Of a stretch of DNA of 64,000 nucleotides, positions 1 to 64,000 are shown in pieces; positions within the stretch are counted from its first letter, which is position 1, and each line of letters starts with the position of its first letter. Origin of the DNA: an uncultured Thiothrix sp. (lineage in GTDB: Bacteria > Pseudomonadota > Gammaproteobacteria > Poriferisulfidales > GCA-002705445). The DNA lies in assembly GCA_902559815.1 (NCBI GenBank), contig CACEJE010000003.1, positions 2,520-66,519 on the forward strand, in the 5' to 3' direction. The position numbers and the translations under genes were made by a program. Under the pieces are notes generated by a model. The model searched no databases. It saw nothing but the letters and a program-made list of their open reading frames with translations, and was not told the origin of the DNA.

Positions 1-1029
1 AGATTTTATAGTTATAATAAAACAAATTTACAAGATCCTAAGACAATTTTAAATAAAAGCCTTGAGCCATATAAGGTTTATTCGCCATTTTATAAACATT
101 GTAAGTCAATTTACCATCAGAAAAATGTATTAATATTCCCAAGAAAAAAAATAAATACATATAATATTAATGAAAAAAATTTTGAAATAGATAATATATT
201 TAATTTGCAGGATAATAAATGGGCAAATAAATTCAGCAAATATTGGAAGCCAGGAGAGACGTCAGCTCATAAGAAGCTAAAAGTATTTTATGAAAAATCT
301 TTATCCAATTATAAAGAAATTAGGGATTTCCCAGCTACAAATGGCACCTCAAAAATATCACCTCATCTTCGTTTTGGTGAGATCACTACAAATCAAATAA
401 TTAGTAATTTTAATTTCCACGAAAACCATATTTTAAGCAAACATGAAGAGCATTATATAAAAGAATTATATTGGAGAGAGTTTTCTTATTATATTCTTAG
501 TCATTTTCCTTATGTAGTAAATAAACCTTTTAATAAAAAATATGAAAAATTTCAATGGGAAAAAAATTATAGTGATAATCTTGCGAAGTGGAAAAATGGT
601 CGAACAGGCATAAAAATAGTTGACGCCGCTATGAAAGAGTTATGGGAAACAGGTTGGATGCATAATAGAACAAGAATGATTACTGCATCTTTTTTAACTA
701 AAAATTTATTAATACCTTGGCAAGAGGGTGAAAAATGGTTTAGAGATACTTTGTTAGATGCAGATATTGCCAATAATGTTATGGGTTGGCAATGGGTTTC
801 AGGTTGTGGTACTGATGCCGCACCTTATTTCAGAATATTTAATCCACTACTTCAAGAAAAAAAATTTGACCCAGATAATGAATACACTAAAAAGTGGTTA
901 AAAGATTTTGAATTATACGAGGACGGTGAAAATCAAGATTTATTTTGCAATCCAGATAAAATTAAACCTATCGTTGATTTAAGTACCTCAAGAAATAAAG
1001 CTCTAGAAAGATTTTCTAAAATTAAATAA
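1..1029 (+). CDS. phrB: Deoxyribodipyrimidine (CPD) photolyase, C-terminal FAD-binding part; 5' end lies outside the window
   Basis: Frame 1 is open from base 1, and the ORF track starts at an internal Met at 205. The upstream in-frame text 'LEPYKVYSPFYKHC' and the motifs 'SPHLRFGEIT', 'LYWREF', 'TGWMHNRTRMITASFLTKNL' and 'GWQWVSGCGTDAAPYFRIFNP' are class I photolyase/cryptochrome FAD-domain motifs. Confidence 0.9.
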   Translation, partial: RFYSYNKTNLQDPKTILNKSLEPYKVYSPFYKHCKSIYHQKNVLIFPRKKINTYNINEKNFEIDNIFNLQDNKWANKFSKYWKPGETSAHKKLKVFYEKSLSNYKEIRDFPATNGTSKISPHLRFGEITTNQIISNFNFHENHILSKHEEHYIKELYWREFSYYILSHFPYVVNKPFNKKYEKFQWEKNYSDNLAKWKNGRTGIKIVDAAMKELWETGWMHNRTRMITASFLTKNLLIPWQEGEKWFRDTLLDADIANNVMGWQWVSGCGTDAAPYFRIFNPLLQEKKFDPDNEYTKKWLKDFELYEDGENQDLFCNPDKIKPIVDLSTSRNKALERFSKIK

Positions 1030-1035
1030 AGTGCA

Positions 1036-2256
1036 TTAATTATATTTCTTTTTAATATAGTCATTTAAAATTTTTTTAAAATCTCCAGAAATATCATTGC
1101 CCTCTAGAGTTATTTCTTTTTTTCCATCAATGTATACAGGTGCGATGGGGTTTTCTCCTCTTCCAGGTAAACTTATTCCAATATCAGCGTGTTTACTTTC
1201 ACCTGGACCATTAACAACGCATCCCATAACTGAAATTTTTAAATTTTCAACACCAGGATAATTCTGTTTCCAACTCGGCATATTATCTTTAATATAATTA
1301 TCTATATCAAATGCTAACTTTTGAAAATAATCACTACTTGTTCTTCCGCAGCCTGGACAGGATGTAACATCAGGTAAAAAATATCTTATTCCCAAACTTT
1401 GTAAAATTAATTTAGCCACATCTACTTCTTTTGACCTTCTTCCATTTATATCAGTTGTTAAAGAGACTCTTATCGTGTCTCCTATACCATTTAATAATAA
1501 TGGTCCAAGCGCACAGGCAGAATAAACTATTCCTCTTTCGTTACTGCCTGCTTCCGTTAAACCTAAGTGAAGCGGATAGTCGCATAATTTTGATATTTTT
1601 TGATAAACATCAATTAATAAATTTACTTTACTTAATTTGCAAGAAATTATTATTTTATTTTTTTTTAGCCCAATTGATTCAGCAAATTTTGAACTTGCTA
1701 ATGCAGAATCAATTACTGTCTCACAAATAACCTCATCTAAGAGTTTAGGAGTTTTCAACAAGTTATTTGCATCCAGCTTTTCGGCTAATAATTCTTGATC
1801 TAAACTACCCCAGTTTACGCCGATTCTAATAGGTTTATCTAAATCACAGGCTACTTCAATCATTGATGAAAAATTTTTATCTTTTTTATTTTGTTTTCCA
1901 ACATTCCCTGGATTTATCCTAAATTTATCTAAATATTTAGCATCATTTGAATACTTTGTTAACAGAATATGGCCATTAAAATGAAAATCTCCAACGATAG
2001 GAACATTTATATCTAATTTATTTAACTTTTCTTTAATATACGGTACCGCCTTTATAGCTTCCGAGTCATTTACAGTCACTCTAATAATTTCTGAACCTGC
2101 GTTAAAAAGTTCAACGATTTGATTAGTTGTTTTATCTATCTCAGATGTATTAGTATCAGTCATTGATTGAATGACAATTGGATTATTTCCACCAACTTTA
2201 ACATCACCTATACAAACTTCATTTGATTTTCTTCTATTTATATTGTTATCACTCAT
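1036..2256 (-). CDS. ispG: 4-hydroxy-3-methylbut-2-en-1-yl diphosphate synthase (MEP pathway)
   Basis: Full-length GcpE/IspG-like sequence with 'RRKSNEVCIGDVKVGGNNPIVIQSMTDT' and Fe-S cysteines in 'SCPGCGRT' and 'GCVVNGPGE'. ATG at 2256 (MSDNN) is preferred over the GTG at 2271. Confidence 0.92.
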   Translation of the reverse strand: MSDNNINRRKSNEVCIGDVKVGGNNPIVIQSMTDTNTSEIDKTTNQIVELFNAGSEIIRVTVNDSEAIKAVPYIKEKLNKLDINVPIVGDFHFNGHILLTKYSNDAKYLDKFRINPGNVGKQNKKDKNFSSMIEVACDLDKPIRIGVNWGSLDQELLAEKLDANNLLKTPKLLDEVICETVIDSALASSKFAESIGLKKNKIIISCKLSKVNLLIDVYQKISKLCDYPLHLGLTEAGSNERGIVYSACALGPLLLNGIGDTIRVSLTTDINGRRSKEVDVAKLILQSLGIRYFLPDVTSCPGCGRTSSDYFQKLAFDIDNYIKDNMPSWKQNYPGVENLKISVMGCVVNGPGESKHADIGISLPGRGENPIAPVYIDGKKEITLEGNDISGDFKKILNDYIKKKYN

Positions 2257-2298
2257 GTGTATTATTATCACACGAACATTTAATAATTGGGAGTATTT

Positions 2299-2946
2299 AT
2301 GAAAGGTTTCTTTATAACTGGAACAGATACTGACGTAGGAAAAACTTGGTTTATGCTCAAATTTGGGGAACTATTAATCGAGAATAATATTAAATTTCAC
2401 TATTTAAAACCAGTAGAATCAGGTTGCGAGATTATCAACAACCAACCAACTCCAAATGATGCATTACAATTCTCAAAACTAGAAAATGTTTCACTTGATA
2501 AAATATGTAAGTACAAGTTTAAAGCTTATGCATCTCCACCCAAAGCTGCTCAATTAGAAAACAGGGAAATTGAACTTAAAAACATAATAAAATTCATAGA
2601 ATCAAATAAACTGACAAACTCAAAACACTATAATTTAATTGAGGGATGTGGGGGGTTTTTTTCTCCTATAGCAAAAGGTAAATTATCTTCAGACCTTGCA
2701 GTTGAGCTAAATTTACCTATTATATTAGTTGTAAAGAATATTTTAGGATGTATAAATCATACTTTAATGTCTTTAAAATCTATAGAAAACTTAAATTTGA
2801 AGACTCAATTTATTGTGCTTAATGATACTAAAGAAAACACCATCCTTGATAATTATCAAGAACTATCATCGTTTACAAATATTCCCATTATTAAATTAGG
2901 TTATAATAAAAAAATTAAACCAGTGATACTTAACTATCTTAAATAA
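2299..2946 (+). CDS. bioD: Dethiobiotin synthetase
   Basis: Contains the P-loop 'FFITGTDTDVGKT' and 'IEGCGGFFSP'. The ATG at 2299 is preceded by GGGAG, and the track start at 2287 is a TTG. Confidence 0.85.
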   Translation: MKGFFITGTDTDVGKTWFMLKFGELLIENNIKFHYLKPVESGCEIINNQPTPNDALQFSKLENVSLDKICKYKFKAYASPPKAAQLENREIELKNIIKFIESNKLTNSKHYNLIEGCGGFFSPIAKGKLSSDLAVELNLPIILVVKNILGCINHTLMSLKSIENLNLKTQFIVLNDTKENTILDNYQELSSFTNIPIIKLGYNKKIKPVILNYLK

Positions 2947-3765
2947 ATGCCAGAATTACCAGAAGTACAAACCACACTGAATGGTATAAAAAAATTTATT
3001 CTAAATAAAAGAATAAAGAAATGTGACGTTTATGTAAAAAAACTAAGATGGGAGCTACAAAAGGACCTAAGTACTAGAATAAATAATGCTAAAATTACAG
3101 ATATAAGAAGAAAAGCGAAATATATTATTCTATGTGGAGAAAATTTTTATTTGCTTTTTCATTTAGGTATGACCGGGACATTAAGGATTGCAAAGAAAAA
3201 TAATGAATTAAAAAAGCACGACCATTTTGAAATTGAAATTAATAAAAAATGCTTGTTAAGATTTAATGACCCTAGAAAATTCGGTATGATTTATTGCTCC
3301 CACAGTTGGAAATCTCTTTCTGAAAGATTCTTTTTAAATATAGGACCTGAACCTTTATCTAACAATTTTTCTTCAGAATACCTTTTTTCTATTTCACGAA
3401 ATAAAAATGTAGCTATTAAAACTTTGTTGATGAATGCAAAAAACGTTGCTGGTATTGGGAATATTTATGCATCTGAAGCACTTTTTGTAGCTAAAATTCG
3501 TCCTCAAAAAAAATCTAAAAAATTATCAAAAAATAATTGCAAAAATTTAGTTAGAGCTATAAAAAGTGTTCTTAAAAAAGCAATAGAAAAAGGTGGGTCG
3601 TCAATTAATGATTATATAAATGCAGATGGTAGAAGCGGATATTTTCAGTATGACTTTAAAGTATATGGCAGAACATCTCTGCCCTGCCATATTTGTCAAA
3701 GTAACATTCTACAAATAAAAATAAATCAGAGATCTAGTTTCTATTGCAGAAATTGTCAAAAATAA
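2947..3765 (+). CDS. mutM: Formamidopyrimidine-DNA glycosylase
   Basis: Catalytic N-terminus 'MPELPEV', an H2TH region, and a C-terminal zinc finger 'CHICQ...YCRNCQ'. It starts immediately after the bioD stop. Confidence 0.92.
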   Translation: MPELPEVQTTLNGIKKFILNKRIKKCDVYVKKLRWELQKDLSTRINNAKITDIRRKAKYIILCGENFYLLFHLGMTGTLRIAKKNNELKKHDHFEIEINKKCLLRFNDPRKFGMIYCSHSWKSLSERFFLNIGPEPLSNNFSSEYLFSISRNKNVAIKTLLMNAKNVAGIGNIYASEALFVAKIRPQKKSKKLSKNNCKNLVRAIKSVLKKAIEKGGSSINDYINADGRSGYFQYDFKVYGRTSLPCHICQSNILQIKINQRSSFYCRNCQK

Positions 3766-3769
3766 TTAA

Positions 3770-3952
3770 CTATTTCTTTTGCTGCTCATAGAACATTTGA
3801 TTTAATCTATGAGAGTTTGCATCAGCAGCAGATATAGCTTGTTTTGCTGTTTCTTCAACTAACTCTAATCTATCTAATAACGCTTGATCAACTCCACATC
3901 CCGAAAGAAGTAGTGCTGCAGATAGCCCTAGAAATGTTTTTATTTTTCTCAT
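3770..3952 (-). CDS. Small Lpp/OprI-like outer-membrane lipoprotein
   Basis: Signal peptide plus lipobox 'LLLSGC', a short helical mature part ('AADANSHRLNQ' resembles the Lpp 'AARANQRLDN' region), and a C-terminal Lys ('QQKK'). A strong AGGAGG sits 6 nt upstream of the ATG. Confidence 0.6.
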   Translation of the reverse strand: MRKIKTFLGLSAALLLSGCGVDQALLDRLELVEETAKQAISAADANSHRLNQMFYEQQKK

Positions 3953-4141
3953 TGAAGCCTCCTTTATTATTATTTAAGCTTAAATCCCATTTGGGATTTT
4001 TCACTATAGCAAATTGTTAATTGTAATCAAAGGTAAAACAACTTATTCATCTACAAAAACTTGGGTCTAGACTGTAAAAATTTTGTCTAGACACAAGATT
4101 TATTTATAAAATAGGAGGACTTAACTAACTTTAATTAAAGA

Positions 4142-4161
4142 GAAAGCCATCCTTGGCTTTC
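4142..4161 (-). terminator. Hairpin gaaagcca-(tcct)-tggctttc downstream of the 29-codon ORF (weak terminator candidate)
   Basis: Perfect 8-bp stem read directly from the sequence. On the minus strand it is followed by a T-containing stretch (tctttaatt) rather than a clean U-tract. Confidence 0.3.
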
Positions 4162-4180
4162 AATTCTTTATAAAAAACAA

Positions 4181-4270
4181 CTACTTACCTAAGCATTGCC
4201 TAATTAGACACATTGAGGCTACTGCCCAAACACCTAACATCAAAATAATTTCAAACATAATACCGTCCAT
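4181..4270 (-). CDS. Candidate 29-aa hydrophobic peptide (MDGIMFEIILMLGVWAVASMCLIRQCLGK)
   Basis: Translated by hand. It has an ATG start and TAG stop, one predicted TM helix, and a hairpin 20 nt after the stop. It lies in an otherwise empty 384-bp spacer. No recognisable Shine-Dalgarno sequence. Confidence 0.25.
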   Translation of the reverse strand: MDGIMFEIILMLGVWAVASMCLIRQCLGK

Positions 4271-4336
4271 GTAAATAATAATAATAATATATTAGAATAT
4301 ATTAATATAATATTATTACTTGTCAACTATTTTTTT

Positions 4337-4813
4337 CTAATATTTTGACTGCAGGGCTTCTTTGACATCCTTGTTAACAAAAGCTGAAATATCACCGCCA
4401 AACCTTGCAATTTCCTTTACAAGTGATGATGATAAAAAAGCATAAGATTCAGAGGGCGTTAAAAATACAGATTCAATTTTACTATTTAGTTTCTTGTTCA
4501 TGCTGGACATTTGGAACTCGTATTCAAAATCAGATACTACTCTTAATCCTCTTAAAATTGCTTTGGCTTTCAATTTTTCAGCAAAATCTACTAATAAACC
4601 ATCAAACCCAATAACTTCTACATTCTTTATGCCTTCTAAGGACTTTTTTGCTAAGGAAATCCTTTCGGATGCAGTAAAAATAGTTTCCTTGTTAGATTTT
4701 TCGACTACACAAACATAAACTTTCTCAAATATATTTGATACAGCTCTTTGCACTAAATCTCTATGTCCATTTGTAAATGGGTCAAATGTTCCAGGATAAA
4801 CAGCAATTGTCAT
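4337..4813 (-). CDS. coaD: Phosphopantetheine adenylyltransferase
   Basis: 'AVYPGTFDPFTNGHRDLV' nucleotidyltransferase motif, with full-length similarity to CoaD. Confidence 0.93.
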   Translation of the reverse strand: MTIAVYPGTFDPFTNGHRDLVQRAVSNIFEKVYVCVVEKSNKETIFTASERISLAKKSLEGIKNVEVIGFDGLLVDFAEKLKAKAILRGLRVVSDFEYEFQMSSMNKKLNSKIESVFLTPSESYAFLSSSLVKEIARFGGDISAFVNKDVKEALQSKY

Positions 4814-4842
4814 ATTAAAGTTCCGATTATTTAAAACTCATA

Positions 4843-5439
4843 TTATATCATAGGTTTATTAAGCTCATAAAGTAAGTAAGAAACATCACCTGATTTACTA
4901 TTTTTTATTAAATTCCAATTAGCAGGAACGGTAATATCATATTCTTCATTTTTAGAAAATGGTAACTCAATATATATTTTACATTTATCTTGCATAACAT
5001 TTGAGTCATCAACTTCCTTTATAATATTATCTATTGATTTATAACTAAACGGCGGATCTAAAAAGACAATATTACATTTTTCTTCTATTTTTTCTAAAAA
5101 CTCAAATGCATCAACTTTATAAGTATAAATGTTTGTAGCTTTTAAACTTTTTATGCAATTCTTAATGGTATTTATAACATCAGCATTCTTATCAATCATA
5201 TATACCTTGCGAGCTCCTCTTGATGCAGCTTCAAAACCTAGTGAACCACTACCTGCATATAAATCAAGACAAACAGATTGATCAATATCATTTTTTAACC
5301 AATTAAATAATGTTTCTTTAATTATATTTTTTGTTGGACGAACATCTTTATCTTCAAAAAAATCTATAATTCTTCCTTTCCAGGTTCCAGCAATTATTTT
5401 AACACGAAGATTCTTTTTTTTATTTTTTTGCTTTTTCAT
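4843..5439 (-). CDS. rsmD: 16S rRNA (guanine966-N2)-methyltransferase
   Basis: 'LDLYAGSGSLGFEAASRGA' SAM-binding motif and 'VFLDPPF' catalytic motif. It sits upstream of coaD, as in many gammaproteobacteria. ATG at 5439 is preferred over the TTG at 5445. Confidence 0.85.
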   Translation of the reverse strand: MKKQKNKKKNLRVKIIAGTWKGRIIDFFEDKDVRPTKNIIKETLFNWLKNDIDQSVCLDLYAGSGSLGFEAASRGARKVYMIDKNADVINTIKNCIKSLKATNIYTYKVDAFEFLEKIEEKCNIVFLDPPFSYKSIDNIIKEVDDSNVMQDKCKIYIELPFSKNEEYDITVPANWNLIKNSKSGDVSYLLYELNKPMI

Positions 5440-6739
5440 TACCAACTACCAAAGTAGTCATTTTATTTATATCAATTTCATTTTGAAGCGCATTAATGAT
5501 GTCTTTTTTTGAAATACTTGATATTTTTTTTACAAAAGTATTTAAGTAATCTATTGGTAAGTTATAATAATTTATCATTGATAAATAGTTCAATATATCC
5601 TTATTACTATCAATTCTTAATGGGAATCCATTAATAATAGATTCTTTTGCGTGATTAATTTCTTTATCAGTTGGTCCTTTTGATACAAAATCTTTTAACA
5701 TTTTATTAATTATCTCAACAGACTTTTGTGCTTGTTCGGCTTTAGTCTCAATACCAATAACAAATGGGCCTAGCTCTTTCATAGGATAAATATAACTGTA
5801 AACACCATACGTCAAGCCTCTTTTTACTCTTAGTTCTTGCATCAATCTTGCATTAAAGCCACTTCCACCAAAGATATAATTTCCGACGTACAATGGTAGT
5901 TGATTTTTTGAACCTCGTTTAATTGACAGTCCGCCTATATAAATATGTGCTTGCTGTGAATTGAATTTTTTGAAAACATACTTTTCTTTTGTTTTTTCTT
6001 TTGAGACTGTTTTGGTTTTATTAATTTTAGTCTTTTTATTAAGAGACTGTGATATTTTCTCTGATAGCTTTATAACGTCATCATCTTTTAAGGATGAAAC
6101 TATAACAATCGAGGCATTTCCTGCGTTTATATAATTTTTATAAAATTCAACAATTGCTTTTCTATTAATTTTTTTTATATCTTTCTCAAAACCAATAGTT
6201 GGTGAGGCGTACGGATGGTTATTATAAATTTCTTTAAAAAAAGTATTGATAGATAATTCTCCAGGATCAGTTTTATCCTCTATTATAGATGATATTGTTC
6301 TTTGCTTATGTAAATCGATTTCTTTTTGTGGAAAATTACTATCAGATAAAATACTTAAAAACATCTTAATTGCTGGATTATAATATTTTTTTTCTGTCAA
6401 AGATCTTAATGAGATTGAGGATTGATCTTTGTTTACAGATGTAGAAAATATTGCTCCAGTGGATTCAAAGATTGAGGCTATATCTTCTGAGCTCATTTTT
6501 GCTGTTCCTTCATCTAATAAATTATGAGTTATCATTGATAACCCTTTAAAGTCACCATCTCTATTTGATCCAGCATCAAAGGTTATCTTAATATCAATCA
6601 TTGGTATATTTTCTGATTTTGAATACAAAACCTTTACACCATTTGTTGTTTGATAATTATTTACTTCAACGTTAGCCTGTGTAATATTTGTGATTGTCAT
6701 AATTACTATTAAATTTAAAATTTTTTTTATGTTATTCAT
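5420..6739 (-). CDS. M16-family (pitrilysin-like) peptidase, non-catalytic-type subunit
   Basis: Signal peptide and M16 fold. The zinc-motif position reads 'ITHNLLDEGT' (no HxxEH). It is paired with the catalytic paralog upstream. Confidence 0.8.
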   Translation of the reverse strand: MNNIKKILNLIVIMTITNITQANVEVNNYQTTNGVKVLYSKSENIPMIDIKITFDAGSNRDGDFKGLSMITHNLLDEGTAKMSSEDIASIFESTGAIFSTSVNKDQSSISLRSLTEKKYYNPAIKMFLSILSDSNFPQKEIDLHKQRTISSIIEDKTDPGELSINTFFKEIYNNHPYASPTIGFEKDIKKINRKAIVEFYKNYINAGNASIVIVSSLKDDDVIKLSEKISQSLNKKTKINKTKTVSKEKTKEKYVFKKFNSQQAHIYIGGLSIKRGSKNQLPLYVGNYIFGGSGFNARLMQELRVKRGLTYGVYSYIYPMKELGPFVIGIETKAEQAQKSVEIINKMLKDFVSKGPTDKEINHAKESIINGFPLRIDSNKDILNYLSMINYYNLPIDYLNTFVKKISSISKKDIINALQNEIDINKMTTLVVGNEKAKK

Positions 6740-6743
6740 TTAT

Positions 6744-8090
6744 TTAATCGTTTACCGAAACAGATGTTTTTAAACTTGAAATTAAATATTTTTTTGCGAC
6801 TGCGCGGACTTGTTCTGCAGTTACAGAATTAATGTTTGCGGTATAATCCTCAATTATCTTTATGTCTCCAATTGAGGTCTTAGCCATTCCCAAAATTCTT
6901 GCTTGGTAGTCTATTGAATCCTGTTGGTAAACCTCGTACGCAAGAACTTGGGCTTTAATTCTATCAAGTTCTTTGTTCGTTACTAATTTTGTTTGAAGAT
7001 CAACAATTATTTTGTCTAATTCGTTTTTTACAGAACTAATTTTTTTTCCGACTATTGGGTTTACATCTATCATAAATAACGGATCATATCTTGCAAACAA
7101 AGAGTATCCAGAGTCAGCATAACTGGCAAGCTTTTTATCTCTAACTAATATCTTTTGTAATCTTGAATTTTGCCCACTACTAAGTATTCCAGATAAAACA
7201 GATAAAGCATAGCACTCCCACGAATCAATATTTTTATTATTTATACTTGGTACTTTATAACCAAGTATTAAATAAGATGGCTTGTCTTTAATTTTAATAG
7301 AAATATCTTTTTCACCAAATTGAAATGGCTCGGCTCTATCTAATCTTGTGGTGATATTTTTATTTTTTTTGTTACCATAATATTTATCTATTAATTTAAA
7401 TGTTTTTTCAAAATCTATATCTCCAACAATAACTACTGTAGCATTATTTGGTGCATACCAATTTTGATACCAATCAGATATATCTTTTTCGGTCATATTA
7501 TTTAAATCTTCCATCCAGCCTATTATCGGATCGTGATAAGAACTATTATTATAAGCACTAGCATATAACTGCTCATAAGCTATACCCTCTGGCTGATCAT
7601 CTGTTCTTAACCTACGCTCTTCTTTTATTACCTCAATTTCTTTATTAAAATCATCCTTATTAATTACTAAATTTGACATCCTGTCAGATTCCAATCTAAT
7701 TGCATCTTCTAAATAATCTGAAGGTAAAGTCTGATAATATGCTGTATAATCTTTACTGGTAAAAGCATTCTCTCTTCCACCCAACTTCGAAATAATTTCA
7801 GAAAATATACCACCAGGATTTTTTTTTGTTCCTTTAAACATCATATGTTCTAAAGCGTGAGACAACCCAGTTTTACCAGAATATTCGTCCGCAGAACCAA
7901 TTTTATACCATATATGACTTGTAACAACTGGCGCTCTAGAATCTTTTTTTAAAATAATATGCATACCATTATCAAGTGTTCTTTCCATGATTTCAGACCT
8001 CGCAGCAAAGGGAATAATGAAGAAAAACAAAAATACAGTTTTTACAAAAAAATTATATTTTAAATTTTTAAAAATAAAAAAAAAGTTCAT
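6744..8090 (-). CDS. M16-family zinc peptidase, catalytic-type subunit
   Basis: Inverted zinc motif HxxEH in 'SHALEHMMFKGT', with an N-terminal hydrophobic signal. Confidence 0.85.
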   Translation of the reverse strand: MNFFFIFKNLKYNFFVKTVFLFFFIIPFAARSEIMERTLDNGMHIILKKDSRAPVVTSHIWYKIGSADEYSGKTGLSHALEHMMFKGTKKNPGGIFSEIISKLGGRENAFTSKDYTAYYQTLPSDYLEDAIRLESDRMSNLVINKDDFNKEIEVIKEERRLRTDDQPEGIAYEQLYASAYNNSSYHDPIIGWMEDLNNMTEKDISDWYQNWYAPNNATVVIVGDIDFEKTFKLIDKYYGNKKNKNITTRLDRAEPFQFGEKDISIKIKDKPSYLILGYKVPSINNKNIDSWECYALSVLSGILSSGQNSRLQKILVRDKKLASYADSGYSLFARYDPLFMIDVNPIVGKKISSVKNELDKIIVDLQTKLVTNKELDRIKAQVLAYEVYQQDSIDYQARILGMAKTSIGDIKIIEDYTANINSVTAEQVRAVAKKYLISSLKTSVSVND

Positions 8091-8231
8091 ACAAAATTCC
8101 TTTTAGATTTACAAAAAATTATAGCCAAGTAATAATATGACAATATATCACAAAATAAATGTAAAAATAGTAATATATTATAAATTAATTATATATTAAG
8201 TAATTGATTTTATTACTCTTTATTCAAGTTA

Positions 8232-8259
8232 TTGAAAATAATTAGCACTCTTGTATAAT
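8232..8259 (+). promoter_or_regulatory. Sigma70-like promoter of rpoH (TTGAAA-16 nt-TATAAT)
   Basis: TTGAAA at 8232-8237 and TATAAT at 8254-8259, read directly. The -10 element lies in the spacer of a perfect 10-bp inverted repeat (8241-8250 / 8260-8269). Confidence 0.45.
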
Positions 8260-8288
8260 GAGTGCTAATAAAACATTTTAAAAAAATT

Positions 8289-9125
8289 ATGGTTAAAGCG
8301 CTAGAGTACAAAAATCATACACTCCCTTCATGCACAGGGAGTATTGATATATATATTAATCACGTTATGTCTATACCTGTGTTATCTACAGAAGAAGAAG
8401 TTGCGCTTGCAAAAAATCTAAAAGAAACTAATGATTTAGAGTCAGCTAAGAAATTAATTATGCATAATTTAAGATACGTTGTGTATATAGCAAAAAGTTA
8501 CAGCGGATATGGTTTAAACCTAAGCGATTTAATTCAAGAAGGAAATGTTGGTTTAATGAAGGCTGTTAAAAAATATAATCCTGAAAAAAATCTTAAACTC
8601 ATTACGTTTGCTGTTTACTGGATAAAATCTGAGATTCATGAGTTTGTAATTAAAAATTGGAAAATAGTTAAAATTGCAACAACAAAAACTCAGAGAAAAC
8701 TTTTTTTTAATTTAAGATCAAAAAAATCATCTCTCTCTAATTTGACTGCTAAAGAAGCTTCGTCAATTGCAAAAGATCTTTCTGTTCCTGTTAAAGATGT
8801 AATAGAAATGGAAAAAAGAATGGGTAATTATGACATTGCTATGGATGATAATGATGAAGAAAACATGACTCCATCTGATTTCTTAAAAAGTTCAGAGCTT
8901 GAGCCTGATGAAATTATAGAGAATACTGAAAAAGATTTAGTTACTAAAAAACTTTATAAAATTATTAATACCTTAGATCAAAGAAGTAAAGACATTATAG
9001 AAAGTAGATGGCTAGCTGAAGAAAAAACAACATTAGAAGATTTATCTAAGAAATATGGAATCTCTAGAGAAAGAGTTAGACAAATTGAAAATGAGTCAAT
9101 CCTTAAACTTAAAAATAATTTTTAG
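8289..9125 (+). CDS. rpoH: RNA polymerase sigma-32 (heat-shock sigma factor)
   Basis: 'LIQEGNVGLMKAVKKYNP', the RpoH box 'TKTQRKLFFNLRS', and region 4.2 'ISRERVRQIE'. ATG at 8289 is preferred because the GTG at 8262 lies inside the predicted promoter/TSS region. Confidence 0.9.
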   Translation: MVKALEYKNHTLPSCTGSIDIYINHVMSIPVLSTEEEVALAKNLKETNDLESAKKLIMHNLRYVVYIAKSYSGYGLNLSDLIQEGNVGLMKAVKKYNPEKNLKLITFAVYWIKSEIHEFVIKNWKIVKIATTKTQRKLFFNLRSKKSSLSNLTAKEASSIAKDLSVPVKDVIEMEKRMGNYDIAMDDNDEENMTPSDFLKSSELEPDEIIENTEKDLVTKKLYKIINTLDQRSKDIIESRWLAEEKTTLEDLSKKYGISRERVRQIENESILKLKNNF

Positions 9126-10003
9126 CTTGTTAATAAAATTAAGTATCTGTCTGAAATTAAAAAACCAAATAAAGCTGACAAATATATAATTGAATAATTA
9201 AATATTTTATTAGCTAAATCATTATTTTTTGATAATTGCATTTTAATAACATAGTAAAGAAATATCATATTTAATATAAAAGCACCTACTAAATAAAATA
9301 CACTTGAAAACTTTATAATAAAAGGTGTAAAACTTACAATAGTTAACATTAATGTATATAGTGTTATGTGCACTCTAGTATATTGCTCACCGTGAGTAAC
9401 TGGCAGCATTGGAATTTTAGCTGCAAAATATTCCTTTTTTCTATGTAATGCTAATGCCCAAAAATGTGGTGGCGTCCACATAAAAATAATTAAAAACAAA
9501 ATAATTGAAATTAAGTCAATTTGTCCGGTTACAGCGGTCCACCCTAGAAGGGGTGGTGTTGCGCCTGCCGCTCCTCCTATAACAATATTTTGTGGAGTTG
9601 CTCTTTTTAAATATAGTGTATAAACAAAAGCATACCCAACAAGAGATAAAAAAGTTAGCCAGGCTGTTAACTTATTAATATAAAAATACAAAACAAAGAA
9701 TCCTATGATAGCCATTAAAGTTGAATAAATTGCAACATTTTTTGGCTCAAGTACACCTGATACTAATGGCCTACCTTTTGTTCTGGACATTATTTTATCA
9801 ATTTTTTGATCTAACAATTGATTAATAGAGCCAGCAGAAAGCGACATTAATGCAATTCCAAGATTTCCTAAAATTAGTATTTTCAAATTAAGATTTAATG
9901 GATTTGCTAATAGCATTCCAATAAAAGAAGTAAAAATCATCAATAGTACAACTCTTGGTTTTGATGATTCAAGATAAGCTCTACATATACGATAACTAAA
10001 CAT
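9122..10003 (-). CDS. cyoE: Protoheme IX farnesyltransferase (heme O synthase)
   Basis: UbiA-family polytopic protein with 'LLDQKIDKIMSRTKGRPL' and 'TPPHFWALAL'. It is the last gene of the oxidase assembly cluster. Confidence 0.9.
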   Translation of the reverse strand: MFSYRICRAYLESSKPRVVLLMIFTSFIGMLLANPLNLNLKILILGNLGIALMSLSAGSINQLLDQKIDKIMSRTKGRPLVSGVLEPKNVAIYSTLMAIIGFFVLYFYINKLTAWLTFLSLVGYAFVYTLYLKRATPQNIVIGGAAGATPPLLGWTAVTGQIDLISIILFLIIFMWTPPHFWALALHRKKEYFAAKIPMLPVTHGEQYTRVHITLYTLMLTIVSFTPFIIKFSSVFYLVGAFILNMIFLYYVIKMQLSKNNDLANKIFNYSIIYLSALFGFLISDRYLILLTS

Positions 10004-10014
10004 AAAAGATTACC

Positions 10015-11047
10015 TTAAATATTTTTTTTAGTTGTGTAAATAAAATATAACTGTGTAACTAAACATATCAAAAGTAGTGCTGCATTACCATTATGTGCAA
10101 CAGCAATATAAATAGGCAAACTCATTTTTACATTCAAAACACCTAATAATATTTGAAAAAATAATAACAAAACTAATATTAAAGAGAGAAATTTTTGATA
10201 TGGAACTTTTAATAATTTATAAGATTTAAAAGCCAAAATAATAATTATTAAACCAGCGAATATAGCCCATATTCTATGTGTAAAATGAATAGCAACCCTT
10301 GCTGGACTATCAAGCCTTCCAAATTCGTAATTAAGATTAGTAGCCAATTCTACAAAAAAAGCATTATAAAAATCCATTTGCGGCCACCATGATGCATTAC
10401 ATTTTGGGAAATCTACACAAGCTAAAGCTGCATAGTTAGTGCTTGTCCATCCACCAAGCATGATTTGCATAATTAAAAAAAAACAGAGTTACATAAGATA
10501 GTATAGATAAACTCTTAATTTCTTTTTTTGATATTTTCGTCTTACTATAAAAACTATTTTTTTCAAAAAAACTATTTTTATTATATCTTAAGAATAAAAG
10601 CCACAGTAAAGATATGATTGTTAATCCACCAACTAGGTGAAACATAACAATTACAGGTTGAAGCTTTAAAGTAACTGTGAACATTCCAAGAGCAGCTTGA
10701 AAGATTACAAATAAAGATATAAAAAAAGAAAGCTTGAATAAACTATATGAACTTTTTTTATAAAAGATGAAAGATATAATAAAAATAAATATTCCTAAAA
10801 ATCCAGCAAGATATCTATGAATCATCTCTTTCCAGGCTTTCATTATATCTACTTTTGAGCCCTCATAGATTGATTCTGCGGCTATAATTTCTAATGAGTT
10901 ATCTGGAACGCCTACTAAATAACCATAACATCCAGGCCAATCTGGGCATCCTAGTCCGGCATGAGATAATCTTACATAAGCTCCCAATGTAATAACACAT
11001 AAAGTTATTGTTATAACAAATAATAAATAATAGTTAATTTTATCCAT
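10015..11047 (-). pseudogene. ctaA: Heme A synthase (COX15/CtaA), reading frame broken by one extra base in a homopolymer
   Basis: ORF 10436-11047 encodes the N-terminal half ('GLGCPDWPGCYG'), and ORF 10015-10470 encodes the C-terminal half. The frames switch inside a 9-nt A run (10475-10483 on +). Deleting one base gives a continuous '...YVTLFFLIMQIMLGGWTS...'. Confidence 0.85.
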
Positions 11048-11108
11048 ACGCTATCCTATCCTTGAAATTTTTAAGATTTTTTTTATATCTTTTTTTAGAC
11101 CTTTAGCG

Positions 11109-11624
11109 TCAAAATCTTTGTCGTAATACATAAAAAATGTTTCCTAATGGGTCAATAATATATAAATGATTTTTTTTAATCTTTTTAAAAAAATCTTTTT
11201 CAATAATTTCTAAAAATTTTATTTTATTATATTTTTCTAAAATTTCTTTATTATCACTTCCATTAAAATCTTTTTTAACAATAAGTAAATTAGAGACTCG
11301 TTGTTTTTCTCTACCAAGTGACTCTCTAACCTGCTGCATCATATACAATGTTGCTTCGCAAATTAAATCACAAGATTCATTGTCGTAAATATACATAAAA
11401 GTCCATTTTTTATTTTTAAGAATATTATTAAAATCTTCAGATTTTGTAATTGTTATAACAGGATTTATCAAATTACCAGATGATTTTGGAGGTGCAATTG
11501 GCATTAAATCACTATATTTATACATAATTGTTGCAAGCAGCAAAGGACCAACAAATGATAAAACTATTAATAAAAAATATAATCTAGTTTTAATTAAAGA
11601 AAAATAATCTGTTTTATCACTCAT
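11109..11624 (-). CDS. SCO1/SenC-like thioredoxin-fold membrane protein (putative oxidase copper-site assembly factor)
   Basis: N-terminal TM anchor and a CxxxC motif in 'DNESCDLICEATL', in a Sco-like context. It sits between surf1 and ctaA. The assignment rests on motif and position only. Confidence 0.45.
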   Translation of the reverse strand: MSDKTDYFSLIKTRLYFLLIVLSFVGPLLLATIMYKYSDLMPIAPPKSSGNLINPVITITKSEDFNNILKNKKWTFMYIYDNESCDLICEATLYMMQQVRESLGREKQRVSNLLIVKKDFNGSDNKEILEKYNKIKFLEIIEKDFFKKIKKNHLYIIDPLGNIFYVLRQRF

Positions 11625-12345
11625 CTTTTTTTCTCACATAAAAAATTATTCCTAGTATAAATAATGCTATAGCCATACTAAACCACTGAAATGCATAACC
11701 TAAGTGCTTACTGCTCTTCATAAAAATAATTTGCCAATCTCTTGAAAATCCAAATATATTTTCCTTGCTTAATCTAAAAGTAACTCCTGCTACAAAAGAA
11801 TCTATATTTGACAGGGTCTTTTTTATTTCATTAAAATTAATAGCTTGAATAACTCTCGGCCATTTATCATTAGTGTATATTTTACCAATAGTATAACTCT
11901 CTTCCTTTGGATAAATATACCCGTTAATTTCTTGTACATTTTCTGATATTTTTTGATCATTAAGATATTGGTAGTTTACTTCTATATCCTGTCTCTGCCC
12001 TATCATAGGGATCCAACCTCTATCTACTAAAATTATTTCATTGGTATTTAAAATTCTGAATGGACTAATAACATTAAAACCTGGTTTTTTATCTTTTATC
12101 TTATTATCAATTAAAAAAGTTTTATTAATATACTTGCCTTTTAAAATATAATTTCTATAAAAAGTTTCTTCAATATTATTTTGTAAAGAAGAATCTAATT
12201 TTACTTGAGGTAACAATTGTCTATTTTCATATAAATTAATAATATTCTCTTTTTCATTAGCGCGGTCTAGTTGCCAGAATCCTAGAAATAAAAATAGAGA
12301 TATACATGAGACAAAAATGATGCTAGAAAGTAATTTAAGTTTCAT
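11617..12345 (-). CDS. surf1: SURF1-family cytochrome oxidase biogenesis protein
   Basis: 'GFWQLDRANEKE', 'VDRGWIP', and a C-terminal TM segment 'YAFQWFSMAIALF'. Confidence 0.85.
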   Translation of the reverse strand: MKLKLLSSIIFVSCISLFLFLGFWQLDRANEKENIINLYENRQLLPQVKLDSSLQNNIEETFYRNYILKGKYINKTFLIDNKIKDKKPGFNVISPFRILNTNEIILVDRGWIPMIGQRQDIEVNYQYLNDQKISENVQEINGYIYPKEESYTIGKIYTNDKWPRVIQAINFNEIKKTLSNIDSFVAGVTFRLSKENIFGFSRDWQIIFMKSSKHLGYAFQWFSMAIALFILGIIFYVRKKDE

Positions 12346-12359
12346 AAGATAATACTTTA

Positions 12360-12566
12360 ATGTTTAAAATAATATTTATAATTTTGTTTTCATTAATCAT
12401 AATAAGTTTATTTAGCTCATTATTTTTTTTGGTAAAAGACAAGAGTAACAAAAAAAGGGTTGTTAATGCACTCAAAATAAGAATAGGGCTATCAGTTCTA
12501 TTATTTATAATACTAATAATTATGTACTATAATGGACAGATTCATCCTCATGGTATAGCCCAATAA
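12360..12566 (+). CDS. Twin-transmembrane-helix small protein (DUF2909-like)
   Basis: 68 aa with two TM helices separated by a basic loop ('KDKSNKKRVVNALKIRIG'). It occupies the coxC/surf1 position that such a small protein occupies in other gammaproteobacterial cox clusters. Confidence 0.6.
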   Translation: MFKIIFIILFSLIIISLFSSLFFLVKDKSNKKRVVNALKIRIGLSVLLFIILIIMYYNGQIHPHGIAQ

Positions 12567-13436
12567 CTATATCCAATATACAAATATAAATAATCCTAAC
12601 CAAACAACGTCAACAAAATGCCAGTACCAAGCTACTGCTTCAAAAGCAAAATGGTTTTTTGGATTAAAATGACCGTAAATACATCTACCCAAAATTACAA
12701 TTAGCATAATAGTACCAATTGTTACATGAAAGCCATGGAAGCCAGTTAACATGAAAAAAGTTGATCCGTAAATTCCACTTCCTAAATTAAGATTTAAATC
12801 ATTAAACGCATGTCCGTACTCTAAACCTTGAAAATACATAAATAATATACCGAGAGCTACAGTTAAGCCTAAACCAATAATTAATTGCATTCTTTTCATT
12901 TCTTTTAGCGCATGATGTGCCCAAGTTAATGTAACGCCACTAGTTAGCAAAATTGCTGTATTAATGGCAGGTAAACCCCAAGCACCCATAACTTGGAAAT
13001 CTCCTCCTATCTCTCCTGGTCCATTCGCTGTTGAAGGCCAATTAGCCTCGTATTCTGGCCATAAAAAAGTATTTGTCGCTAAACCAGCTCCTTCGCCACC
13101 TAGCCAGGGTAGTGAATATGCTCTCACATAATACAAAGCACCAAAAAAAGCTGCGAAAAACATGACCTCAGAAAAGATAAACCATATCATTCCCCATCTA
13201 AAAGACGTATCAACTTGAGTGTCATAAACTCCATTTTCGCTCTCAGATATTACTGTATTAAACCAACCAACAATCATAAATACTATTAAAGCTAAACCAA
13301 TAAATAAAACATATTTACCAAAGTTATTACCATTTAATAATGTTGATCCTCCAACCATAGCAGTACATACGGCAATAGATGCAATGATTGGCCATTTACT
13401 TCCATTTGGTATGTAGTAACTTCCTGATTCTGACAT
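12567..13436 (-). CDS. ctaE: Cytochrome c oxidase subunit III
   Basis: Seven-TM protein with 'TGFHGFHVTIG' and 'AVAWYWHFVDVVWLGLF'. Confidence 0.92.
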   Translation of the reverse strand: MSESGSYYIPNGSKWPIIASIAVCTAMVGGSTLLNGNNFGKYVLFIGLALIVFMIVGWFNTVISESENGVYDTQVDTSFRWGMIWFIFSEVMFFAAFFGALYYVRAYSLPWLGGEGAGLATNTFLWPEYEANWPSTANGPGEIGGDFQVMGAWGLPAINTAILLTSGVTLTWAHHALKEMKRMQLIIGLGLTVALGILFMYFQGLEYGHAFNDLNLNLGSGIYGSTFFMLTGFHGFHVTIGTIMLIVILGRCIYGHFNPKNHFAFEAVAWYWHFVDVVWLGLFIFVYWI

Positions 13437-13460
13437 TTTAATATCCCCTATTATTTAATT

Positions 13461-14009
13461 TTAATCTTTTTTCGATACTTTAGCAGATTCAAAAAATGAA
13501 TATGACAAAGTAAGAGTTTTAATTCTATTTGGCAGTTTTTCATCAACAGCAAAATATATAGGAAGTTTTACAACTTCTCCAGGTTTAAACTGCTGTTCCT
13601 CAAAACAAAAACACTCAATTTTTTTTAAATATTTGGATGCTTCATTTGGAGAAACACTAGGTACTGCTTGTCCAGTTATTATGGATTTGGATTTATTTGT
13701 AGCAACATAATATGTGCTATATATTTTTCCAGGAACTACTTCAATCTGAAATTCTGAAGGCTTAAACTCTAAATTTTGCTTGTTAACTTCATGAGATATA
13801 AACTGAACATTTAGCTTTTCAAAATTTATATTGCTAACATTAAGATTAATGTCGCTCTTTTCTTTTAAATTAGAAGTATTACCATTTAAACCAGTGACAT
13901 CACATATCACATTATAAAGTGGTATTAATGCAAAGGAGAACAAAAACATAGAAAAACAAATAAAAATAAGTTTTTTTGCTGTTTTAATATTTACTTTTTT
14001 CTCAATCAT
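13461..14009 (-). CDS. ctaG: Cytochrome c oxidase assembly protein CtaG/Cox11
   Basis: N-terminal TM anchor and the copper-binding motif 'ECFCFEEQ'. Confidence 0.9.
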   Translation of the reverse strand: MIEKKVNIKTAKKLIFICFSMFLFSFALIPLYNVICDVTGLNGNTSNLKEKSDINLNVSNINFEKLNVQFISHEVNKQNLEFKPSEFQIEVVPGKIYSTYYVATNKSKSIITGQAVPSVSPNEASKYLKKIECFCFEEQQFKPGEVVKLPIYFAVDEKLPNRIKTLTLSYSFFESAKVSKKD

Positions 14010-14013
14010 ATAT

Positions 14014-14112
14014 CTACCTGTATAACATAATTAAATAAAAGCTAACGTAAATAACCAATGCAATTACAACCAATGATATTGCTGTCACTTTTACTTTATT
14101 TTTTGTTTCCAA
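14014..14112 (-). CDS. Candidate 32-aa single-TM peptide between ctaD and ctaG (cytochrome oxidase small assembly protein-like)
   Basis: Translated by hand as (M)ETKNKVKVTAISLVVIALVIYVSFYLIMLYR. It has a TTG start with an in-frame TAA just upstream, and AAGAGG lies 5 nt upstream. The stop is 4 nt before the ctaG ATG. Confidence 0.35.
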   Translation of the reverse strand: METKNKVKVTAISLVVIALVIYVSFYLIMLYR

Positions 14113-14141
14113 AAAAACCTCTTAATTTTTATTTACAATTC

Positions 14142-15713
14142 CTACTTTATTGCAGGTGGTGTGTTAAAGGAATGGTACGGCGGTGGAGAAGATAAAGTCC
14201 ATTCTAAGCCTTCAGCGCCCTCCCAAACCTGATCTGTCGCTTTTTTACCACCTTTAATTGTTTTAATTATTAAATATAAAAATATTAGTTGAGCAAATCC
14301 AAAACCAAAAGCTCCAATACTTGCAATCATATTATAATCAGCAAACTGCAGTGAATAATCAGGTATTCTTCTTGGCATTCCAGCTAAACCAACAAAATGC
14401 ATTGGAAAAAATGTTAAATTAACAAAAAAAGTTGAAAGCCAAAAATGTATCTTGCCTAACGTCTCTGGATACATATTACCTGTCCATTTTGGTAACCAAA
14501 AATAACACGCAGCCATTATTGCAAATATTGATCCTGGAACTAAAACATAATGAAAATGCGCAACTACGAAATATGTATCATGGTATTGAAAATCAGCAGG
14601 TGTTATGGCTAACATTAACCCTGAAAATCCACCAATTGTAAACATTATAATAAAACCTATTGCAAATAACATTGGGGTTTCGAAAGTCATTGCACCTTTC
14701 CACATAGTCGTTACCCAATTAAAAACTTTTACTCCTGTAGGAACAGCTATTAACATGGTTGCAAACATAAAAAATACTTCACCAGCTAATGGCATACCTA
14801 CAGTAAACATATGATGTGCCCATACTATGAAAGATAAAAATGCAATTGATGCTGTAGCATAAACCATAGAGCTATAACCAAATAATGGTTTTCGTGCAAA
14901 AGTTGGGATGATAGCTGATACAACACCAAACGACGGAAGAATTAAAATATATACTTCTGGGTGTCCAAAAAACCAAAAAATATGTTGAAACATAACTGGA
15001 TCACCACCACCAGCTGCGTTAAAGAAGCTAGTTCCAAAGAACTTATCTGTAAGTAACATTGTTACGCCGCCAGCTAAAACAGGCATAACTGCTATTAATA
15101 AAAACGCCGTGATCAACCAAGTCCAAACAAATAAAGGCATTTTCATTAGTGTCATACCAGGAGCTCTCATATTTAATATTGTTGCAACAACATTTATTGC
15201 TCCCATAATAGAAGAAAGTCCCATAAAGTGAATCGCAAAAATTAAAAATGGAAATGCATCACCGGTCTGTAGACTTAAAGGTGGATATAAAGTCCAACCA
15301 CCTGCAGGAGCTCCTCCATCCATCCATAAAGTTGAAAGGAGCATCGAAAAAGCAAACGGTAAAATCCAGAAGCTCCAGTTATTCATTCTTGGTAGAGCCA
15401 TATCCGGGCCACCAATCATAATTGGTATCATCCAATTCGCTAAACCAGTAAATGCTGGCATTACAACCCCAAATATCATGACTAAGGCATGCATTGTCGT
15501 CATAGAATTAAAAAACTGTGGATCAACAAACTGAAGACCTGGCTGAAAGAGTTCAGATCTAATTACTAATGCCATCAATCCACCAATAAAAAACATTATC
15601 ATTGCAAACCAAAGATAAAGTGTTCCAATATCTTTATGGTTTGTAGTTGTAATCCATCTCATAATTCCTGATGGATGCTCTTCATGATGTGTATCGTTTA
15701 CAACCGAACTCAT
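14142..15713 (-). CDS. ctaD: Cytochrome c oxidase subunit I (aa3-type)
   Basis: 'FGHPEVYILILP', 'WAHHMFTVG' and 'VVAHFHYVLV' heme/CuB ligand motifs, in a 12-TM protein. Confidence 0.97.
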   Translation of the reverse strand: MSSVVNDTHHEEHPSGIMRWITTTNHKDIGTLYLWFAMIMFFIGGLMALVIRSELFQPGLQFVDPQFFNSMTTMHALVMIFGVVMPAFTGLANWMIPIMIGGPDMALPRMNNWSFWILPFAFSMLLSTLWMDGGAPAGGWTLYPPLSLQTGDAFPFLIFAIHFMGLSSIMGAINVVATILNMRAPGMTLMKMPLFVWTWLITAFLLIAVMPVLAGGVTMLLTDKFFGTSFFNAAGGGDPVMFQHIFWFFGHPEVYILILPSFGVVSAIIPTFARKPLFGYSSMVYATASIAFLSFIVWAHHMFTVGMPLAGEVFFMFATMLIAVPTGVKVFNWVTTMWKGAMTFETPMLFAIGFIIMFTIGGFSGLMLAITPADFQYHDTYFVVAHFHYVLVPGSIFAIMAACYFWLPKWTGNMYPETLGKIHFWLSTFFVNLTFFPMHFVGLAGMPRRIPDYSLQFADYNMIASIGAFGFGFAQLIFLYLIIKTIKGGKKATDQVWEGAEGLEWTLSSPPPYHSFNTPPAIK

Positions 15714-15724
15714 ATTTTTCTCCC

Positions 15725-16528
15725 TTATTTATTTACTTTAGCTACTCCAGATATTTTAGCTTCACTAGCCGTAATCCATTCTTCATATTCATCTTCATCT
15801 ACTGCTTTAATAACGATAGGCATAAAACCATGATGTCTTCCACATAATTCAGCACATCTTCCTCGATAAATTCCAGGCTCATTTATAACTACTGACATTT
15901 CGTTAATATATCCAGGAATGGCATCTTTTTTTAAGGCAAGATCTGGGACCCACCACGCATGAAGTACGTCATTTGATGTTAACAAAAATCTAATTTTTTT
16001 ATTTACTGGGACAATTAATTGATTATCAACTTCTTGTAAATAATTTATATTCTTTTCTTGTTTATTATATATTTCATTATATGGTGTAGAAAGTTTGCTA
16101 TAAAATGAAACATTAGTATTTAAATACTCGTATTGCCACAACCATTGATAACCTGTAATTTTTATATGTATTTCCGAATCACTATGATCATACATCTTAA
16201 TTAATGTCTTAGTTGCAGGAATTGCCATTCCTATTAAAATCACAAATGGAACAACAGTCCACAAGAATTCTAAACTTGTGCTTTCGTGGAATTGAGCAGG
16301 AGTTACACCTCTTGATTTTCTATGCATAAATATTGACCAGAACATAGCACCAAAGACTATTACACCAATAACAACACAAATCCAAAGTATCAGCATATGA
16401 AGATCGAAAACTTCTTGGCTAATGTCGGTAACTCCTTCAGGCATATTTAAGTCTAACCAGCCTGCATTTGCTGTATTAATTAATAGAGCCGAAGTTATAA
16501 AAAACATTAAATTTTTTATTAAAAACAT
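15725..16528 (-). CDS. ctaC: Cytochrome c oxidase subunit II
   Basis: CuA site 'HAWWVPDL...CAELCGRHHGFMP' and two N-terminal TM helices. There is no CxxCH, so no fused cytochrome c domain. AAGGAG lies upstream of the ATG. Confidence 0.95.
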   Translation of the reverse strand: MFLIKNLMFFITSALLINTANAGWLDLNMPEGVTDISQEVFDLHMLILWICVVIGVIVFGAMFWSIFMHRKSRGVTPAQFHESTSLEFLWTVVPFVILIGMAIPATKTLIKMYDHSDSEIHIKITGYQWLWQYEYLNTNVSFYSKLSTPYNEIYNKQEKNINYLQEVDNQLIVPVNKKIRFLLTSNDVLHAWWVPDLALKKDAIPGYINEMSVVINEPGIYRGRCAELCGRHHGFMPIVIKAVDEDEYEEWITASEAKISGVAKVNK

Positions 16529-16547
16529 TATTTAGATACTCCTTGTA

Positions 16548-17018
16548 TTAAAATTGCTTTATATTTTCCTTTAACATTCCTGCTAATTTTATTCTTTCAT
16601 CATCTGTCAACAACGCGCCAATTTCCATTTCTCTACCAGCAGAACGAAGAAGAAGCTTATGAGGATAACCCTTTAATTGTGGCTTATTTAAAATAAATTT
16701 TGCCCAATATCTATTACAATCAAAAACTTTAGTATCTCTCATTTTTATTAGCGAAACTGATACCTTTTTTTCGTCAATTTTTACTATTTCACATTGTGAA
16801 TTCTTTAAATAACAATATGTAAGAGCTGACCCCAATAAAAGCATTTCTAAGCCTGTAAATGGAACAATCAACCACATTCCTGCCATTGCAAAAGATATAG
16901 CAATAAAGAAAGATACAAAAAAGAGCATGAAAAAAAATACCTTATTGCCTCGCCAAGATAATGAATTATTAGGCTTTATAATAAACTCTTTACACTCACC
17001 TTCTTTAAACTGAATCAT
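16548..17018 (-). CDS. DUF2244-like integral membrane protein upstream of coxB
   Basis: 'KPNNSLSWRGNKVFFFMLFFVSFFIAISFAMAGMWLIVPFTGLEMLLLG' is a two-TM hairpin architecture typical of DUF2244, and the gene position upstream of coxB is conserved. Confidence 0.55.
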   Translation of the reverse strand: MIQFKEGECKEFIIKPNNSLSWRGNKVFFFMLFFVSFFIAISFAMAGMWLIVPFTGLEMLLLGSALTYCYLKNSQCEIVKIDEKKVSVSLIKMRDTKVFDCNRYWAKFILNKPQLKGYPHKLLLRSAGREMEIGALLTDDERIKLAGMLKENIKQF

Positions 17019-17123
17019 ATTGCAAAAAACTGTTAAATTCGATGGCGGTAGTATACTAAATTAGGCTTTAATAATATAGTGTACAAAACAAAAAATCTGG
17101 AAAATTGTGGATTTTTTTAGCCT

Positions 17124-17918
17124 TTATTTTGTATACTTTATTATATTATCCATTTTCTTCCAGGCTGAACCATATATAACTTCATACGTTGCTGGCAAGC
17201 CCCCCGATTTCATTCTAAATTTTTCATATTCCGCATACATTAATTTCATTTTTCTAATCCCTTGTAATCCAACACTTTTCTTAGGTTCTTCTAATACTTT
17301 TGACCCAATATTCTTTAAATCTTTTTGTAACTTCGTCACATTCTCATATTCAATTATTATTTTTTCAGTATCTACAACAGTATCAATAAAATTTAAATTC
17401 AACATTAGATCGCCAATATCATGCATATCATAAAAATCATTTACATGTTTTCTATTATCTACATTGTGCCAGGCAGATCTTAATTCAATCAAAGTATCAG
17501 GGCCATATGTGGAAAATAAAAAGAGGCCTCCAGGCTTTAGAACCCTATATATTTCTTTAAAACTAGCATTTATATCTAAATCCCAATGCAAAGCTGATGA
17601 AGAAAAAACAAAGTCGAATGTATCTTCATTGAAGGGTATAGATTTAAAATTTGCGCAAACTGAAAATATATCTTTCGAATTAACAACGTGATTACTTAAT
17701 GAGCTAGAGCAAATATCTAACATAAAAAAATCTGTTTTTGAATATAATTTTATGAGATTTGATGTCCCTAAGCCAACACCTGAACCTACATCAAGTACTT
17801 TTCTTGGCGAGATATTAATGAAAGACAATCTTTCAATTAACCTACTCACAATTTCTTTTTGCACTATTGCGGAATTTATATATTTTGAACTTTTAAATTT
17901 TTTTTCCTTAGATTTCAT
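17124..17918 (-). CDS. bioC: Malonyl-ACP O-methyltransferase
   Basis: SAM motif 'VLDVGSGVGLGT' and 'LKPGGLFLFSTYG'. It is translationally coupled (ATGA) to bioH, and the ATG at 17918 is chosen for that reason. Confidence 0.8.
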   Translation of the reverse strand: MKSKEKKFKSSKYINSAIVQKEIVSRLIERLSFINISPRKVLDVGSGVGLGTSNLIKLYSKTDFFMLDICSSSLSNHVVNSKDIFSVCANFKSIPFNEDTFDFVFSSSALHWDLDINASFKEIYRVLKPGGLFLFSTYGPDTLIELRSAWHNVDNRKHVNDFYDMHDIGDLMLNLNFIDTVVDTEKIIIEYENVTKLQKDLKNIGSKVLEEPKKSVGLQGIRKMKLMYAEYEKFRMKSGGLPATYEVIYGSAWKKMDNIIKYTK

Positions 17919-18664
17919 AAAAACTCTTTGATAATTTTTAAAAAACATTCCTTATTTGTTAAAAAAGGTATATGTGAACTATTAGGTATTATTACTACAG
18001 AAGCATCTGGCCCTAAGTATCTTATTTTTTCCTTAATTATTGGTGGTGAAATTTCATCATTTTCACCATATATATACAAATTTTTTGATCCAATAAATTT
18101 ACAGTTTAAAAAATCTTTCTTCTCTAAAATGTCTAATGCATTTAATAAGCTAGTAATATTAATTTGCATAATTGGATGTAAATTTTTTTTTATCTCTTTA
18201 TATAAATTTTTTTTCGTTCTGTATTTTCCGAGAATTAGCAAATAAAAATTTTTAAAAGATTTTTTTATGTCATTTTTTAAATCAATTCTTAGTTGATTTA
18301 TTGTATTTTCATTAAAACCATTTTTCCAATCTTTTGTTTTTTTAAATTTTGGGTTGTAAGAAACATATATCATTTTAAAAGATCTATTATTTCTTAACCT
18401 CTCAATTTCCTTGCCTAAAAAACAACCAAGTGACCAAGAAACTACAAGATCGATATCATCGTGTTCATTTACTATTTTTTTTGCAGCAACAGTCAAATCT
18501 CCATTTGAATTATCAATATATTTATATAGATCTATACATATACAATTACACATTGGTATATTATTTTCTATAAAATCAACCCAAACTTGATTTGTGAATC
18601 CCCAACCATGAATAAATAGAATTTTTTTATATTTTTCTTCAATTTTATCTTTATAATTGGTCAT
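17915..18664 (-). CDS. bioH: Pimeloyl-ACP methyl ester carboxylesterase (alpha/beta hydrolase)
   Basis: 'ILFIHGWGFTNQVW' and the nucleophile elbow 'SWSLGC' resemble the E. coli BioH 'LLHGWGLNAEVW...GWSLGG' motifs. It lies directly upstream of bioC. Confidence 0.75.
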   Translation of the reverse strand: MTNYKDKIEEKYKKILFIHGWGFTNQVWVDFIENNIPMCNCICIDLYKYIDNSNGDLTVAAKKIVNEHDDIDLVVSWSLGCFLGKEIERLRNNRSFKMIYVSYNPKFKKTKDWKNGFNENTINQLRIDLKNDIKKSFKNFYLLILGKYRTKKNLYKEIKKNLHPIMQINITSLLNALDILEKKDFLNCKFIGSKNLYIYGENDEISPPIIKEKIRYLGPDASVVIIPNSSHIPFLTNKECFLKIIKEFL

Positions 18665-18707
18665 AACAAATTATAACTTTAATATATGCTGTAGAGGACA
18701 AAAATTG

Positions 18708-19310
18708 ATGAGTATTTTCTTTTCTTTTCTTATTCTAAGTATATTAAGTTATATCTTCGGCTCAATTAATAGCTCTATATTGTTATCAAAATTTTTTAAA
18801 TTACCGGATCCGAGGGGATATGGCTCAAGAAATCCAGGAGCAACTAATATTCTAAGATCGGGCAGCAAAATAATTGCTTTTATAACCTTAATGCTCGATA
18901 TCCTAAAAGGCTTTATAACAACTGCTGTAGCTATATATTGGTTCGAAGATATAATTTATGCCCAAATTATAGGTTGCATTACTGTTTTTGGCCATATATA
19001 CCCACTTTTTTATAAATTTAAAGGAGGTAAAGGTGTTGCAACAGCTCTTGGAGCTGTTCTTGGTTTTAATTTATTTCTAGGATTAATTTGTTTAATCACC
19101 TGGCTAATGACTGCATTATTGTTTAGGTACTCTGCTTTATCTGCTATAGTCACATTTACTTTTTTACCATTATATACATGGTTTAGTTTTGAAAGTTGGA
19201 CTATAACATCTATATATCTAGCTTTAACACTTGTAGTAATATATAAGCATAAAAATAACATTAAAAATTTATTAAATAACGAAGAAACAAAGATTGGCGA
19301 AAAAAACTAA
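18708..19310 (+). CDS. plsY: Glycerol-3-phosphate acyltransferase PlsY
   Basis: 'GSINSSIL' and '[14 protein letters not shown]' motifs in a polytopic membrane protein. ATG at 18708 (MSIFF) is preferred over the track start. Confidence 0.9.
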
Positions 19311-21306
19311 AAATATTTCAAAAAAAGATTTGGCGAATGCTATAAGAGCTTTGTCGATAGATGCTATAGATAAAGCAAATTCTGGGCATCCTGGTATGCC
19401 TCTTGGAATGGCAGATATTGCTGAAGTGTTGTGGAATGACTACTTTAACCATAACCCAAAAAATCCTAATTGGATAAATAGAGATCGTTTTATCTTGTCA
19501 AATGGTCATGGCTCTATGCTTTTATACAGCCTACTGCATTTAACTGGTTATGATCTTAGTCTTGAAGAAATCAAAAATTTTAGGCAACTTCACTCAAAAA
19601 CACCTGGACATCCAGAGTCACACCTTACTGATGGAGTTGAAACAACTACCGGTCCCTTAGGTCAAGGTTTAGCTAATGCTATCGGAATGGCTATCTCAGA
19701 AAAGACTCTTGGTTCTCAATACAATAAGAAAGAAATGAGTATAATCGATCATTTTACATATGTTTTCGCAGGAGATGGCTGCTTAATGGAAGGAATTTCA
19801 CATGAAGTTTGCTCTTTAGCAGGTACTTTAAATTTAAATAAATTGATAGTTTTTTATGATGATAATGGGATTTCAATTGATGGAGAGGTAGATGGCTGGT
19901 TTACCGACGATACTGCAAAGAGATTTGAATCATATAATTGGAATGTGATTAAAGATGTAAACGGTCATTCGCCACAAGAAATTATGAAGTCTATTGATAA
20001 TGCGAAAAACTCTAAAGAAAAACCAACTTTAATTTGCTGTAAAACAAAGATAGGCTTTGGTTCTCCAAATAACGAGGGGAAAGAAAGTTCTCACGGAGCT
20101 CCACTTGGTAAAGAAGAAACAAATTTAACAAAAGAAAATATAGGATGGAACCATGGTTCCTTTAAAATCCCCGATCAAATATATGATTCTTGGAATCATA
20201 TTCAAGAAGGGGAAAAATTGGAAAATAATTGGAACATTGCTTTTAAAAAATACAAAGAAAAGTATCCATTTGAAGCAGAAGAATTATTAAGACGTATAAA
20301 TTCGAAAATGCCCGAAAACTGGAGCGAAACTGCCTTAGCGTACATTAAGTTATGTAACGAAAAAAAAGAAAGTATCGCAACAAGAAAAGCCTCTCAAAAT
20401 GCTATTGAAGCTTACGCAAAAGTACTACCGGAATTTATAGGCGGTAGTGCAGATCTTGCTGCATCTAATTTAACAATGTGGTCAGGATCAAAAGAAATAA
20501 AAAATACACTTAATGGTAATTACATAAATTATGGTGTTAGAGAATTCGGTATGTCTGCAATAATGAACGGTATAAGTTCACATAAAGGCTTTATTCCATA
20601 TGGTGGAACATTTTTGACCTTTTCAGATTATTCAAAAAATGCAATTCGCATGAGTGCAATTATGAAATTAAAAAACATATTTATTTTTACACATGACTCC
20701 ATAGGTTTGGGAGAAGATGGCCCAACTCACCAGGCAATCGAACATATAAACGCTTTAAGAGATATGCCAAACACCACAGTAATTAGACCTTGTGATTCTC
20801 TTGAAACAGCAATTGCATGGAAATATGCTATTGAAAATAATAAAGGTCCTACTTGTTTAATTTTATCAAGGCAAACTTGTAATTTTCAAAATAGAACAAA
20901 TGAACAAATTGCTTTAATAAATAAAGGAGCATACGTCTTAAAAGATTCTAATAATTTAGATATAATATTGATAGCAACAGGAAGTGAGGTTGGAATAGCT
21001 ATGGAAGCAGCTGAAATTTTAGAATCAAAAAATATTGGTGTAAGAGTTGTCTCAATGCCTTCAACAGAAATTTTTGACCAGCAGAATAAAGAGTATCAAG
21101 AAGAAATATTACCTTCTAATATTTTAAATAGAATATCAATTGAGGCTGGATCAACATCATATTGGTACAAATACGTTGGTGTTAATGGAAAAACTATTGG
21201 TGTAAACACTTTTGGAGAATCAGCCCCTGGTGGTGAGTTATTAAAATATTTTGGCTTCACTCCAGAAAATATTGTTAAACACGCTGAAATAATGCTTAAA
21301 GATTAA
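19294..21306 (+). CDS. tkt: Transketolase
   Basis: '[17 protein letters not shown]', '[12 protein letters not shown]' and '[15 protein letters not shown]'. The TTG start overlaps the plsY stop, and there is no in-frame ATG nearby. Confidence 0.95.
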
Positions 21307-21324
21307 ATACTATAGGAAGAAAAA

Positions 21325-22335
21325 ATGACAATTAATATTGGAATAAATGGCTACGGAAGGATTGGTAGAAATATTCTTAGAGCTCTGTACGAGTCAGAAA
21401 AACATAAAGATCTAAAAATTGTTGCTATAAACGATGTTGGTGATAATTCAGTAAGTGCACACCTAACAAAATACGACTCCGCACATGGTAAATTTAATTT
21501 CGATGTATCAGCTGATGAAAACTATATGTATGTTAATAATGATAAAATTAATATCACATCCGAAAGAGATCCTAGCAATATAAATTGGGCTAAATATAAT
21601 GTTGATGTCGTTTATGAGTGTACAGGAAAATTTAATTCTAAAGAAGGAACTGAAATTCACTTAAAAAATGGAGCAAAAAAAGTAATTATCTCCGCACCTG
21701 GAAAAAATGTTGACGCTACCATAGTTTATGGAGTGAATGAGAAATCATTATCAAAAGATAATACAATTATTTCAAATGCATCTTGCACAACTAATTGTAT
21801 TGCGCCAATCATTAAAGTTATAAATGATAGTGTAGGAATTGAGCACGGTCTAATAACTACTATTCATTCATTTACAAATGATCAAAGACTTACAGATGCT
21901 AATCATAAGGACATAAGAAGAGCTCGAGCTGCAACAATGTCAATGATACCAACAAAAACTGGAGCTGCTAAAAATGTTGGGCTTGTCATTCCTGAATTAA
22001 ATGGAAAACTTGATGGCCTTGCTGTAAGGATCCCAACAGTAAATGTTTCTGTAGTTGATCTAGTTGTTAGAACAAATACAAATACTTCTATAGAAGAGAT
22101 AAATAAAATAATTCTAGAAGCATCTAACAATGAAATGAAAAATATTATTGAGTATAATAATATTCCACTTGTCTCAACAGATTTTAATCATAACCCAGCT
22201 TCTTCTATATATGACTCTAATCTTACAAAAGTTATGGATCATAAAATGTTAAAAGTCTATGTATGGTACGATAATGAATGGGGTTTCTCAAACAGAATGC
22301 TTGATGTCACTTTATCTTTGATGAACGCAAAATAA
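21325..22335 (+). CDS. gap: Glyceraldehyde-3-phosphate dehydrogenase
   Basis: '[10 protein letters not shown]', the active site 'SNASCTTNC', and '[11 protein letters not shown]'. Confidence 0.95.
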
Positions 22336-22339
22336 AAAA

Positions 22340-23497
22340 ATGTCTTATTACGACCTAAAAGACATAGATGTTAATAATAAAAATATACTATTGCGTGAAG
22401 ACTTTAATGTTCCAGTTGAAAATAATGAGATAAAAAATGATGCCAGAATAAGAGCTGCCTTACCTACTATTAAGTACGTTCTATCAAAAGGCGGCAAAGT
22501 TGCTTTACTTTCTCATTTCGGAAGACCTAATGAAGGGGTTTTTAGCAAGGCACATAGTTTATCTATTGTTGCAAGCAGGCTCTCGGAACTTATTGGTCAA
22601 AAAGTATTTTTTGAAAAAACACCTCTTAACGAAAAATCTCCAGAATACAAAAACAAAATTACTCTTTATGAAAATACTAGATTTTTAATTGGAGAAAAAT
22701 CTGGCGACGAAGTTCTTGCAAAAAACATTGCAAAAAACTGTGATGTTTTTGTCATGGATGCATTTGGTGCATCTCATAGGAAACATTGTTCAACATATAC
22801 TGTTGCAAAGTATGCGCCAATATCCTGTGGTGGATTTTTGATGATGAATGAAATTTTAAATATTGAAAAAATATTTAAGAAACCAAAAAAGCCTGTATTA
22901 GCAATAATAGGTGGTTCTAAAATATCAACTAAATTAAATATATTAAATAAATTAATTAATAAAGTTGATTCAATAATAATTGGCGGAGGTATATCAAATA
23001 CTTTTCTTCAAAGCCAAGATTATTTCATAGGAAAATCATTATCAGAAGAAAATATGATTAATGATGCAAAAGAAATTATGCAATTAGCAAAAAAGAAAGG
23101 TGTTCAAATACCATTACCTATTGATGCTATTTGTGATAACTCTCTAAAAGTTTCAAGGAAAGATATAATAAAAATATCAGAAAACGATGTAATTAAAGAC
23201 ATTGGTGAAAAAACTTGCGCATTATATGAAAAATTTATCGAAGAAGCTGGTACAATACTATGGAATGGGCCAGTTGGTATATTTGAAGACGCTTTATTTG
23301 CAAATGGAACTAGACATATTGCTAAATCAATAAGTAAAGCAAATGCGATTACTGTTGCTGGCGGAGGAGATACAATTTCTGCAATTGAAAAATTTATAAA
23401 TATTGACGAAATTGATTATGTATCCACAGGTGGTGGTGCCTTCTTAGAGTTTATTGAGGGTAAAGAACTTCCAGGAATTAAAATTATAAAAAAATGA
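22340..23497 (+). CDS. pgk: Phosphoglycerate kinase
   Basis: 'REDFNVP', 'LLSHFGRP' and 'STGGGAFLEFIEGKELPG'. Confidence 0.95.
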   Translation: MSYYDLKDIDVNNKNILLREDFNVPVENNEIKNDARIRAALPTIKYVLSKGGKVALLSHFGRPNEGVFSKAHSLSIVASRLSELIGQKVFFEKTPLNEKSPEYKNKITLYENTRFLIGEKSGDEVLAKNIAKNCDVFVMDAFGASHRKHCSTYTVAKYAPISCGGFLMMNEILNIEKIFKKPKKPVLAIIGGSKISTKLNILNKLINKVDSIIIGGGISNTFLQSQDYFIGKSLSEENMINDAKEIMQLAKKKGVQIPLPIDAICDNSLKVSRKDIIKISENDVIKDIGEKTCALYEKFIEEAGTILWNGPVGIFEDALFANGTRHIAKSISKANAITVAGGGDTISAIEKFINIDEIDYVSTGGGAFLEFIEGKELPGIKIIKK

Positions 23498-24954
23498 CTG
23501 CAATTAACGACCATACATATAGACAAACTAAAATTATTGCAACTCTTGGGCCATCTACATCGTCCAGGAAAACAATTGAGGGTTTAATTGATGCTGGGGT
23601 CGATTTAGTAAGATTGAATTTTTCACACGGCGATAAGAATTCTCATATTGAAAGAGCAAAATTAGTTAGGCAAATAGCTGAAGAAAAACACTATCACGTT
23701 GGTATTGTTGGAGATTTACAAGGACCAAAAATTAGAATTACTAGATTCAAAGATTCAAAAGTCATTTTAAAAAATGGTTCAACTTTTACAATTGACGAAT
23801 CACATCCTGAAAACGAAGGTAATGAAGAAATAATTGGAACTACTTATAAAAACTTATCAAAAGAAGTTAATTCAGATGATTTGCTATTATTAGACGATGG
23901 AAGAATTGAGCTAAAAGTAGAAAAAATAGTTAATTCCCAAATTATCACAAAAGTTATTCACGGAGGCCTACTTTATAGCTCTAAAGGTTTAAATAGACAA
24001 GGTGGTGGTCTCTCCGCATCTGCAATAAGCGATAAAGACTTAAGTGATATTGAGGTTGCCGCAAAAATTGGTGTCGATTATCTTGCAGTTTCTTTTGCCA
24101 GAGAAGCAAAAGATATTAATCGTGCAAGAGAATTATTAAGGGATGCTGGAAATAATGGTGGGATAATAGCAAAAATTGAAAGATCTGAAGCGCTAGAAAA
24201 TATTGATGAAATTATTGATACCTCTGACGCAATTATGATAGCAAGAGGTGATTTGGGAGTAGAAATTGGTGATGCACAATTACCTGCTGTGCAAAAAAAT
24301 CTCATCAAAAAAGCAAGAAAAAAAGATAAGGTTGTAATTACTGCTACACAAATGATGGAATCAATGATCACAAATTCTATACCGACTAGAGCAGAAGTGT
24401 TTGATGTAGCAAATGCTGTAATTGATGGTACTGACGCAGTTATGTTATCAAGCGAAACAGCGATGGGAGATCATCCAGTTGAAGCAATTGAGGCAATGAG
24501 CAGAATATGTGTCGGCTCAGAAGGTCAGAGTCCAATTTCTAGCAAAGGAATTAATTATTCTATAGAAAATATTAAAGTTGATAGGGCAATAGCTATGGCT
24601 TGTATGTTAACTGCCGATAATTTAAATGCTGTTGCTATAGCAGCACTTACAGAGTCGGGGTCAACAGCATTGTGGATGTCTAGAATAAATCATAGTGTAC
24701 CAATATTTGCATTGACAACTCATACAGGTACTCTTAGGAAAGTTACTTTATATAGAGGAGTATACCCAGCAAGAATTAAAACGATAGAAACTACACACGA
24801 AACTGTTAATAAGGACGCAATTAATGTACTTACTGAACTAGGTATTGCAAAAGAAAATGATTTAGTAATAATAACAAAAGGTGATTTAGCTGGAATAGCA
24901 GGTGGTACAAATGCTATGAAGGTTGTAAAAGTTGGATATTTAGCTGAGGATTAA
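23494..24954 (+). CDS. pyk: Pyruvate kinase
   Basis: 'TKIIATLGPS', 'MIARGDLGVEI' and 'ITATQMMESM'. The start overlaps the pgk stop (ATGA). Confidence 0.93.
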   Translation: MTAINDHTYRQTKIIATLGPSTSSRKTIEGLIDAGVDLVRLNFSHGDKNSHIERAKLVRQIAEEKHYHVGIVGDLQGPKIRITRFKDSKVILKNGSTFTIDESHPENEGNEEIIGTTYKNLSKEVNSDDLLLLDDGRIELKVEKIVNSQIITKVIHGGLLYSSKGLNRQGGGLSASAISDKDLSDIEVAAKIGVDYLAVSFAREAKDINRARELLRDAGNNGGIIAKIERSEALENIDEIIDTSDAIMIARGDLGVEIGDAQLPAVQKNLIKKARKKDKVVITATQMMESMITNSIPTRAEVFDVANAVIDGTDAVMLSSETAMGDHPVEAIEAMSRICVGSEGQSPISSKGINYSIENIKVDRAIAMACMLTADNLNAVAIAALTESGSTALWMSRINHSVPIFALTTHTGTLRKVTLYRGVYPARIKTIETTHETVNKDAINVLTELGIAKENDLVIITKGDLAGIAGGTNAMKVVKVGYLAED

Positions 24955-24964
24955 TAATATTAAG

Positions 24965-25981
24965 ATGAATGTAAAAAAACTTAATGAAACGGCAAAGGAA
25001 ATGGTTGCAAACTGTAAAGGAATTTTAGCAATTGATGAAAGCCATGGAACCTGCAAAAAAAGATTTGAAAGTTTAAATATTCCTGTGAATGAAGAAAACA
25101 GACGCTCATATAGAGATATGCTTATCACTGCAGAATCCTTATCTAATTTTATTTCTGGAGCCATCTTATTTGATGAAACAATACAACAAAAGACATCAGA
25201 TAATATATCTTTTCCAGAACACATGAAAAAAATAGGTATTATTCCAGGAATTAAAGTTGATGCTGGAGCGAAGAATTTTTCTTGTCATCCAAACGAAAAA
25301 ATTACAGAAGGATTAGATGGTCTCGCTGAAAGAATGCTAAAATATAAAGAGTTAGGTGCGAGATTCGCTAAATGGAGAGCTGTAATAACAATTGATAATT
25401 CAATTCCCTCTGATGCTTGCATAATTGCAAATGCTCACGCGTTAGCTAGATACGCAAGTATTTGTCAAGAAGCTGACATTGTTCCAATTGTCGAACCTGA
25501 AGTTTTAATGGATGGGAATCATGATATTTTAAAATGTTTCGATGTTACAAATAAAACACAATCAATAGTTTTTGAAACATTAGACAAATTAGATGTAAAT
25601 TTTTCTGGAATTATTTTAAAGCCAAATATGATTACCTCTGGTTCAAATTGTGAAGACCAGGCCTCAACAGAACAAATAGCTGAATTAACAATAAAATGCT
25701 TAGCAAATAATGTTCCAAAAGATGTACCAGGAATCGCATTTCTTTCAGGAGGCCAATCTGATGAAAATGCATCTAATAACCTTAATTCAATAAATATGAT
25801 TAATAATAACCCGTGGAAAGTGACATTCTCATATGGGAGAGCTTTGCAGCTTGAAGCTATGAAAAAATGGAGTGGGAATAATAACAATAATCTAGAAGCG
25901 CAAAAAATTATTGCAAAGAGAGCTTATCTAAATAGTTTAGCTGCTTGTGGTAAGTATAGTTTAGAATTAGAAAATAGCTAA
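24965..25981 (+). CDS. fba: Fructose-bisphosphate aldolase, class I
   Basis: 'GILAIDESHGTCKKRF', 'ILKPNM' (Schiff-base Lys region) and 'LSGGQS' are class I (eukaryote-like) aldolase motifs. Confidence 0.9.
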   Translation: MNVKKLNETAKEMVANCKGILAIDESHGTCKKRFESLNIPVNEENRRSYRDMLITAESLSNFISGAILFDETIQQKTSDNISFPEHMKKIGIIPGIKVDAGAKNFSCHPNEKITEGLDGLAERMLKYKELGARFAKWRAVITIDNSIPSDACIIANAHALARYASICQEADIVPIVEPEVLMDGNHDILKCFDVTNKTQSIVFETLDKLDVNFSGIILKPNMITSGSNCEDQASTEQIAELTIKCLANNVPKDVPGIAFLSGGQSDENASNNLNSINMINNNPWKVTFSYGRALQLEAMKKWSGNNNNNLEAQKIIAKRAYLNSLAACGKYSLELENS

Positions 25982-25986
25982 TTTAC

Positions 25987-26223
25987 TTAAATTTCTATTT
26001 TTATCCAATTTTCTATTCTTAATTGATCATAGTTTAAGTTTTCTTGCATATCCCAGACAGAATATCCTGTGTTTTTATTTATTACTGCATTTACAGCATC
26101 TTCAGGCGATTCAAAAGTTAAAGTTGGCATTGAATTTACCCAAAGATCCCAGAGACCTAGGGGTTCTTTTTTGATCTCAAAGATTGCAATATCTGTTTTC
26201 AATTTATACTTAAAATTAGACAC
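25987..26223 (-). CDS. Hypothetical 78-aa protein coupled to the chorismatase gene
   Basis: This ORF fills the gap between the chorismatase-like gene and fba. Its GTG start overlaps the upstream stop by 8 nt. I recognise no family. Confidence 0.5.
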   Translation of the reverse strand: MSNFKYKLKTDIAIFEIKKEPLGLWDLWVNSMPTLTFESPEDAVNAVINKNTGYSVWDMQENLNYDQLRIENWIKIEI

Positions 26224-27154
26224 TAATCATACCCTCAATTTCTATCAATAATTCTGGTCTACATATATCGCCTTTAAGTAAAGCATAATTGTTTTCTCCA
26301 AATTTTTTGTTTAGTACATTTGAAACTAATTGAATATTATTATCACTAGTGCTTGACATATATACCCTTGCAATATTTGATAAATTTTTTTTATCGTCAA
26401 AAAAAGTATTATAATTTTCTAAAGTTTCATCAAGTTGTCGAAGAATATTTTTACTGTGCATTGACTCATAACCCTTAATACTTGCTGTGCCAGAAACCAA
26501 AATCCTATTTGTCATTGAATTATTTGGTATAAAACTAACTGCTCTTGAGAACATTGGTTTTTCTAAAAAAATGTTCATTGGATAATTATATGAACTCACT
26601 TGTCTAGTATTTTCTATAGCTTTATATTTCTCACAAACCGCTGAGAAAAAATAGATCAAAATATTTTCACCTTTTATACCTATTACAGTCGCTGCAGGGT
26701 AATTGCATTTTGTGTATATTGATTTATAAACAGATTCTCTTGCTTCACAAAGTAAGGAATAATTTGTTTTTTTATTATCATAATCATCAAGTAATTTTGG
26801 AAGATAATGCCAAATCTTTAAAACTTTCATTTTTTTTTGTTTAGAGACTTCAAAAAAGTCATTATACTGTTTAGCAATATTTATTTTTATTTCTTCATAC
26901 GACCCTATTTTTTTAATTACTGAAAAACCAAACATATAATTATCGCTTTGAGATATTTGAATATCATTAAATTTCTCTATATTTACTTTTTCGTTTACCT
27001 TCCATATCTCATGTAAATTTTGACTATTTAGAGATAATAAACCTGTATTTATAATATTATTATTATAGTTAACCTCATCTTGAAAAGAAATTATAGACAA
27101 AATATTACTTTTATCTTCAGGAATACTATTTGACAAAAAAACGTTTATTGACAC
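26216..27154 (-). CDS. FkbO/Hyg5/XanB2-family chorismatase (chorismate to hydroxybenzoate)
   Basis: C-terminal RidA-like signature 'LVSGTASIKGYESMH...LRQLDETLEN...ARVYM...KGDICRPELLIEIEG', which is characteristic of the FkbO/Hyg5 chorismate-transforming family. Confidence 0.7.
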   Translation of the reverse strand: MSINVFLSNSIPEDKSNILSIISFQDEVNYNNNIINTGLLSLNSQNLHEIWKVNEKVNIEKFNDIQISQSDNYMFGFSVIKKIGSYEEIKINIAKQYNDFFEVSKQKKMKVLKIWHYLPKLLDDYDNKKTNYSLLCEARESVYKSIYTKCNYPAATVIGIKGENILIYFFSAVCEKYKAIENTRQVSSYNYPMNIFLEKPMFSRAVSFIPNNSMTNRILVSGTASIKGYESMHSKNILRQLDETLENYNTFFDDKKNLSNIARVYMSSTSDNNIQLVSNVLNKKFGENNYALLKGDICRPELLIEIEGMISV

Positions 27155-27290
27155 AAATGATCTCTTTCTATAATTTACAGGTAATATTTAGATATATTAA
27201 TTTCACATTTTTTAAATATAAAATTTAATCTACATTATAAATTAAAAAAAGTTATAATAGTAAAAATTTATTAACTGGGAGTTGCGTGTC

Positions 27291-27599
27291 ATGAAGATTA
27301 AAGTTATTTTTTCATTAATGGTATTTTTATTGGTTTCTGGCTGTTCAACTGTAGGCGAGGTATATGACTGGGCTTTTGATAAGGACGATAAAGTAGAAAC
27401 TGTTATTACTGATGAGAATAAATCTCAATTTGAATATGTTACTGTAAATATCAAAGATAAAATTGCTGTTAAAGTTGCTGACCCATTAGGTCCACGAGCG
27501 ACTGGAGTTGGATGCGCTATGTGGAAAAGTAAAAATGGAGAAAGCGGGAGATGTGCTTGGAATGCAAAAGGACAATGTTTTTGTCCAGCACCTGAGTAG
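27291..27599 (+). CDS. Hypothetical lipoprotein with Cys-rich C-terminus
   Basis: Signal peptide plus lipobox 'LLVSGC'. The C-terminal region reads 'GVGCAMWKSKNGESGRCAWNAKGQCFCPAPE'. The ATG at 27291 is preceded by GGGAG. Confidence 0.6.
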   Translation: MKIKVIFSLMVFLLVSGCSTVGEVYDWAFDKDDKVETVITDENKSQFEYVTVNIKDKIAVKVADPLGPRATGVGCAMWKSKNGESGRCAWNAKGQCFCPAPE

Positions 27600-27617
27600 G
27601 TATGAATAGATATTTAT

Positions 27618-27773
27618 TTACTTAATTTTTGATTCTTTATAAATTACGTGCTTCCTAATTACTGGATCAAATTTTTTAATTTCAATTTTATCAGGGGTAT
27701 TCTTTTTATTTTTGGTTGTTGTGTAGTAATGCCCTGTTTTAGCAGAAGAAACTAATTTTATTTTCTCTCTCAT
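27618..27773 (-). CDS. rpmG: 50S ribosomal protein L33
   Basis: Translated by hand because it is absent from the ORF track (51 aa): [51 protein letters not shown]. Its ATG overlaps the rpmB TGA (ATGA). Confidence 0.9.
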
Positions 27774-27994
27774 ATTCTTTTAATATCCTTCAAAACGGCC
27801 TCAATGCCCTTTTTTTCAATAATTCGTAGACCTTTTCTGGAAACTCTCAATGATATCCAACGACTTTGAGCTTCTAACCAAAATCTATGTATTTGTAGAT
27901 TTGGCAAAAAACGCCTTCTAGTTCTGTTTTTAGCGTGGGAAACGTTGTTTCCTGACATAGGCTTTTTACCAGTTACTTCACATATTCTTGACAT
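27770..27994 (-). CDS. rpmB: 50S ribosomal protein L28
   Basis: '[34 protein letters not shown]'. The ATG at 27994 is preferred over the upstream Met at 28006. Confidence 0.93.
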
Positions 27995-28090
27995 GTTTAC
28001 ATCCAAAAGTTAAATCGAAGGAAAAAAGATAGCAAAAATTAAGCATCTATACAACATAAAATTCAATAATACTCTATAATTGCCAATATT

Positions 28091-28444
28091 ATGGACAAAA
28101 TATTCTTAAAAGATTTAAAGATAAAAACAAGGATTGGTATATTTGACTGGGAAAAACAAATAGACCAAATTATTAATATTAATATAGAAGTTGGAACAGA
28201 TATCAAAAAAGCTGCTAAAACAGAAGACGTTAAATATTCGTTAGACTACAAAGCCCTATCAAATAAAGTAAAGGAATATGTTGCAAATAATCATCACGAT
28301 CTAATAGAAACCCTAATCGAAAACATAGCCGAAATGATTCTACTAGAATTTAAAGTCGAATATGTAACCATATCAATTAGTAAACCAGGCGCAATAAGAG
28401 ATTCACAAGATGTTGGTATCATTATTACTAGAAATAAAACTTAA
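28091..28444 (+). CDS. folB: Dihydroneopterin aldolase
   Basis: 'IGIFDWEKQIDQ', 'DVKYSLDYKAL' and 'ISKPGAIRDSQDVGIIITR' align with E. coli FolB along the whole length. Confidence 0.85.
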   Translation: MDKIFLKDLKIKTRIGIFDWEKQIDQIININIEVGTDIKKAAKTEDVKYSLDYKALSNKVKEYVANNHHDLIETLIENIAEMILLEFKVEYVTISISKPGAIRDSQDVGIIITRNKT

Positions 28445-29193
28445 TTTCCTAAACTTCTGCCACCATCAACCTTAATAATTTGACCTGTTATATAATTTGC
28501 ATTGTTTATTAAAAAAATACAAGAATCTGCAATATCATCCGTTTCCCCTTGTCTTTTAAGTAAAGTACTATTAATTATCGCTTGATGTTCTTTCTCATAC
28601 TCTTTAATTTCAGGCCATAATATAGATCCCGGAGAAATTCCGTTTACTCTTATTTCTGGACCAAACTCAACTGCAAGGGATTTAGTCAACATCTTTAAAC
28701 CTGCTTTAGCAACAGTGTAAATAGAAAATCCCTCTAGCGGCTTATCAGCGTGAATATCAATAATATTTATTATACTTCCATTATTCTTTTTTAATTCACC
28801 ATAAAAAAGCTTAGAAAGAAAAAATGGAGATTTTAAATTAACGTCATGTAAGTCATTCCATTCATCTAGTGTAGCATTAGGTATTTCAGTAGGATAAAAA
28901 GTTGAAGCATTGTTAATAAGTACATCAATATTTGACCATTTTTCTCCTAATTTTGTTTTAATATCAACATAGTTCTCAAAGTCTCTTAAGTCATATTTCA
29001 ATGATATTGCTGATTTTTTTCTTTTGTTATTCATTTCTAGAACAAGATCATCAGCATCTTTTGAAGAATTGTTGCAGTGAACTATAATATCCATGTCATA
29101 AGAATGTAGTTTTAAAGCAGTAGCATTTCCTAATCTTCTAGCTGCTCCTGTAATAAATACAATTTTTCTTACTTTTTCATTATTTTGATTCAT
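28441..29193 (-). CDS. folM: SDR-family oxidoreductase, pteridine reductase / FolM-like
   Basis: 'VFITGAARRLG' (the TGxxxRxG variant typical of pteridine reductases) and an SDR core with a YxxxK region, 'YTVAKAGL'. It is convergent with folB. Confidence 0.65.
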   Translation of the reverse strand: MNQNNEKVRKIVFITGAARRLGNATALKLHSYDMDIIVHCNNSSKDADDLVLEMNNKRKKSAISLKYDLRDFENYVDIKTKLGEKWSNIDVLINNASTFYPTEIPNATLDEWNDLHDVNLKSPFFLSKLFYGELKKNNGSIINIIDIHADKPLEGFSIYTVAKAGLKMLTKSLAVEFGPEIRVNGISPGSILWPEIKEYEKEHQAIINSTLLKRQGETDDIADSCIFLINNANYITGQIIKVDGGRSLGN

Positions 29194-29248
29194 AAAATCA
29201 TTATACTAGATAATTAATATATGTTGAGACTATAAAATAGGATACTAC

Positions 29249-30352
29249 GTGAGTTTATTAAAAAAAATACATGCAAAAGCTGAACAAGACGGATTCATAA
29301 CATTCGATCAGTATATGGATCTTTGCTTATATTACCCAAATCACGGATATTATGATAATAAAAACATATCATTTGAAAAAAACAAGTCAGATTTTATAAC
29401 CGCGCCAGAATTATCATCAGTATATGCAGAATCAATAATAGAATTTTATTTGAATTGTAAAAAATTTAAAAATATCAATAATATAGTTGAGTTTGGTGCT
29501 GGCAGTGGAGAGCTAGCTTGTAACTTTTTAAAAAATATTGATAGAAATTTTATACCAAAAAAATATTTCATTATTGAAAAAAGCTTACACCTTCGCAAAC
29601 AACAAAAAGAAAAAATAAATAAAATACTGAAAGATGAAAGAAACGTTGTAGAGTGGATAGATGATATTGCCAAAATAAATGATGTATTTATTATAGCTAA
29701 TGAAGTTTTTGACGCTATTCCCTCAAAAATTTTCATAAAAGATAATAATAATTTTTATGAAAGAGTAATTAAAATTAAAAACAATACGCTTTATTTTTCA
29801 AAAATAGCTTGTAATAAAAATGTAAAAAATCTTATCAAAAAAATTGAAGAAAGAATTAATATGAAATTTCCAAATAATTATATGTTTGAAATTAATTTTC
29901 AGTATGAAAAATTTTTAGAGGATATTTTTAATGGGGTAAATAATTTTATTTTTTTTATTGCCGATTACGGATATGGAGAGAAAGAATTATTTCACAAAGA
30001 TAGAAATTTTGGTACTTTACAATTTTATAAAAATCACGAAAAGATAAAAAATTGTTTTAATAATCCAGGCTCCTTTGATATTTCTATAAGTGTAGATTTT
30101 TCTAACCTAGCTAGAATAATAAAAAAACATAATATTGCTTTATTGTCTTACACCACTCAAACAGAATTCTTAATAAACACAAAAATTGTAGAAAATTCTA
30201 TAAAGTATAGTAAAGATATTGATGAAATTAATGCTCTTAAAACACTTCTTTTCCCTACCGATATGGGAGAAAATTTTAAAATAATGTTATTGTGTGACAA
30301 TATGAATAGTGAATTTAATATCCCATTTAAAGATTACAGACATAAATTATGA
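29249..30352 (+). CDS. MidA/NDUFAF7-like class I SAM-dependent methyltransferase (DUF185)
   Basis: 'ITFDQYMDLCLYYPNHGYY', 'DFITAPELSSVYAE' and 'EFGAGSGELA'. GTG start. Confidence 0.75.
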   Translation: MSLLKKIHAKAEQDGFITFDQYMDLCLYYPNHGYYDNKNISFEKNKSDFITAPELSSVYAESIIEFYLNCKKFKNINNIVEFGAGSGELACNFLKNIDRNFIPKKYFIIEKSLHLRKQQKEKINKILKDERNVVEWIDDIAKINDVFIIANEVFDAIPSKIFIKDNNNFYERVIKIKNNTLYFSKIACNKNVKNLIKKIEERINMKFPNNYMFEINFQYEKFLEDIFNGVNNFIFFIADYGYGEKELFHKDRNFGTLQFYKNHEKIKNCFNNPGSFDISISVDFSNLARIIKKHNIALLSYTTQTEFLINTKIVENSIKYSKDIDEINALKTLLFPTDMGENFKIMLLCDNMNSEFNIPFKDYRHKL

Positions 30353-31128
30353 TTGAATTTCAGCAAATTATTTTTTTATCTATTGTACAAGGTATTACAG
30401 AATTTTTGCCTATATCAAGTTCAGCTCATTTAATTTTTATTCCAAAAATCTTTAATTGGAATGATCAAGGTATTTTATTTGACATAGCTATGCATTTTGG
30501 GTCATTACTTGCGATTTTGTTTTATTATATAAAGCACCAAAAAGACTTTATAGATTCTAATACATCTAAAAATTATCTTAGTGTTAATAAACTTATTATT
30601 GGATCGATACCAGTCCTATTATTTGGTTTCATTTTTTATGACTATATAAAAATTAATTTAAGATCTGTTGAAGTAATTGGAATCACGACAATTATTTTTG
30701 CAATTTTATTGATAGTAATTGAATATAATTCAAAAAGAATAAAAATTTTAAAAAATATAACATATGTTGACATAATAATAATTGGTCTGTTTCAGTCCAT
30801 AGCTCTTATCCCAGGAACCTCAAGGTCAGCCATAATTATTATAGCCAGTTTATTACTTGGCTATGATAAAAAAAGTTCAATAATTATTGCAATTATGCTT
30901 TCATTTCCTGTAATTTTAGCGGCAATGATTCATGAAATTATTTTTATAAACTTTAGTGATTTAAGTATACAATTAACTTTTCAAATAATAATTTCAATAG
31001 TTGTAACCGCAATTACTGCATATATATTAATCAAATATTTTATAATTTATATTAGCAAAATAGGATTTTATCCATTTATGATATACCGCATTATTCTTGG
31101 ATCTATATTATTATTACTTTTTGTTTAA
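30349..31128 (+). CDS. uppP: Undecaprenyl-diphosphate phosphatase
   Basis: 'QGITEFLPISSSAHL' and 'IPGTSRSA' BacA motifs. The start overlaps the upstream stop (ATGA). Confidence 0.92.
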   Translation: MIEFQQIIFLSIVQGITEFLPISSSAHLIFIPKIFNWNDQGILFDIAMHFGSLLAILFYYIKHQKDFIDSNTSKNYLSVNKLIIGSIPVLLFGFIFYDYIKINLRSVEVIGITTIIFAILLIVIEYNSKRIKILKNITYVDIIIIGLFQSIALIPGTSRSAIIIIASLLLGYDKKSSIIIAIMLSFPVILAAMIHEIIFINFSDLSIQLTFQIIISIVVTAITAYILIKYFIIYISKIGFYPFMIYRIILGSILLLLFV

Positions 31129-32199
31129 AATGGAATCAATAATATTCAAGTTAATCCTTGAAATTCTGTCCTTTATTTGGTTAACACTTAAATTTGCCAT
31201 ATCACCATAATCAATTTTATTTTCTATTTGATTTAAAATATCATAAAAAATATCAATTTTTTTATCCTCATTCATTTTATGATATTTTGTAAATAGATTT
31301 ATTTGTTCTAAAAAAATTTTTAATCTTGCTGGCCTTCTGAAAGCATCTAGAGAATTTAAAAATAATAATATTAAATCTTTATTTATTTCTAATGATATAA
31401 ATTTTGCCCCAAATTCATTAAAAATAAAATACAAATCTAATATCTTTTTCGGAAAACCAAAAAATTCAACAATATTTAGTGATAATCCACATATTGATAA
31501 GTACATATCTTTATCTATATTTAAGTTTGAAAAATATATTAGTTTTTCTTTAATTAAATCACTTTCTAAAATTTCTGGAAAATATTTTTCAGCCACTTTT
31601 GACTTTATTAAAACATCAAAAAAAGCCCAAGGATTTTTTGTATTAAGTGCCCTTGATAACTCTCCCCAAAGTCTCTCTTTTGAAAGAGTTTCAATTTCTC
31701 CAGATTTAGAAATTTCTTGCATAACTTCATAAGTTGATTCGTGAACATTAAAATCATACTCACGAAATCTCGCATAAAATCTCGCTACCCTAAAAACTCT
31801 TAAGGGATCCTCAGTAAAAGCTTTAGAAACATGTCTAAGGGTTCTATCTTCTATATCTTTTATCCCATTATATGGATCTATTACATTTCCATCTTCGTCT
31901 TCTGCAATTGCATTTATTGTCAAATCTCTTCTTGAAAGGTCCTCTTCAAGAGTTACTTCATTACTAGTATTGAATTCAAAACCCTTATGTCCCTCTTTTA
32001 TTTTCTTTTCAATTCTTGCTAAAGCGTATTCTTCTGAAGTCACTGGGTGTAAAAAAACAGGAAAGTTCTTACCAACTTGCTTATAACCTAGCTTTATTAG
32101 TTCTTGAGAACTACCATTTACCACAACCCAATCTCTTTCCTTAGGTTTAATACCTAAAATTTTGTCACGCACTGCTCCGCCTACAAGATATATTTTCAT
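31114..32199 (-). CDS. cca: tRNA nucleotidyltransferase (CCA-adding enzyme), short form without HD motif
   Basis: 'LVGGAVRDKILG' and 'RRDLTINA'. I could find no 'HD..GK' phosphohydrolase motif in the C-terminal part. Confidence 0.85.
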   Translation of the reverse strand: MKIYLVGGAVRDKILGIKPKERDWVVVNGSSQELIKLGYKQVGKNFPVFLHPVTSEEYALARIEKKIKEGHKGFEFNTSNEVTLEEDLSRRDLTINAIAEDEDGNVIDPYNGIKDIEDRTLRHVSKAFTEDPLRVFRVARFYARFREYDFNVHESTYEVMQEISKSGEIETLSKERLWGELSRALNTKNPWAFFDVLIKSKVAEKYFPEILESDLIKEKLIYFSNLNIDKDMYLSICGLSLNIVEFFGFPKKILDLYFIFNEFGAKFISLEINKDLILLFLNSLDAFRRPARLKIFLEQINLFTKYHKMNEDKKIDIFYDILNQIENKIDYGDMANLSVNQIKDRISRINLNIIDSILNKK

Positions 32200-32200
32200 A

Positions 32201-33091
32201 TTATTTGGAATTAATATATGTCGGTATTATAGTTTCTAAATCAGAGTAAAATTCATAATCTGAATCACAAATACTATCAATTTGACACGAATTAAAATTA
32301 TCAATTGAAAAAGGTTTTCCAGGAATAAATTCCATTAAGTTAGCTTGGGCCTTAGAAAAACTCTTTGATAAGGGAATAACTTTTGTACTTATATTTTTTA
32401 TTTTTATAATTAATTCAACAATATCTTTTAAAGAATAAACTTTTGGCCCACATAAATTATATTGCTTATTAAAACTTTTTGTATCAGGTATTGTATTTAT
32501 AATAAAATCTGCTAATTCGTCTACATATACTGGAGCAAATTTTGAATCGTGACAAGCTAAAGGAAAAAAATAAGGAACATAATCAAGTAATTTACTAAAT
32601 CTTAAAATGAAACTATCGTTTTCTCCAAAAATAACTGATGGTTTGAAGATTGTTACATTTGCAAATCTTTTGCCATATGTCATCAAGTAACTTTCTGCTT
32701 CACCTTTTGTTCTTAGGTAATGACTAGGTCCTTTTGAATCAGCATTTAACGCACTCATTTGTAAAATTCTATTAATACTATTTTCTTTTGATATATTTAA
32801 AATTACTCTTGCTAAATCACTATGTGCTTTTCTAAAGCCTTTTCCTGAATGACCTCTCTCGTTTAAAATACCAATTAGATTAATAAGAACATCTGTTTTT
32901 TTTGTATGCTGAATTAAATCATCATTATTATAAACATCTGCCTGAATTAATTTTATATTTGGATAAACTAATAATTTCTTATTTTTTTCTCTGTTACGAG
33001 TTATTATAGTTATTTTGTTATCAGTTTTAGCAAAGGAGTTAAGCAGGCTTAAACCTACAAAACCTGTTCCTCCAAGTATGGTTATATTCAT
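32201..33091 (-). CDS. NAD(P)-binding epimerase/dehydratase-family protein (NDUFA9-like)
   Basis: Rossmann motif 'ILGGTGFVG' and 'YLRTKGEAE' (YxxxK). Confidence 0.7.
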   Translation of the reverse strand: MNITILGGTGFVGLSLLNSFAKTDNKITIITRNREKNKKLLVYPNIKLIQADVYNNDDLIQHTKKTDVLINLIGILNERGHSGKGFRKAHSDLARVILNISKENSINRILQMSALNADSKGPSHYLRTKGEAESYLMTYGKRFANVTIFKPSVIFGENDSFILRFSKLLDYVPYFFPLACHDSKFAPVYVDELADFIINTIPDTKSFNKQYNLCGPKVYSLKDIVELIIKIKNISTKVIPLSKSFSKAQANLMEFIPGKPFSIDNFNSCQIDSICDSDYEFYSDLETIIPTYINSK

Positions 33092-33191
33092 AAAAATACC
33101 TTACATCCGAGATTTATTGTAATATCAACTCTTTATCATATAATGTTATGTTATATAATTATTATAATACATTAACTATACTAAATATTAA

Positions 33192-34004
33192 ATGCGCATA
33201 AAAACACTAATTATTTTTTATATACTGAGTCTTTCCAGTGGTCTGGTCCAAGCAGATAATTTGTCTGAAAAGTTTAATGAAGCGAATACTTTAATTTTAG
33301 CGAAAGACTATTCCAAAGCTAAAAAAATTTTAGAAACACTACTTACAAAAAATCCAGATAACGTTGAGGTAATAAATAATCTTGCTTTTATTGAAGCGAA
33401 AACCGGTAAGATAGATGAAGCTATTAAAATACTTAGAGGCTCTATTTCAAAAAATAAAAATATAGATACAATTTATAAAAATTTAACAAATCTTTATGCA
33501 TTTCAAGCAAATATTTTATATGAAGAAGCATTATCAATTAAAGAAAGTGACAACGAAATAAGCTTATCTCTAATTACAAATTCTTCATTTAAATCGTCAG
33601 ACGCAAAAGTAGTTCAAAGCAAAAAGAAACTTGATATTAATGAGAAGCCATTATTTAAAGTTAATGAAAATAATATAAAAAATTTTATAATTGAATGGGC
33701 AGGTTTCTGGCAAAATAAAAATTATCAAGAGTACTTTAATAGTTATGCATCAAACTATTTCCCTGAAAAATTCAAATCACGAGAATCTTGGCAAAAAGAT
33801 AGGAAAGCAAAAATTCAAAATAAAAAGAATATAAATATTAAAGTTTCTAATGTTAAAATTATTACAAACGACGAAAAAAATATACTCGTACAGTTTACTC
33901 AAGCTTATAATTCAGACTCATTCTCCGATGTTGTTAAGAAACACACAACTATTAGTATTGAAAAAAATAGTTTCAAAATAACTGGGGAATACATAATTAA
34001 ATAA
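33192..34004 (+). CDS. Secreted TPR-repeat protein with C-terminal NTF2-like domain
   Basis: Signal peptide and TPR-like repeats ('AKKILETLLTKNPDNVEVINNLAF'). The C-terminal domain 'FIIEWAGFWQNKNYQEYFNSY...' resembles the C-terminal domain of the next gene. Confidence 0.6.
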   Translation: MRIKTLIIFYILSLSSGLVQADNLSEKFNEANTLILAKDYSKAKKILETLLTKNPDNVEVINNLAFIEAKTGKIDEAIKILRGSISKNKNIDTIYKNLTNLYAFQANILYEEALSIKESDNEISLSLITNSSFKSSDAKVVQSKKKLDINEKPLFKVNENNIKNFIIEWAGFWQNKNYQEYFNSYASNYFPEKFKSRESWQKDRKAKIQNKKNINIKVSNVKIITNDEKNILVQFTQAYNSDSFSDVVKKHTTISIEKNSFKITGEYIIK

Positions 34005-35182
34005 TGCATAATTTTTTTAGTGTAATAATATTTTCAATATTTTTGTTAGTGAGTAATATTTCTTATTCTAAAGAAACTTCTTTACCTAATGAACAAGCTG
34101 AAATTCAACTTCTCCAAGTTCTGGATTATATGAGAAATGGAGATAATGAGAATGCATTAATAATAGCCGAACAATTAAGTAAAAATTACCCAAATTTTAA
34201 ATTAGGCAAGATAATATATGCTGATCTAATGTCATCTTATTTACAGAAAAAACCTCTTTTAGGGAGTAACTCAAGAGATAAAGAACTAAATGACTTAAAA
34301 AGTGAAGCTAAAGCTAGGATTAACTTTAACTCTATATATAAAAAACAAGACTTATTGCCAAGATCAATAATAAAACTTGCTGAAAATATAGAATTTGCGT
34401 TTTTAATTGAATTATCAAAATCTCGTTTATACGTTGTTAGAAATAATAATGATAAACCTGAAATTATTGCCGATTTTTATGTTTCAATAGGTAAAGCCGG
34501 ATTTAATAAAAATACGTCTGGAGATAATAAAACTCCTGTAGGGGTATACAAAATAACCTCGTATCTAATAGATGAAGACCTTCCGGAACTTTATGGTGAT
34601 GGAGCATATCCTATTAATTATCCAAACGCTTGGGATAAAAGAAATAACAAAACTGGTTACGGAATATGGATTCACGGAGTTCCTAGAGATGTTTATAGTC
34701 GCCCTCCTTTGACAAGCGAAGGTTGCGTTGTAACAAGTAACCATACTTTAAAAAAGCTAAAAAAGTATACATCTATTGGTAATACACCGGTTATTTTAGT
34801 AGAAAAAGTTAATTGGATAAAAAGAAATACTTGGCACGAAAATAATAACGAAGCAATAGACATTATAAAGAACTGGGAAGAGAGTTGGGAGGGGCTTGAT
34901 CCACATGAGTTCATATCTCAGCATTCCATTAATTTTAAAAGTAAAAAACATAACTTTGAAAAAAGAGTTACACATATTTTAAGGATAATAAAGAACAAGA
35001 AATTTATTGAGATAGATATTAAAAATTTAAGTTTATTTTATTACCCGCAAACAAAAAATTTAATTTATGCTGATTTTAAACAGCAATATAAAAGTAATAA
35101 TTTCGAAACTACAACGAATAAAAAATTATTTTGGGTAAAAGAAGAAGATGGTAAATGGAGAATTTTGCACGAAGATACTTAA
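34004..35182 (+). CDS. L,D-transpeptidase (YkuD family)
   Basis: Catalytic motif 'GIWIHGVPRDVYSRPPLTSEGCVV' (His...Ser-x-Gly-Cys) and a signal peptide. The ATG overlaps the upstream TAA. Confidence 0.8.
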   Translation: MHNFFSVIIFSIFLLVSNISYSKETSLPNEQAEIQLLQVLDYMRNGDNENALIIAEQLSKNYPNFKLGKIIYADLMSSYLQKKPLLGSNSRDKELNDLKSEAKARINFNSIYKKQDLLPRSIIKLAENIEFAFLIELSKSRLYVVRNNNDKPEIIADFYVSIGKAGFNKNTSGDNKTPVGVYKITSYLIDEDLPELYGDGAYPINYPNAWDKRNNKTGYGIWIHGVPRDVYSRPPLTSEGCVVTSNHTLKKLKKYTSIGNTPVILVEKVNWIKRNTWHENNNEAIDIIKNWEESWEGLDPHEFISQHSINFKSKKHNFEKRVTHILRIIKNKKFIEIDIKNLSLFYYPQTKNLIYADFKQQYKSNNFETTTNKKLFWVKEEDGKWRILHEDT

Positions 35183-35256
35183 TTTTAATAAAATTACTTG
35201 ATTTCGTGAAATTATCTGTATAATAAAAAAACTAAAAAATAATTTAAGGATTAAAT

Positions 35257-35583
35257 ATGTCAAACACAGTAGTAAAAGTTACAGATTCGGAGTTTGAAAA
35301 TCTAGTTTTAAAATCAGAAAAACCATTTTTACTTGATTTTTGGGCAGAATGGTGTGGCCCTTGTAAGATGATTGCTCCAGTTTTAGAGCAAATTGCCGAA
35401 GAGAAGTCAGATGTAATAATAATAGGCAAGATTAATGTTGACGAAAACTCTCAAACTGCTACAAAATTTGGTATTCGTGGCATCCCAACATTAATGCTAT
35501 TTAAAAATGGTGAGGCTATTGGGACACAAGTTGGTGCATTAAGCAAAAATGATTTAGAAAAATTTATTGCAGATAACATATAA
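35257..35583 (+). CDS. trxA: Thioredoxin
   Basis: 'DFWAEWCGPCKMIAP' active site, 108 aa. Confidence 0.95.
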   Translation: MSNTVVKVTDSEFENLVLKSEKPFLLDFWAEWCGPCKMIAPVLEQIAEEKSDVIIIGKINVDENSQTATKFGIRGIPTLMLFKNGEAIGTQVGALSKNDLEKFIADNI

Positions 35584-35725
35584 AAAAAAGTAGACGCAAG
35601 TTAAAATTAATGTTAACTTTTAATCTCAAAGCAGATTTAGCACTTCAAAATTTAAAAAATTCAAGCTTAAAGCAAATGTAAAAGCATTTTCTAGTCTGCA
35701 AAATCCATAGGTAAAACAATATATT

Positions 35726-36982
35726 ATGAACTTAACAGAGTTAAAAACAAAAAGCCCTTCAGATTTAATGACAATGGCGTCTGATATGGGTATTGAAAAT
35801 ATTGCAAGAGCAAGAAAGCAAGAGGTAATTTTTTCTATATTAAAATCCCATGCAAAAAATGGGGAAGATATTTTTGGTGATGGAGTGTTAGAAATACTAC
35901 AAGATGGGTTTGGTTTTCTTAGGTCATCAAATAGTTCATATTTAGCAGGCCCTGATGATATATATGTTTCACCAAGTCAAATTAGGAAATTTGGTTTAAG
36001 AACAGGCGATACAGTTTCTGGAAAAATAAGACCCCCAAAAGATACTGAAAGATATTTTGCTATGTTAAAAGTTGACCAGATCAATTATGAATCACCAGAA
36101 AATGCCAAACGAAAAATATTATTTGAAAACTTAACACCTTTACACGCAGAAAAAAGAATAAAACTTGAAAGAGGTAATGGAAGTAGCGAAGATATTACAG
36201 CTCGAATTATTGATATATGCTCTCCAATAGGAAAAGGTCAAAGAGGATTAGTTGTATCACCACCTAAAGCTGGTAAAACAATAATGCTTCAGAATATTGC
36301 TCAAAGTATTACAACTAATAATCCTGAATGTCATTTAATAGTTCTACTAATTGATGAAAGACCAGAAGAAGTTACTGAAATGGCAAGAATGGTTGATGGA
36401 GAAGTAGTTTCAAGCACATTTGATGAGCCGGCAACTAGACACGTTCAAGTTGCAGAAATGGTAATTGAAAAAGCTAAAAGGCTTGTAGAACATAAACAAG
36501 ATGTGGTCATTCTACTAGATTCGATTACAAGGCTTGCTAGAGCTTATAATACTGTTTCCCCATCCTCAGGAAAAGTTTTAACGGGTGGAGTCGATGCTAA
36601 TGCCTTACATAGACCAAAAAGATTCTTTGGTGCAGCAAGAAATATAGAGGAAGGTGGTTCACTTACAATTCTTGCAACAGCATTAGTTGATACAGGATCA
36701 AAAATGGATGAAGTAATCTTTGAAGAATTTAAAGGAACAGGTAATAGTGAAATACATCTTGATAGAAGAATAGCAGAAAAAAGAGTATATCCAGCAATTG
36801 GTATTAATAAATCTGGCACAAGAAGAGAAGAGTTACTTACAACTCCTGAAGAACTCCAAAGAATGTGGATATTAAGAAAATTTATGCATTCAATGGATGA
36901 AATTGAAGCAGTTGAATTTTTACTTGATAAATTAAAGACTACAAAAACAAATAATGAATTTTTTGAGTCTATGAAAAGATAA
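35726..36982 (+). CDS. rho: Transcription termination factor Rho
   Basis: The 'GFGFLR' RNA-binding region, Walker A 'PPKAGKT', and a 'VYPAI' region. trxA-rho adjacency as in E. coli. Confidence 0.97.
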
Positions 36983-38258
36983 ATTTATTATTAATTTCTT
37001 TATCGGCAATATCGTGCCTTTTAATCTTTCCTTCCCAAGAAATCTGATTACATCTATCATATGCCTTTGCTTGAGCAACTTGTAAATTTACCCCAAGAGC
37101 AGTTACTGCTAATACTCTTCCCCCATTTGTTACAAATTGATCATTAATAATTTTTGTGCCAGAGTGGAAAATTTTTACATTATCTACTTTATGATCAAGG
37201 CCAGTAATGATTTTATTTTTTTCATATTTGCCTGGGTAACCTTGTGATGCCAAAACAATAGTACAAGCACTCTCCGTTTTCCATTTAATTTTAATATTCT
37301 TCAAATTATTATTTATTGTGGCTAAAAAGATTTCAATAATATCGCTATCTAACCTCATTAGAATGGCCTGTGCTTCTGGGTCACCTAATCTACAATTATA
37401 CTCTAATACATATGCTTTTTTATTTTGATCAATCATTAATCCTGCATATAAAAACCCTTGGTATTCAATACCAAGTTTTTTTAGCTCATTCAATGTTGGC
37501 TTTATTACTTCATTAATTACATTTTTAGATAAATCATCATTTATTAGTTTTGTTGGTGAATAAGCACCCATTCCGCCAGTATTTGGGCCTGTATCTCCAT
37601 TATTAAGTTTTTTATGGTCTTTTGAGGAAGCAAGAGGTACTACTTGATCACCTGAAACTAAGCATATAAAACTAGCTTCTTCGCCTTTTATAAAATCTTC
37701 AACGATAATTAGTAATTGTTTTTTATGACGAACTTCTTTAGAAAATAAATCTTGTATTAAATCCTTGGCTTCTTGATGGTTTTGAACAATAAAAACACCT
37801 TTACCAGCCGCAAGGCCATCTAGTTTTATAACCAATGGCATTTGTTGGTTATCAATATATGAGATTGCATCTTTTGGGTCTGTAAAAGATTCATGTTTTG
37901 CTGTTAAAACATTACCAGAATTTAATATTTTTTTACAAAAATCTTTACTGCCTTCAAGCTTGGAAGCTAGTTTATTAGGACCAAAAATTAATAATTTATG
38001 TTTTTTAAATTCGTCAACAATGCCATCAACTAAAGGGGCTTCAGGACCGACAACAGTAAGATCAATTTTTTTATTTTTTGCTATTTTTATATAATCTTCA
38101 ATATCAGGATCTTTTATATTAATAACTTCAATTTTATTTTCTTTTGCGATACCAGGATTTCCTGGTACTACATAAATATTTTTTATTTTTTCAGATTGTG
38201 AAGCTTTCCACGCTATAGCGTGCTCTCTTCCTCCCCCACCAATAATAAGTAAATTCAT
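36969..38258 (-). CDS. purD: Phosphoribosylamine-glycine ligase
   Basis: '[18 protein letters not shown]', an ATP-grasp core, and '[11 protein letters not shown]'. Confidence 0.95.
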
Positions 38259-38260
38259 AT

Positions 38261-39808
38261 TTAATGCCTAAAGTGTCTAATACCAGTAAAAACTAAACTT
38301 ATACCTAACTCGTCGGCTGTCTTTATAACTTCATCGTCTCTTTGTGAACCACCAGGTTGAATGATACAAGATATACCAAGCTCAGAGGCTTTTTTTACAT
38401 TATCTGAAAAAGGGAAAAAAGCATCCGAAGCCATAACAGCTCCTTGTAAATTTAAATTTTGCTGCTCTGCTTTAATGCCAGCAATTAATGTAGAGTCAAT
38501 TCGACTCATCTGACCAGCACCAATTCCAAAAGTTGTTTTATTTTTAGCAAAAACAATAGCGTTTGATTTTACATATTTTGCAACAACCCATGAAAAATAT
38601 AAATCAACAAATTCTTTCTTGGTTGGTATTTTTTTTGATACAACTTTATAATTTTTACTATGATCTAAATCAGAATAATCTTCATCTTGAATTAAAAATC
38701 CATCATTAATACCCTTTATTTGATGCTTGCAATTTTTATTTTCAAAACTTTGATATTGAATTACCCGAACATTTTCTTTTATCTTTGACAACTCAATAGA
38801 CTTTTTTGAAAATGATGGTGCAATTATTAGCTCTACGAATTGTTTATTTAAAATTTCTTCCATTAAAAACTCGTCAACTTTCCTATTAAATGCTATAACA
38901 CCCCCGAATGCAGAAATTGGATCTGTATTATAAGCATTTATATATGCTTGATTAATATTTTCATTAGAGGCAACACCGCAGGGATTAGCATGCTTTACTA
39001 TTACACAAGTAGGATCGTTAAAACTTAAAGCACAAGATAATGCAGAATCTCCGTCAACTATATTATTATAAGATAAATCTTTGCCTTGTATTTTTTTTGA
39101 ATTAATTAAACCTGGTCTTTTTGTATTTGGCTCTTGATATAAGGTAGCACTTTGGTGAGGATTTTCTCCGTATCTTAAATCATTTATTTTATTTAATGAG
39201 ATAAATTTGGAAAATTTCTCATTATTGATTGTCTTATCTAAATAATTCGCTATGCATATATCATAATGAGCTACAGCCTGAAAAGCCTTAAGTGACATTT
39301 TTTTATTAAAAATATCTTGGGATTTTTTATTTAGTTTAAAGTTTTTAATATACTCACTATAATCTTCTGGAGAAGTCAAAACACAACAATTCAAATAATT
39401 TTTTGCTGCTGCTCTAACCATAGCAGGACCACCAATATCGATATTTTCAATAGCATCTTCATAATTTGAATCTTCCTTATTGATTATTTCTTCAAAAGGG
39501 TAAAAATTAACAACTAATAGATTTATTCTGTCAATTTTAAGATCTGAAAGCACTTTATCATCTTGTTCTCTTGCTAATAAACCAGAATGAATATTTGGAT
39601 GAAGCGTCTTAACTCTACCATCCATTATTTCAGGAAATTGAGTTATTTCTGACACTGCTTTTACAGGAATTTTTTCTGCTTTAAGTGCATTGTATGTGCC
39701 TCCAGTGGAGACAATCTGAAAGTTATTTTTTATTAGAAAGCTTGAAATATCTAATAAATTTTTTTTATCAGAAACACTAATTAAAGCAATTTTTTTATTT
39801 CCGCTCAA
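38261..39808 (-). CDS. purH: Bifunctional AICAR transformylase / IMP cyclohydrolase
   Basis: 'ALISVSDK', 'GRVKTLHP', and the C-terminal 'GGSQRDDEVI...GIRHFRH'. Confidence 0.95.
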   Translation of the reverse strand: MSGNKKIALISVSDKKNLLDISSFLIKNNFQIVSTGGTYNALKAEKIPVKAVSEITQFPEIMDGRVKTLHPNIHSGLLAREQDDKVLSDLKIDRINLLVVNFYPFEEIINKEDSNYEDAIENIDIGGPAMVRAAAKNYLNCCVLTSPEDYSEYIKNFKLNKKSQDIFNKKMSLKAFQAVAHYDICIANYLDKTINNEKFSKFISLNKINDLRYGENPHQSATLYQEPNTKRPGLINSKKIQGKDLSYNNIVDGDSALSCALSFNDPTCVIVKHANPCGVASNENINQAYINAYNTDPISAFGGVIAFNRKVDEFLMEEILNKQFVELIIAPSFSKKSIELSKIKENVRVIQYQSFENKNCKHQIKGINDGFLIQDEDYSDLDHSKNYKVVSKKIPTKKEFVDLYFSWVVAKYVKSNAIVFAKNKTTFGIGAGQMSRIDSTLIAGIKAEQQNLNLQGAVMASDAFFPFSDNVKKASELGISCIIQPGGSQRDDEVIKTADELGISLVFTGIRHFRH

Positions 39809-39822
39809 AATTTAGACCTATA

Positions 39823-40074
39823 TCATTTAATATTATATTGTTTCATTTTTTTTCTTAAAGTACCTCTACTTAAGCCTAGCATTTCAGATGCTTTTGTTTG
39901 GTTACCCTTACAATAATCAATTGTTTCCTCTATGAGAGGCTTTTCTACTTCACCTATTACCAAATTGTAAACTTTATCTATTGGATAGCCATCAATTTTA
40001 TTAAAATATTCCCGAACTGTTTTTCTGACAAATTCTCTTAGAAGCTTTTTAGACTCATTATTATTAACTTTCAT
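39823..40074 (-). CDS. fis: DNA-binding protein Fis
   Basis: 83 aa. '[25 protein letters not shown]' matches the Fis C-terminal HTH ('[25 protein letters not shown]' in E. coli). The ATG overlaps the accC stop by 11 nt. Confidence 0.85.
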
Positions 40075-41410
40075 TTTTAAACTTGTTTTCTAAATAATTT
40101 ATACTGAATTGACCTTTTTGAAATTCATTATCTAATATTAATTTTTTTTGAAGATTTATATTAGTTTGAATACCATCAATTACTATCTCATTAAGTGCGT
40201 TACTCATTCTTCTAATTGCAGCATTTCTATTATTTCCAAAAGAAATTAATTTTCCAATCATTGAATCATAATTCGGTGGTACTTTATATCCATTATAAAT
40301 ATGTGTATCCATTCTAACACCAGGGCCTCCTGGCGCATGAAATTGATTAATAGTTCCTGGACAAGGAACAAAAGTTTCAGAATTCTCAGCATTTATTCTA
40401 CATTCAATAGCATGTCCCCTAAGTTTTACTTGGTCTTGTGTATAACCAACTTTTTCTCCTGAAGCTATTAATAATTGTTGTCTTACAATATCTATGCCCG
40501 TGATCATTTCCGTTACTGGATGCTCTACCTGAATTCTTGTATTCATTTCAATAAAATAAAATTCATCGTCCTGATATAAAAACTCAAAGGTTCCAGCGCC
40601 AATATAGTTTATTTTTTTACAAGCATTGACAACAAGTTCACTCATTTTTTTTCTAGTTTCATCTGAGATGCCTATAGCGGGCGCTTCTTCTATAACTTTT
40701 TGGTGTTTTCTTTGCATAGAACAATCTCTTTCTCCCAAGCAGATTGCATTTCCAAAATTATCACATAAAACTTGAAATTCGATGTGTCTAGGGCGTTGAA
40801 GAAATTTTTCAATAAAGACTGTTTCATTTCCAAATGCAAGCTTCGCCTCATTTTTAGTTAAATTTATTGATTCTTCTAGGTCTTCTTCTTTTTCAACAAT
40901 CCTCATACCCCTGCCGCCGCCGCCATGTGCAGCTTTAACTAATACTGGATATCCAATATCTTTTGCGATTTTTTTGTTTTCTGAAATTTCTTTAGAAACC
41001 TCGCCCTTAGAACCTGGAATACCCATAATACCAACATCATTCATTGCTTTTTTTGCAAGAATTTTATCGCCCATTAATCTAATTGTTTCAGATTTGGGTC
41101 CTACAAAAATAAAGTCAGATTTTGTGACTTGCTCAGCAAAATCAGCGTTTTCTGACAAAAAACCAAATCCAGGGTGTATTGCATCTGCGTTTGTTATCTC
41201 TGCCGCACTAATAATAGAAGATGGCAGTAAATAACTTTCTCTTGAGTCGGCAGGACCTATACATACAGATTCGTCAGCTAATCTAACGTGCATTAAATCC
41301 CTATCAACAACTGAATGAACTGCAACTGTTTTTATTCCTAAGTCTTTGCAAGCTCTTAAAATACGTAATGCAATTTCTCCTCTATTTGCTATCAATAATT
41401 TTTTAATCAT
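40064..41410 (-). CDS. accC: Acetyl-CoA carboxylase, biotin carboxylase subunit
   Basis: '[19 protein letters not shown]', '[10 protein letters not shown]' and '[14 protein letters not shown]'. Confidence 0.97.
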
Positions 41411-41413
41411 TTT

Positions 41414-41878
41414 CTACTCTACTATGAATAAAACTTGATCAAATTCTACAGGTTGTTCATTTTCGACTAAAATAGCCTTAACTATACCGGACTTATCAGA
41501 TTCAATTTGATTTAACATTTTCATGGCTTCAATGATACAAAGCGTATCACCAACTTTTACAGTATCACCAACAGTAACAAAAGGTTTTGCGCCCGGAGAT
41601 GGAGCCTCGTAAAATGTTCCAACCATTGGAGATTTAATTTCATAACCCGTAATATTGGAAGAAGTATCATTATTTTGATCTTCTTTTACAGCATTAGTTA
41701 TTTTTTCTTGGTTTACAATATTTTTTACATTACTTGACGGCAAAGCTACATTATTTTCAAGCATGACAGATGAAGATTTGCTAAGTCTAATTGACTCTTC
41801 TCCCTCAATTATTTCCATCTCAGAAAGTGAAGATTCCTCTAACATTTCCATTAACTTTTTTACTTTTCTTATGTCCAC
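41414..41878 (-). CDS. accB: Acetyl-CoA carboxylase, biotin carboxyl carrier protein
   Basis: Biotinyl-lysine motif '[13 protein letters not shown]'. Confidence 0.93.
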
Positions 41879-41880
41879 AA

Positions 41881-42327
41881 CTATTTTCCTTTGTTAATAA
41901 TATTAAAAGCTGACATTAAAGCTAGCTCATAACCAAAAATACCATGTCCTGATATGACTCCTACGGCAATATCTGAAAGAAAAGATTTCTTTCGAAAATC
42001 TTCTCTAGCAAAAACATTTGATATATGTATTTCTATAAATGGAATAGAAACACCTAACAGTGCGTCTCTTAAAGCAATACTTGTATGCGTAAATGCCCCA
42101 GGATTAAAAATTATAAAATTCATTTTTTCTTTTTTTGCATTATGGATTTCATCAATTAATTCAGCTTCAGAATTAAATTGTTGATGACTAAGTTCTACCT
42201 TAATTTCTTTTGCTACCTCATCTAAACCTGCAGAAATATCCTCAAGAGACTCGTAACCATAAATCTCAGGCTCTCTTTCTCCTAAAAGATTCAAATTTGG
42301 CCCGTTAAGTATAAGAATTTTATTCAT
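41881..42327 (-). CDS. aroQ: 3-dehydroquinate dehydratase, type II
   Basis: '[21 protein letters not shown]', 'NPGAFTHTS' and 'IEIHISN'. Confidence 0.93.
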
Positions 42328-42391
42328 ATTTTTCTTTAAAATCTTCTATATTCTTTGAATGTCACCAAAATAGCACTTAATTTCGTCAAAA

Positions 42392-43952
42392 TCAATATTT
42401 TTTCAACTCACCTAAATGCTCTAAAAACTCCTCAGGTGGCATATACCCTTGGATATTAAACCCTTTAATTTCTTCACCGCTCTCACTATAAAATTTATAT
42501 GCTGGAGGGCCGATAACATTCAAATATTTTAAAAGCTCAATATCTTGAGCATTATTTTTTGTTACATCAATTTTTATTAACTTAAATTCATTGAGAATTT
42601 TTTCTACACTTTTATTCTTAAATGTTTTTTGTTCCATCAATTTACATTCTATACACCAATCAGCATAAATATCTAAGAAAGCTATATTACCATCATTTGA
42701 AGACAAAAACTTCTTAAGTTCAGAGACATTTTCAATTCTTTGAAAATTTAAATTTGATTCTTGATGATTTATGTTAATTATTGGAATTAATCTGTCTAAA
42801 AAAGTTAAAGCAACTATAAGTAATAAAATTCCAAAGAAGTAATTTATATATTGCATCCACTTACCTGTTTTTTGGTATGTATTTACCCATAAATGTTCCA
42901 TACAAAAGAAGAGGAATACTCATTCCCAAAGATAAGCTTAAAAATAAAAGTGCTGTAATAAATGCGCCAGGATTTTCTGAGCTAACATACATAAAAATTC
43001 CTGCTAAAGGAGGAGCAATGCAAGGTCCGACTATTAATGCTGAAAAAAATCCCATTAAAAAAGAAGTACTGTAGTTACTGTTATTTTTATTTATACTTAA
43101 ACTGTTAACCCAAGTTTGAACAGAATTTGGCATCTTTATTTCGTACAATCCAAACATCGATAATGCTAAGAAAGTTAAAATCATTATAAAAAGGATTAAA
43201 AATATTGGATCTTGAAAAGCACTCTGAATATTATAAGTTTCTGTTGTATAACCAACAAATAAACCAACGAGAAAGTATAAAACACAAAGTCCAATTACGT
43301 AATTCAATGATAAAAAAAATGGTTTTACTTTTTTACTTTTATTTGAGTTTATTATTATACCTGAAAGAATAGGAACCATTGGAAGAACGCACGGTGTAAA
43401 TGATAAAAGTAAGCCAAAAACTATAAAGAAAAAAATATTTACAAAAATATTATTTGATAATAATTTTTTGTATATCTTTTCGGTCTCAGATATCTTCATG
43501 TAAGATTCTTCAGTTGAAACGCTTAGTAAATTAAAATTGAATTTTTTTGTAATAGGCGGATAACATAAGCCTTTATCCGCACAACCTTGATAACCAACTT
43601 CGATAAAATTATTTTCTTCTTTTACTTTTACTTTTAAAAAAAAATCTTTCTTGTAAATTTTACTTTCACCAAAAAACTCATCATTTATTGTTATTGACTT
43701 GGGAAAATTAAAATCTTTTAATTCTTTTCCATTTAATATAATTTTTATTTTATCTTTATATAGATAATAACCTTGAGCTATCTTGAAACTAACTGTATAA
43801 AAATTATCATTTATTTCTTTTTTTACAGAAATTTTAAACGCATCATCAACTTTTAAAAAAGTATTTTTATTACCATTCAGGATTTCATTTGCATTACAAG
43901 CCCCAATAAAGAAGCAAAACCAAATAAATATTACTGAAAAATTTTTAATCAT
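42392..43952 (-). pseudogene. dsbD: Thiol:disulfide interchange protein DsbD, reading frame broken by one extra base in a homopolymer
   Basis: ORF 42861-43952 encodes the signal peptide, N-terminal domain and TM core ('TPCVLPMVP', 'GPCIAPP'). ORF 42392-42901 encodes the last TM helix and the thioredoxin-like domain ('WCIEC'). The frames switch at a T6 run (42868-42873 on +). Deleting one base gives '...GKYIPKTGKWMQYINYF...'. Confidence 0.85.
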
Positions 43953-43957
43953 GATAT

Positions 43958-45424
43958 TTAATATACTAGCTTTATTAAACTTCCAGGAACTGGCTCACCA
44001 GTTGGATACATATTGTTAATTACTCTTAATCTATTCTCTGCATGTGTGCTGAATGCTGTTTCTTTTGAAAGTTTGTAAAAAGTATCTCCTTTTTTAGCTT
44101 TGTATATTATTATTCTCCTGGGTGATCCCATTTCAATCTCGTTTGGTTTAAGTTTTCTCAAACTGCTAATTGTCTTATCAAATAAATTTATGTTTTTTGA
44201 AAAATCTGATTCAGATTTTGATGTTGCAATTATCTGAAAAGCTTCTTTTTTATTTTTATACAAAATAGCCACTCTACATTTATGCGCTTGACCAAAACTT
44301 GTGTCTAATTCAACTGTAGCTGCATAACCTTTATATTCAGAAACACTTATTTCTTTGCCATCTTCAAAGTCTTTTTGATACAATCTCTCGATAAGTTCTC
44401 TCGCCGAAATTTTTCTGTTTAAGTCTCTCATTGTTAATTCAATTAAAACTTCTCTGTCTTTTGAGGTCCCAAGCACTGAAGTTGGCAAATTTTCAATCTT
44501 CCAACCTTTTGGAAATTCAATTTTAAAATCTAGTTCTGTATGATAAAAAGATGAACCTCTAGCTGAACCCTGACCTTCCCCAGGGCCAAAAGGTATGCCG
44601 GAAATAATATCTAAATATTTTTCTTTATTTTCATCTAGCCTTTTTGGATTAATATTAACTTTTGCTGCGTTTATAACTTCCTGAAGTCTCTTATCATTAT
44701 CAGGATGGGTAGCAAAAACACCGTGATAAGCATACGGTTCTCTATTCTCTTCTTTTGCTAAAACTTTATCAAACTCCTCTTGATTCTTAAGAACACCAAT
44801 AACTTTTTGTAATGCGTATGGGTCATATCCAAGTTTTGCAATATATTCAGCTCCAACTCTATCAGCTTCTAATTCTGCTTCTCTACCAAAACCTCTTAAA
44901 ATTGCTGTAGACGCTATTTGGCTTAAATTAGCTAACTGTCTATTACCAACTAATATTCCAAAAACGGTTGTTAATATTCCACTAACTTGGTTTTTTGAAT
45001 ATTGTTTTACACCATGCCTTGCAGTAATATGACCCAACTCGTGACCTAATACGCCACATAATTCAGCTTCGCTACCAAGATAAGCTAACATTCCTCGAGT
45101 GACATAAACATACCCTCCAGGAATTGCAAATGCATTTACCTGAGGACTATCTAGCACAGTAAAATGATAAATTAATTCATTTCTATGGCTAACTGCTGCT
45201 AATTTTTCTCCAAGCTCTGTTACATAATTCAGAAGATCTGGATTTTGATAGGCATTATAAGACTTCATTATTTCTTTATGAGAATTCCTACCAAGCTCGG
45301 TTTCTTCATCTTCAGAGAGTAAAACTAAGTCTTGCTCTCCTGTAACTGGATTTGTGGCACAAGAAGGCAAGGTACCTGCTAATGAGAATAAAGCTGACGC
45401 TTTTAAAAATGATCTTCTATCCAT
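43958..45424 (-). CDS. M48-family zinc metalloprotease with C-terminal LysM-like domain (lipoprotein)
   Basis: 'GHELGHITARH' (HExxH). The N-terminus 'RRSFLK...LPSC' looks like a Tat-type signal plus lipobox. The C-terminal segment 'YKAKKGDTFYKLSKE' is LysM-like. Confidence 0.8.
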   Translation of the reverse strand: MDRRSFLKASALFSLAGTLPSCATNPVTGEQDLVLLSEDEETELGRNSHKEIMKSYNAYQNPDLLNYVTELGEKLAAVSHRNELIYHFTVLDSPQVNAFAIPGGYVYVTRGMLAYLGSEAELCGVLGHELGHITARHGVKQYSKNQVSGILTTVFGILVGNRQLANLSQIASTAILRGFGREAELEADRVGAEYIAKLGYDPYALQKVIGVLKNQEEFDKVLAKEENREPYAYHGVFATHPDNDKRLQEVINAAKVNINPKRLDENKEKYLDIISGIPFGPGEGQGSARGSSFYHTELDFKIEFPKGWKIENLPTSVLGTSKDREVLIELTMRDLNRKISARELIERLYQKDFEDGKEISVSEYKGYAATVELDTSFGQAHKCRVAILYKNKKEAFQIIATSKSESDFSKNINLFDKTISSLRKLKPNEIEMGSPRRIIIYKAKKGDTFYKLSKETAFSTHAENRLRVINNMYPTGEPVPGSLIKLVY

Positions 45425-45476
45425 TATCTAATATTGCCCAAAAAGAAGTCTAATATAAAGAGGTATTAAATAAATT

Positions 45477-45683
45477 TTATGATTTTGTATATCTTTTTTT
45501 GAACTTATCAACTTGACCAGCTGTATCCAGAATTTTTTGCTTACCAGTATAAAAGGGGTGGCACTTTGAACATACATCCACAGATAATGTAGAGTCTTTA
45601 TAGGTAGATTTTGTAGTAAATTTATTACCACAACTACAAATTACTTGAATTTCATTGTAACTAGGATGAATATCTTTCTGCAT
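45477..45683 (-). CDS. rpmE: 50S ribosomal protein L31
   Basis: 'MQKDIHPSY...CSCGNKF...[13 protein letters not shown]' (a zinc-ribbon type L31). Confidence 0.93.
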
Positions 45684-45877
45684 AATATTATATATATATA
45701 AAAAAATTAGAGTAGGAATGATACCGAAAGTCGTATACCCCTACAAGTAATATTATTATGCAAATAGAATATAATAAAAAAATAATATAATAATAAAATC
45801 TAGGTTAATTTAAGGGCATATTTACTAAAAAATTTTAATAAATATATATAAATTATTGTTTTTTTGAGGTATTTTTT

Positions 45878-45900
45878 ATATCCACAAAAATTGTGGATAA
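45878..45900. promoter_or_regulatory. Convergent pair of DnaA-box-like 9-mers forming a 9-3-9 palindrome
   Basis: ATATCCACA (45878-45886, one mismatch to TTATCCACA) and TGTGGATAA (45892-45900, a perfect reverse complement of TTATCCACA). The arms tatccacaa/ttgtggata are perfectly complementary. Confidence 0.4.
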
Positions 45901-46072
45901 GTCTGTGTAAAAGAGCAAAAAATTTAATAAAAATTCATACATAGTTTAAGAGCTATTAGATTGTTCAAATATTGAACAATATAAGTAATTGTTTTTATTG
46001 AATTAAATTTGCAAATTTTACAATTATTTTTTTTTTAATAAATTTGTAAAAATTCTTGACATAATTATTATC

Positions 46073-46081
46073 TGTGAATAA
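46073..46081. promoter_or_regulatory. Third DnaA-box-like 9-mer (TGTGAATAA, i.e. TTATTCACA on the minus strand)
   Basis: Matches TTATNCACA and lies in the same 475-bp AT-rich spacer. Confidence 0.3.
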
Positions 46082-46158
46082 ATGAGGCAAATTAGCCTAG
46101 ATTTTACAAAAAAAACAAAAAAATCAAGATAAATTTCATAATAAAATTTTTTTTTATA

Positions 46159-46764
46159 TTATATCTTTATAATTTTATCTAAATCTTGTGAAAATAGTCT
46201 CAAAGCCTTACCTCTATGGCTAATGGCATTTTTTTTTGCCTCAGGGAGCTCTGCTGCGGTACATTTTAACTCTGGTAAGTAAAATAGAGGATCATACCCA
46301 AAACCTTTATGTCCTTCCTCTTGAAGGCCAATTTTACCCTCCCAAGTTGAATTAAATACCCTTGGTGCTGACGAATTAAAGTTTGGCAAAAAAACTATAC
46401 AACAATGATATCTAGCCGTTCTTTGATTAATAGGCACGCCGTTTAATTCTTCCAGTAATAACTTATTATTTAAATTATCGTCACATTCTAATCCTGCATA
46501 TCTTGCAGAAAATACTCCTGGTCTCCCACCCAAAGCATCAACTTCTATTCCTGAATCATCTGATAATGCTGGTAAACCAGATAGAAGCGAGGCATTTCTT
46601 GCTTTTATAATCGCATTTTCTATAAATGTTGATCCCGTTTCTTCAGCTTCAGGAATATTAAGTTTTGCCTGTGGGATTAACTCAATATTTTCTTTTGACA
46701 AAATGCTCTTAAATTCTCTAATTTTATGTGCATTATTTGAAGCTAAAACAACTTTTTCAATCAT
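46159..46764 (-). CDS. rdgB: dITP/XTP pyrophosphatase (Ham1/RdgB family)
   Basis: 'VVLASNNAHKIREF', 'ALSDDSGIEVDALGGRPG', 'GFGYDPLF' and 'ISHRGKAL'. Confidence 0.9.
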   Translation of the reverse strand: MIEKVVLASNNAHKIREFKSILSKENIELIPQAKLNIPEAEETGSTFIENAIIKARNASLLSGLPALSDDSGIEVDALGGRPGVFSARYAGLECDDNLNNKLLLEELNGVPINQRTARYHCCIVFLPNFNSSAPRVFNSTWEGKIGLQEEGHKGFGYDPLFYLPELKCTAAELPEAKKNAISHRGKALRLFSQDLDKIIKI

Positions 46765-47479
46765 AACTATTTAAAACTTTCTTTTGAATTTCTATAATTG
46801 ACTTAATTCCCTCAGATGCTAGATCTATCATCTGATCTAATTCTTTTCTTGTGAATGAATCCTCTTCTGCAGTGCCTTGCATTTCAACAAAATGACCTTG
46901 ATCATTCATTACAAAATTCATATCCGTCTGAGCACCAGAATCCTCTTCATAATCAAGATCCAATAAAATTTCTCCATTTACTTTTCCAAGTGACACTGAG
47001 CCAGTAAACGATTTTATCGCGTCTGATGAGCTAAAGTTATCATTTTTCTCTGCATTCCTTAAAGCAAGACAAACTGCCACAAAACCTCCAGTTATCGAAG
47101 CCGTTCTTGTTCCGCCGTCAGCTTGAATAACATCACAGTCAACAGTTATAGATTTTTCCCCAATTTTATCAAGATGAATTGCAGATCTTAAAGATCTTCC
47201 AATCAATCTCTGGATTTCCATTGTCCTACCGCCTTGTTTACTTTTTGCTTCCCTCCGCATTCTCTCATTTGTAGATCTTGGCAGCATTCCATACTCTGCA
47301 GTAACCCAGCCCATATTTTGACCTTTTAGAAATCTAGGCACATTATTTTCAATTGTTGCATTACAGATAACTTTAGTATTTCCATATTCAATTAATACAG
47401 AACCCTCGGGGTGAGTAACATAGTTTTTTGATATTCTTATATCCCTTAATTCATTAGATTTTCTGCCGTTTTTTCTCAT
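46757..47479 (-). CDS. rph: Ribonuclease PH
   Basis: 'GWVTAEYGMLPRST' and 'DCDVIQADGGTRTASITG'. Its stop overlaps the rdgB start. Confidence 0.95.
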   Translation of the reverse strand: MRKNGRKSNELRDIRISKNYVTHPEGSVLIEYGNTKVICNATIENNVPRFLKGQNMGWVTAEYGMLPRSTNERMRREAKSKQGGRTMEIQRLIGRSLRSAIHLDKIGEKSITVDCDVIQADGGTRTASITGGFVAVCLALRNAEKNDNFSSSDAIKSFTGSVSLGKVNGEILLDLDYEEDSGAQTDMNFVMNDQGHFVEMQGTAEEDSFTRKELDQMIDLASEGIKSIIEIQKKVLNSYD

Positions 47480-47596
47480 ATATAAATTCTCAAAATTTTG
47501 ATAAATAAAATAAATTTGCTTATTTCTTATTTTTATGAAGAATTACTAATTCGACAATAATAACATAGTAATAATTGTATTGGAGATAAAGTAACC

Positions 47597-48082
47597 ATGA
47601 AAATAGCAATACTCACTACAGGCGGTACATTTGATAAAGTCTACTTTGATGCAAACAGTGAATTTAGTATAGGTGAACCTTGTATACCTTCAATCTTAGA
47701 TGAAGGCAATGTAACAACAGAATATCGTGTTCAGTCAATCTTAAAAAAAGATAGTCTTGATATTACTCAAAATGAAAGAGAAATTATAAAAAAGGCCGTT
47801 GAGGACTGTGAAGAAGATAGAATTTTAATAACACACGGAACGGATACTATGGTTGAAACAGCAAAATTCTTAGAAGATATAGAAAATAAAACAATTATTC
47901 TTACAGGGTCAATGCAACCAGCAAGATTTAAAAAAACGGATGCTATTTTTAATGCAGGTTTTGCTTTTGCGGCCGCTTTAAATCTTGATAGTGGAGTTTA
48001 CATAGCAATGAGTGGTAGAATATTTAAATCTGATAATGTAAGAAAAAATCTAGACCTAGGAAAATTTGAAAATAAAAGTTAA
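47597..48082 (+). CDS. Asparaginase-domain protein (short, N-terminal domain only)
   Basis: 'ILTTGGTFDK' and 'LITHGTDTM' are the two threonine motifs of the asparaginase/glutaminase N-domain. At 161 aa it lacks the C-terminal domain. Confidence 0.7.
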   Translation: MKIAILTTGGTFDKVYFDANSEFSIGEPCIPSILDEGNVTTEYRVQSILKKDSLDITQNEREIIKKAVEDCEEDRILITHGTDTMVETAKFLEDIENKTIILTGSMQPARFKKTDAIFNAGFAFAAALNLDSGVYIAMSGRIFKSDNVRKNLDLGKFENKS

Positions 48083-48090
48083 ATCATAAA

Positions 48091-49458
48091 ATGAATATAT
48101 ATAAAAAAATTATCCTTTTTTTGTTTTTGTTAGTTTCAACAACATCATTTTCCAATCAAACAAAATTATTTAGCGCGGGTGTACCTTCTTTAGCTCCAAT
48201 GCTAGAAAACGTAACCCCTGCAGTAGTTAATATCTATACTATCAGTGAAACTGAAGAACGAAGCCAATATATTGATGACCCGTTTTTAAGAAAATTTTTT
48301 AATATCCCAGGCCAACAAAAAACTAAAAAAAGAAACAGATCCGGCCTTGGATCAGGAGTAATTATTAATAGTAAAAAAGGATATATCATTACTAATAATC
48401 ACGTTATAGCTAAAGCTAAAGATATAAAAGTTCGTTTAAGTGATGGTAGAGAATTTAAAGCTACATTAGTCGGCGCTGACCCTGCTTCTGATATTGCGGT
48501 CATAAAAATTACCCCAAAAAAACTAACATCATTAAAATTTGCAAATTCCGAAAAATTAAGAGTTGGAGATTTTGTAGTAGCGATTGGTAATCCTTTCGGG
48601 ATTGGTCAAACAGTAACATCTGGGATTGTTAGTGCTCTTGGAAGGTCAGGTCTAGGTATAGAGGCATATGAAGATTTTATCCAAACAGATGCATCGATTA
48701 ATCCTGGTAATTCTGGCGGTGCCCTTGTTAATCTTAAAGGGGAACTTGTAGGTATAAATACAGCAATTATTGGCTCTAAAGGAGTATCTGGAAGTGTTGG
48801 CATAGGTTTAGCTATTCCGGTAAATATGGCACTTGACATAACTGATCAACTTATAAAGTACGGCAAAGTTCAAAGAGGTTATTTAGGAGTGTCTGCGCAA
48901 GATTTGACTGAAGACCTGTCAAAAGCATTTGGAATAAAATCAAATAATGGAGCCATAATCACAAATGTACAAAAAGATTCTCCTGCTGATAATGCTGGCA
49001 TTAAAGTAGGAGATGTAGTGATAAAAATAAATAGTAAGCTAATAAAAAATGCATTCGCAATGAGAAATGCAATTGGATTACTTAAACTTGGAAGTGTTAT
49101 TTCCATGGAAATAAATAGAAAAGGAAAAGTTTTTTCTACAAATGTAAAAATTATTGCACCTAAAGTAACCCAAAGAAGTGAAATCAAAATAAATCCAAGA
49201 TTAGAAGGAATAGTATTTGGAGAAATTACTAATAACATGCCGGAATATGGCAAAGTAAATGGTCTAAAAATAATAAAAATTAATAAGAATAGTTTAGCTT
49301 TTTCTGTTGGAATTAGAATAAATGATATTATTTTATCTGTAAATAATATTCCAGTACAAAAAATTACTGATTTAGAAATTGTTGCAGGAAGAAATGATTC
49401 AGAAATTGTTGTTCATGTTCAAAGAGGTAATAGAACGGCATTTATACTTTTAAAATAA
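48091..49458 (+). CDS. degP: Periplasmic serine endoprotease DegP/DegQ (HtrA family)
   Basis: Signal peptide, catalytic residues in 'TNNHV', 'DIAVIK' and 'GNSGGALVN', and two PDZ-like regions. Confidence 0.9.
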   Translation: MNIYKKIILFLFLLVSTTSFSNQTKLFSAGVPSLAPMLENVTPAVVNIYTISETEERSQYIDDPFLRKFFNIPGQQKTKKRNRSGLGSGVIINSKKGYIITNNHVIAKAKDIKVRLSDGREFKATLVGADPASDIAVIKITPKKLTSLKFANSEKLRVGDFVVAIGNPFGIGQTVTSGIVSALGRSGLGIEAYEDFIQTDASINPGNSGGALVNLKGELVGINTAIIGSKGVSGSVGIGLAIPVNMALDITDQLIKYGKVQRGYLGVSAQDLTEDLSKAFGIKSNNGAIITNVQKDSPADNAGIKVGDVVIKINSKLIKNAFAMRNAIGLLKLGSVISMEINRKGKVFSTNVKIIAPKVTQRSEIKINPRLEGIVFGEITNNMPEYGKVNGLKIIKINKNSLAFSVGIRINDIILSVNNIPVQKITDLEIVAGRNDSEIVVHVQRGNRTAFILLK

Positions 49459-49460
49459 TT

Positions 49461-49691
49461 CTACCCACCAGTTATAGTTGGGAAAAAAGCTATTTCATCG
49501 CCATCATATATATTTTCATTAAAATCAGAATGTTCATAATTTTTTGCTGAATATATTTTATACTGAAATTTTTTTAAATTTAATTGCACGAATAAATCTT
49601 GAATGGATAATGATGATTCTAGCTCTATATACTCCTCTTTTTTTCCAAGATCTTCTGCGAGTCTGGCTAAGTAAATTACTTTTATTTTCAT
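49461..49691 (-). CDS. moaD: MoaD/ThiS-family sulfur carrier protein
   Basis: 76 aa, beta-grasp size, C-terminal 'TITGG' diglycine. It is divergent from moaC. Confidence 0.7.
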   Translation of the reverse strand: MKIKVIYLARLAEDLGKKEEYIELESSLSIQDLFVQLNLKKFQYKIYSAKNYEHSDFNENIYDGDEIAFFPTITGG

Positions 49692-49730
49692 ATTTTGTTA
49701 CACTATAGAATAAAAAAACCACATATAATT

Positions 49731-50213
49731 ATGAAGAAAAATCTAACTCATTTCACAAAAGCTGGTGATGCACAAATGGTTGATATTCGTAAAAAGGATA
49801 TCACAGATAGAATGGCTGTTGCTAGTGGCAAAATCTTCATGTCAAACACTTCATTAAGAATGATTAAGTCTGGAAGCCATAAAAAAGGTGATGTTCTTGG
49901 AATTGCTAGAATTGCAGCTATAATGGCATCAAAAAAAACTTCTGATTTAGTACCGCTTTGTCATAATATTAATATAAACTCGGTTCTTATAAATTTCAAA
50001 ATCAATACATCAAAAAAGTTTATATTCTGTGAATCTACAGTTTCAACAAAAGGACAAACTGGTGTTGAAATGGAAGCCCTTACAGCAGTTCAAATAGCTT
50101 TACTCACAATATATGATATGTGTAAATCTATTGATAGAAGTATGATTATTTCAGATATTCAACTAGAATCAAAAAAGGGCGGGGCTTCAGGTGAATGGAA
50201 AAGAACCAAATAA
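49731..50213 (+). CDS. moaC: Cyclic pyranopterin monophosphate synthase accessory protein MoaC
   Basis: 'LTHF...AQMVDI', 'LVPLCHNI', 'GVEMEALTA' and 'TIYDMCKSIDR'. ATG at 49731 (MKKNLTHF) is preferred over the TTG at 49695. Confidence 0.92.
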   Translation: MKKNLTHFTKAGDAQMVDIRKKDITDRMAVASGKIFMSNTSLRMIKSGSHKKGDVLGIARIAAIMASKKTSDLVPLCHNININSVLINFKINTSKKFIFCESTVSTKGQTGVEMEALTAVQIALLTIYDMCKSIDRSMIISDIQLESKKGGASGEWKRTK

Positions 50214-51258
50214 AGGATCTTTATCAAAAAAAGTACTATCTTGGCACAAATTAAACGGAAGACATAATTTACCTTGGCAAAAAAATATTAATCCATATAA
50301 AGTTTGGATTTCAGAAATAATGTTACAGCAAACACAAGTATCAACTGTTTTGCCATATTTCAAATTATTTATAAAAAAATACCCAAATATAAAATCTTTG
50401 GCAAATGCAAAACTTGAGGATATTTTAGAGTTGTGGACAGGCTTGGGATATTACAGGAGAGCAGAAAATATATACAAAACAGCTCAAATCTTAAAAGAAA
50501 ATTATCAATTTAAATTTCCAAAAAATTATGAAGATATTATTAATTTACCTGGTATTGGAAAATCAACTGCAGGTGCAATATTATCAATAGCATATAAAAA
50601 AAAATATCCAATTCTAGATGGTAACGTTAAAAGAGTAATAAAAAGATTGTTTGCCATACAAGGCAGCGCAAATAATGATTCAAATCTATGGACTTTATCA
50701 GAATCTATTTTACCAAATAAAAATAATGATATTTTTTCTCAGGCAATGATGGATGTTGGCTCTTTAGTATGCACAATTAATAATCCAACTTGTAGTATGT
50801 GTCCTTTAATAAAAGACTGTAAGTCTTATAAATTAAAATTAACAAAAATTATACCAGAAAAGAAAAAAAGTAATTTAATAAAAAAAAAGAAAATATATCT
50901 TTTATTAATACAAGATTATAAAAAAGATAATTTTATCTTGATGAAAAAAAACAATAAGGAAGGTTTGTGGGCAAATTTATGGAATTTGCCAAGTTTTTCT
51001 TTAAAAAAAGAATTAAATAATTTCGTTCTCAAGAATAAAATTAAAGGCAAAGTTAAAGTATTTAAAAACTTTAGCCATAATCTAACTCACTATAAACTTG
51101 ATATTTCGGTATTTCATATAAAATTATCAAATAAACTTATAATTAAAAATTATAACTGGAAAAACATTTATGATAAGATTGCAATATCAAAACCTATATT
51201 AATAACCTTTGAAAAACTTATAAAGGAGATAGAAAATGCGAATGGTAATGTGCGCTAA
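50191..51258 (+). CDS. mutY: A/G-specific adenine DNA glycosylase
   Basis: 'LPWQ', '[12 protein letters not shown]', HhH '[12 protein letters not shown]', and the 4Fe-4S cluster loop '[17 protein letters not shown]'. The GTG start overlaps the moaC end. Confidence 0.9.
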
Positions 51259-51499
51259 ATTAAAAAAGGAATTAGAAGGGCTTGATAGACCAACTTATCC
51301 TGGAGAACTTGGAAGTAAAATATTTGAAACAGTTTCAAAAGAAGCTTGGGCTTTGTGGCTAAAACATATGACTATGCTCATAAACGAATATAGGCTTACA
51401 CCAGTTGAACCAAAAGCTAGAAAATTTCTTGAGGAAGAGATGGATAAATTTTTCTTTGGTGAAGGGTCAGAACTCCCAAAAGATTTTAAACCTGAATAA
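51236..51499 (+). CDS. yggX: Fe(II)-trafficking / oxidative damage protection protein YggX
   Basis: '[31 protein letters not shown]' matches YggX. mutY-yggX adjacency as in E. coli. The exact Met is uncertain (51236, 51242 or 51248). Confidence 0.85.
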
Positions 51500-52399
51500 C
51501 TAGACTACTTTTTTTAAGCTAATTAAATTAAAAATTATATGCGGTAATGTAAGACAGGCTAGAGCAATAAAAATGTATTTTACTACCAAAACTTCTAAGG
51601 ATTGATTATACAAGTTAGAAATCAGATAGATAGATAATAAAGAAAAAATAAAAGACGAAGCAACTATTAAAATTAAAAAACTTTTAATAGAAAAGTTTTT
51701 TGGCACATGATTCAAAACAAAAATTGATTCTAAAAAATGCCTTATAGAATGCAATAAACAAAAATAAAGTATAAATGATATTAATGGCGGTAATACAACA
51801 AAATTTAAAAAATATACACCGCTTTCAATTTTTGAAATTAAGTTTTGTTTCTTAAAAAATAAAAAATAAAATAACGAAAATAGTAAAAAATAAATTTTTT
51901 CATTATAACTAAAACTTATATGGTCAATATTTTTTTCAATTAGTATAGAAAAAAAATAACTTACTTCATTAAAATGAAAAATTATCGGAGCTGTGATAAT
52001 TATAGATCCATCTATCAAAATCTGAATATTTATAAAATTTTTATTATTTTTATAGTAATTGTAATCTTCATATCCAAAATGATATAGTGAAATTAATAAA
52101 AAAAATATTAATGATAAAAATGGAAAAAAATACCAAAAAGAACCATATGCAAGTATTATAAAAATATAGGAAAAAGAAAAATACATAATCCAATTTTTTT
52201 TTGTATTTTTAAAAATATTTTTACCTATAGAAAAATCGAAAAATCCATGTGGAATACCAATAAGAGAAACAAAAATTAATAATAGAAAAACTTGGGTTTG
52301 ATTATCATTTAATAAATATGAATTATAGTAAATAAAAATACTTAGAAAACTTAAAAGTATAAATATAACTGAATGGATAATTTTAAATTTATTTATCAT
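51500..52399 (-). CDS. blh: Beta-carotene 15,15'-dioxygenase (Brp/Blh family), retinal-forming
   Basis: Polytopic membrane protein with four conserved His contexts: 'GIPHGFFD', 'SLYHFGYED', 'LLHSIRHF' and 'LTLPHI'. It lies 2 nt downstream of crtY in the PR-linked operon. Confidence 0.8.
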   Translation of the reverse strand: MINKFKIIHSVIFILLSFLSIFIYYNSYLLNDNQTQVFLLLIFVSLIGIPHGFFDFSIGKNIFKNTKKNWIMYFSFSYIFIILAYGSFWYFFPFLSLIFFLLISLYHFGYEDYNYYKNNKNFINIQILIDGSIIITAPIIFHFNEVSYFFSILIEKNIDHISFSYNEKIYFLLFSLFYFLFFKKQNLISKIESGVYFLNFVVLPPLISFILYFCLLHSIRHFLESIFVLNHVPKNFSIKSFLILIVASSFIFSLLSIYLISNLYNQSLEVLVVKYIFIALACLTLPHIIFNLISLKKVV

Positions 52400-52401
52400 T
52401 T

Positions 52402-53511
52402 TTATTGAAGAAATTTTGTTTTTGGTAAATATATTATTATTTTGATAATATCTAGAATATTTGGTATATCTGATAAAAATTTAATTTGTGATTTGTGTGA
52501 TTTTTTATTAAATAATGAATATAGCGCATTTTTCATATACTCAGGATTATCCTCTATCAATCTTAAAAATATTTCGTCCATTTTTCTCAATACAAAGGAA
52601 TGAAAATATTTTTTTCCTTTATATTTTCCTTTATATATCTCATCAATAGATGAAAATATTTTGTCTGTCTGTTTTTGAATGTTTATAAATGTGTAGCCAG
52701 TGCTAGCACGTGTTGCACCTGAATATGATCCGATTTTAGTAATATAGCTATTACAGCTGCCTGAAATTAAAGTATCCATAGGTATTCGCCCTGCCTCTGT
52801 CTTTTCAATCTTAATGTTCGATAAATTATAATTTTCTTTAAGAAAATCTTTAATATATTTCTCGTCTAAATATTTTTTTTCTATTTCACTAGAAAAATAT
52901 GTGGATTCAAAAAGTGCATATTTACTTGAAAATGGCAAAACATACATAAAATGAAACTTATTTTTTGTATCCAAAAAATCCATAAAAATTGGTTTATTTT
53001 CATCAAATACATCTTCGTCTGAGCGAATATAAGCCCCAAAAAACTGCTGCCACATTTTAATATTTCTTTTTATTGGCCTACTATCAAAAACATGATTACA
53101 TTCATAATTATTATCTTTTGTATAAACTAAAACTTTGTTAGAGTGATATTTTAAATCAACTACTTCTGAGTTACATTGAATCTCTATATTATTGCAAGTC
53201 CTAATTTTTTCTAATATGAAATTAGTAAATTTATGTGAATCAATTGACTGATATTTATAATTTTCACAATCAATTTCTATATATTTATTATTTTTCTTTA
53301 CAATCATTTTATCCCATTTTTTTTCAGATAAATGACTAAAAGGATTTTTGTAGGTATCCCAAAAAGACCATAACTTATTTTTTTCAAGTAAATTTTTTTG
53401 TGACTCTAATATACATACTTTATATTCTTTTTTTATCATTCTATATGCTAAGCTTAAGCCAGCGCAACCAGAGCCTATAATTATAAAATCATATTTTTTT
53501 AAAATTGACAT
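52402..53511 (-). CDS. crtY: Lycopene beta-cyclase
   Basis: N-terminal dinucleotide fold 'DFIIIGSGCAGLSLA' and CrtY-like length. It sits between crtB and blh and overlaps crtB by 23 nt. Confidence 0.8.
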   Translation of the reverse strand: MSILKKYDFIIIGSGCAGLSLAYRMIKKEYKVCILESQKNLLEKNKLWSFWDTYKNPFSHLSEKKWDKMIVKKNNKYIEIDCENYKYQSIDSHKFTNFILEKIRTCNNIEIQCNSEVVDLKYHSNKVLVYTKDNNYECNHVFDSRPIKRNIKMWQQFFGAYIRSDEDVFDENKPIFMDFLDTKNKFHFMYVLPFSSKYALFESTYFSSEIEKKYLDEKYIKDFLKENYNLSNIKIEKTEAGRIPMDTLISGSCNSYITKIGSYSGATRASTGYTFINIQKQTDKIFSSIDEIYKGKYKGKKYFHSFVLRKMDEIFLRLIEDNPEYMKNALYSLFNKKSHKSQIKFLSDIPNILDIIKIIIYLPKTKFLQ

Positions 53512-54346
53512 CCGGTAACCCTTTTAAAAATTTATGTAAGTTAGAATTATGTTTTTTAGAATATGTGGGTAATATGAAAAAAATTATAAATTCAAATATA
53601 CAATTAATTAAGATTAACAACTTTTCAAAAACTGTTATATAAATATTTTCTTCTAAAAATTCTATATTCGTTTTTTTTATTTTTTTCCCAATTGATTGAT
53701 ACATTCTTAATGCAATTAATATTGATAACCTTGATCTAATCGGTATATATCTAAGGCCGTTTAAAGCGCTGTTATAATATATATCTGATTTTATTAATAA
53801 ATTGTGAATAACTTTTTTTAATTTTATTTTATCAGAATAATTTAGATTACAAACATCTTCGTCTAATATACCAGTATCTTTTGGCAAATAAATTCTTTGT
53901 TTCTTATAATCTTGAATAACATCTCTCGATATATTTGTAAGTTGCATAGCAATTCCTAGATCTATTGCATAATATTTTGCATCATTATTGTTGATATTAA
54001 GCGCTTTAGTCATCATAAGACCAACTACTCCTGCAACTTTATAACAATATCTAATAAGTTCTTCGGTATTTTTAAATCTTTGGAAATTCTTATCGGAATA
54101 TATTCCATCTATTAGTTGTTGAATTATTTCTTGGCTTACACCATATGATTGAATAATATCTTTAAGATCTTGCATCTTTTCTGATTCTGTTATTTCTTTA
54201 CCCTCATCAACTATATCATCGTGAAGGCGACAATAAGAATATATATTTATAACCTTCCCTAATACATCACGTGGTAAGAATCTGCTTGCCCAAAAGAAAG
54301 ATTTACTATGCTGAGAGATTATTTTTTTATTATTTATTATGTCCAT
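53489..54346 (-). CDS. crtB: Phytoene synthase
   Basis: 'HSKSFFWASRFLP', 'YSYCRLHDDIVD' and 'GIAMQLTNISRDVIQD', which are the squalene/phytoene synthase Asp-rich motifs. Confidence 0.9.
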   Translation of the reverse strand: MDIINNKKIISQHSKSFFWASRFLPRDVLGKVINIYSYCRLHDDIVDEGKEITESEKMQDLKDIIQSYGVSQEIIQQLIDGIYSDKNFQRFKNTEELIRYCYKVAGVVGLMMTKALNINNNDAKYYAIDLGIAMQLTNISRDVIQDYKKQRIYLPKDTGILDEDVCNLNYSDKIKLKKVIHNLLIKSDIYYNSALNGLRYIPIRSRLSILIALRMYQSIGKKIKKTNIEFLEENIYITVFEKLLILINCIFEFIIFFILPTYSKKHNSNLHKFLKGLPDVNFKKI

Positions 54347-55805
54347 AATCTTTTAAAATCAATTTTTCAGTTACTTTAGCTGTAGATAGCACTCCTGGTA
54401 CCCCTGCTCCAGGATGCGTACTTGCTCCAACAAAATATAATCCATCAGAAGAATGGCATTTATTTCCATACCGAAAATAAGCAGATTGTGTAAAAACTGG
54501 TTGAATACCAAAACCACTGCCAGCGTAAGTATTAAGATCATTTTCAAAATAATTTGGAGTAACAAAAAATTTATTTACAATATTACTAGACAATTCGGGC
54601 ATAATTTTTTCCTCTAATATACTTATAATTATTGAAGAAAATTCTTTTCCTCTATTTTCCCAATTAATATTACTTAAATTATTTGGAACTGGAGCTAACA
54701 CATAAAATGTATCGTTGTTATTTTGAATCATTGATTTATCTGTAGCACTTGGCCTATGCAAATAAAGGCTTGGGTCAGTTATAAAAACTTTTTTATTAAA
54801 TATGTCGTTCAAAAGCTCTTGATGTCTTTTACTAAATATAATTGTGTGGTGTTTTACAGAAGTGTATATTTTTTTTGTTGCAAAATATAGCACGAATAAA
54901 CTCATAGAATGTTTTAAGTTCAATCTATTTGTTATTTTTTTTGGTTTAATATTTAATAATTTTTGATATGTATATGTTGGATCAGAGTTACAAACTACTG
55001 CATCACAATTTATTATTCCTTCACTAGTTTCAACACCTACTACTTTTTTTCCTTTTAGAATTATCTTATGAGCTTCTGTGCTTTTTTTTATCTCGACATC
55101 CTTTTTATTTAGTAATTTTTCTAAAGCATCTACAATTTTACCAGTGCCTCCCTGAGCGTAATAAACACCCCATTTCCATTCTAGGTACTGTATTAAAAGG
55201 TATATTGATGTAGTGCTATATGGGTTTCCGCCGACAAGCAATGGATGCATACTTAATGCTTTATTTAAGTTTTTGTCTCCTAAATATTTATCAACAGTTT
55301 GGTATACAGATCTATCAAATCTAATATTTATGAGATCTGGCAAATGCTTTACCATGCTTAATATTGATTCAAATGGTTCTTCGGATAATTCTATGAATGC
55401 TTTGTTAAAAATTTTCTTCGAGTGTTTTAGTAATTTTAAATAACTTTTAGAATTTTGATATCCATATTTTGATTTAATTTCTCTAACTGTTGTACTTAGT
55501 TTGTCTCCATAATCCAAATATTCTCCATTTTCAAAGAGAAAACGATACCAAGGTTTTACTGGCAATAAATTCACATAATCTTGTAAATTTTCAGAATGCA
55601 GTGTAAACAATTCATTAATTAAATATGGTGCTGTTATAACAGTTGGGCCTGCATCATATTTATAACCATTGTTATAAAAAGTTCTTGCGCGCCCCCCCAA
55701 GTCAGATTGTTTTTCAATTAATGTAGTATTAAAGCCTTTGCTACTTAATCGAGATGCAATTGAAAGACCTCCAAATCCTGATCCAATAACAACAATTTTT
55801 TTCAT
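54330..55805 (-). CDS. crtI: Phytoene desaturase
   Basis: 'KIVVIGSGFGGLS', 'YDAGPTVIT', and the C-terminal 'VGASTHPGAGVPGV'. Confidence 0.92.
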   Translation of the reverse strand: MKKIVVIGSGFGGLSIASRLSSKGFNTTLIEKQSDLGGRARTFYNNGYKYDAGPTVITAPYLINELFTLHSENLQDYVNLLPVKPWYRFLFENGEYLDYGDKLSTTVREIKSKYGYQNSKSYLKLLKHSKKIFNKAFIELSEEPFESILSMVKHLPDLINIRFDRSVYQTVDKYLGDKNLNKALSMHPLLVGGNPYSTTSIYLLIQYLEWKWGVYYAQGGTGKIVDALEKLLNKKDVEIKKSTEAHKIILKGKKVVGVETSEGIINCDAVVCNSDPTYTYQKLLNIKPKKITNRLNLKHSMSLFVLYFATKKIYTSVKHHTIIFSKRHQELLNDIFNKKVFITDPSLYLHRPSATDKSMIQNNNDTFYVLAPVPNNLSNINWENRGKEFSSIIISILEEKIMPELSSNIVNKFFVTPNYFENDLNTYAGSGFGIQPVFTQSAYFRYGNKCHSSDGLYFVGASTHPGAGVPGVLSTAKVTEKLILKDYGHNK

Positions 55806-55814
55806 AATTTTGCC

Positions 55815-55848
55815 AAAATAAAAAAAGGCTCACTTTTTACAGCGAGCC
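55815..55848 (-). terminator. Rho-independent terminator between proteorhodopsin and crtI
   Basis: The minus-strand RNA reads GGCUCGC-UGUAAAAA-GUGAGCC (7 bp including one G-U pair), followed by UUUUUUUAUUUU. It begins 22 nt after the PR stop. Confidence 0.6.
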
Positions 55849-55869
55849 TTTTAAAAGTTTAAAATCTAC

Positions 55870-56646
55870 TTATGCAGATTCTTTAACAGCTGCTGCCCAA
55901 ATAATCACACCAAATGCGATTTTATTAATAAAGTCAGCTAAGTTATAAACTATGTTTACTGTTGCTGGATCTGTTCCACCTGCTAGATAACCTAAGAAGT
56001 ATCCTAGTGGGTAAATTGCCCAACCAACTGTAACAATTAAACGCATAGCACCGAAAGCTGTTTGACATGCCTCGCTACCACTAGCTGCGTTTGCTTTACT
56101 TGCTTCACCAGCAAAAATTTCATAAAGAATGTATAGCCAACCGATCATCCCTATAATGAAACCTGTCATTGCAGACATCATTCCTGCTTCTCCTGCAAAT
56201 CCACCAATAAGCATTACTAAAGTACCTATTAATAGTCTCCAGAATATACCAGCTGAAACAACTGATACAGCTGCTAGAATCAAGTAGAATTCAATCATTT
56301 GTAGAGGTACAGTTAATAACCAATCAATATATCTTAAAACTGTTGGTGAATCACCTGTAGACACCCAAACTTCTCTCATGTAGAAGTAGTGAACTGCAGC
56401 AATCAATGTAACTAAACCTACAACTGTTAATGATGTTTTCCATTTGGCACTCACTCTATCTCTTTCAATAAGAAAGAATACAGTAGATGCAACCATCGCA
56501 ATGGAAATTATCCAGAAAGTAACTCCAACCGTGTCATCAGGGCTTAAACCACTGCTGTGACCACCTGCTAAAGCAATTGTTGGTAAGGAGATTACTACTA
56601 GAAGAGTTGCAAAAAGTTTTTTGCTAAAATCTAATAATTTAATCAT
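55870..56646 (-). CDS. Proteorhodopsin (light-driven proton pump), blue-absorbing type (Gln at tuning position 105)
   Basis: Near-colinear with SAR86-type PR: 'VFFLIERDRVSAKWKTSLTV', 'GDSPTVLRYIDWLLTVPLQMIEFYLIL' (Asp97, Thr101, Gln105, Glu108) and 'YNLADFINKIAFG' (Schiff-base Lys). The ATG at 56646 (MIKLL, signal-like N-terminus) is preceded by GAGGA. Confidence 0.95.
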   Translation of the reverse strand: MIKLLDFSKKLFATLLVVISLPTIALAGGHSSGLSPDDTVGVTFWIISIAMVASTVFFLIERDRVSAKWKTSLTVVGLVTLIAAVHYFYMREVWVSTGDSPTVLRYIDWLLTVPLQMIEFYLILAAVSVVSAGIFWRLLIGTLVMLIGGFAGEAGMMSAMTGFIIGMIGWLYILYEIFAGEASKANAASGSEACQTAFGAMRLIVTVGWAIYPLGYFLGYLAGGTDPATVNIVYNLADFINKIAFGVIIWAAAVKESA

Positions 56647-56946
56647 ATCGTTATTCCTCGAGTTATTATAAATATGTTTAACCCTAAACATTCTAGACAA
56701 ATATTTTAAAAAATAAACCCTTAATTATTAGCAAAACCTATACATTTTTTAAAACATAAGTCATTGAAAATAAATATAATTTTTATTTAGTTAATAAGAA
56801 TTTTTATTGATTTAAATATTATAATACACTAATATTTTTAAAAATTTGGTCATTTTTATTTATGATTTCTTTTAAATTTTTCTCAGTTAAATTGAGCACA
56901 TTGGTGTATACTCACTTTTTTTCTTAGCAAATTATAAATAAAGTTT

Positions 56947-57022
56947 GGCTTGGTAGCTCAGTTGGTAGAGCAGTGGACTGAAAATCCTCGTGTCGGCAGT
57001 TCGATTCTGCCCCAAGCCACCA
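56947..57022 (+). tRNA. tRNA-Phe (GAA)
   Basis: Folded by hand. The acceptor stem GGCTTGG/CCAAGCC is perfect, the D stem is GCTC/GAGC, and the anticodon loop is CTGAAAA. The T arm is GGCAG-TTCGATT-CTGCC and the CCA is encoded. There is one U-U mismatch in the anticodon stem. Confidence 0.9.
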
Positions 57023-57041
57023 TTTATAAAAAAATTCTCTT

Positions 57042-57419
57042 TTAAGATAAATCTATTGCATACTTTTTCAACAAATTAATATCAATAACTTCTAAAGCTA
57101 GAATATTTGTGCTCTTCACTAATACAGGAGGAGCAACATCATCATTTACAGCTTCAAGCCATCTCATTGCGCAAACACACCACTTATCACCTTCCTTTAA
57201 ACCTGGAAATTCAAATTCCGGTCTTGGTGTGATCAAATCATTTCCTTTTCTTTTTGAATATTTCAAAAACTCATCTGTAACTATTGCACAAACAGTATGA
57301 CTACCTACATCATCATCTAATGTTTCACAAGACCCATTTCTTAAATAGCCTGTCATAGTCTCATTACTACAAGTTTCTATAGTTTCACCAAATACATTCT
57401 TATTAAATTTTTTATCCAT
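57042..57419 (-). CDS. DUF2237-family protein
   Basis: 'GSHTVCAIVTDEFL' and 'GDKWCVCAMRWLEA' are conserved Cys contexts typical of DUF2237. It overlaps the upstream MFS gene by 8 nt. Confidence 0.7.
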   Translation of the reverse strand: MDKKFNKNVFGETIETCSNETMTGYLRNGSCETLDDDVGSHTVCAIVTDEFLKYSKRKGNDLITPRPEFEFPGLKEGDKWCVCAMRWLEAVNDDVAPPVLVKSTNILALEVIDINLLKKYAIDLS

Positions 57420-58596
57420 ATTTACGAATTGTTAATATTAATATTAGCGTTGACAAGATCATGCAAAACGAAACAAAAATGAAACCAGTCTCAATGTTAA
57501 ATAAACTTGTAACAACACCTAATGTTATAGCACCTGTTGCATATCCTGTGTCTCTCCAGAATCTATATATACCAATTGCAGATGCTCTCCAACTATCATC
57601 ACAATTATCATTTACTGCTGAACTTATTGAGGGATATAATAATGCCATACCTAAACCCATAAAAAAACTACAAACGAGCCACCAACTTGTTTCTAAACTT
57701 AGCAGGCAAATTGGAAGAGTTATAGCACAAATTAACATCCCTAATACTATTAAAATATTTCTTCCAACAAAATCAGAATAAAGACCAGAAAAAATTTGTA
57801 GCACACCCCAGCTTACTGCATATGTTCCTACAATATAACTTATATCCATAAGAGTGATACCATTATTAAATAAATATATTGGAAAGAAAATCCATATACA
57901 GGTGTCTAAAAATTTTTCAATATGCCCTGCTTGTGAATATGCAAAGAGCTTTTTATTTTTCCAAGAAACATAAGAAAAAATATTTTCTGGATTTTCACTT
58001 TGATTTATATTTGCATATTTTTTTGTATCTTCAATTAAAAAAATACAATAAAAAATTGAAATTAAAATAAATACAGCGCTAAATGAGAATAGTGCAATTC
58101 TTATTGGTAGCAATGAAGTCATATAACTTACTAAAATTCCCCCAATAGCAACCCCAAAATAACCAGAAAACTCATTCAATCCTACAGCAAATCCTCTTTT
58201 ATCATTCTTTGTTATATCAACGCTAGAAATTTGAGTTACTGACCAAGTCAAACCTTGATTAATTCCTAATATAAATGTAGCAGCAATAATATAATACCAA
58301 TTTGCTGCAAAATAAATTATAAAAGGTACCGGTATGACAACTAGCCAACCTAATAAAAGCACACTTTTTCTACTATAAGTATCTGCAAAAATTCCTGCAT
58401 AATAATTTGAGATACCTTTAATTAATCCAAAAGCAACTATAAAAGTTGATAGAAAAATAAAAGAATCCTTAGGTACGTTAAAAATACTTTCTGAAAGTGC
58501 CGGAATAGCAGTTCTAAAGAGGCCAAGTAAAATACCAACGAACATAACCTGCAGTAACAAGTTTACTAATAATATATATTTTTTTTCTGATATCAT
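57412..58596 (-). CDS. MFS transporter
   Basis: About 12 predicted TM helices and an MFS loop motif, 'GIFADTYSRKS'. Confidence 0.85.
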   Translation of the reverse strand: MISEKKYILLVNLLLQVMFVGILLGLFRTAIPALSESIFNVPKDSFIFLSTFIVAFGLIKGISNYYAGIFADTYSRKSVLLLGWLVVIPVPFIIYFAANWYYIIAATFILGINQGLTWSVTQISSVDITKNDKRGFAVGLNEFSGYFGVAIGGILVSYMTSLLPIRIALFSFSAVFILISIFYCIFLIEDTKKYANINQSENPENIFSYVSWKNKKLFAYSQAGHIEKFLDTCIWIFFPIYLFNNGITLMDISYIVGTYAVSWGVLQIFSGLYSDFVGRNILIVLGMLICAITLPICLLSLETSWWLVCSFFMGLGMALLYPSISSAVNDNCDDSWRASAIGIYRFWRDTGYATGAITLGVVTSLFNIETGFIFVSFCMILSTLILILTIRKYG

Positions 58597-58633
58597 ATAT
58601 TTAAATTTTAACCATAATATTAATATAGATTAG

Positions 58634-59296
58634 ATGAAATGGAACTCAATAGAAACTTTTTTTTTAGACATGGATGGAACATTGCTTGATTTAGCTTACG
58701 ATAACTACTTTTGGCACGAACATGTTCCTCTTATTTTTTCAAAAAAGAATAATATTCCTTTCAATGAAGCAAAAATTTTATTAAAAAAAATGTATGCTGA
58801 AAACAAAAATTCATTAAATTGGTATTCATCTAATTATTGGAGTGAAAGAATAGAGATTAACTTATATTTAGAAATAAAAAGAACAAGAAATAAAATTAAA
58901 GTTTTTCCTGGTGTAAAAAGATTATTATCAAAGATAAAAGCCGAAGGAAGAGTTAAAATTATATTATTGACAAACTGTCCTAGAGAAATGCTTCACATTA
59001 AGTTAGATCAAACTAAATTATGGAGATATTTTGATAAGATAATATCTTCAGAGGATTATGGATATCCAAAAGAATCAAAAAAATTTTGGAAAATATTAGA
59101 AAATAAATTAAAGTATAATAAAAATAAAACAGCTTTTATAGACGATAATGTTGACGTGCTAAAGTATGCCGAATCAAGCGGCATAAAATATTTATTTTCA
59201 GTCAGTATACCTGATTCAAAGAAACAAAAAAAAATTATTAAAGATTATGAGTCCCTAGAAAATATCGGGTTTTTTGAAAATAAGTTTATTGATTAG
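58634..59296 (+). CDS. HAD-superfamily hydrolase (nucleotidase-like)
   Basis: HAD motif I 'FFLDMDGTLLDL', motif II 'LLTN', and motif IV 'FIDDN'. Confidence 0.8.
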   Translation: MKWNSIETFFLDMDGTLLDLAYDNYFWHEHVPLIFSKKNNIPFNEAKILLKKMYAENKNSLNWYSSNYWSERIEINLYLEIKRTRNKIKVFPGVKRLLSKIKAEGRVKIILLTNCPREMLHIKLDQTKLWRYFDKIISSEDYGYPKESKKFWKILENKLKYNKNKTAFIDDNVDVLKYAESSGIKYLFSVSIPDSKKQKKIIKDYESLENIGFFENKFID

Positions 59297-59798
59297 CTTT
59301 TGTACAATTATTTGCTAGTCTTAATAAATATGTTCGAAGTTTTTTCCAGTCATTTTCTGTAACTATAAAACCAACACATTTTTTTGAACCACACTTACAA
59401 ACATGGTCCCGAAAATCCTCATTATCAAAAGCGAAACCATAGTCGTAAGTTAACTCAGCTCCTTTTCTTATATCTTTGAAAGATCTAATCCAAATTTTAC
59501 CATCAATAATATCAGTGTCACAATTTGGATTACAAGAGTGATTCATTAACCTGGCTTTATTATATGATACATTCCCATTGATATCGTACTTGTCGTCAAG
59601 AGTGAATATATAAACTTGGCCTTCTTCTCTGTTTTTTTGAGCTTTTTTTAGCTGCACTTCAGCGATTTTATCTGACTGCGCTTTAGTAATTTTCTCTCCA
59701 ACATATTCAACAATATTTGTACCTGCTTTGATATAACAATTTGCAAATAAGCCCTTCCCATGTAACTTAGAATTTTTAATTGTGTAAAGTTTTTTCAT
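59286..59798 (-). CDS. SET-domain protein-lysine N-methyltransferase
   Basis: 'GKGLFA', 'ARLMNHSCNPNC', 'GAELTYDYGF', and the post-SET cysteines 'CKCGSKKC'. The ATG at 59798 is 5 nt after the upstream stop, and alternative Mets lie at 59822 and 59834. Confidence 0.8.
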   Translation of the reverse strand: MKKLYTIKNSKLHGKGLFANCYIKAGTNIVEYVGEKITKAQSDKIAEVQLKKAQKNREEGQVYIFTLDDKYDINGNVSYNKARLMNHSCNPNCDTDIIDGKIWIRSFKDIRKGAELTYDYGFAFDNEDFRDHVCKCGSKKCVGFIVTENDWKKLRTYLLRLANNCTKANQ

Positions 59799-59803
59799 AT
59801 TTT

Positions 59804-60196
59804 TTATACTGATGCATTCCATGCGAATGTACAATCAAGCTCCGATCGAACTTTTGATAGACCATTCACTCCTTCGTTAATAATTACTTCTAATGGGGTT
59901 AAGTTTTCAAATCTTCTATGCTTTGTCTTCAACCATTTTTCAGCCATGTTAATATTTCTAGGAAAAGTTGTTCTGAGTGCATCTGAAATTCCCATAATAT
60001 GGCTAAGTCTAAGTGTTAAAGAGCTGTTATATGGAAAAGCTTTTAAAGTTCTATATTTATCTAACTCTCGTTTACGGGTTTGCTTTGAAAGCCCTAGTAT
60101 TTGAACAGTCTGTTCTGTTGTCAAATTCCAAGAGTCTAAAACCTTCATAACTGTTTTAGTAATGTACATAAACTCTTCTTCTGTATAATCGTTCAT
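59804..60196 (-). CDS. Xre/ParS/MbcA-type antitoxin-like protein (Xre-like HTH plus DUF2384 toxin-binding domain)
   Basis: The N-terminal 'VLDSWNLTTEQTVQILGLSKQTRKR' fits the Xre-like antitoxin HTH. The C-terminal 'AEKWLKTKHRRFENLTPLEVIINEGVNGLSKVRSELD' fits the DUF2384 consensus pattern (A..WL....p.l.g.tPlel...eG...V...L). Assigned from memory of the family, not by HMM. Confidence 0.6.
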   Translation of the reverse strand: MNDYTEEEFMYITKTVMKVLDSWNLTTEQTVQILGLSKQTRKRELDKYRTLKAFPYNSSLTLRLSHIMGISDALRTTFPRNINMAEKWLKTKHRRFENLTPLEVIINEGVNGLSKVRSELDCTFAWNASV

Positions 60197-60311
60197 AATG
60201 TTCTTTTGAAATTTATGTTACTTTATATGGTAATAATAAAATTATCAATATTATAATATAATATTTATTTGGCAAAATTTAACAATTTAGATAATTATAT
60301 TAAGAGGTTAT

Positions 60312-60743
60312 ATGTTTAAAAAGATTAAAGGCTTATTTAAAAAAAAATCAGATGAATTAGATAACTTAATTGATGATCAATTAGCATCAGCTATTTTATT
60401 AATTGAAGTTTCTTATTCTGATTTTAAAATTGACAAAATAGAAGTTAATACGATTATAAATTTTTTTGAAAAAGAATTTTCATTGTCAAACAATAAAGCA
60501 AGATGGCTAAGTAATAAAGCATTAAACCTTCACAAAGATGAAAATTGTTTAAGAAAATATATAAAATTCATAAATGAAAATTATAATAAAGAAAAAAAAA
60601 TAAAACTTATAAATATGGCTTGGAAAGTTGCAAAAGCTGATAATGTTATTGATAAATACGAAGAACATAGGATTAGAAAACTATCTGAACTACTTTATAT
60701 AAATCATACAGAATTTATAAAAGCCAAAATTAATTCTAGTTAA
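60312..60743 (+). CDS. TerB-family (tellurite-resistance-like / DjlA N-domain-like) protein
   Basis: Two-lobed pattern, 'AILLIEVSYSDFKIDKIEVNTI' and 'INMAWKVAKADNVIDKYEEHRIRKLSELL', typical of TerB-fold proteins. Confidence 0.6.
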   Translation: MFKKIKGLFKKKSDELDNLIDDQLASAILLIEVSYSDFKIDKIEVNTIINFFEKEFSLSNNKARWLSNKALNLHKDENCLRKYIKFINENYNKEKKIKLINMAWKVAKADNVIDKYEEHRIRKLSELLYINHTEFIKAKINSS

Positions 60744-61343
60744 CTAATCTTTCTTAAATCTATAAAGCGCAATTTCTCCAAATAAATTTGGGAAAATTTT
60801 TAATAAGAAATTACTAGCATATTTATTATTTAAAACTTTTTTATCTAATATTGAAATATCCAAATTCCTACACAATTCTTCAAAATCATTAAAAGTGCAT
60901 AAATGAATGTTTGGAGTATCAAACCAGTTATTTGGTAAAGATTTTGATATTGGCATACGCCCTAAAAGTCCAAGTTGAAATCTATTTTTCCAAAAACCCA
61001 TATTTGGAAAGGTGACAATACCTTCTTTTGCTATCCTTAACATTTCTAATAATATCTTATCAGGATTTTTATTTTCCTGTAATGCTTGTGTCATAATTGC
61101 ATAATCAAAGAAATTTTCACTAAAATATTCTACAAGACCTTTATTAAAATCTAGCTGAATTACATTGATATTTTTTTTAAGTGATTCTTGAACCTCATCA
61201 ATATTTTTTTCAAAACCATAGCCTGATATTTTTTTATTTTTTATTAAAAAATCTAACAGCGTAGAGTCACCGCATCCTAAATCTAGAACCGAAGAATTTG
61301 TTTTTATCCACTTTGATATTATTTGAAAATCTTTTCTATCCAT
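60744..61343 (-). CDS. metW: Methionine biosynthesis protein MetW
   Basis: 'VLDLGCGDSTLL' and 'GIVTFPNMGFWKNRFQL...GRMP', a full-length MetW pattern. It lies directly downstream of metX. Confidence 0.9.
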   Translation of the reverse strand: MDRKDFQIISKWIKTNSSVLDLGCGDSTLLDFLIKNKKISGYGFEKNIDEVQESLKKNINVIQLDFNKGLVEYFSENFFDYAIMTQALQENKNPDKILLEMLRIAKEGIVTFPNMGFWKNRFQLGLLGRMPISKSLPNNWFDTPNIHLCTFNDFEELCRNLDISILDKKVLNNKYASNFLLKIFPNLFGEIALYRFKKD

Positions 61344-61345
61344 TT

Positions 61346-62488
61346 TTAGTCCCCAACCTCAATATTTTTCATAAAATTTTTAAGAACTCCCAAATAATCA
61401 GGTATAGGCATTAAAAAAGCATCATGACCTTGATTAGCCTCTATTTCTGCATATGATACGTTTTTCCTTGCTTTGATTAAAGATTTCACAATCTCATGAG
61501 ATTTTGAAGACGAAAATCTCCAGTCGCTTGTAAAAGATACAACTAAAAATTTTGCGTTAGTTTTCTCAAATGCACTTTCTAGATTGCCATTGAACTCACT
61601 TGCAGGATCAAAATAATCTAATGCTTTTGTCATAAGCAAATAAGTATTAGCATCAAATCTCTCTACAAAAGCTTGAGCCTGATATCGTAAATAACTTTCA
61701 ACTTGGAAATCTACATCATATCCAAAATGAAGTTTTCCTTCTCTAAGGTCTCTCCCAAATTTTTGCCTCATCGAATCATCTGATAAATACGTTATATGAC
61801 CTAACATTCTTGCAATGCTAAGCCCTCTTTTAGGAACCACACCGAAATTATTATAATGTCCATCGTGGAAGTCAGGATCGGTAATAATAGCTTGTCTAGC
61901 TACTTCATTAAAAGCAATATTTTGTGCAGATAATTTTGCAGCAGCAGCAATTATTATTGAATTTTTTATTTTACTAGGGTAGCTAATTGCCCATTGCAAA
62001 GCTTGCATACCTCCAAGGCTTCCGCCTATTACACAAGCCCACTTATCTATATCTAAATAATCTGCAAGAAATTTTTGACTATTAACCCAATCTTTAACAG
62101 TTACAATTGGAAATTCTGGCCCATATTCTTTTCCAGTTTTAGTATTTATAGTATTAGGGCCAGAAGAACCCTTGCAGCCTCCAATATTATTTAATGAAAC
62201 AATATAAAACTTATTCGTATCAAATGGTTTTCCTGGGCCAATACAAGAATCCCACCATCCTGGTTTTTTATCGTTTTTATTATGGTATCCAGCCGCATGA
62301 TGGTCACCAGATAGTGCGTGACAAATTAGCACAGCATTATCTTTACTTTTATTTAATTTGCCATACGTTTCATAAACTAGTTTAAAACCGTCTAAAGTTT
62401 TTCCGCAATCAAGATCTAATTTATTTTTAAGATCTATGCTATTCGGTTTTACTAATCCAACTGAATTTTTATTAAATGCATTTTCCAT
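61346..62488 (-). CDS. metX: Homoserine O-acyltransferase
   Basis: 'NSVGLVKP', '[10 protein letters not shown]', and the nucleophile elbow '[12 protein letters not shown]'. ATG at 62488 (MENAF) is preferred over the TTG at 62515. Confidence 0.92.
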
Positions 62489-62559
62489 ATTTAAGCCCAA
62501 AATAATTTTGATCAAAAATCATTTGCAAGTAATATTAGGAAATTTAGGCTAGATTAAAT

Positions 62560-62620
62560 TCTTTATTCGCTTTAGCTGTATTTTCCCACCCGCAAGCTGA
62601 CTTCAAATCGGTGTTTGATT
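62560..62620 (-). promoter_or_regulatory. Candidate SAM-II/SAM-V-like riboswitch in the metX leader
   Basis: The minus-strand RNA reads ACACCGAUUUGAAGUCAGCUUGCGGGUGGGAAAAUACAGCUAAAGCG. It has a P1-like stem (CACC...GGUG), a loop containing GCUU, and a 3' AAAGC able to pair with the loop to form an H-type pseudoknot. It is a GC-rich island in an AT-rich leader. Confidence 0.35.
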
Positions 62621-62656
62621 CAATATATACGAAATTATAGAAATTTACAAATTTGA

Positions 62657-63214
62657 TTAGATAATAATATTTAAAAAATTCTGTAAAAAATGAATTAAAA
62701 CTAGTGCAATTATAACCGAGAAATCAATTACACCAACTGATGTAGGTATGATTCTTTTTATATAATATAAGATTGGGTTTGATATTTGATATACAAGATC
62801 AATTGCTGGATTCTTATTCGAATATGAAGATTGTATAAACCAACTTGAAATTGCCAAAATAATAAAAATAATTGTTAATGCATTAAGTAAACTAAATATT
62901 GCGCTTTTAAATGAAAGAATAATTAGCTTTTCAAGAATTACATCACTGCCTATAAAAACATTTTGCATATATATATTTATAAAATGACATATTGCTATCA
63001 ATATAAAACTTGATAATTCAAATTTTCCAATATTTGGTATGAAAAAAAATATTGATCTAAATGGTCTAGAAATCATTATAATGGACTGCGTTATAGGATT
63101 TTGTGCGTTTGCATTAGTTAGTGCTAATAAAATTCTTAAAGTGAACACAAGTACAATAAAAGATAAGAGTAAATCTACTAAAAAAAAGCCTAATTCTGGG
63201 AATGTATTTGACAT
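62657..63214 (-). CDS. yggT: YggT-family membrane protein
   Basis: Four TM helices in two repeats. The proC-yggT-metX order matches that in Pseudomonas. Confidence 0.8.
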   Translation of the reverse strand: MSNTFPELGFFLVDLLLSFIVLVFTLRILLALTNANAQNPITQSIIMISRPFRSIFFFIPNIGKFELSSFILIAICHFINIYMQNVFIGSDVILEKLIILSFKSAIFSLLNALTIIFIILAISSWFIQSSYSNKNPAIDLVYQISNPILYYIKRIIPTSVGVIDFSVIIALVLIHFLQNFLNIII

Positions 63215-63222
63215 AATTTTCC

Positions 63223-64000
63223 TTATTTAGATAAGTCTAAAGATTTTTTTGCGGCATTTTCAACTGCTTCTTTAATAGTTTTAGAAAGTTTTTTATTTTC
63301 AAAAATTTTTATTGCTGCTTCAGTGGTTCCACCTTTAGAAGTTACTTGTGACCTTAAATATTTAATATCTTCAGATACAAAAAGCATTTTAGAAGTACTA
63401 TTCAATAAATGTAAAATCAAGATACTCTTATCTTCTTCTTTTATATTTTTAAAATTACCAGAATTAATAAGTGATTCTATAAAATACATTATATAAGCAG
63501 GACCACTACCAAATATAGCAGTAAACAAATGCATTTCATCTTCATCTATTTCACGAATATGCCCAACACTATTAAAAATATTTTTTATAAATTCTTTTTT
63601 AGTATTATCAATTAATTCATCAAAAAAAAGACCAGTAATACTTTCACTAAATATAGCACATAAATTTGGCATTGCTCTAACTACAAATATTTTTTTTTGA
63701 ATAAAGTTTTTAATATTTTTTGATGATAGTCCAGCAGCAATAGAAACTATCACTTGGTTGTCGTTAAAAATTTTTGAGTTTTCATTTATAGATTTTTCTA
63801 TGTCTTTAGGTTTAGTACACAAAAAAATAATATCAAAATCTACTTCAACAGATTCTCCTGACTTTTTAAAAATACATCTTTCTCTTTGAAAACTTTTTTC
63901 ATTTTTATTGTGAAATACATAGATATTTGTATCTAGTAGTTTTTTTTCAGACGCAAGAATACCATTAAGTAATGCACTTCCCATGTTTCCATAACCAATA
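63223..64000 (-). CDS. proC: Pyrroline-5-carboxylate reductase; N-terminus lies outside the window
   Basis: The C-terminal signature is 'VTSKGGTTEAAI'. The frame stays open to the window edge ('IGYGNMGSALL' runs through the first listed Met), so the Rossmann N-terminus continues past 64000. Confidence 0.9.
   Translation of the reverse strand, partial: IGYGNMGSALLNGILASEKKLLDTNIYVFHNKNEKSFQRERCIFKKSGESVEVDFDIIFLCTKPKDIEKSINENSKIFNDNQVIVSIAAGLSSKNIKNFIQKKIFVVRAMPNLCAIFSESITGLFFDELIDNTKKEFIKNIFNSVGHIREIDEDEMHLFTAIFGSGPAYIMYFIESLINSGNFKNIKEEDKSILILHLLNSTSKMLFVSEDIKYLRSQVTSKGGTTEAAIKIFENKKLSKTIKEAVENAAKKSLDLSK

What the first reader, a model, noticed from the sequence alone, without database searches (positions are those of the whole stretch)
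51500..56700. Compact proteorhodopsin photosystem: blue-tuned PR followed by crtI-crtB-crtY-blh, with no crtE or idi in the cluster
The opsin carries the full proton-pump set: Asp97, Thr101 and Glu108 in 'IDWLLTVPLQMIEF', His75 in 'VHYFYMR', and the Schiff-base Lys in 'DFINKIAFG'. It has Gln at tuning position 105, the residue that distinguishes blue-absorbing from green-absorbing (Leu105) proteorhodopsins.

Four tightly overlapping genes downstream supply phytoene synthase, desaturase, lycopene cyclase and the retinal-forming dioxygenase. The GGPP synthase (crtE) and IPP isomerase (idi) found in many six-gene PR-linked clusters are absent from this window. GGPP must therefore come from elsewhere.

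By eye, the PR gene uses noticeably more G/C-containing codons than the extremely AT-rich blh and crtY genes. The module is bounded by a tRNA-Phe gene.
Basis: partly seen in the sequence, partly recalled or inferred. Interest (0 to 1): 0.6.

Follow-up and report, generated by a model that had tools for sequence, protein, structure and literature searches.

The report
Blue proteorhodopsin with retinal-synthesis operon
This is a real but already well-known gene cassette, a blue-light proton pump plus four retinal-making enzymes, in a tiny-genome marine sulfur-oxidising-type gammaproteobacterium; its unusual points are that the whole lineage has no dedicated enzyme for the pathway's starting material and that related species swap blue and green pump genes.

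Summary
On the minus strand lie proteorhodopsin (PR, 55870-56646), crtI, crtB, crtY and blh, all with strong family matches. All proton-pump residues are present. Gln sits at tuning position 105, aligned with solved blue PRs.

This five-gene cassette is a known kind (BAC MED13K09, Sabehi 2005). This scan has already met the same cassette type on other DNA.

What I add:
1. No crtE exists anywhere in this genome. None was found in 16 relatives of its family, several 97-98% complete, nor in 16 genomes of a second ~1 Mb family with the same cassette. Only ispA (FPP-synthase type, Tyr at -5) and ispB are present, so the GGPP source is unexplained. Leakage from a housekeeping enzyme is my inference. 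idi is dispensable because ispH is present.
2. The high GC of PR and low GC of blh are real but mostly reflect amino-acid composition.
3. A conserved terminator follows PR.
4. The cassette is missing from the same tRNA-Phe/yggX site in two relatives.
5. Congeners carry either Q105 or L105 PR. The PR tree conflicts with the neighbouring genes, and one species pair shares a 1.25-kb, 95-99% identical tract, so PR alleles recombine between species.

Verdict: ordinary photosystem, new member of a known kind.

The parts
55870..56646 (-). Proteorhodopsin gene (258 aa from the ATG at 56646; the mechanical ORF extends to a TTG at 56700)
   Evidence: Pfam Bac_rhodopsin, 158.6 bits. E about 3e-87 to blue PRs 4KLY and 4JQ6 and to green PR 8CQC/2L6X. 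AGGA lies 8 nt before the ATG at 56646. Relatives start at the same Met.
56299..56301 (-). CAA codon for Gln at spectral-tuning position 105 (GPR numbering)
   Evidence: One search gives the coordinates. One search aligns this Gln with Q105 of blue PRs (VPLQ) and with L105 of green PR (VPLL).
55823..55852 (-). Intrinsic-terminator-like hairpin (12-bp stem followed by a T run) between the PR stop and the crtI start
   Evidence: It is the only terminator-like site in 51200-57200. The hairpin is conserved in all 8 relatives. The other genus (G016) has a different stem sequence that still pairs.
54330..55805 (-). crtI, phytoene desaturase (491 aa)
   Evidence: TIGR02734 crtI_fam, 473.5 bits against a cut-off of 238. 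GSGFGG FAD motif at residue 8.
53489..54346 (-). crtB, phytoene synthase (285 aa); overlaps crtI by 17 nt
   Evidence: Pfam SQS_PSY, 160 bits. Asp-rich motifs DDIVD (residue 43) and RDVIQD (residue 141).
52402..53511 (-). crtY, lycopene beta-cyclase (369 aa); overlaps crtB by 23 nt
   Evidence: Pfam Lycopene_cycl, 164 bits. GSGCAG motif.
51500..52399 (-). blh, beta-carotene 15,15'-dioxygenase (299 aa); its stop codon abuts the stop of yggX
   Evidence: TIGR03753, 161.6 bits against a cut-off of 95; Pfam BCD, 145.9 bits. His residues in IPHG, YHFG and HSIRH.
56647..56946 (-). AT-rich PR upstream region (presumed promoter and leader) between PR and the divergent tRNA-Phe
   Evidence: Only weak sigma-70-like matches, at 56753-56724. 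The part nearest PR is 85-91% identical to G009, against 72-77% in the flanks.
56947..57022 (+). tRNA-Phe(GAA), the conserved boundary of the cassette
   Evidence: ARAGORN. It is present at the same site in all relatives, including the two that lack the cassette.
51236..51499 (+). yggX (Fe2+-trafficking / oxidative-damage protection protein), the other conserved boundary
   Evidence: PF04362, 133.5 bits. In G011 and G015 it lies directly next to tRNA-Phe.

Best explanation
The region encodes a native, functional proteorhodopsin photosystem.

**The pump.** The opsin is a blue-absorbing (Gln105), outward light-driven proton pump. It is transcribed from its own upstream region and followed by an intrinsic terminator. 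That layout would let PR be made in large amounts while only read-through, or a weak internal promoter, drives the translationally coupled crtI-crtB-crtY-blh genes.

**The retinal pathway.**
- CrtB condenses two GGPP molecules into phytoene.
- CrtI desaturates phytoene to lycopene.
- CrtY cyclises lycopene to beta-carotene.
- Blh cleaves beta-carotene into two all-trans retinal molecules, which bind the Schiff-base lysine.

**Precursors.** IPP and DMAPP come from the MEP pathway (dxs and ispH are present), so idi is not needed. There is no dedicated GGPP synthase. I infer that the small amount of GGPP needed comes from a housekeeping prenyl synthase. That would be either IspA, which looks like an FPP synthase by sequence, or released intermediates of the octaprenyl synthase IspB.

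**Evolution.** The cassette is an old resident of the lineage at a fixed site between yggX and tRNA-Phe. It has been lost from some relatives. The PR gene itself is exchanged between species by homologous recombination, which distributes blue (Q105) and green (L105) alleles.

**Shown:** gene identities, residues, synteny, the absence of crtE, the terminator and the recombination tract. **Inferred:** pumping, the absorption maximum, the transcription pattern and the source of GGPP.
For: **Gene identities and catalytic or pump residues:**

**Tuning residue:** Q105 aligns with Q105 of solved blue PRs and with L105 of green PR.

**Terminator:** a conserved hairpin follows PR in 8 of 8 relatives. 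The other genus has a different stem sequence that still pairs.

**Conservation:** the ORFs are intact and the order SET-HAD-MFS-DUF2237-tRNAPhe-[PR-crtI-crtB-crtY-blh]-yggX-mutY-moaC-moaD-degP is the same in 7 congeners examined. The cassette with its right flank is also kept in a second genus, G016, on a short contig. PR dN/dS is far below 1.

**Native composition:** GC3 of the crt genes equals the genome mean.

**Precursor supply:** ispH scores 307 bits. dxs lies next to ispA. ubiA is present, so ispB is needed for ubiquinone.

**No third polyprenyl synthase:**
- This genome has only two PF00348 genes. My own hmmsearch with a profile of five photosystem CrtE proteins on all six frames found the same two.
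- No genome of its family has a third, out of 16 searched, among them G009 (98% complete, 3 contigs), G001 (97%) and G003 (2 contigs). 14 of these 16 carry blh.
- No genome of family f162 has a third, out of 16 searched; 9 carry blh with the same five-gene cassette.
- In contrast, 4 larger blh-positive Gammaproteobacteria I inspected carry crtE between PR and crtI. A fifth, G152, has a third PF00348 gene on another contig.

**Cassette absent at the same site:** G011 and G015.

**PR allele exchange:** the PR tree conflicts with the crt and flank trees, where G009-Q and G003-L are sisters at 100/100 support. For G003 against G004, PR dS is 0.059, against 0.87 for crtI and 1.3-1.6 for the flanks. 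A 1.25-kb tract is 95-99% identical while its flanks are about 75%.
Against: The assembly is only 80% complete, so absence of crtE in this particular genome rests partly on its relatives.

IspA carries Tyr at the fifth position before the first Asp-rich motif (HTYSLIHDD), the classical FPP-synthase chain-length stop (rule in PMC7322351). IspA of blh-positive and blh-negative relatives does not differ there. Sequence therefore gives no positive support for GGPP synthesis by IspA.

From my own knowledge, E. coli has the same ispA and ispB pair and is used as a crtE-dependent colour-complementation host. This argues that such leakage is small.

The lower dS of PR among the Q-type species (0.3-0.7) could partly reflect codon bias in a highly expressed gene rather than gene exchange.
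Confidence: 0.8

Rival explanations
1. A normal crtE exists but lies in the roughly 20% of the genome that was not assembled. The pathway would then be entirely conventional.
For: The genome is 79.9% complete and in 34 contigs.
Against: All 16 relatives in the same family have at most two PF00348 genes, including assemblies 97-98% complete in 2-8 contigs, and most carry blh. A second family with the same cassette shows the same pattern in 16 of 16 genomes. A CrtE-specific profile found nothing further.
Confidence: 0.04
2. An unrecognised GGPP-forming activity supplies CrtB. This could be an enzyme not homologous to PF00348 prenyl synthases, or a CrtB that has become bifunctional.
For: Both housekeeping synthases look canonical: IspA has Tyr at -5 and IspB has the HTATLLHDD context. 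No sequence feature separates IspA of blh-positive genomes from blh-negative ones.
Against: No candidate gene travels with the cassette. The neighbours differ between the two families. CrtB has the usual length and motifs. DUF2237 co-occurs only partly. To my knowledge no such enzyme is known in bacteria.
Confidence: 0.08
3. The crt-blh genes cannot work without crtE. They would be a decaying remnant, and the pump would depend on retinal or carotenoids taken up from the environment.
For: Rhodopsin-bearing bacteria that lack part of the retinal pathway are documented (PMC7734400). blh is the least conserved and most AT-rich gene of the set, about 50% identical between congeners and 18.9% GC.
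Against: All four enzyme genes are intact, in the same order and overlapping in 9 genomes of two genera, and again in family f162. They diverge no faster than neighbouring housekeeping genes such as mutY, which is 52-63% identical. Where the lineage has lost PR, it has lost the four genes with it (G011, G015). That is what a functional unit would show.
Confidence: 0.06
4. The cassette is a recently acquired genomic island inserted at tRNA-Phe. This was suggested by the unusual GC of PR and the tRNA boundary.
For: It is adjacent to a tRNA. It shows presence/absence polymorphism at this site. Rhodopsins were not found in the other families of the order that were searched.
Against: - The cassette lies on the 5' side of the tRNA.
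- There is no integrase and no partial tRNA repeat.
- GC3 of crtI, crtB and crtY equals the genome mean, and the high GC of PR lies in codon positions 1 and 2.
- The same insertion site is used in two genera whose flanking genes have saturated dS. Any acquisition therefore predates the family's radiation.
- Only the PR gene itself shows recent exchange.
Confidence: 0.05

Closest known systems
PR-linked 'crtIBY, blh' operon of Mediterranean BAC MED13K09 (Sabehi et al. 2005, PLoS Biol 3:e273, PMC1175822)
   Same: - A blue-absorbing PR accompanied by a crtI-crtB-crtY-blh operon with no crtE in it.
- The host is an uncultured deep-branching gammaproteobacterium that also carries dsrAB. dsrA and dsrB are present in this genome, in its relatives and in family f162.
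   Different: Sabehi et al. reported a 'crtE' about 25 kb from the operon. In family f162 the only prenyl synthase at that distance from blh is the ispA ortholog, 21-24 kb away. The reported crtE was therefore probably ispA. In this genome ispA and ispB lie on other contigs, and in G009 they lie 190-350 kb from PR.
Canonical proteorhodopsin photosystem PR-crtE-crtI-crtB-crtY-blh(-idi), as on BACs MED66A03 and RED17H08 and in Vibrio campbellii (PMC1175822, PMC3380642)
   Same: The same pump family and the same four downstream enzymes in the same order. The PR of one such cluster (P0028 lineage) is 73% identical to this one.
   Different: crtE and idi are missing here, both from the cluster and from the genome. 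The crtI of crtE-containing clusters is only 41-44% identical to this one, against 60-62% for the crtE-less cassette of family f162. The crt genes therefore belong to a different cassette lineage even where the PR is close.
Blue proteorhodopsins Med12 (PDB 4KLY) and HOT75 (PDB 4JQ6)
   Same: E about 3e-87 over the whole protein. Q105, D97 (N in the crystallised mutant), T101, E108, H75, D227 and K231 all align.
   Different: This is a different sequence with a longer N-terminal signal region. Its photocycle speed and absorption maximum are untested.
Green proteorhodopsin of SAR86 clone EBAC31A08 (PDB 2L6X, 8CQC)
   Same: The same fold and pump residues, with E about 4e-86.
   Different: It has Leu rather than Gln at position 105. 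Three congeners of this organism (G003, G004, G010) carry the Leu form at the same locus.

Membership tests
Proteorhodopsin (proton-pumping microbial rhodopsin, PF01036) | Seven-helix Bac_rhodopsin domain | tested here: met
   PF01036, 158.6 bits against a cut-off of 24.6. Full-length alignment to solved PRs.
Proteorhodopsin (proton-pumping microbial rhodopsin, PF01036) | Schiff-base Lys231 and counter-ion Asp227 | tested here: met
   YNLADFINK aligns with YNLADFVNK of green and blue PR.
Proteorhodopsin (proton-pumping microbial rhodopsin, PF01036) | Proton acceptor Asp97, Thr101, proton donor Glu108 (DTE motif) and His75 | tested here: met
   RYIDWLLTVPLQMIEF and VHYFYMR align column for column with green PR.
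Proteorhodopsin (proton-pumping microbial rhodopsin, PF01036) | Light-driven outward proton transport with bound retinal | not testable with these tools
   This needs heterologous expression and pH or photocurrent measurement.
Blue-absorbing PR subclass | Gln at position 105 (Leu or Met in green PR) | tested here: met
   CAA codon at 56299-56301. It aligns with Q105 of 4KLY and 4JQ6 and with L105 of 8CQC.
Blue-absorbing PR subclass | Absorption maximum near 490 nm | not testable with these tools
   This needs spectroscopy of the expressed pigment.
Complete PR photosystem cluster (PR + crtE, crtI, crtB, crtY, blh, with or without idi) | crtI, crtB, crtY and blh adjacent to PR | tested here: met
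Complete PR photosystem cluster (PR + crtE, crtI, crtB, crtY, blh, with or without idi) | Dedicated GGPP synthase crtE in the cluster or elsewhere in the genome | tested here: not met
   The genome has only ispA and ispB. The same holds in 32 related genomes of two families.
Complete PR photosystem cluster (PR + crtE, crtI, crtB, crtY, blh, with or without idi) | IPP isomerase idi (optional member) | tested here: not met
   No type 1 idi was found. The only type 2 hit scores 25.6 bits, inside a 1489-aa frame. ispH is present, so idi is dispensable.
crtE-less 'crtIBY, blh' cassette (MED13K09 type) | PR plus crtI-crtB-crtY-blh with no crtE in the operon, in a dsr-bearing gammaproteobacterium | tested here: met
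   with the description in PMC1175822.
Brp/Blh beta-carotene 15,15'-dioxygenase (TIGR03753) | Family score above the cut-off and conserved iron-binding histidines | tested here: met
   161.6 bits against a cut-off of 95.25. His51, His107, His217 and His221 sit in IPHG, YHFG and HSIRH. That four His residues bind iron is from my own knowledge of the family.
Type II GGPP synthase (reading IspA as a hidden CrtE) | Small residues at positions -5 and -4 before the first Asp-rich motif | tested here: not met
   IspA has HTYSLIHDD, with Tyr at -5 as in E. coli IspA. Photosystem CrtE proteins have HNASLxHDD. IspA's best family match is FPPsyn at 287 bits, above its cut-off. Its CrtE score is 184 bits against a cut-off of 460.

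The most novel reading that the evidence does not exclude
Two families of ~1 Mb marine, dsr-bearing Gammaproteobacteria make retinal with no dedicated GGPP synthase. Genome streamlining would have removed crtE. The C20 precursor would then come from a housekeeping enzyme that looks like a strict FPP synthase (IspA, Tyr at -5), from intermediates released by octaprenyl synthase IspB, or from an as yet unknown GGPP-forming enzyme. If so, crtE is not a required part of a bacterial retinal pathway, and the chain-length rule read from sequence does not predict what these IspA enzymes do in the cell.
Probability: 0.55. Interest if true: 0.45.

Novelty: new member of a known kind. Interest (0 to 1): 0.3.

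Why it matters
As a photosystem this is ordinary. It adds one more lineage to the many marine bacteria that carry a PR plus a retinal operon. Two points could be worth a specialist's attention.

First, near-complete genomes of two tiny-genome families consistently lack any crtE. This gives a clean natural test case for how little GGPP-synthase activity a retinal pathway needs. It also suggests that 'crtE' annotations in this group, possibly including the 2005 BAC, may in fact be ispA.

Second, within one genus the blue and green PR alleles sit at the same locus and move between species on roughly 1-kb recombination tracts. This is a direct view of how spectral tuning can be redistributed among co-existing species without moving the whole cassette.

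Tried and rejected
1. **A hidden crtE.** I searched with PF00348, NF045685 and my own profile of five photosystem CrtE proteins. Only ispA and ispB turned up.
2. **A chain-length switch in IspA.** The alignment of 17 IspA orthologs shows Tyr at -5 in every one, and no residue in the chain-length region separates blh-positive from blh-negative genomes.
3. **IspB as a disguised short-chain synthase.** Rejected. It has the E. coli-type HTATLLHDD context, sits beside rplU-rpmA-obg, and ubiA is present.
4. **A C30 (FPP-based) carotenoid route.** Rejected on chemistry: 4,4'-diapocarotenoids cannot be cyclised or cleaved to C20 retinal. This rests on established knowledge.
5. **A foreign-island reading of the GC contrast.** Rejected by GC3 and by the absence of repeats.
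6. **DUF2237 as a cassette-linked helper.** Its co-occurrence is only partial. It is absent from the two PR-less genomes of this family but present in a blh-negative f162 genome.
7. **Surveys for other crtE-less, blh-positive lineages.** The class-wide and phylum-wide samples were too sparse to say how common the state is outside these two families. No SAR11 genome was sampled.
9. **Literature.** I found no paper discussing genome-wide absence of crtE in PR-bearing bacteria. The Martinez 2007 PNAS paper is not held.

Full report
**What is there**

The window is contig C3:2520-66519 of a 906-kb assembly in 34 contigs. The assembly is 79.9% complete and has 29.6% GC.

Five collinear ORFs occupy the minus strand between 51500 and 56700. 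Family searches identify them as follows:

| Gene | Coordinates | Best family match |
|---|---|---|
| PR (rhodopsin) | 55870-56646 | PF01036, 158.6 bits |
| crtI | 54330-55805 | TIGR02734, 473.5 bits (cut-off 238) |
| crtB | 53489-54346 | SQS_PSY, 160 bits |
| crtY | 52402-53511 | Lycopene_cycl, 164 bits |
| blh | 51500-52399 | TIGR03753, 161.6 bits (cut-off 95) |

The mechanical PR ORF begins at a TTG at 56700. The ATG at 56646 has an AGGA 8 nt upstream, and every relative starts there, so the protein is most likely 258 aa.

crtI/crtB overlap by 17 nt and crtB/crtY by 23 nt; crtY/blh are 2 nt apart. tRNA-Phe(GAA) lies at 56947-57022 on the plus strand.

**The opsin**

phmmer against PDB sequences puts blue PRs first (4KLY and 4JQ6, E about 3e-87) and green PR next (8CQC and 2L6X). 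The printed alignments place the query's VHYFYMR, RYIDWLLTVPLQMIEF and YNLADFINK on H75, D97, T101, position 105, E108, D227 and K231.

Position 105 is Gln, encoded by CAA at 56299-56301. This matches the two blue PRs, where green PR has Leu. Pumping and the absorption maximum remain untested.

**Base composition**

I compared each gene with 801 long ORFs of the genome.

| Gene | GC | GC1 | GC2 | GC3 |
|---|---|---|---|---|
| PR | 37.1% (97.5th percentile) | 0.46 | 0.43 | 0.224 (87th percentile) |
| blh | 18.9% (0.1th percentile) | 0.24 | 0.20 | 0.13 |

GC3 of crtI, crtB and crtY is 0.17-0.18, against a genome mean of 0.188. It mostly reflects a Gly/Ala/Val-rich, highly conserved pump set against an Ile/Phe/Asn/Lys-rich, fast-evolving membrane enzyme. 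It is not evidence of foreign DNA.

**Transcription architecture (inferred)**

The only terminator-like site in 51200-57200 is a 12-bp hairpin followed by a T run at 55852-55823. It lies in the 64-nt spacer between PR and crtI.

The same hairpin is present in all eight relatives. The other genus (G016) has a different stem sequence that still pairs. This suggests PR is expressed strongly on its own while the enzyme genes receive read-through.

**Conservation and the insertion site**

The order SET-HAD-MFS-DUF2237-tRNAPhe-[PR-crtI-crtB-crtY-blh]-yggX-mutY-moaC-moaD-degP is identical in seven congeners examined. The cassette with its right-hand neighbours is also kept in a second genus of the family (G016), whose contig ends before the left flank.

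Identity to the window falls along the operon:
- PR: 84-97%
- crtI: about 80%
- crtB: about 60%
- crtY: about 55%
- blh: about 50%

For comparison, the neighbour mutY is 52-63% identical.

In the relative sample, 13 of 14 congeners have both PR and blh. Neither was found in the 24 genomes of the order's three other families that were searched.

G011 (98% complete) and G015 (a different genus) lack the cassette. In both, tRNA-Phe lies directly beside yggX. The cassette lies on the 5' side of the tRNA, and there are no partial tRNA repeats. I read it as an old resident of the family that has been lost at least twice, not as a recent island.

**No crtE and no idi**

The genome has exactly two PF00348 genes.
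- One lies in the classical xseB-ispA-dxs arrangement. Its best match is the FPP-synthase model at 287 bits, above cut-off, and it has the HTYSLIHDD context.
- The other lies beside rplU-rpmA-obg. Its best match is octaprenyl diphosphate synthase, and it has HTATLLHDD.

A profile I built from five photosystem CrtE proteins, all with HNASLxHDD, found only these two genes in all six frames.

Because the assembly is incomplete, I also checked relatives.
- All 16 genomes of the family have at most two such genes. They include assemblies 97-98% complete in 2-8 contigs.
- In a class-wide sample of 400 genomes, six others carry blh. I inspected four of the larger ones, and all carry crtE between PR and crtI. 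A fifth, G152, has a third PF00348 gene on a separate contig.
- The sixth, G198 (1.1 Mb, 99% complete, family f162), has the same crtE-less five-gene cassette and only two synthases.
- Among 16 genomes of family f162, 9 carry blh and none has a third synthase.

idi is absent in both types. ispH is present at 307 bits, and it is established that IspH yields both IPP and DMAPP, so idi is dispensable. ubiA is present, so ispB is needed for ubiquinone.

**Where GGPP comes from is unexplained**

IspA has Tyr at the fifth residue before the first Asp-rich motif. This is the classical block to elongation beyond C15 (rule summarised in PMC7322351). IspA from blh-positive and blh-negative relatives does not differ there.

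My best guess is that low-level GGPP from IspA or IspB is enough for the small retinal demand of a tiny cell. This is inference only. An unknown GGPP-forming enzyme is not excluded.

**Link to published work**

Sabehi et al. 2005 (PMC1175822) described BAC MED13K09. It came from an unassigned deep-branching gammaproteobacterium and carried a blue PR, a 'crtIBY, blh' operon, a dsr operon, ribosomal proteins L21 and L27, and a 'crtE' about 25 kb away.

dsrA and dsrB are present in this genome, in its congeners and in family f162. In f162 the gene 21-24 kb from blh is the ispA ortholog. The organism is therefore of the MED13K09 kind, and the published 'crtE' was probably ispA. That last point is my inference and was not checked against the BAC.

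Public contigs show both layouts:
- PR-crtI-crtB-crtY-blh (P0054 lineage).
- PR-crtE-crtI-crtB-crtY-blh-idi2 (P0028 lineage).

In the second layout PR is 73% identical to this one but crtI only 43%. Pump and enzyme genes therefore have separate histories.

The nearest public record found is a 12.8-kb contig labelled 'MAG: Thiothrix sp.', whose crtY is 95% identical. I would not trust that label.

Earlier notes of this scan had already met crtE-less cassettes in other genomes and judged them ordinary.

**Blue and green alleles recombine between species**

Position 105 is Gln in the window, G001, G008, G009, G014 and G016. It is Leu in G003, G004 and G010.

The PR tree separates an L105 clade with 100/100 support. 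The crtI-crtB-crtY-blh tree and the flank tree both make G009 (Gln) and G003 (Leu) sisters, also with 100/100 support.

Synonymous divergence (dS) gives the same picture:

| Comparison | Gene | dS |
|---|---|---|
| Between species (medians) | crtI, degP, MFS | about 1.6-2.0 |
| Q-type species pairs | PR | 0.3-0.8 |
| G003 vs G004 | PR | 0.059 |
| G003 vs G004 | crtI | 0.87 |
| G003 vs G004 | degP | 1.3 |

A sliding comparison of G003 with G004 shows a tract of about 1.25 kb at 95-99% identity. It covers PR, the spacer and the first 400 nt or so of crtI, and sits within roughly 75% identical DNA. That is a recent homologous-recombination tract.

For the window's own PR, identity to Q-type congeners is 90-92% over the coding sequence, against 72-77% outside it. 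An older exchange or strong constraint with codon bias could both explain this.

**Verdict**

The system is a new member of a known kind. Two features are modestly interesting: the lineage-wide lack of any dedicated GGPP synthase, and the exchange of spectral PR alleles between species.

Noticed in passing
G003 L018:9290-10540 against G004 L021 (relatives); window PR 55870-56650: A tract of about 1.25 kb is 95-99% identical between two species whose flanking DNA is about 75% identical. It covers PR, the terminator spacer and the 5' end of crtI. The PR tree is incongruent with the neighbouring genes, so blue and green PR alleles move between species by recombination.
   Followed up: yes
G000:C7:872-3154 (own genome, outside the window); also G009, G001, G198, G829: dsrA (614 bits, above cut-off) with dsrB next to it is present in this genome and in both tiny-genome families. 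This ties them to the PR-plus-dsr BAC MED13K09 of Sabehi et al. 2005.
   Followed up: partly
window 57042-57419 (DUF2237, minus strand): The DUF2237 gene beside tRNA-Phe is present in every PR-bearing congener examined. It is absent from the whole genome in the two PR-less relatives, G011 and G015. In family f162 it occurs in one blh-positive and one blh-negative genome, so the link to the photosystem is only partial.
   Followed up: partly
L019 (G009:C2) 12822-14484, between tRNA-Phe and DUF2237: G009 has a 2-kb insertion on the 3' side of tRNA-Phe. It carries a GNAT Acetyltransf_5/FeeM-like N-acyl amino acid synthase and a PlsC-type acyltransferase. This looks like an OlsB/OlsA-type ornithine-lipid pair, and it marks this side of the tRNA as a variable spot.
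   Followed up: partly
L029 (G011:C4) 7529-10400: In the PR-less congener G011, the DUF2237 position is taken by a trio of a 59-aa ORF, an 88-aa ORF and a 502-aa YeiH-like (PF03601) membrane protein. Only a 44-aa C-terminal remnant of mutY remains. G015 keeps only the first ~210 residues of MutY. Loss of MutY could raise G:C to T:A mutation in these AT-rich genomes.
   Followed up: partly
G008:C35:2982-3698 (L025): One congener has a second, divergent blh-like gene, 27% identical and scoring 154.8 bits to TIGR03753. It lies on a 4-kb contig and may be a paralog or contamination.
   Followed up: no
G013:C21:3528-4283 and G012 contigs C12/C15: In two low-completeness congeners, blh carries an in-frame TAG (G013) and PR is split across two contigs (G012). 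These are probably assembly artefacts.
   Followed up: no
L055/L056 (ENA nanopore-type contigs of the P0054 lineage): In these contigs crtY, ATP-synthase genes and others are split into adjacent fragments, typical of uncorrected long-read frameshifts. An earlier scan note reached the same conclusion for a look-alike cluster.
   Followed up: no

Follow-up and report, generated by a model that had tools for sequence, protein, structure and literature searches.

A RES-less Xre/DUF2384 gene and a small SET methyltransferase gene as a probable lineage-specific operon in marine Gammaproteobacteria

Introduction

Proteins with a DUF2384 domain have been described in the literature as partners of RES toxins and in a few nuclease fusions. 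In the window, the stretch of 64,000 nucleotides from an uncultured Thiothrix sp. that was analysed here, a gene of this antitoxin type (ANTI) stands directly before a gene for a SET-domain protein (SET). The original prediction placed the SET protein in the toxin slot of a toxin-antitoxin (TA) module and regarded such a pairing as undescribed; in keeping with the latter point, our literature search found no paper combining DUF2384 and a SET domain. The question raised by this locus is whether the SET protein is a toxin held by its antitoxin, an enzyme that is controlled by ANTI in some other way, or an ordinary enzyme that came to share an operon with an old regulator. In the present study, we compared both proteins with known families and folds and examined the orthologous and related loci in other genomes.

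Results

Organization of the gene pair

Both open reading frames were found at the positions originally given for them, and all the motifs quoted from them are present in the translations. The features of the locus are as follows.

58634..59296, (+) strand: HAD-hydrolase gene, convergent with SET (PF00702 and PF13419)
59286..59798, (-) strand: SET, 170 aa, predicted MLL/SET1-like protein-lysine methyltransferase with a minimal SET and a post-SET domain (PF00856)
59799..59803, (-) strand: spacer AAAAT of 5 nt, from the ANTI stop TAA to the SET start ATG (sequence)
59804..60196, (-) strand: ANTI, Xre-HTH/DUF2384 antitoxin-fold gene, 130 aa (PF09722, AF2 model, Foldseek)
60220..60248, (-) strand: promoter-like site TTGATA-17-TAAAGT, 5' of ANTI (consensus scan)
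60312..60743, (+) strand: TerB-domain gene, divergent from ANTI and outside the pair (PF05099, 85.9 bits)

As had been proposed, the pair converges on the HAD gene, with an 11-nt overlap between the 3' ends of HAD and SET, and diverges from the TerB gene on the other side. The divergent intergenic region between TerB and ANTI is 115 bp long and holds the promoter-like site. This block and about 25 nt after it were the sole conserved intergenic parts across 14 orthologous loci, and no conserved palindromic operator was seen in the region across the same loci. AT-rich inverted repeats 5' of ANTI were considered as an operator and rejected, as they are unconserved among the orthologues and are expected at about 29% GC. 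One tRNA, the sole Rfam match, was found in the window.

The ANTI-SET junction reads TAA-aaaat-ATG, and the SET start is the ATG at 59798, which agrees with the predicted distance of 5 nt. A longer SET frame starting at the TTG at 59834 and overlapping ANTI, which had been offered as an alternative, is improbable because all 14 orthologues begin at the equivalent ATG just past the upstream stop. Across the 14 loci the junction ranged from -4 to +14 nt. Judged from the sequence, this tight spacing implies co-transcription, and possibly coupled translation, of the two genes.

ANTI has the fold of RES-type antitoxins

In the Pfam search, ANTI passed the cut-off of PF09722 (Xre_MbcA_ParS_C) by a narrow margin at residues 77-121 (25.8 bits against 24.5, E=1.1e-5), and the DUF2384-like domain expected in the upstream protein was thus recovered. 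The Xre-like HTH model PF20432 scored 19.3 bits and did not reach its cut-off of 25.8, and two NCBIfam antitoxin models also stayed below theirs (NF049845, 33.2 bits against 90; TIGR02293, 13.8 bits against 57). The AlphaFold2 model of ANTI had a mean pLDDT of 88.6, and its best PDB matches by Foldseek were all RES-type antitoxins, namely NatR (8qnl_B, TM 0.74/0.85), MbcA (6fkg_C), the Xre protein of P. putida (6gw6_B/9r35) and VPA0769 (8gug_C). Alignment of the model with NatR, MbcA and Xre took in 113-130 columns, the N-terminal helices included. Of the two-part antitoxin architecture that had been proposed, the DUF2384 domain and the overall fold were therefore upheld, and the HTH was seen in Pfam at a sub-threshold score. 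When PDB sequences were searched with the family profile of ANTI, the matches, to Abraxas, did not exceed chance level, and the kinship of ANTI to the solved antitoxins is visible at the fold level only. The small margin of PF09722 is offset by this fold match and by the 35% identity (tblastn, E=2e-15) of ANTI to an annotated MbcA/ParS/Xre antitoxin of the Thioalkalivibrio plasmid pTK9001, which is followed by a RES gene.

An exhaustive HMMER search returned 742 representative clusters of ANTI relatives at E<=1e-3. Within these, a chromosomal, RES-less subfamily (222 representative clusters at E<=1e-10) is marked by a C-terminal 'R-x-E-L-D-C-T-F/Y-A-W' motif. The positions conserved across the subfamily (W23, R43, P55, I70, L74, P79, W88, P101, G112, D121, C122 and W126) are identical in SET-linked and SET-less members, so they are older than the association with SET. 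Fusion of ANTI to SET was looked for in ten longer relatives (184-306 aa); these proved to be tandem or extended DUF2384 proteins, and 0/10 were fused to SET.

SET belongs to a widespread family of small enzymes

The full PF00856 profile (positions 1-105) was covered by the SET protein (83.4 bits, cut-off 22.4, E=1.7e-23, Pfam). The protein aligned over its full length with the SET/post-SET domain of human MLL1 (E=1e-21), and HGKGLFA (GxG), NHSCNPNC, ELTYDY and CKCGSKKC (the CxCx4C zinc cluster) lined up with the matching MLL1 residues. The complete SET domain and post-SET Cys cluster that had been recognised at first reading are borne out by these matches, and the downstream gene is predicted to encode a complete SET plus post-SET protein-lysine methyltransferase. 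The same minimal SET of about 160-170 aa, with NHSC, ELxYDY and a post-SET zinc cluster, is found in small stand-alone enzymes such as chlamydial SET/NUE, Methanosarcina Go1-SET, Burkholderia BtSET and chlorella-virus vSET.

We found 722 homologues of SET, many of them stand-alone bacterial proteins of about 160 aa, with a large set at 50-60% identity. Among 13 outgroup SET loci sampled (53-61% identity; 10 chromosomal and 3 plasmid-borne), none had an ANTI-like or DUF2384-type neighbour. SET can thus do without an ANTI partner, and the subgroup of the window was the only sampled one standing behind an Xre/DUF2384 gene. For the plasmid-borne genes (Burkholderiaceae, Variovorax), a place beside DUF2384 was considered and rejected, the neighbours being KfrA-like, DUF746 or MarR proteins instead.

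The adjacency is confined to one clade

The relatives of ANTI inspected were the best 80 of 330 genome matches. Among them, the 14 genomes with ANTI at 61% identity or more all carried SET downstream in identical synteny (YggT-MetX-MetW-TerB<-ANTI>-SET>-HAD<, then MFS). Each of the 14 species-level genomes in the clade has both genes, as do further metagenomic contigs, and the pair is therefore not unique to the genome of the window. Recurrence beyond the clade was not found: within the same best 80 of 330 matches, there are 66 loci whose ANTI is 37-50% identical, and at none of them did tblastn and HMM searches detect a SET gene within 3 kb of ANTI. A divergent TerB gene lies upstream in 14 close and 14 distant loci, and a convergent HAD gene lies downstream in 13 close and 15 distant ones; both are synteny anchors common to the sister lineages. 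Gene order indicates that the ANTI-SET adjacency arose once, at one fixed syntenic position. The clade itself consists of AT-rich, proteorhodopsin-bearing bacteria, the longest contigs seen for it being about 1.1 Mb, and the reduced genome of the window has 28.8% GC.

Distant relatives of ANTI have another partner

In 42 of the 66 distant loci, ANTI is preceded by a gene for a protein of about 100 aa (U100). The contexts of these pairs are of at least three kinds, and the stop codon of U100 often overlaps the start codon of ANTI. The SET clade is without U100 upstream of ANTI. The structure predicted for U100 (pLDDT 72) is a helical hairpin whose tail is disordered. It matched no Pfam or NCBIfam family, and its fold search by Foldseek was uninformative (best E=2.4). 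In some NCBI records, U100 is named 'segregation and condensation protein A'.

No RES gene was found in the window or in the 80 related loci (phmmer, two RES seeds), nor was RES present among 40 scanned downstream ORFs of ANTI relatives. As a positive control, plasmid relatives of ANTI at 31-35% identity do stand directly 5' of RES genes. The genes downstream of distant ANTI loci vary and include those for a CxxCxxCC protein, an aminotransferase, PheA and a GGDEF-EAL protein, among others. In 15 distant loci of the sister lineages the order of the block is ProC-YggT-(MetXW)-HU-TerB<-HspQ<-U100>-ANTI>-CxxCxxCC>-HAD<, that is, the slot between ANTI and HAD holds the CxxCxxCC protein in these 15 loci and SET in the 14.

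This one-for-one exchange, with the same operon position and flanks, could be read as non-orthologous displacement, in which ANTI works with whichever gene occupies the slot and SET is a functional analogue of the CxxCxxCC (PF03692) protein, for example by modifying the same target. Both are small, Cys-rich, metal-binding proteins, and the PF03692 motif resembles the Cys motif of FliB, a [4Fe-4S] flagellin lysine methylase; the FliB paper calls the motif 'similar' and says nothing more (PMC8598068). The CxxCxxCC proteins, however, gave marginal Pfam scores only (best 2.8e-7) and no match to the NCBIfam models, those of FliB included. A FliB-like lysine methylase was therefore rejected as their identity and is kept only at low probability within this reading. 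Moreover, the gap between ANTI and the CxxCxxCC gene (33-86 nt in most loci) is looser than the ANTI-SET junction, and since unrelated housekeeping genes follow ANTI in other contexts, ANTI requires no particular downstream partner. We consider displacement quite improbable.

Selection and mobility

Within the clade, where synonymous sites are close to saturated, dN/dS was 0.04-0.19 for ANTI and 0.03-0.13 for SET, and both genes are under strong purifying selection. Such selection fits a housekeeping role; by itself it is also compatible with a TA pair. No relatives of ANTI or SET were found on viral contigs, and neither protein matched the defence models of PADLOC. The pair occupies a fixed chromosomal position in the clade; SET genes on plasmids were without ANTI, and plasmid relatives of ANTI were paired with RES. 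By these comparisons, the pair is without sign of mobility or patchy distribution.

These data bear directly on the proposal that the pair is a true, addictive type II TA system in which SET is the toxin and arrests growth. An antitoxin-type gene followed by its partner without a RES toxin was indeed confirmed at the locus, and this layout, the antitoxin fold of ANTI and the lack of a RES toxin that would account for an antitoxin speak for the proposal. However, the position in the core genome is fixed rather than patchy or mobile, the ANTI subfamily is older than the pairing with SET and is without a toxin-like partner, members of the SET family are commonly stand-alone without an immunity gene, and both genes are strongly conserved in a reduced genome of 28.8% GC. 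With an adjacency of single origin, a RES-less subfamily with varied neighbours and SET proteins unpartnered elsewhere, the assignment of SET to the toxin slot of a TA module was not sustained, and we regard an addictive system as very improbable. A methylating TA system would, if true, represent a new toxin chemistry, and the evidence argues against it.

Discussion

The locus invites comparison with the Xre-RES systems, such as MbcTA of M. tuberculosis, ParST of Sphingobium, Xre-RES of P. putida, NatRT of P. aeruginosa and VPA0769/0770. ANTI has the same two-part fold by its model, with a putative N-terminal Xre-like HTH and a C-terminal DUF2384 domain, and the gene order is alike, with the antitoxin-like gene first and its partner a few nucleotides downstream. 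The known systems differ in having a RES toxin; the recurrent partner of the ANTI subfamily is the helical U100 on the upstream side, and SET stands downstream in one clade only. A chromosomal and conserved location is no difference, as natRT has been assigned by its authors to the core genome of P. aeruginosa (PMC11535050), and ANTI-SET resembles it to the extent of that description. With type II TA systems in general, the likeness consists of the small size and shared orientation of two genes that abut closely or overlap; the recurrence in varied contexts and lineages with a mobile distribution that characterises such systems was not found for ANTI-SET, which is limited to one clade and one synteny. 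There is also a likeness to orphan or domesticated transcription factors derived from antitoxins: ANTI is an antitoxin-fold protein with a putative HTH, kept in the core genome under purifying selection and without a recognisable toxin. ANTI, a putative DNA-binding protein, differs from these in that its subfamily usually has a small upstream partner of its own. As to SET, the characterised bacterial enzymes are mostly secreted effectors of pathogens or methylators of nucleoid proteins (PMC10117894), whereas the bacterium that carries the SET of the window is planktonic and free-living and has a small genome.

On balance, we believe that the pair is probably a lineage-specific chromosomal two-gene operon, composed of a vertically inherited, RES-less Xre/DUF2384 regulator and an acquired, ordinary small bacterial SET, and not a TA module. 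ANTI would descend from RES-type (MbcA/ParS/NatR) antitoxins with the fold kept, and its subfamily would be a vertically inherited core gene of Thiotrichales-like and related marine Gammaproteobacteria without a RES toxin. In most of these relatives, the ANTI gene comes second in a pair closely coupled with U100, and what follows downstream is variable. The clade of the window presumably lost U100 and the adjacent hspQ-like gene in its common ancestor, and a small, widespread bacterial SET may have taken the slot between ANTI and HAD that the CxxCxxCC protein holds in the sister lineages; the direction of this replacement is inferred. ANTI may act as a DNA-binding autoregulator at its own promoter, as its Xre-type HTH (PF20432 below threshold) suggests. 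SET is probably co-transcribed with it, in which case the expression of SET would be tied to the ANTI regulator, and a role of ANTI as dedicated regulator of SET, the alternative offered in the original prediction, is plausible through shared transcription. SET would methylate lysines of an endogenous protein.

Several observations count against this preferred explanation. No conserved palindromic operator was seen, and the sub-threshold score of PF20432 makes DNA binding by ANTI less secure. The junction has been kept within -4 to +14 nt despite synonymous saturation, which is beyond what adjacency requires; the loss of U100 coincides with the gain of SET, which could mean a change of partner and not two unrelated events; and ANTI, being under strong purifying selection without U100, must retain some function. 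Another reading, a weaker form of the original TA prediction, is that of an exapted antitoxin-enzyme pair, domesticated and non-addictive and with a lysine methyltransferase as effector, in which the DUF2384 domain was recruited after the loss of U100 to bind, inhibit or gate SET. The layout of canonical Xre-RES operons, the full NatR/MbcA fold, the presence of both genes in every clade genome and further contigs, the coincident loss and gain, and the maintenance of ANTI in a streamlined genome are all consistent with it. But the pair has one origin and one synteny, so that its co-occurrence weighs no more than that of any neighbouring pair in the block. The conserved positions of ANTI are common to SET-less relatives, homologues of SET dispense with such a partner in 10/10 chromosomal and 3/3 plasmid contexts, and there is neither mobility nor a PADLOC match. 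In addition, known DUF2384 domains, as in the MbcTA and ParST structures, insert into the NAD+ pocket of RES, and the RES and SET folds are unrelated. We regard such an exapted pair as unlikely. The narrower claim that ANTI was repurposed from the RES-type antitoxin lineage into a dedicated inhibitor or gatekeeper of SET at the protein level, U100 being swapped for SET, likewise seems doubtful to us.

Conclusion

The preferred explanation, an operon of an old regulator and an acquired enzyme, has consequences for the antitoxin family and for the organism. Among proteins of the DUF2384/Xre 'antitoxin' fold there is a sizeable subfamily of core genes without RES, for which the annotation 'antitoxin' is likely misleading and whose usual partner is an undescribed protein of about 100 aa. 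Analogies of gene order to TA systems need to be tested against orthologous loci. If ANTI does gate SET, the pair would represent the first case of a bacterial protein-lysine methyltransferase under antitoxin-like control and would offer a handle on the roles of SET proteins in free-living bacteria. In an abundant clade of marine Gammaproteobacteria with small genomes, strong selection maintains a closely coupled, probable regulator-SET operon, and this operon is among the few genomic clues to the control of a SET methyltransferase in a free-living bacterium.

Results

The pair at 59286-60196 (minus strand) contains every peptide string that the original prediction had quoted from the two translations, and its surroundings are arranged as first described, with TerB and HAD genes on either side.

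Features of the gene pair and its surroundings (positions in the window)
59804-60196, minus strand: ANTI, the antitoxin-like protein, 130-aa ORF
Between the ANTI stop TAA and the SET ATG, minus strand: 5-nt spacer, AAAAT
59286-59798, minus strand: SET, the lysine methyltransferase, 170-aa ORF with ATG at 59798 and end at 59286
Upstream of ANTI, divergent: TerB gene (domain scan)
Downstream of SET, convergent: HAD hydrolase gene, 11-nt 3' overlap with SET
60248-60220, minus strand: putative sigma-70-like promoter TTGATA-17-TAAAGT in the TerB/ANTI intergenic region

A complete SET domain with a post-SET Cys cluster was confirmed, as PF00856 scored 83.4 bits (Pfam) and the human MLL1 SET/post-SET domain was matched end to end (E=1e-21), in an alignment that takes in NHSC, ELTYDY and the CxCx4C zinc motif. 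SET is an ordinary small bacterial SET family member. The proposed 5-nt gap from the ATG at 59798 was retained, but the alternative overlapping start was not: the longer ORF from 59834 was dismissed because SET begins at the equivalent of 59798 in 14/14 orthologues, in which the ANTI-SET junction ranges from -4 to +14 nt. A terminator-like hairpin (GGGTTTGCTTTGAAAGCCC, then T-rich) lies on the opposite strand inside the ANTI coding region (60076-60094, plus strand) and is probably a chance match.

The GC content of the window is 28.8%, and the genomes closest to it, MAGs and SAGs, bear the labels "Thiothrix sp." or "Gammaproteobacteria bacterium" and have contigs as long as 1.1 Mb. A 276-aa ORF (55870-56700, minus strand), some 2.6 kb away from the pair, has proteorhodopsin sequence features, and its orthologue on related contigs carries PF01036 (Bac_rhodopsin); such an ORF would fit a photoheterotrophic surface-ocean bacterium.

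The DUF2384 identity of ANTI was upheld by a narrow pass of PF09722, the Xre/MbcA/ParS C-terminal domain (25.8 bits vs a cut-off of 24.5). For the Xre-like HTH, PF20432 remained below threshold (19.3 vs 25.8 bits), but the antitoxin fold was recovered in the AlphaFold2 model (pLDDT 88.6, pTM 0.83, built on 18 family members). The only significant PDB fold neighbours of this model are RES-system antitoxins, that is, partners of the NAD-targeting RES toxin: NatR 8qnl (TM 0.74/0.85, rmsd 1.9 Å), MbcA 6fkg, P. putida Xre 6gw6 and 9r35, and VPA0769 8gug. A profile search of PDB sequences with the ANTI family gave no match, so kinship with the solved antitoxins is remote in sequence, and the NCBIfam antitoxin model NF049845 was not reached (33 bits vs a cut-off of 90). 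On plasmids, tblastn found proteins 31-35% identical to ANTI and annotated as MbcA/ParS/Xre antitoxins; they provided the positive control of the canonical arrangement, a RES gene following with an overlap of 1-4 nt in both cases inspected. By predicted fold and homology ANTI is antitoxin-like, and by fold it belongs to the Xre/MbcA/ParS antitoxin superfamily. Its subfamily can be recognised by a motif conserved at the C-terminus, R-x-E-L-D-C-T-F/Y-A-W. Exhaustive HMMER searching with the family profile gave 742 representative clusters with a limit of E<=1e-3 and 222 with a limit of E<=1e-10, thus the family reaches well past the window's clade; no SET fusion was found among its long members. 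One Ectothiorhodospiraceae MAG (L065) carries two paralogues on the same strand, about 400 bp apart (2944-3402 and 3814-4191).

Only close ANTI relatives (60-100% identity) came from the word-indexed protein search, and all inspected contigs of these share the order MetX-MetW-TerB< ANTI> SET> HAD< MFS-DUF2237-rhodopsin. When 185,579 species-representative genomes were scanned, 330 ANTI relatives were obtained, from which the best 80 loci were retrieved. Among these, the adjacency recurred in close relatives, SET being directly downstream in 14/14 loci with ANTI of at least 61% identity (the clade), but not beyond them: SET was found within 3 kb in 0/66 distant loci with ANTI of 37-50% identity (tblastn and SET HMM, six-frame), and the thirteen SET contexts inspected outside the clade had no ANTI.

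Those thirteen, ten chromosomal and three plasmid, belong to a family with 722 detectable homologues, many of them bacterial proteins of about 160 aa with 50-60% identity. No ANTI-like gene was near SET in the ten chromosomal contexts (annotation and HMM), and around the three genes on Burkholderiaceae/Variovorax megaplasmids lie KfrA-like, DUF746 or MarR genes. In L007 (labelled Pelagibacteraceae), L009, L091/L092, L100 and L101, SET homologues adjoin O-antigen, heptose and rhodanese genes; several of this marine group lie amid O-antigen, heptose and sugar-nucleotide genes (Wzy_C, epimerases, SIS/PNK3P), their immediate neighbours being a conserved UPF0176/rhodanese gene and one for an acyltransferase. 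L090 and L099 show other contexts. In L006 (2537-3528) and L098 (2107-3037), of two unrelated lineages, a homologue 52-53% identical lies directly behind a stand-alone response-regulator gene that itself follows a histidine-kinase gene, a different, and possibly recurring, regulatory setting for small SET proteins of bacteria. Neither viral contigs nor anti-phage defence models gave a match for ANTI or SET.

After clustering of all ORFs of the 80 loci, gene maps showed 15 distant loci with the window's synteny, ProC-YggT-(MetX-MetW)-HU-TerB<-HspQ<-U100>-ANTI>-CxxCxxCC>-HAD<. Here a PF03692 (CxxCxxCC) protein of about 140 aa (L026:3356-3835, L028:3415-3831, L040:3339-3797 and 12 further loci) stands between ANTI and HAD, at the place of SET in the window's clade. 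One gene is exchanged for one, with the same genes on both sides; no tie of the CxxCxxCC protein to FliB, a lysine methylase, was established. A functional displacement of CxxCxxCC by SET inside a real three-part module would be in keeping with this exchange; the gene downstream of ANTI differs between lineages, and we consider such a displacement improbable. Among 40 ORFs downstream of ANTI, the Pfam scan found CxxCxxCC in 15, class-III aminotransferase in 6, PheA in 3, GGDEF-EAL in 2 and other housekeeping families, and no RES.

U100, a protein of about 95-105 aa, precedes ANTI in the 15 syntenic loci and lies directly upstream in 42/66 distant loci (L026:2627-2980, L044:2681-2980, L039:1006-1290 and 39 further loci), in three or more unrelated contexts and frequently with its stop codon overlapping the ANTI start codon. 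It has the motif KE(Q/K)R-L-MRK-L...TP...DI(K/R)-CF-LI-RE-E(L/I) and, in the AF2 prediction, folds as a helical hairpin to which a disordered tail is attached. It matched no family of Pfam or NCBIfam, a search with the predicted structure gave no informative neighbour, and in some NCBI records it goes under 'segregation and condensation protein A'. U100 is probably the true conserved partner of the RES-less DUF2384 subfamily; it is absent from the window and all 14 SET-bearing loci.

Discussion

The original prediction placed SET in the toxin slot of a toxin-antitoxin (TA) module, and this was not sustained. RES-Xre systems are defined by RES, and phmmer with two RES seeds found no match in the window or any of the 80 loci; generic TA systems recur as mobile units, and the ANTI-SET locus does not. 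The ANTI subfamily is chromosomal, lacks RES and seems to be passed on vertically. Since U100-ANTI is found in several SET-less contexts, it is well supported that ANTI came before SET. In spite of the antitoxin fold, a true addictive TA system is thus very improbable.

Within the clade, omega was 0.04-0.19 for ANTI and 0.03-0.13 for SET (Nei-Gojobori); in most pairs, synonymous sites were close to saturation. These values indicate strong purifying selection on both genes, so the pair is old and maintained. An exapted pair, with ANTI as inhibitor and SET as enzyme, would agree with such maintenance, but the subfamily-wide conserved ANTI positions are identical in SET-linked and SET-less members, which argues that the main molecular function of ANTI predates SET and is independent of it; we regard this pairing as unlikely.

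We consider it reasonably probable, as a whole, that the pair is a core-genome regulator operon. ANTI would be a core-genome, antitoxin-derived Xre-type protein, probably a transcriptional regulator that ancestrally worked with U100. The operon of one streamlined marine lineage would have lost U100 and hspQ, and SET would have arrived at the position held elsewhere by the CxxCxxCC gene, a direction of exchange that we infer. SET would be tied to ANTI by co-transcription, as suggested by the 5-nt gap and by the one promoter that is conserved; this promoter, with the following ~25 nt, is all that has been conserved in the TerB/ANTI intergenic region, whose AT-rich inverted repeats are not conserved among orthologues. 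A further tie may possibly come through ANTI autoregulation, considering the family's known behaviour, e.g. P. putida Xre on its promoter DNA (9r35).

Our literature search found no paper linking DUF2384 to a SET domain, and DUF2384 appeared there only as RES antitoxin or nuclease fusion. It is suggested that the finding adds, to a modest extent, a new branch of the antitoxin fold that lacks RES, is associated with U100 and belongs to the core genome, together with a clade-specific regulator-SET operon.
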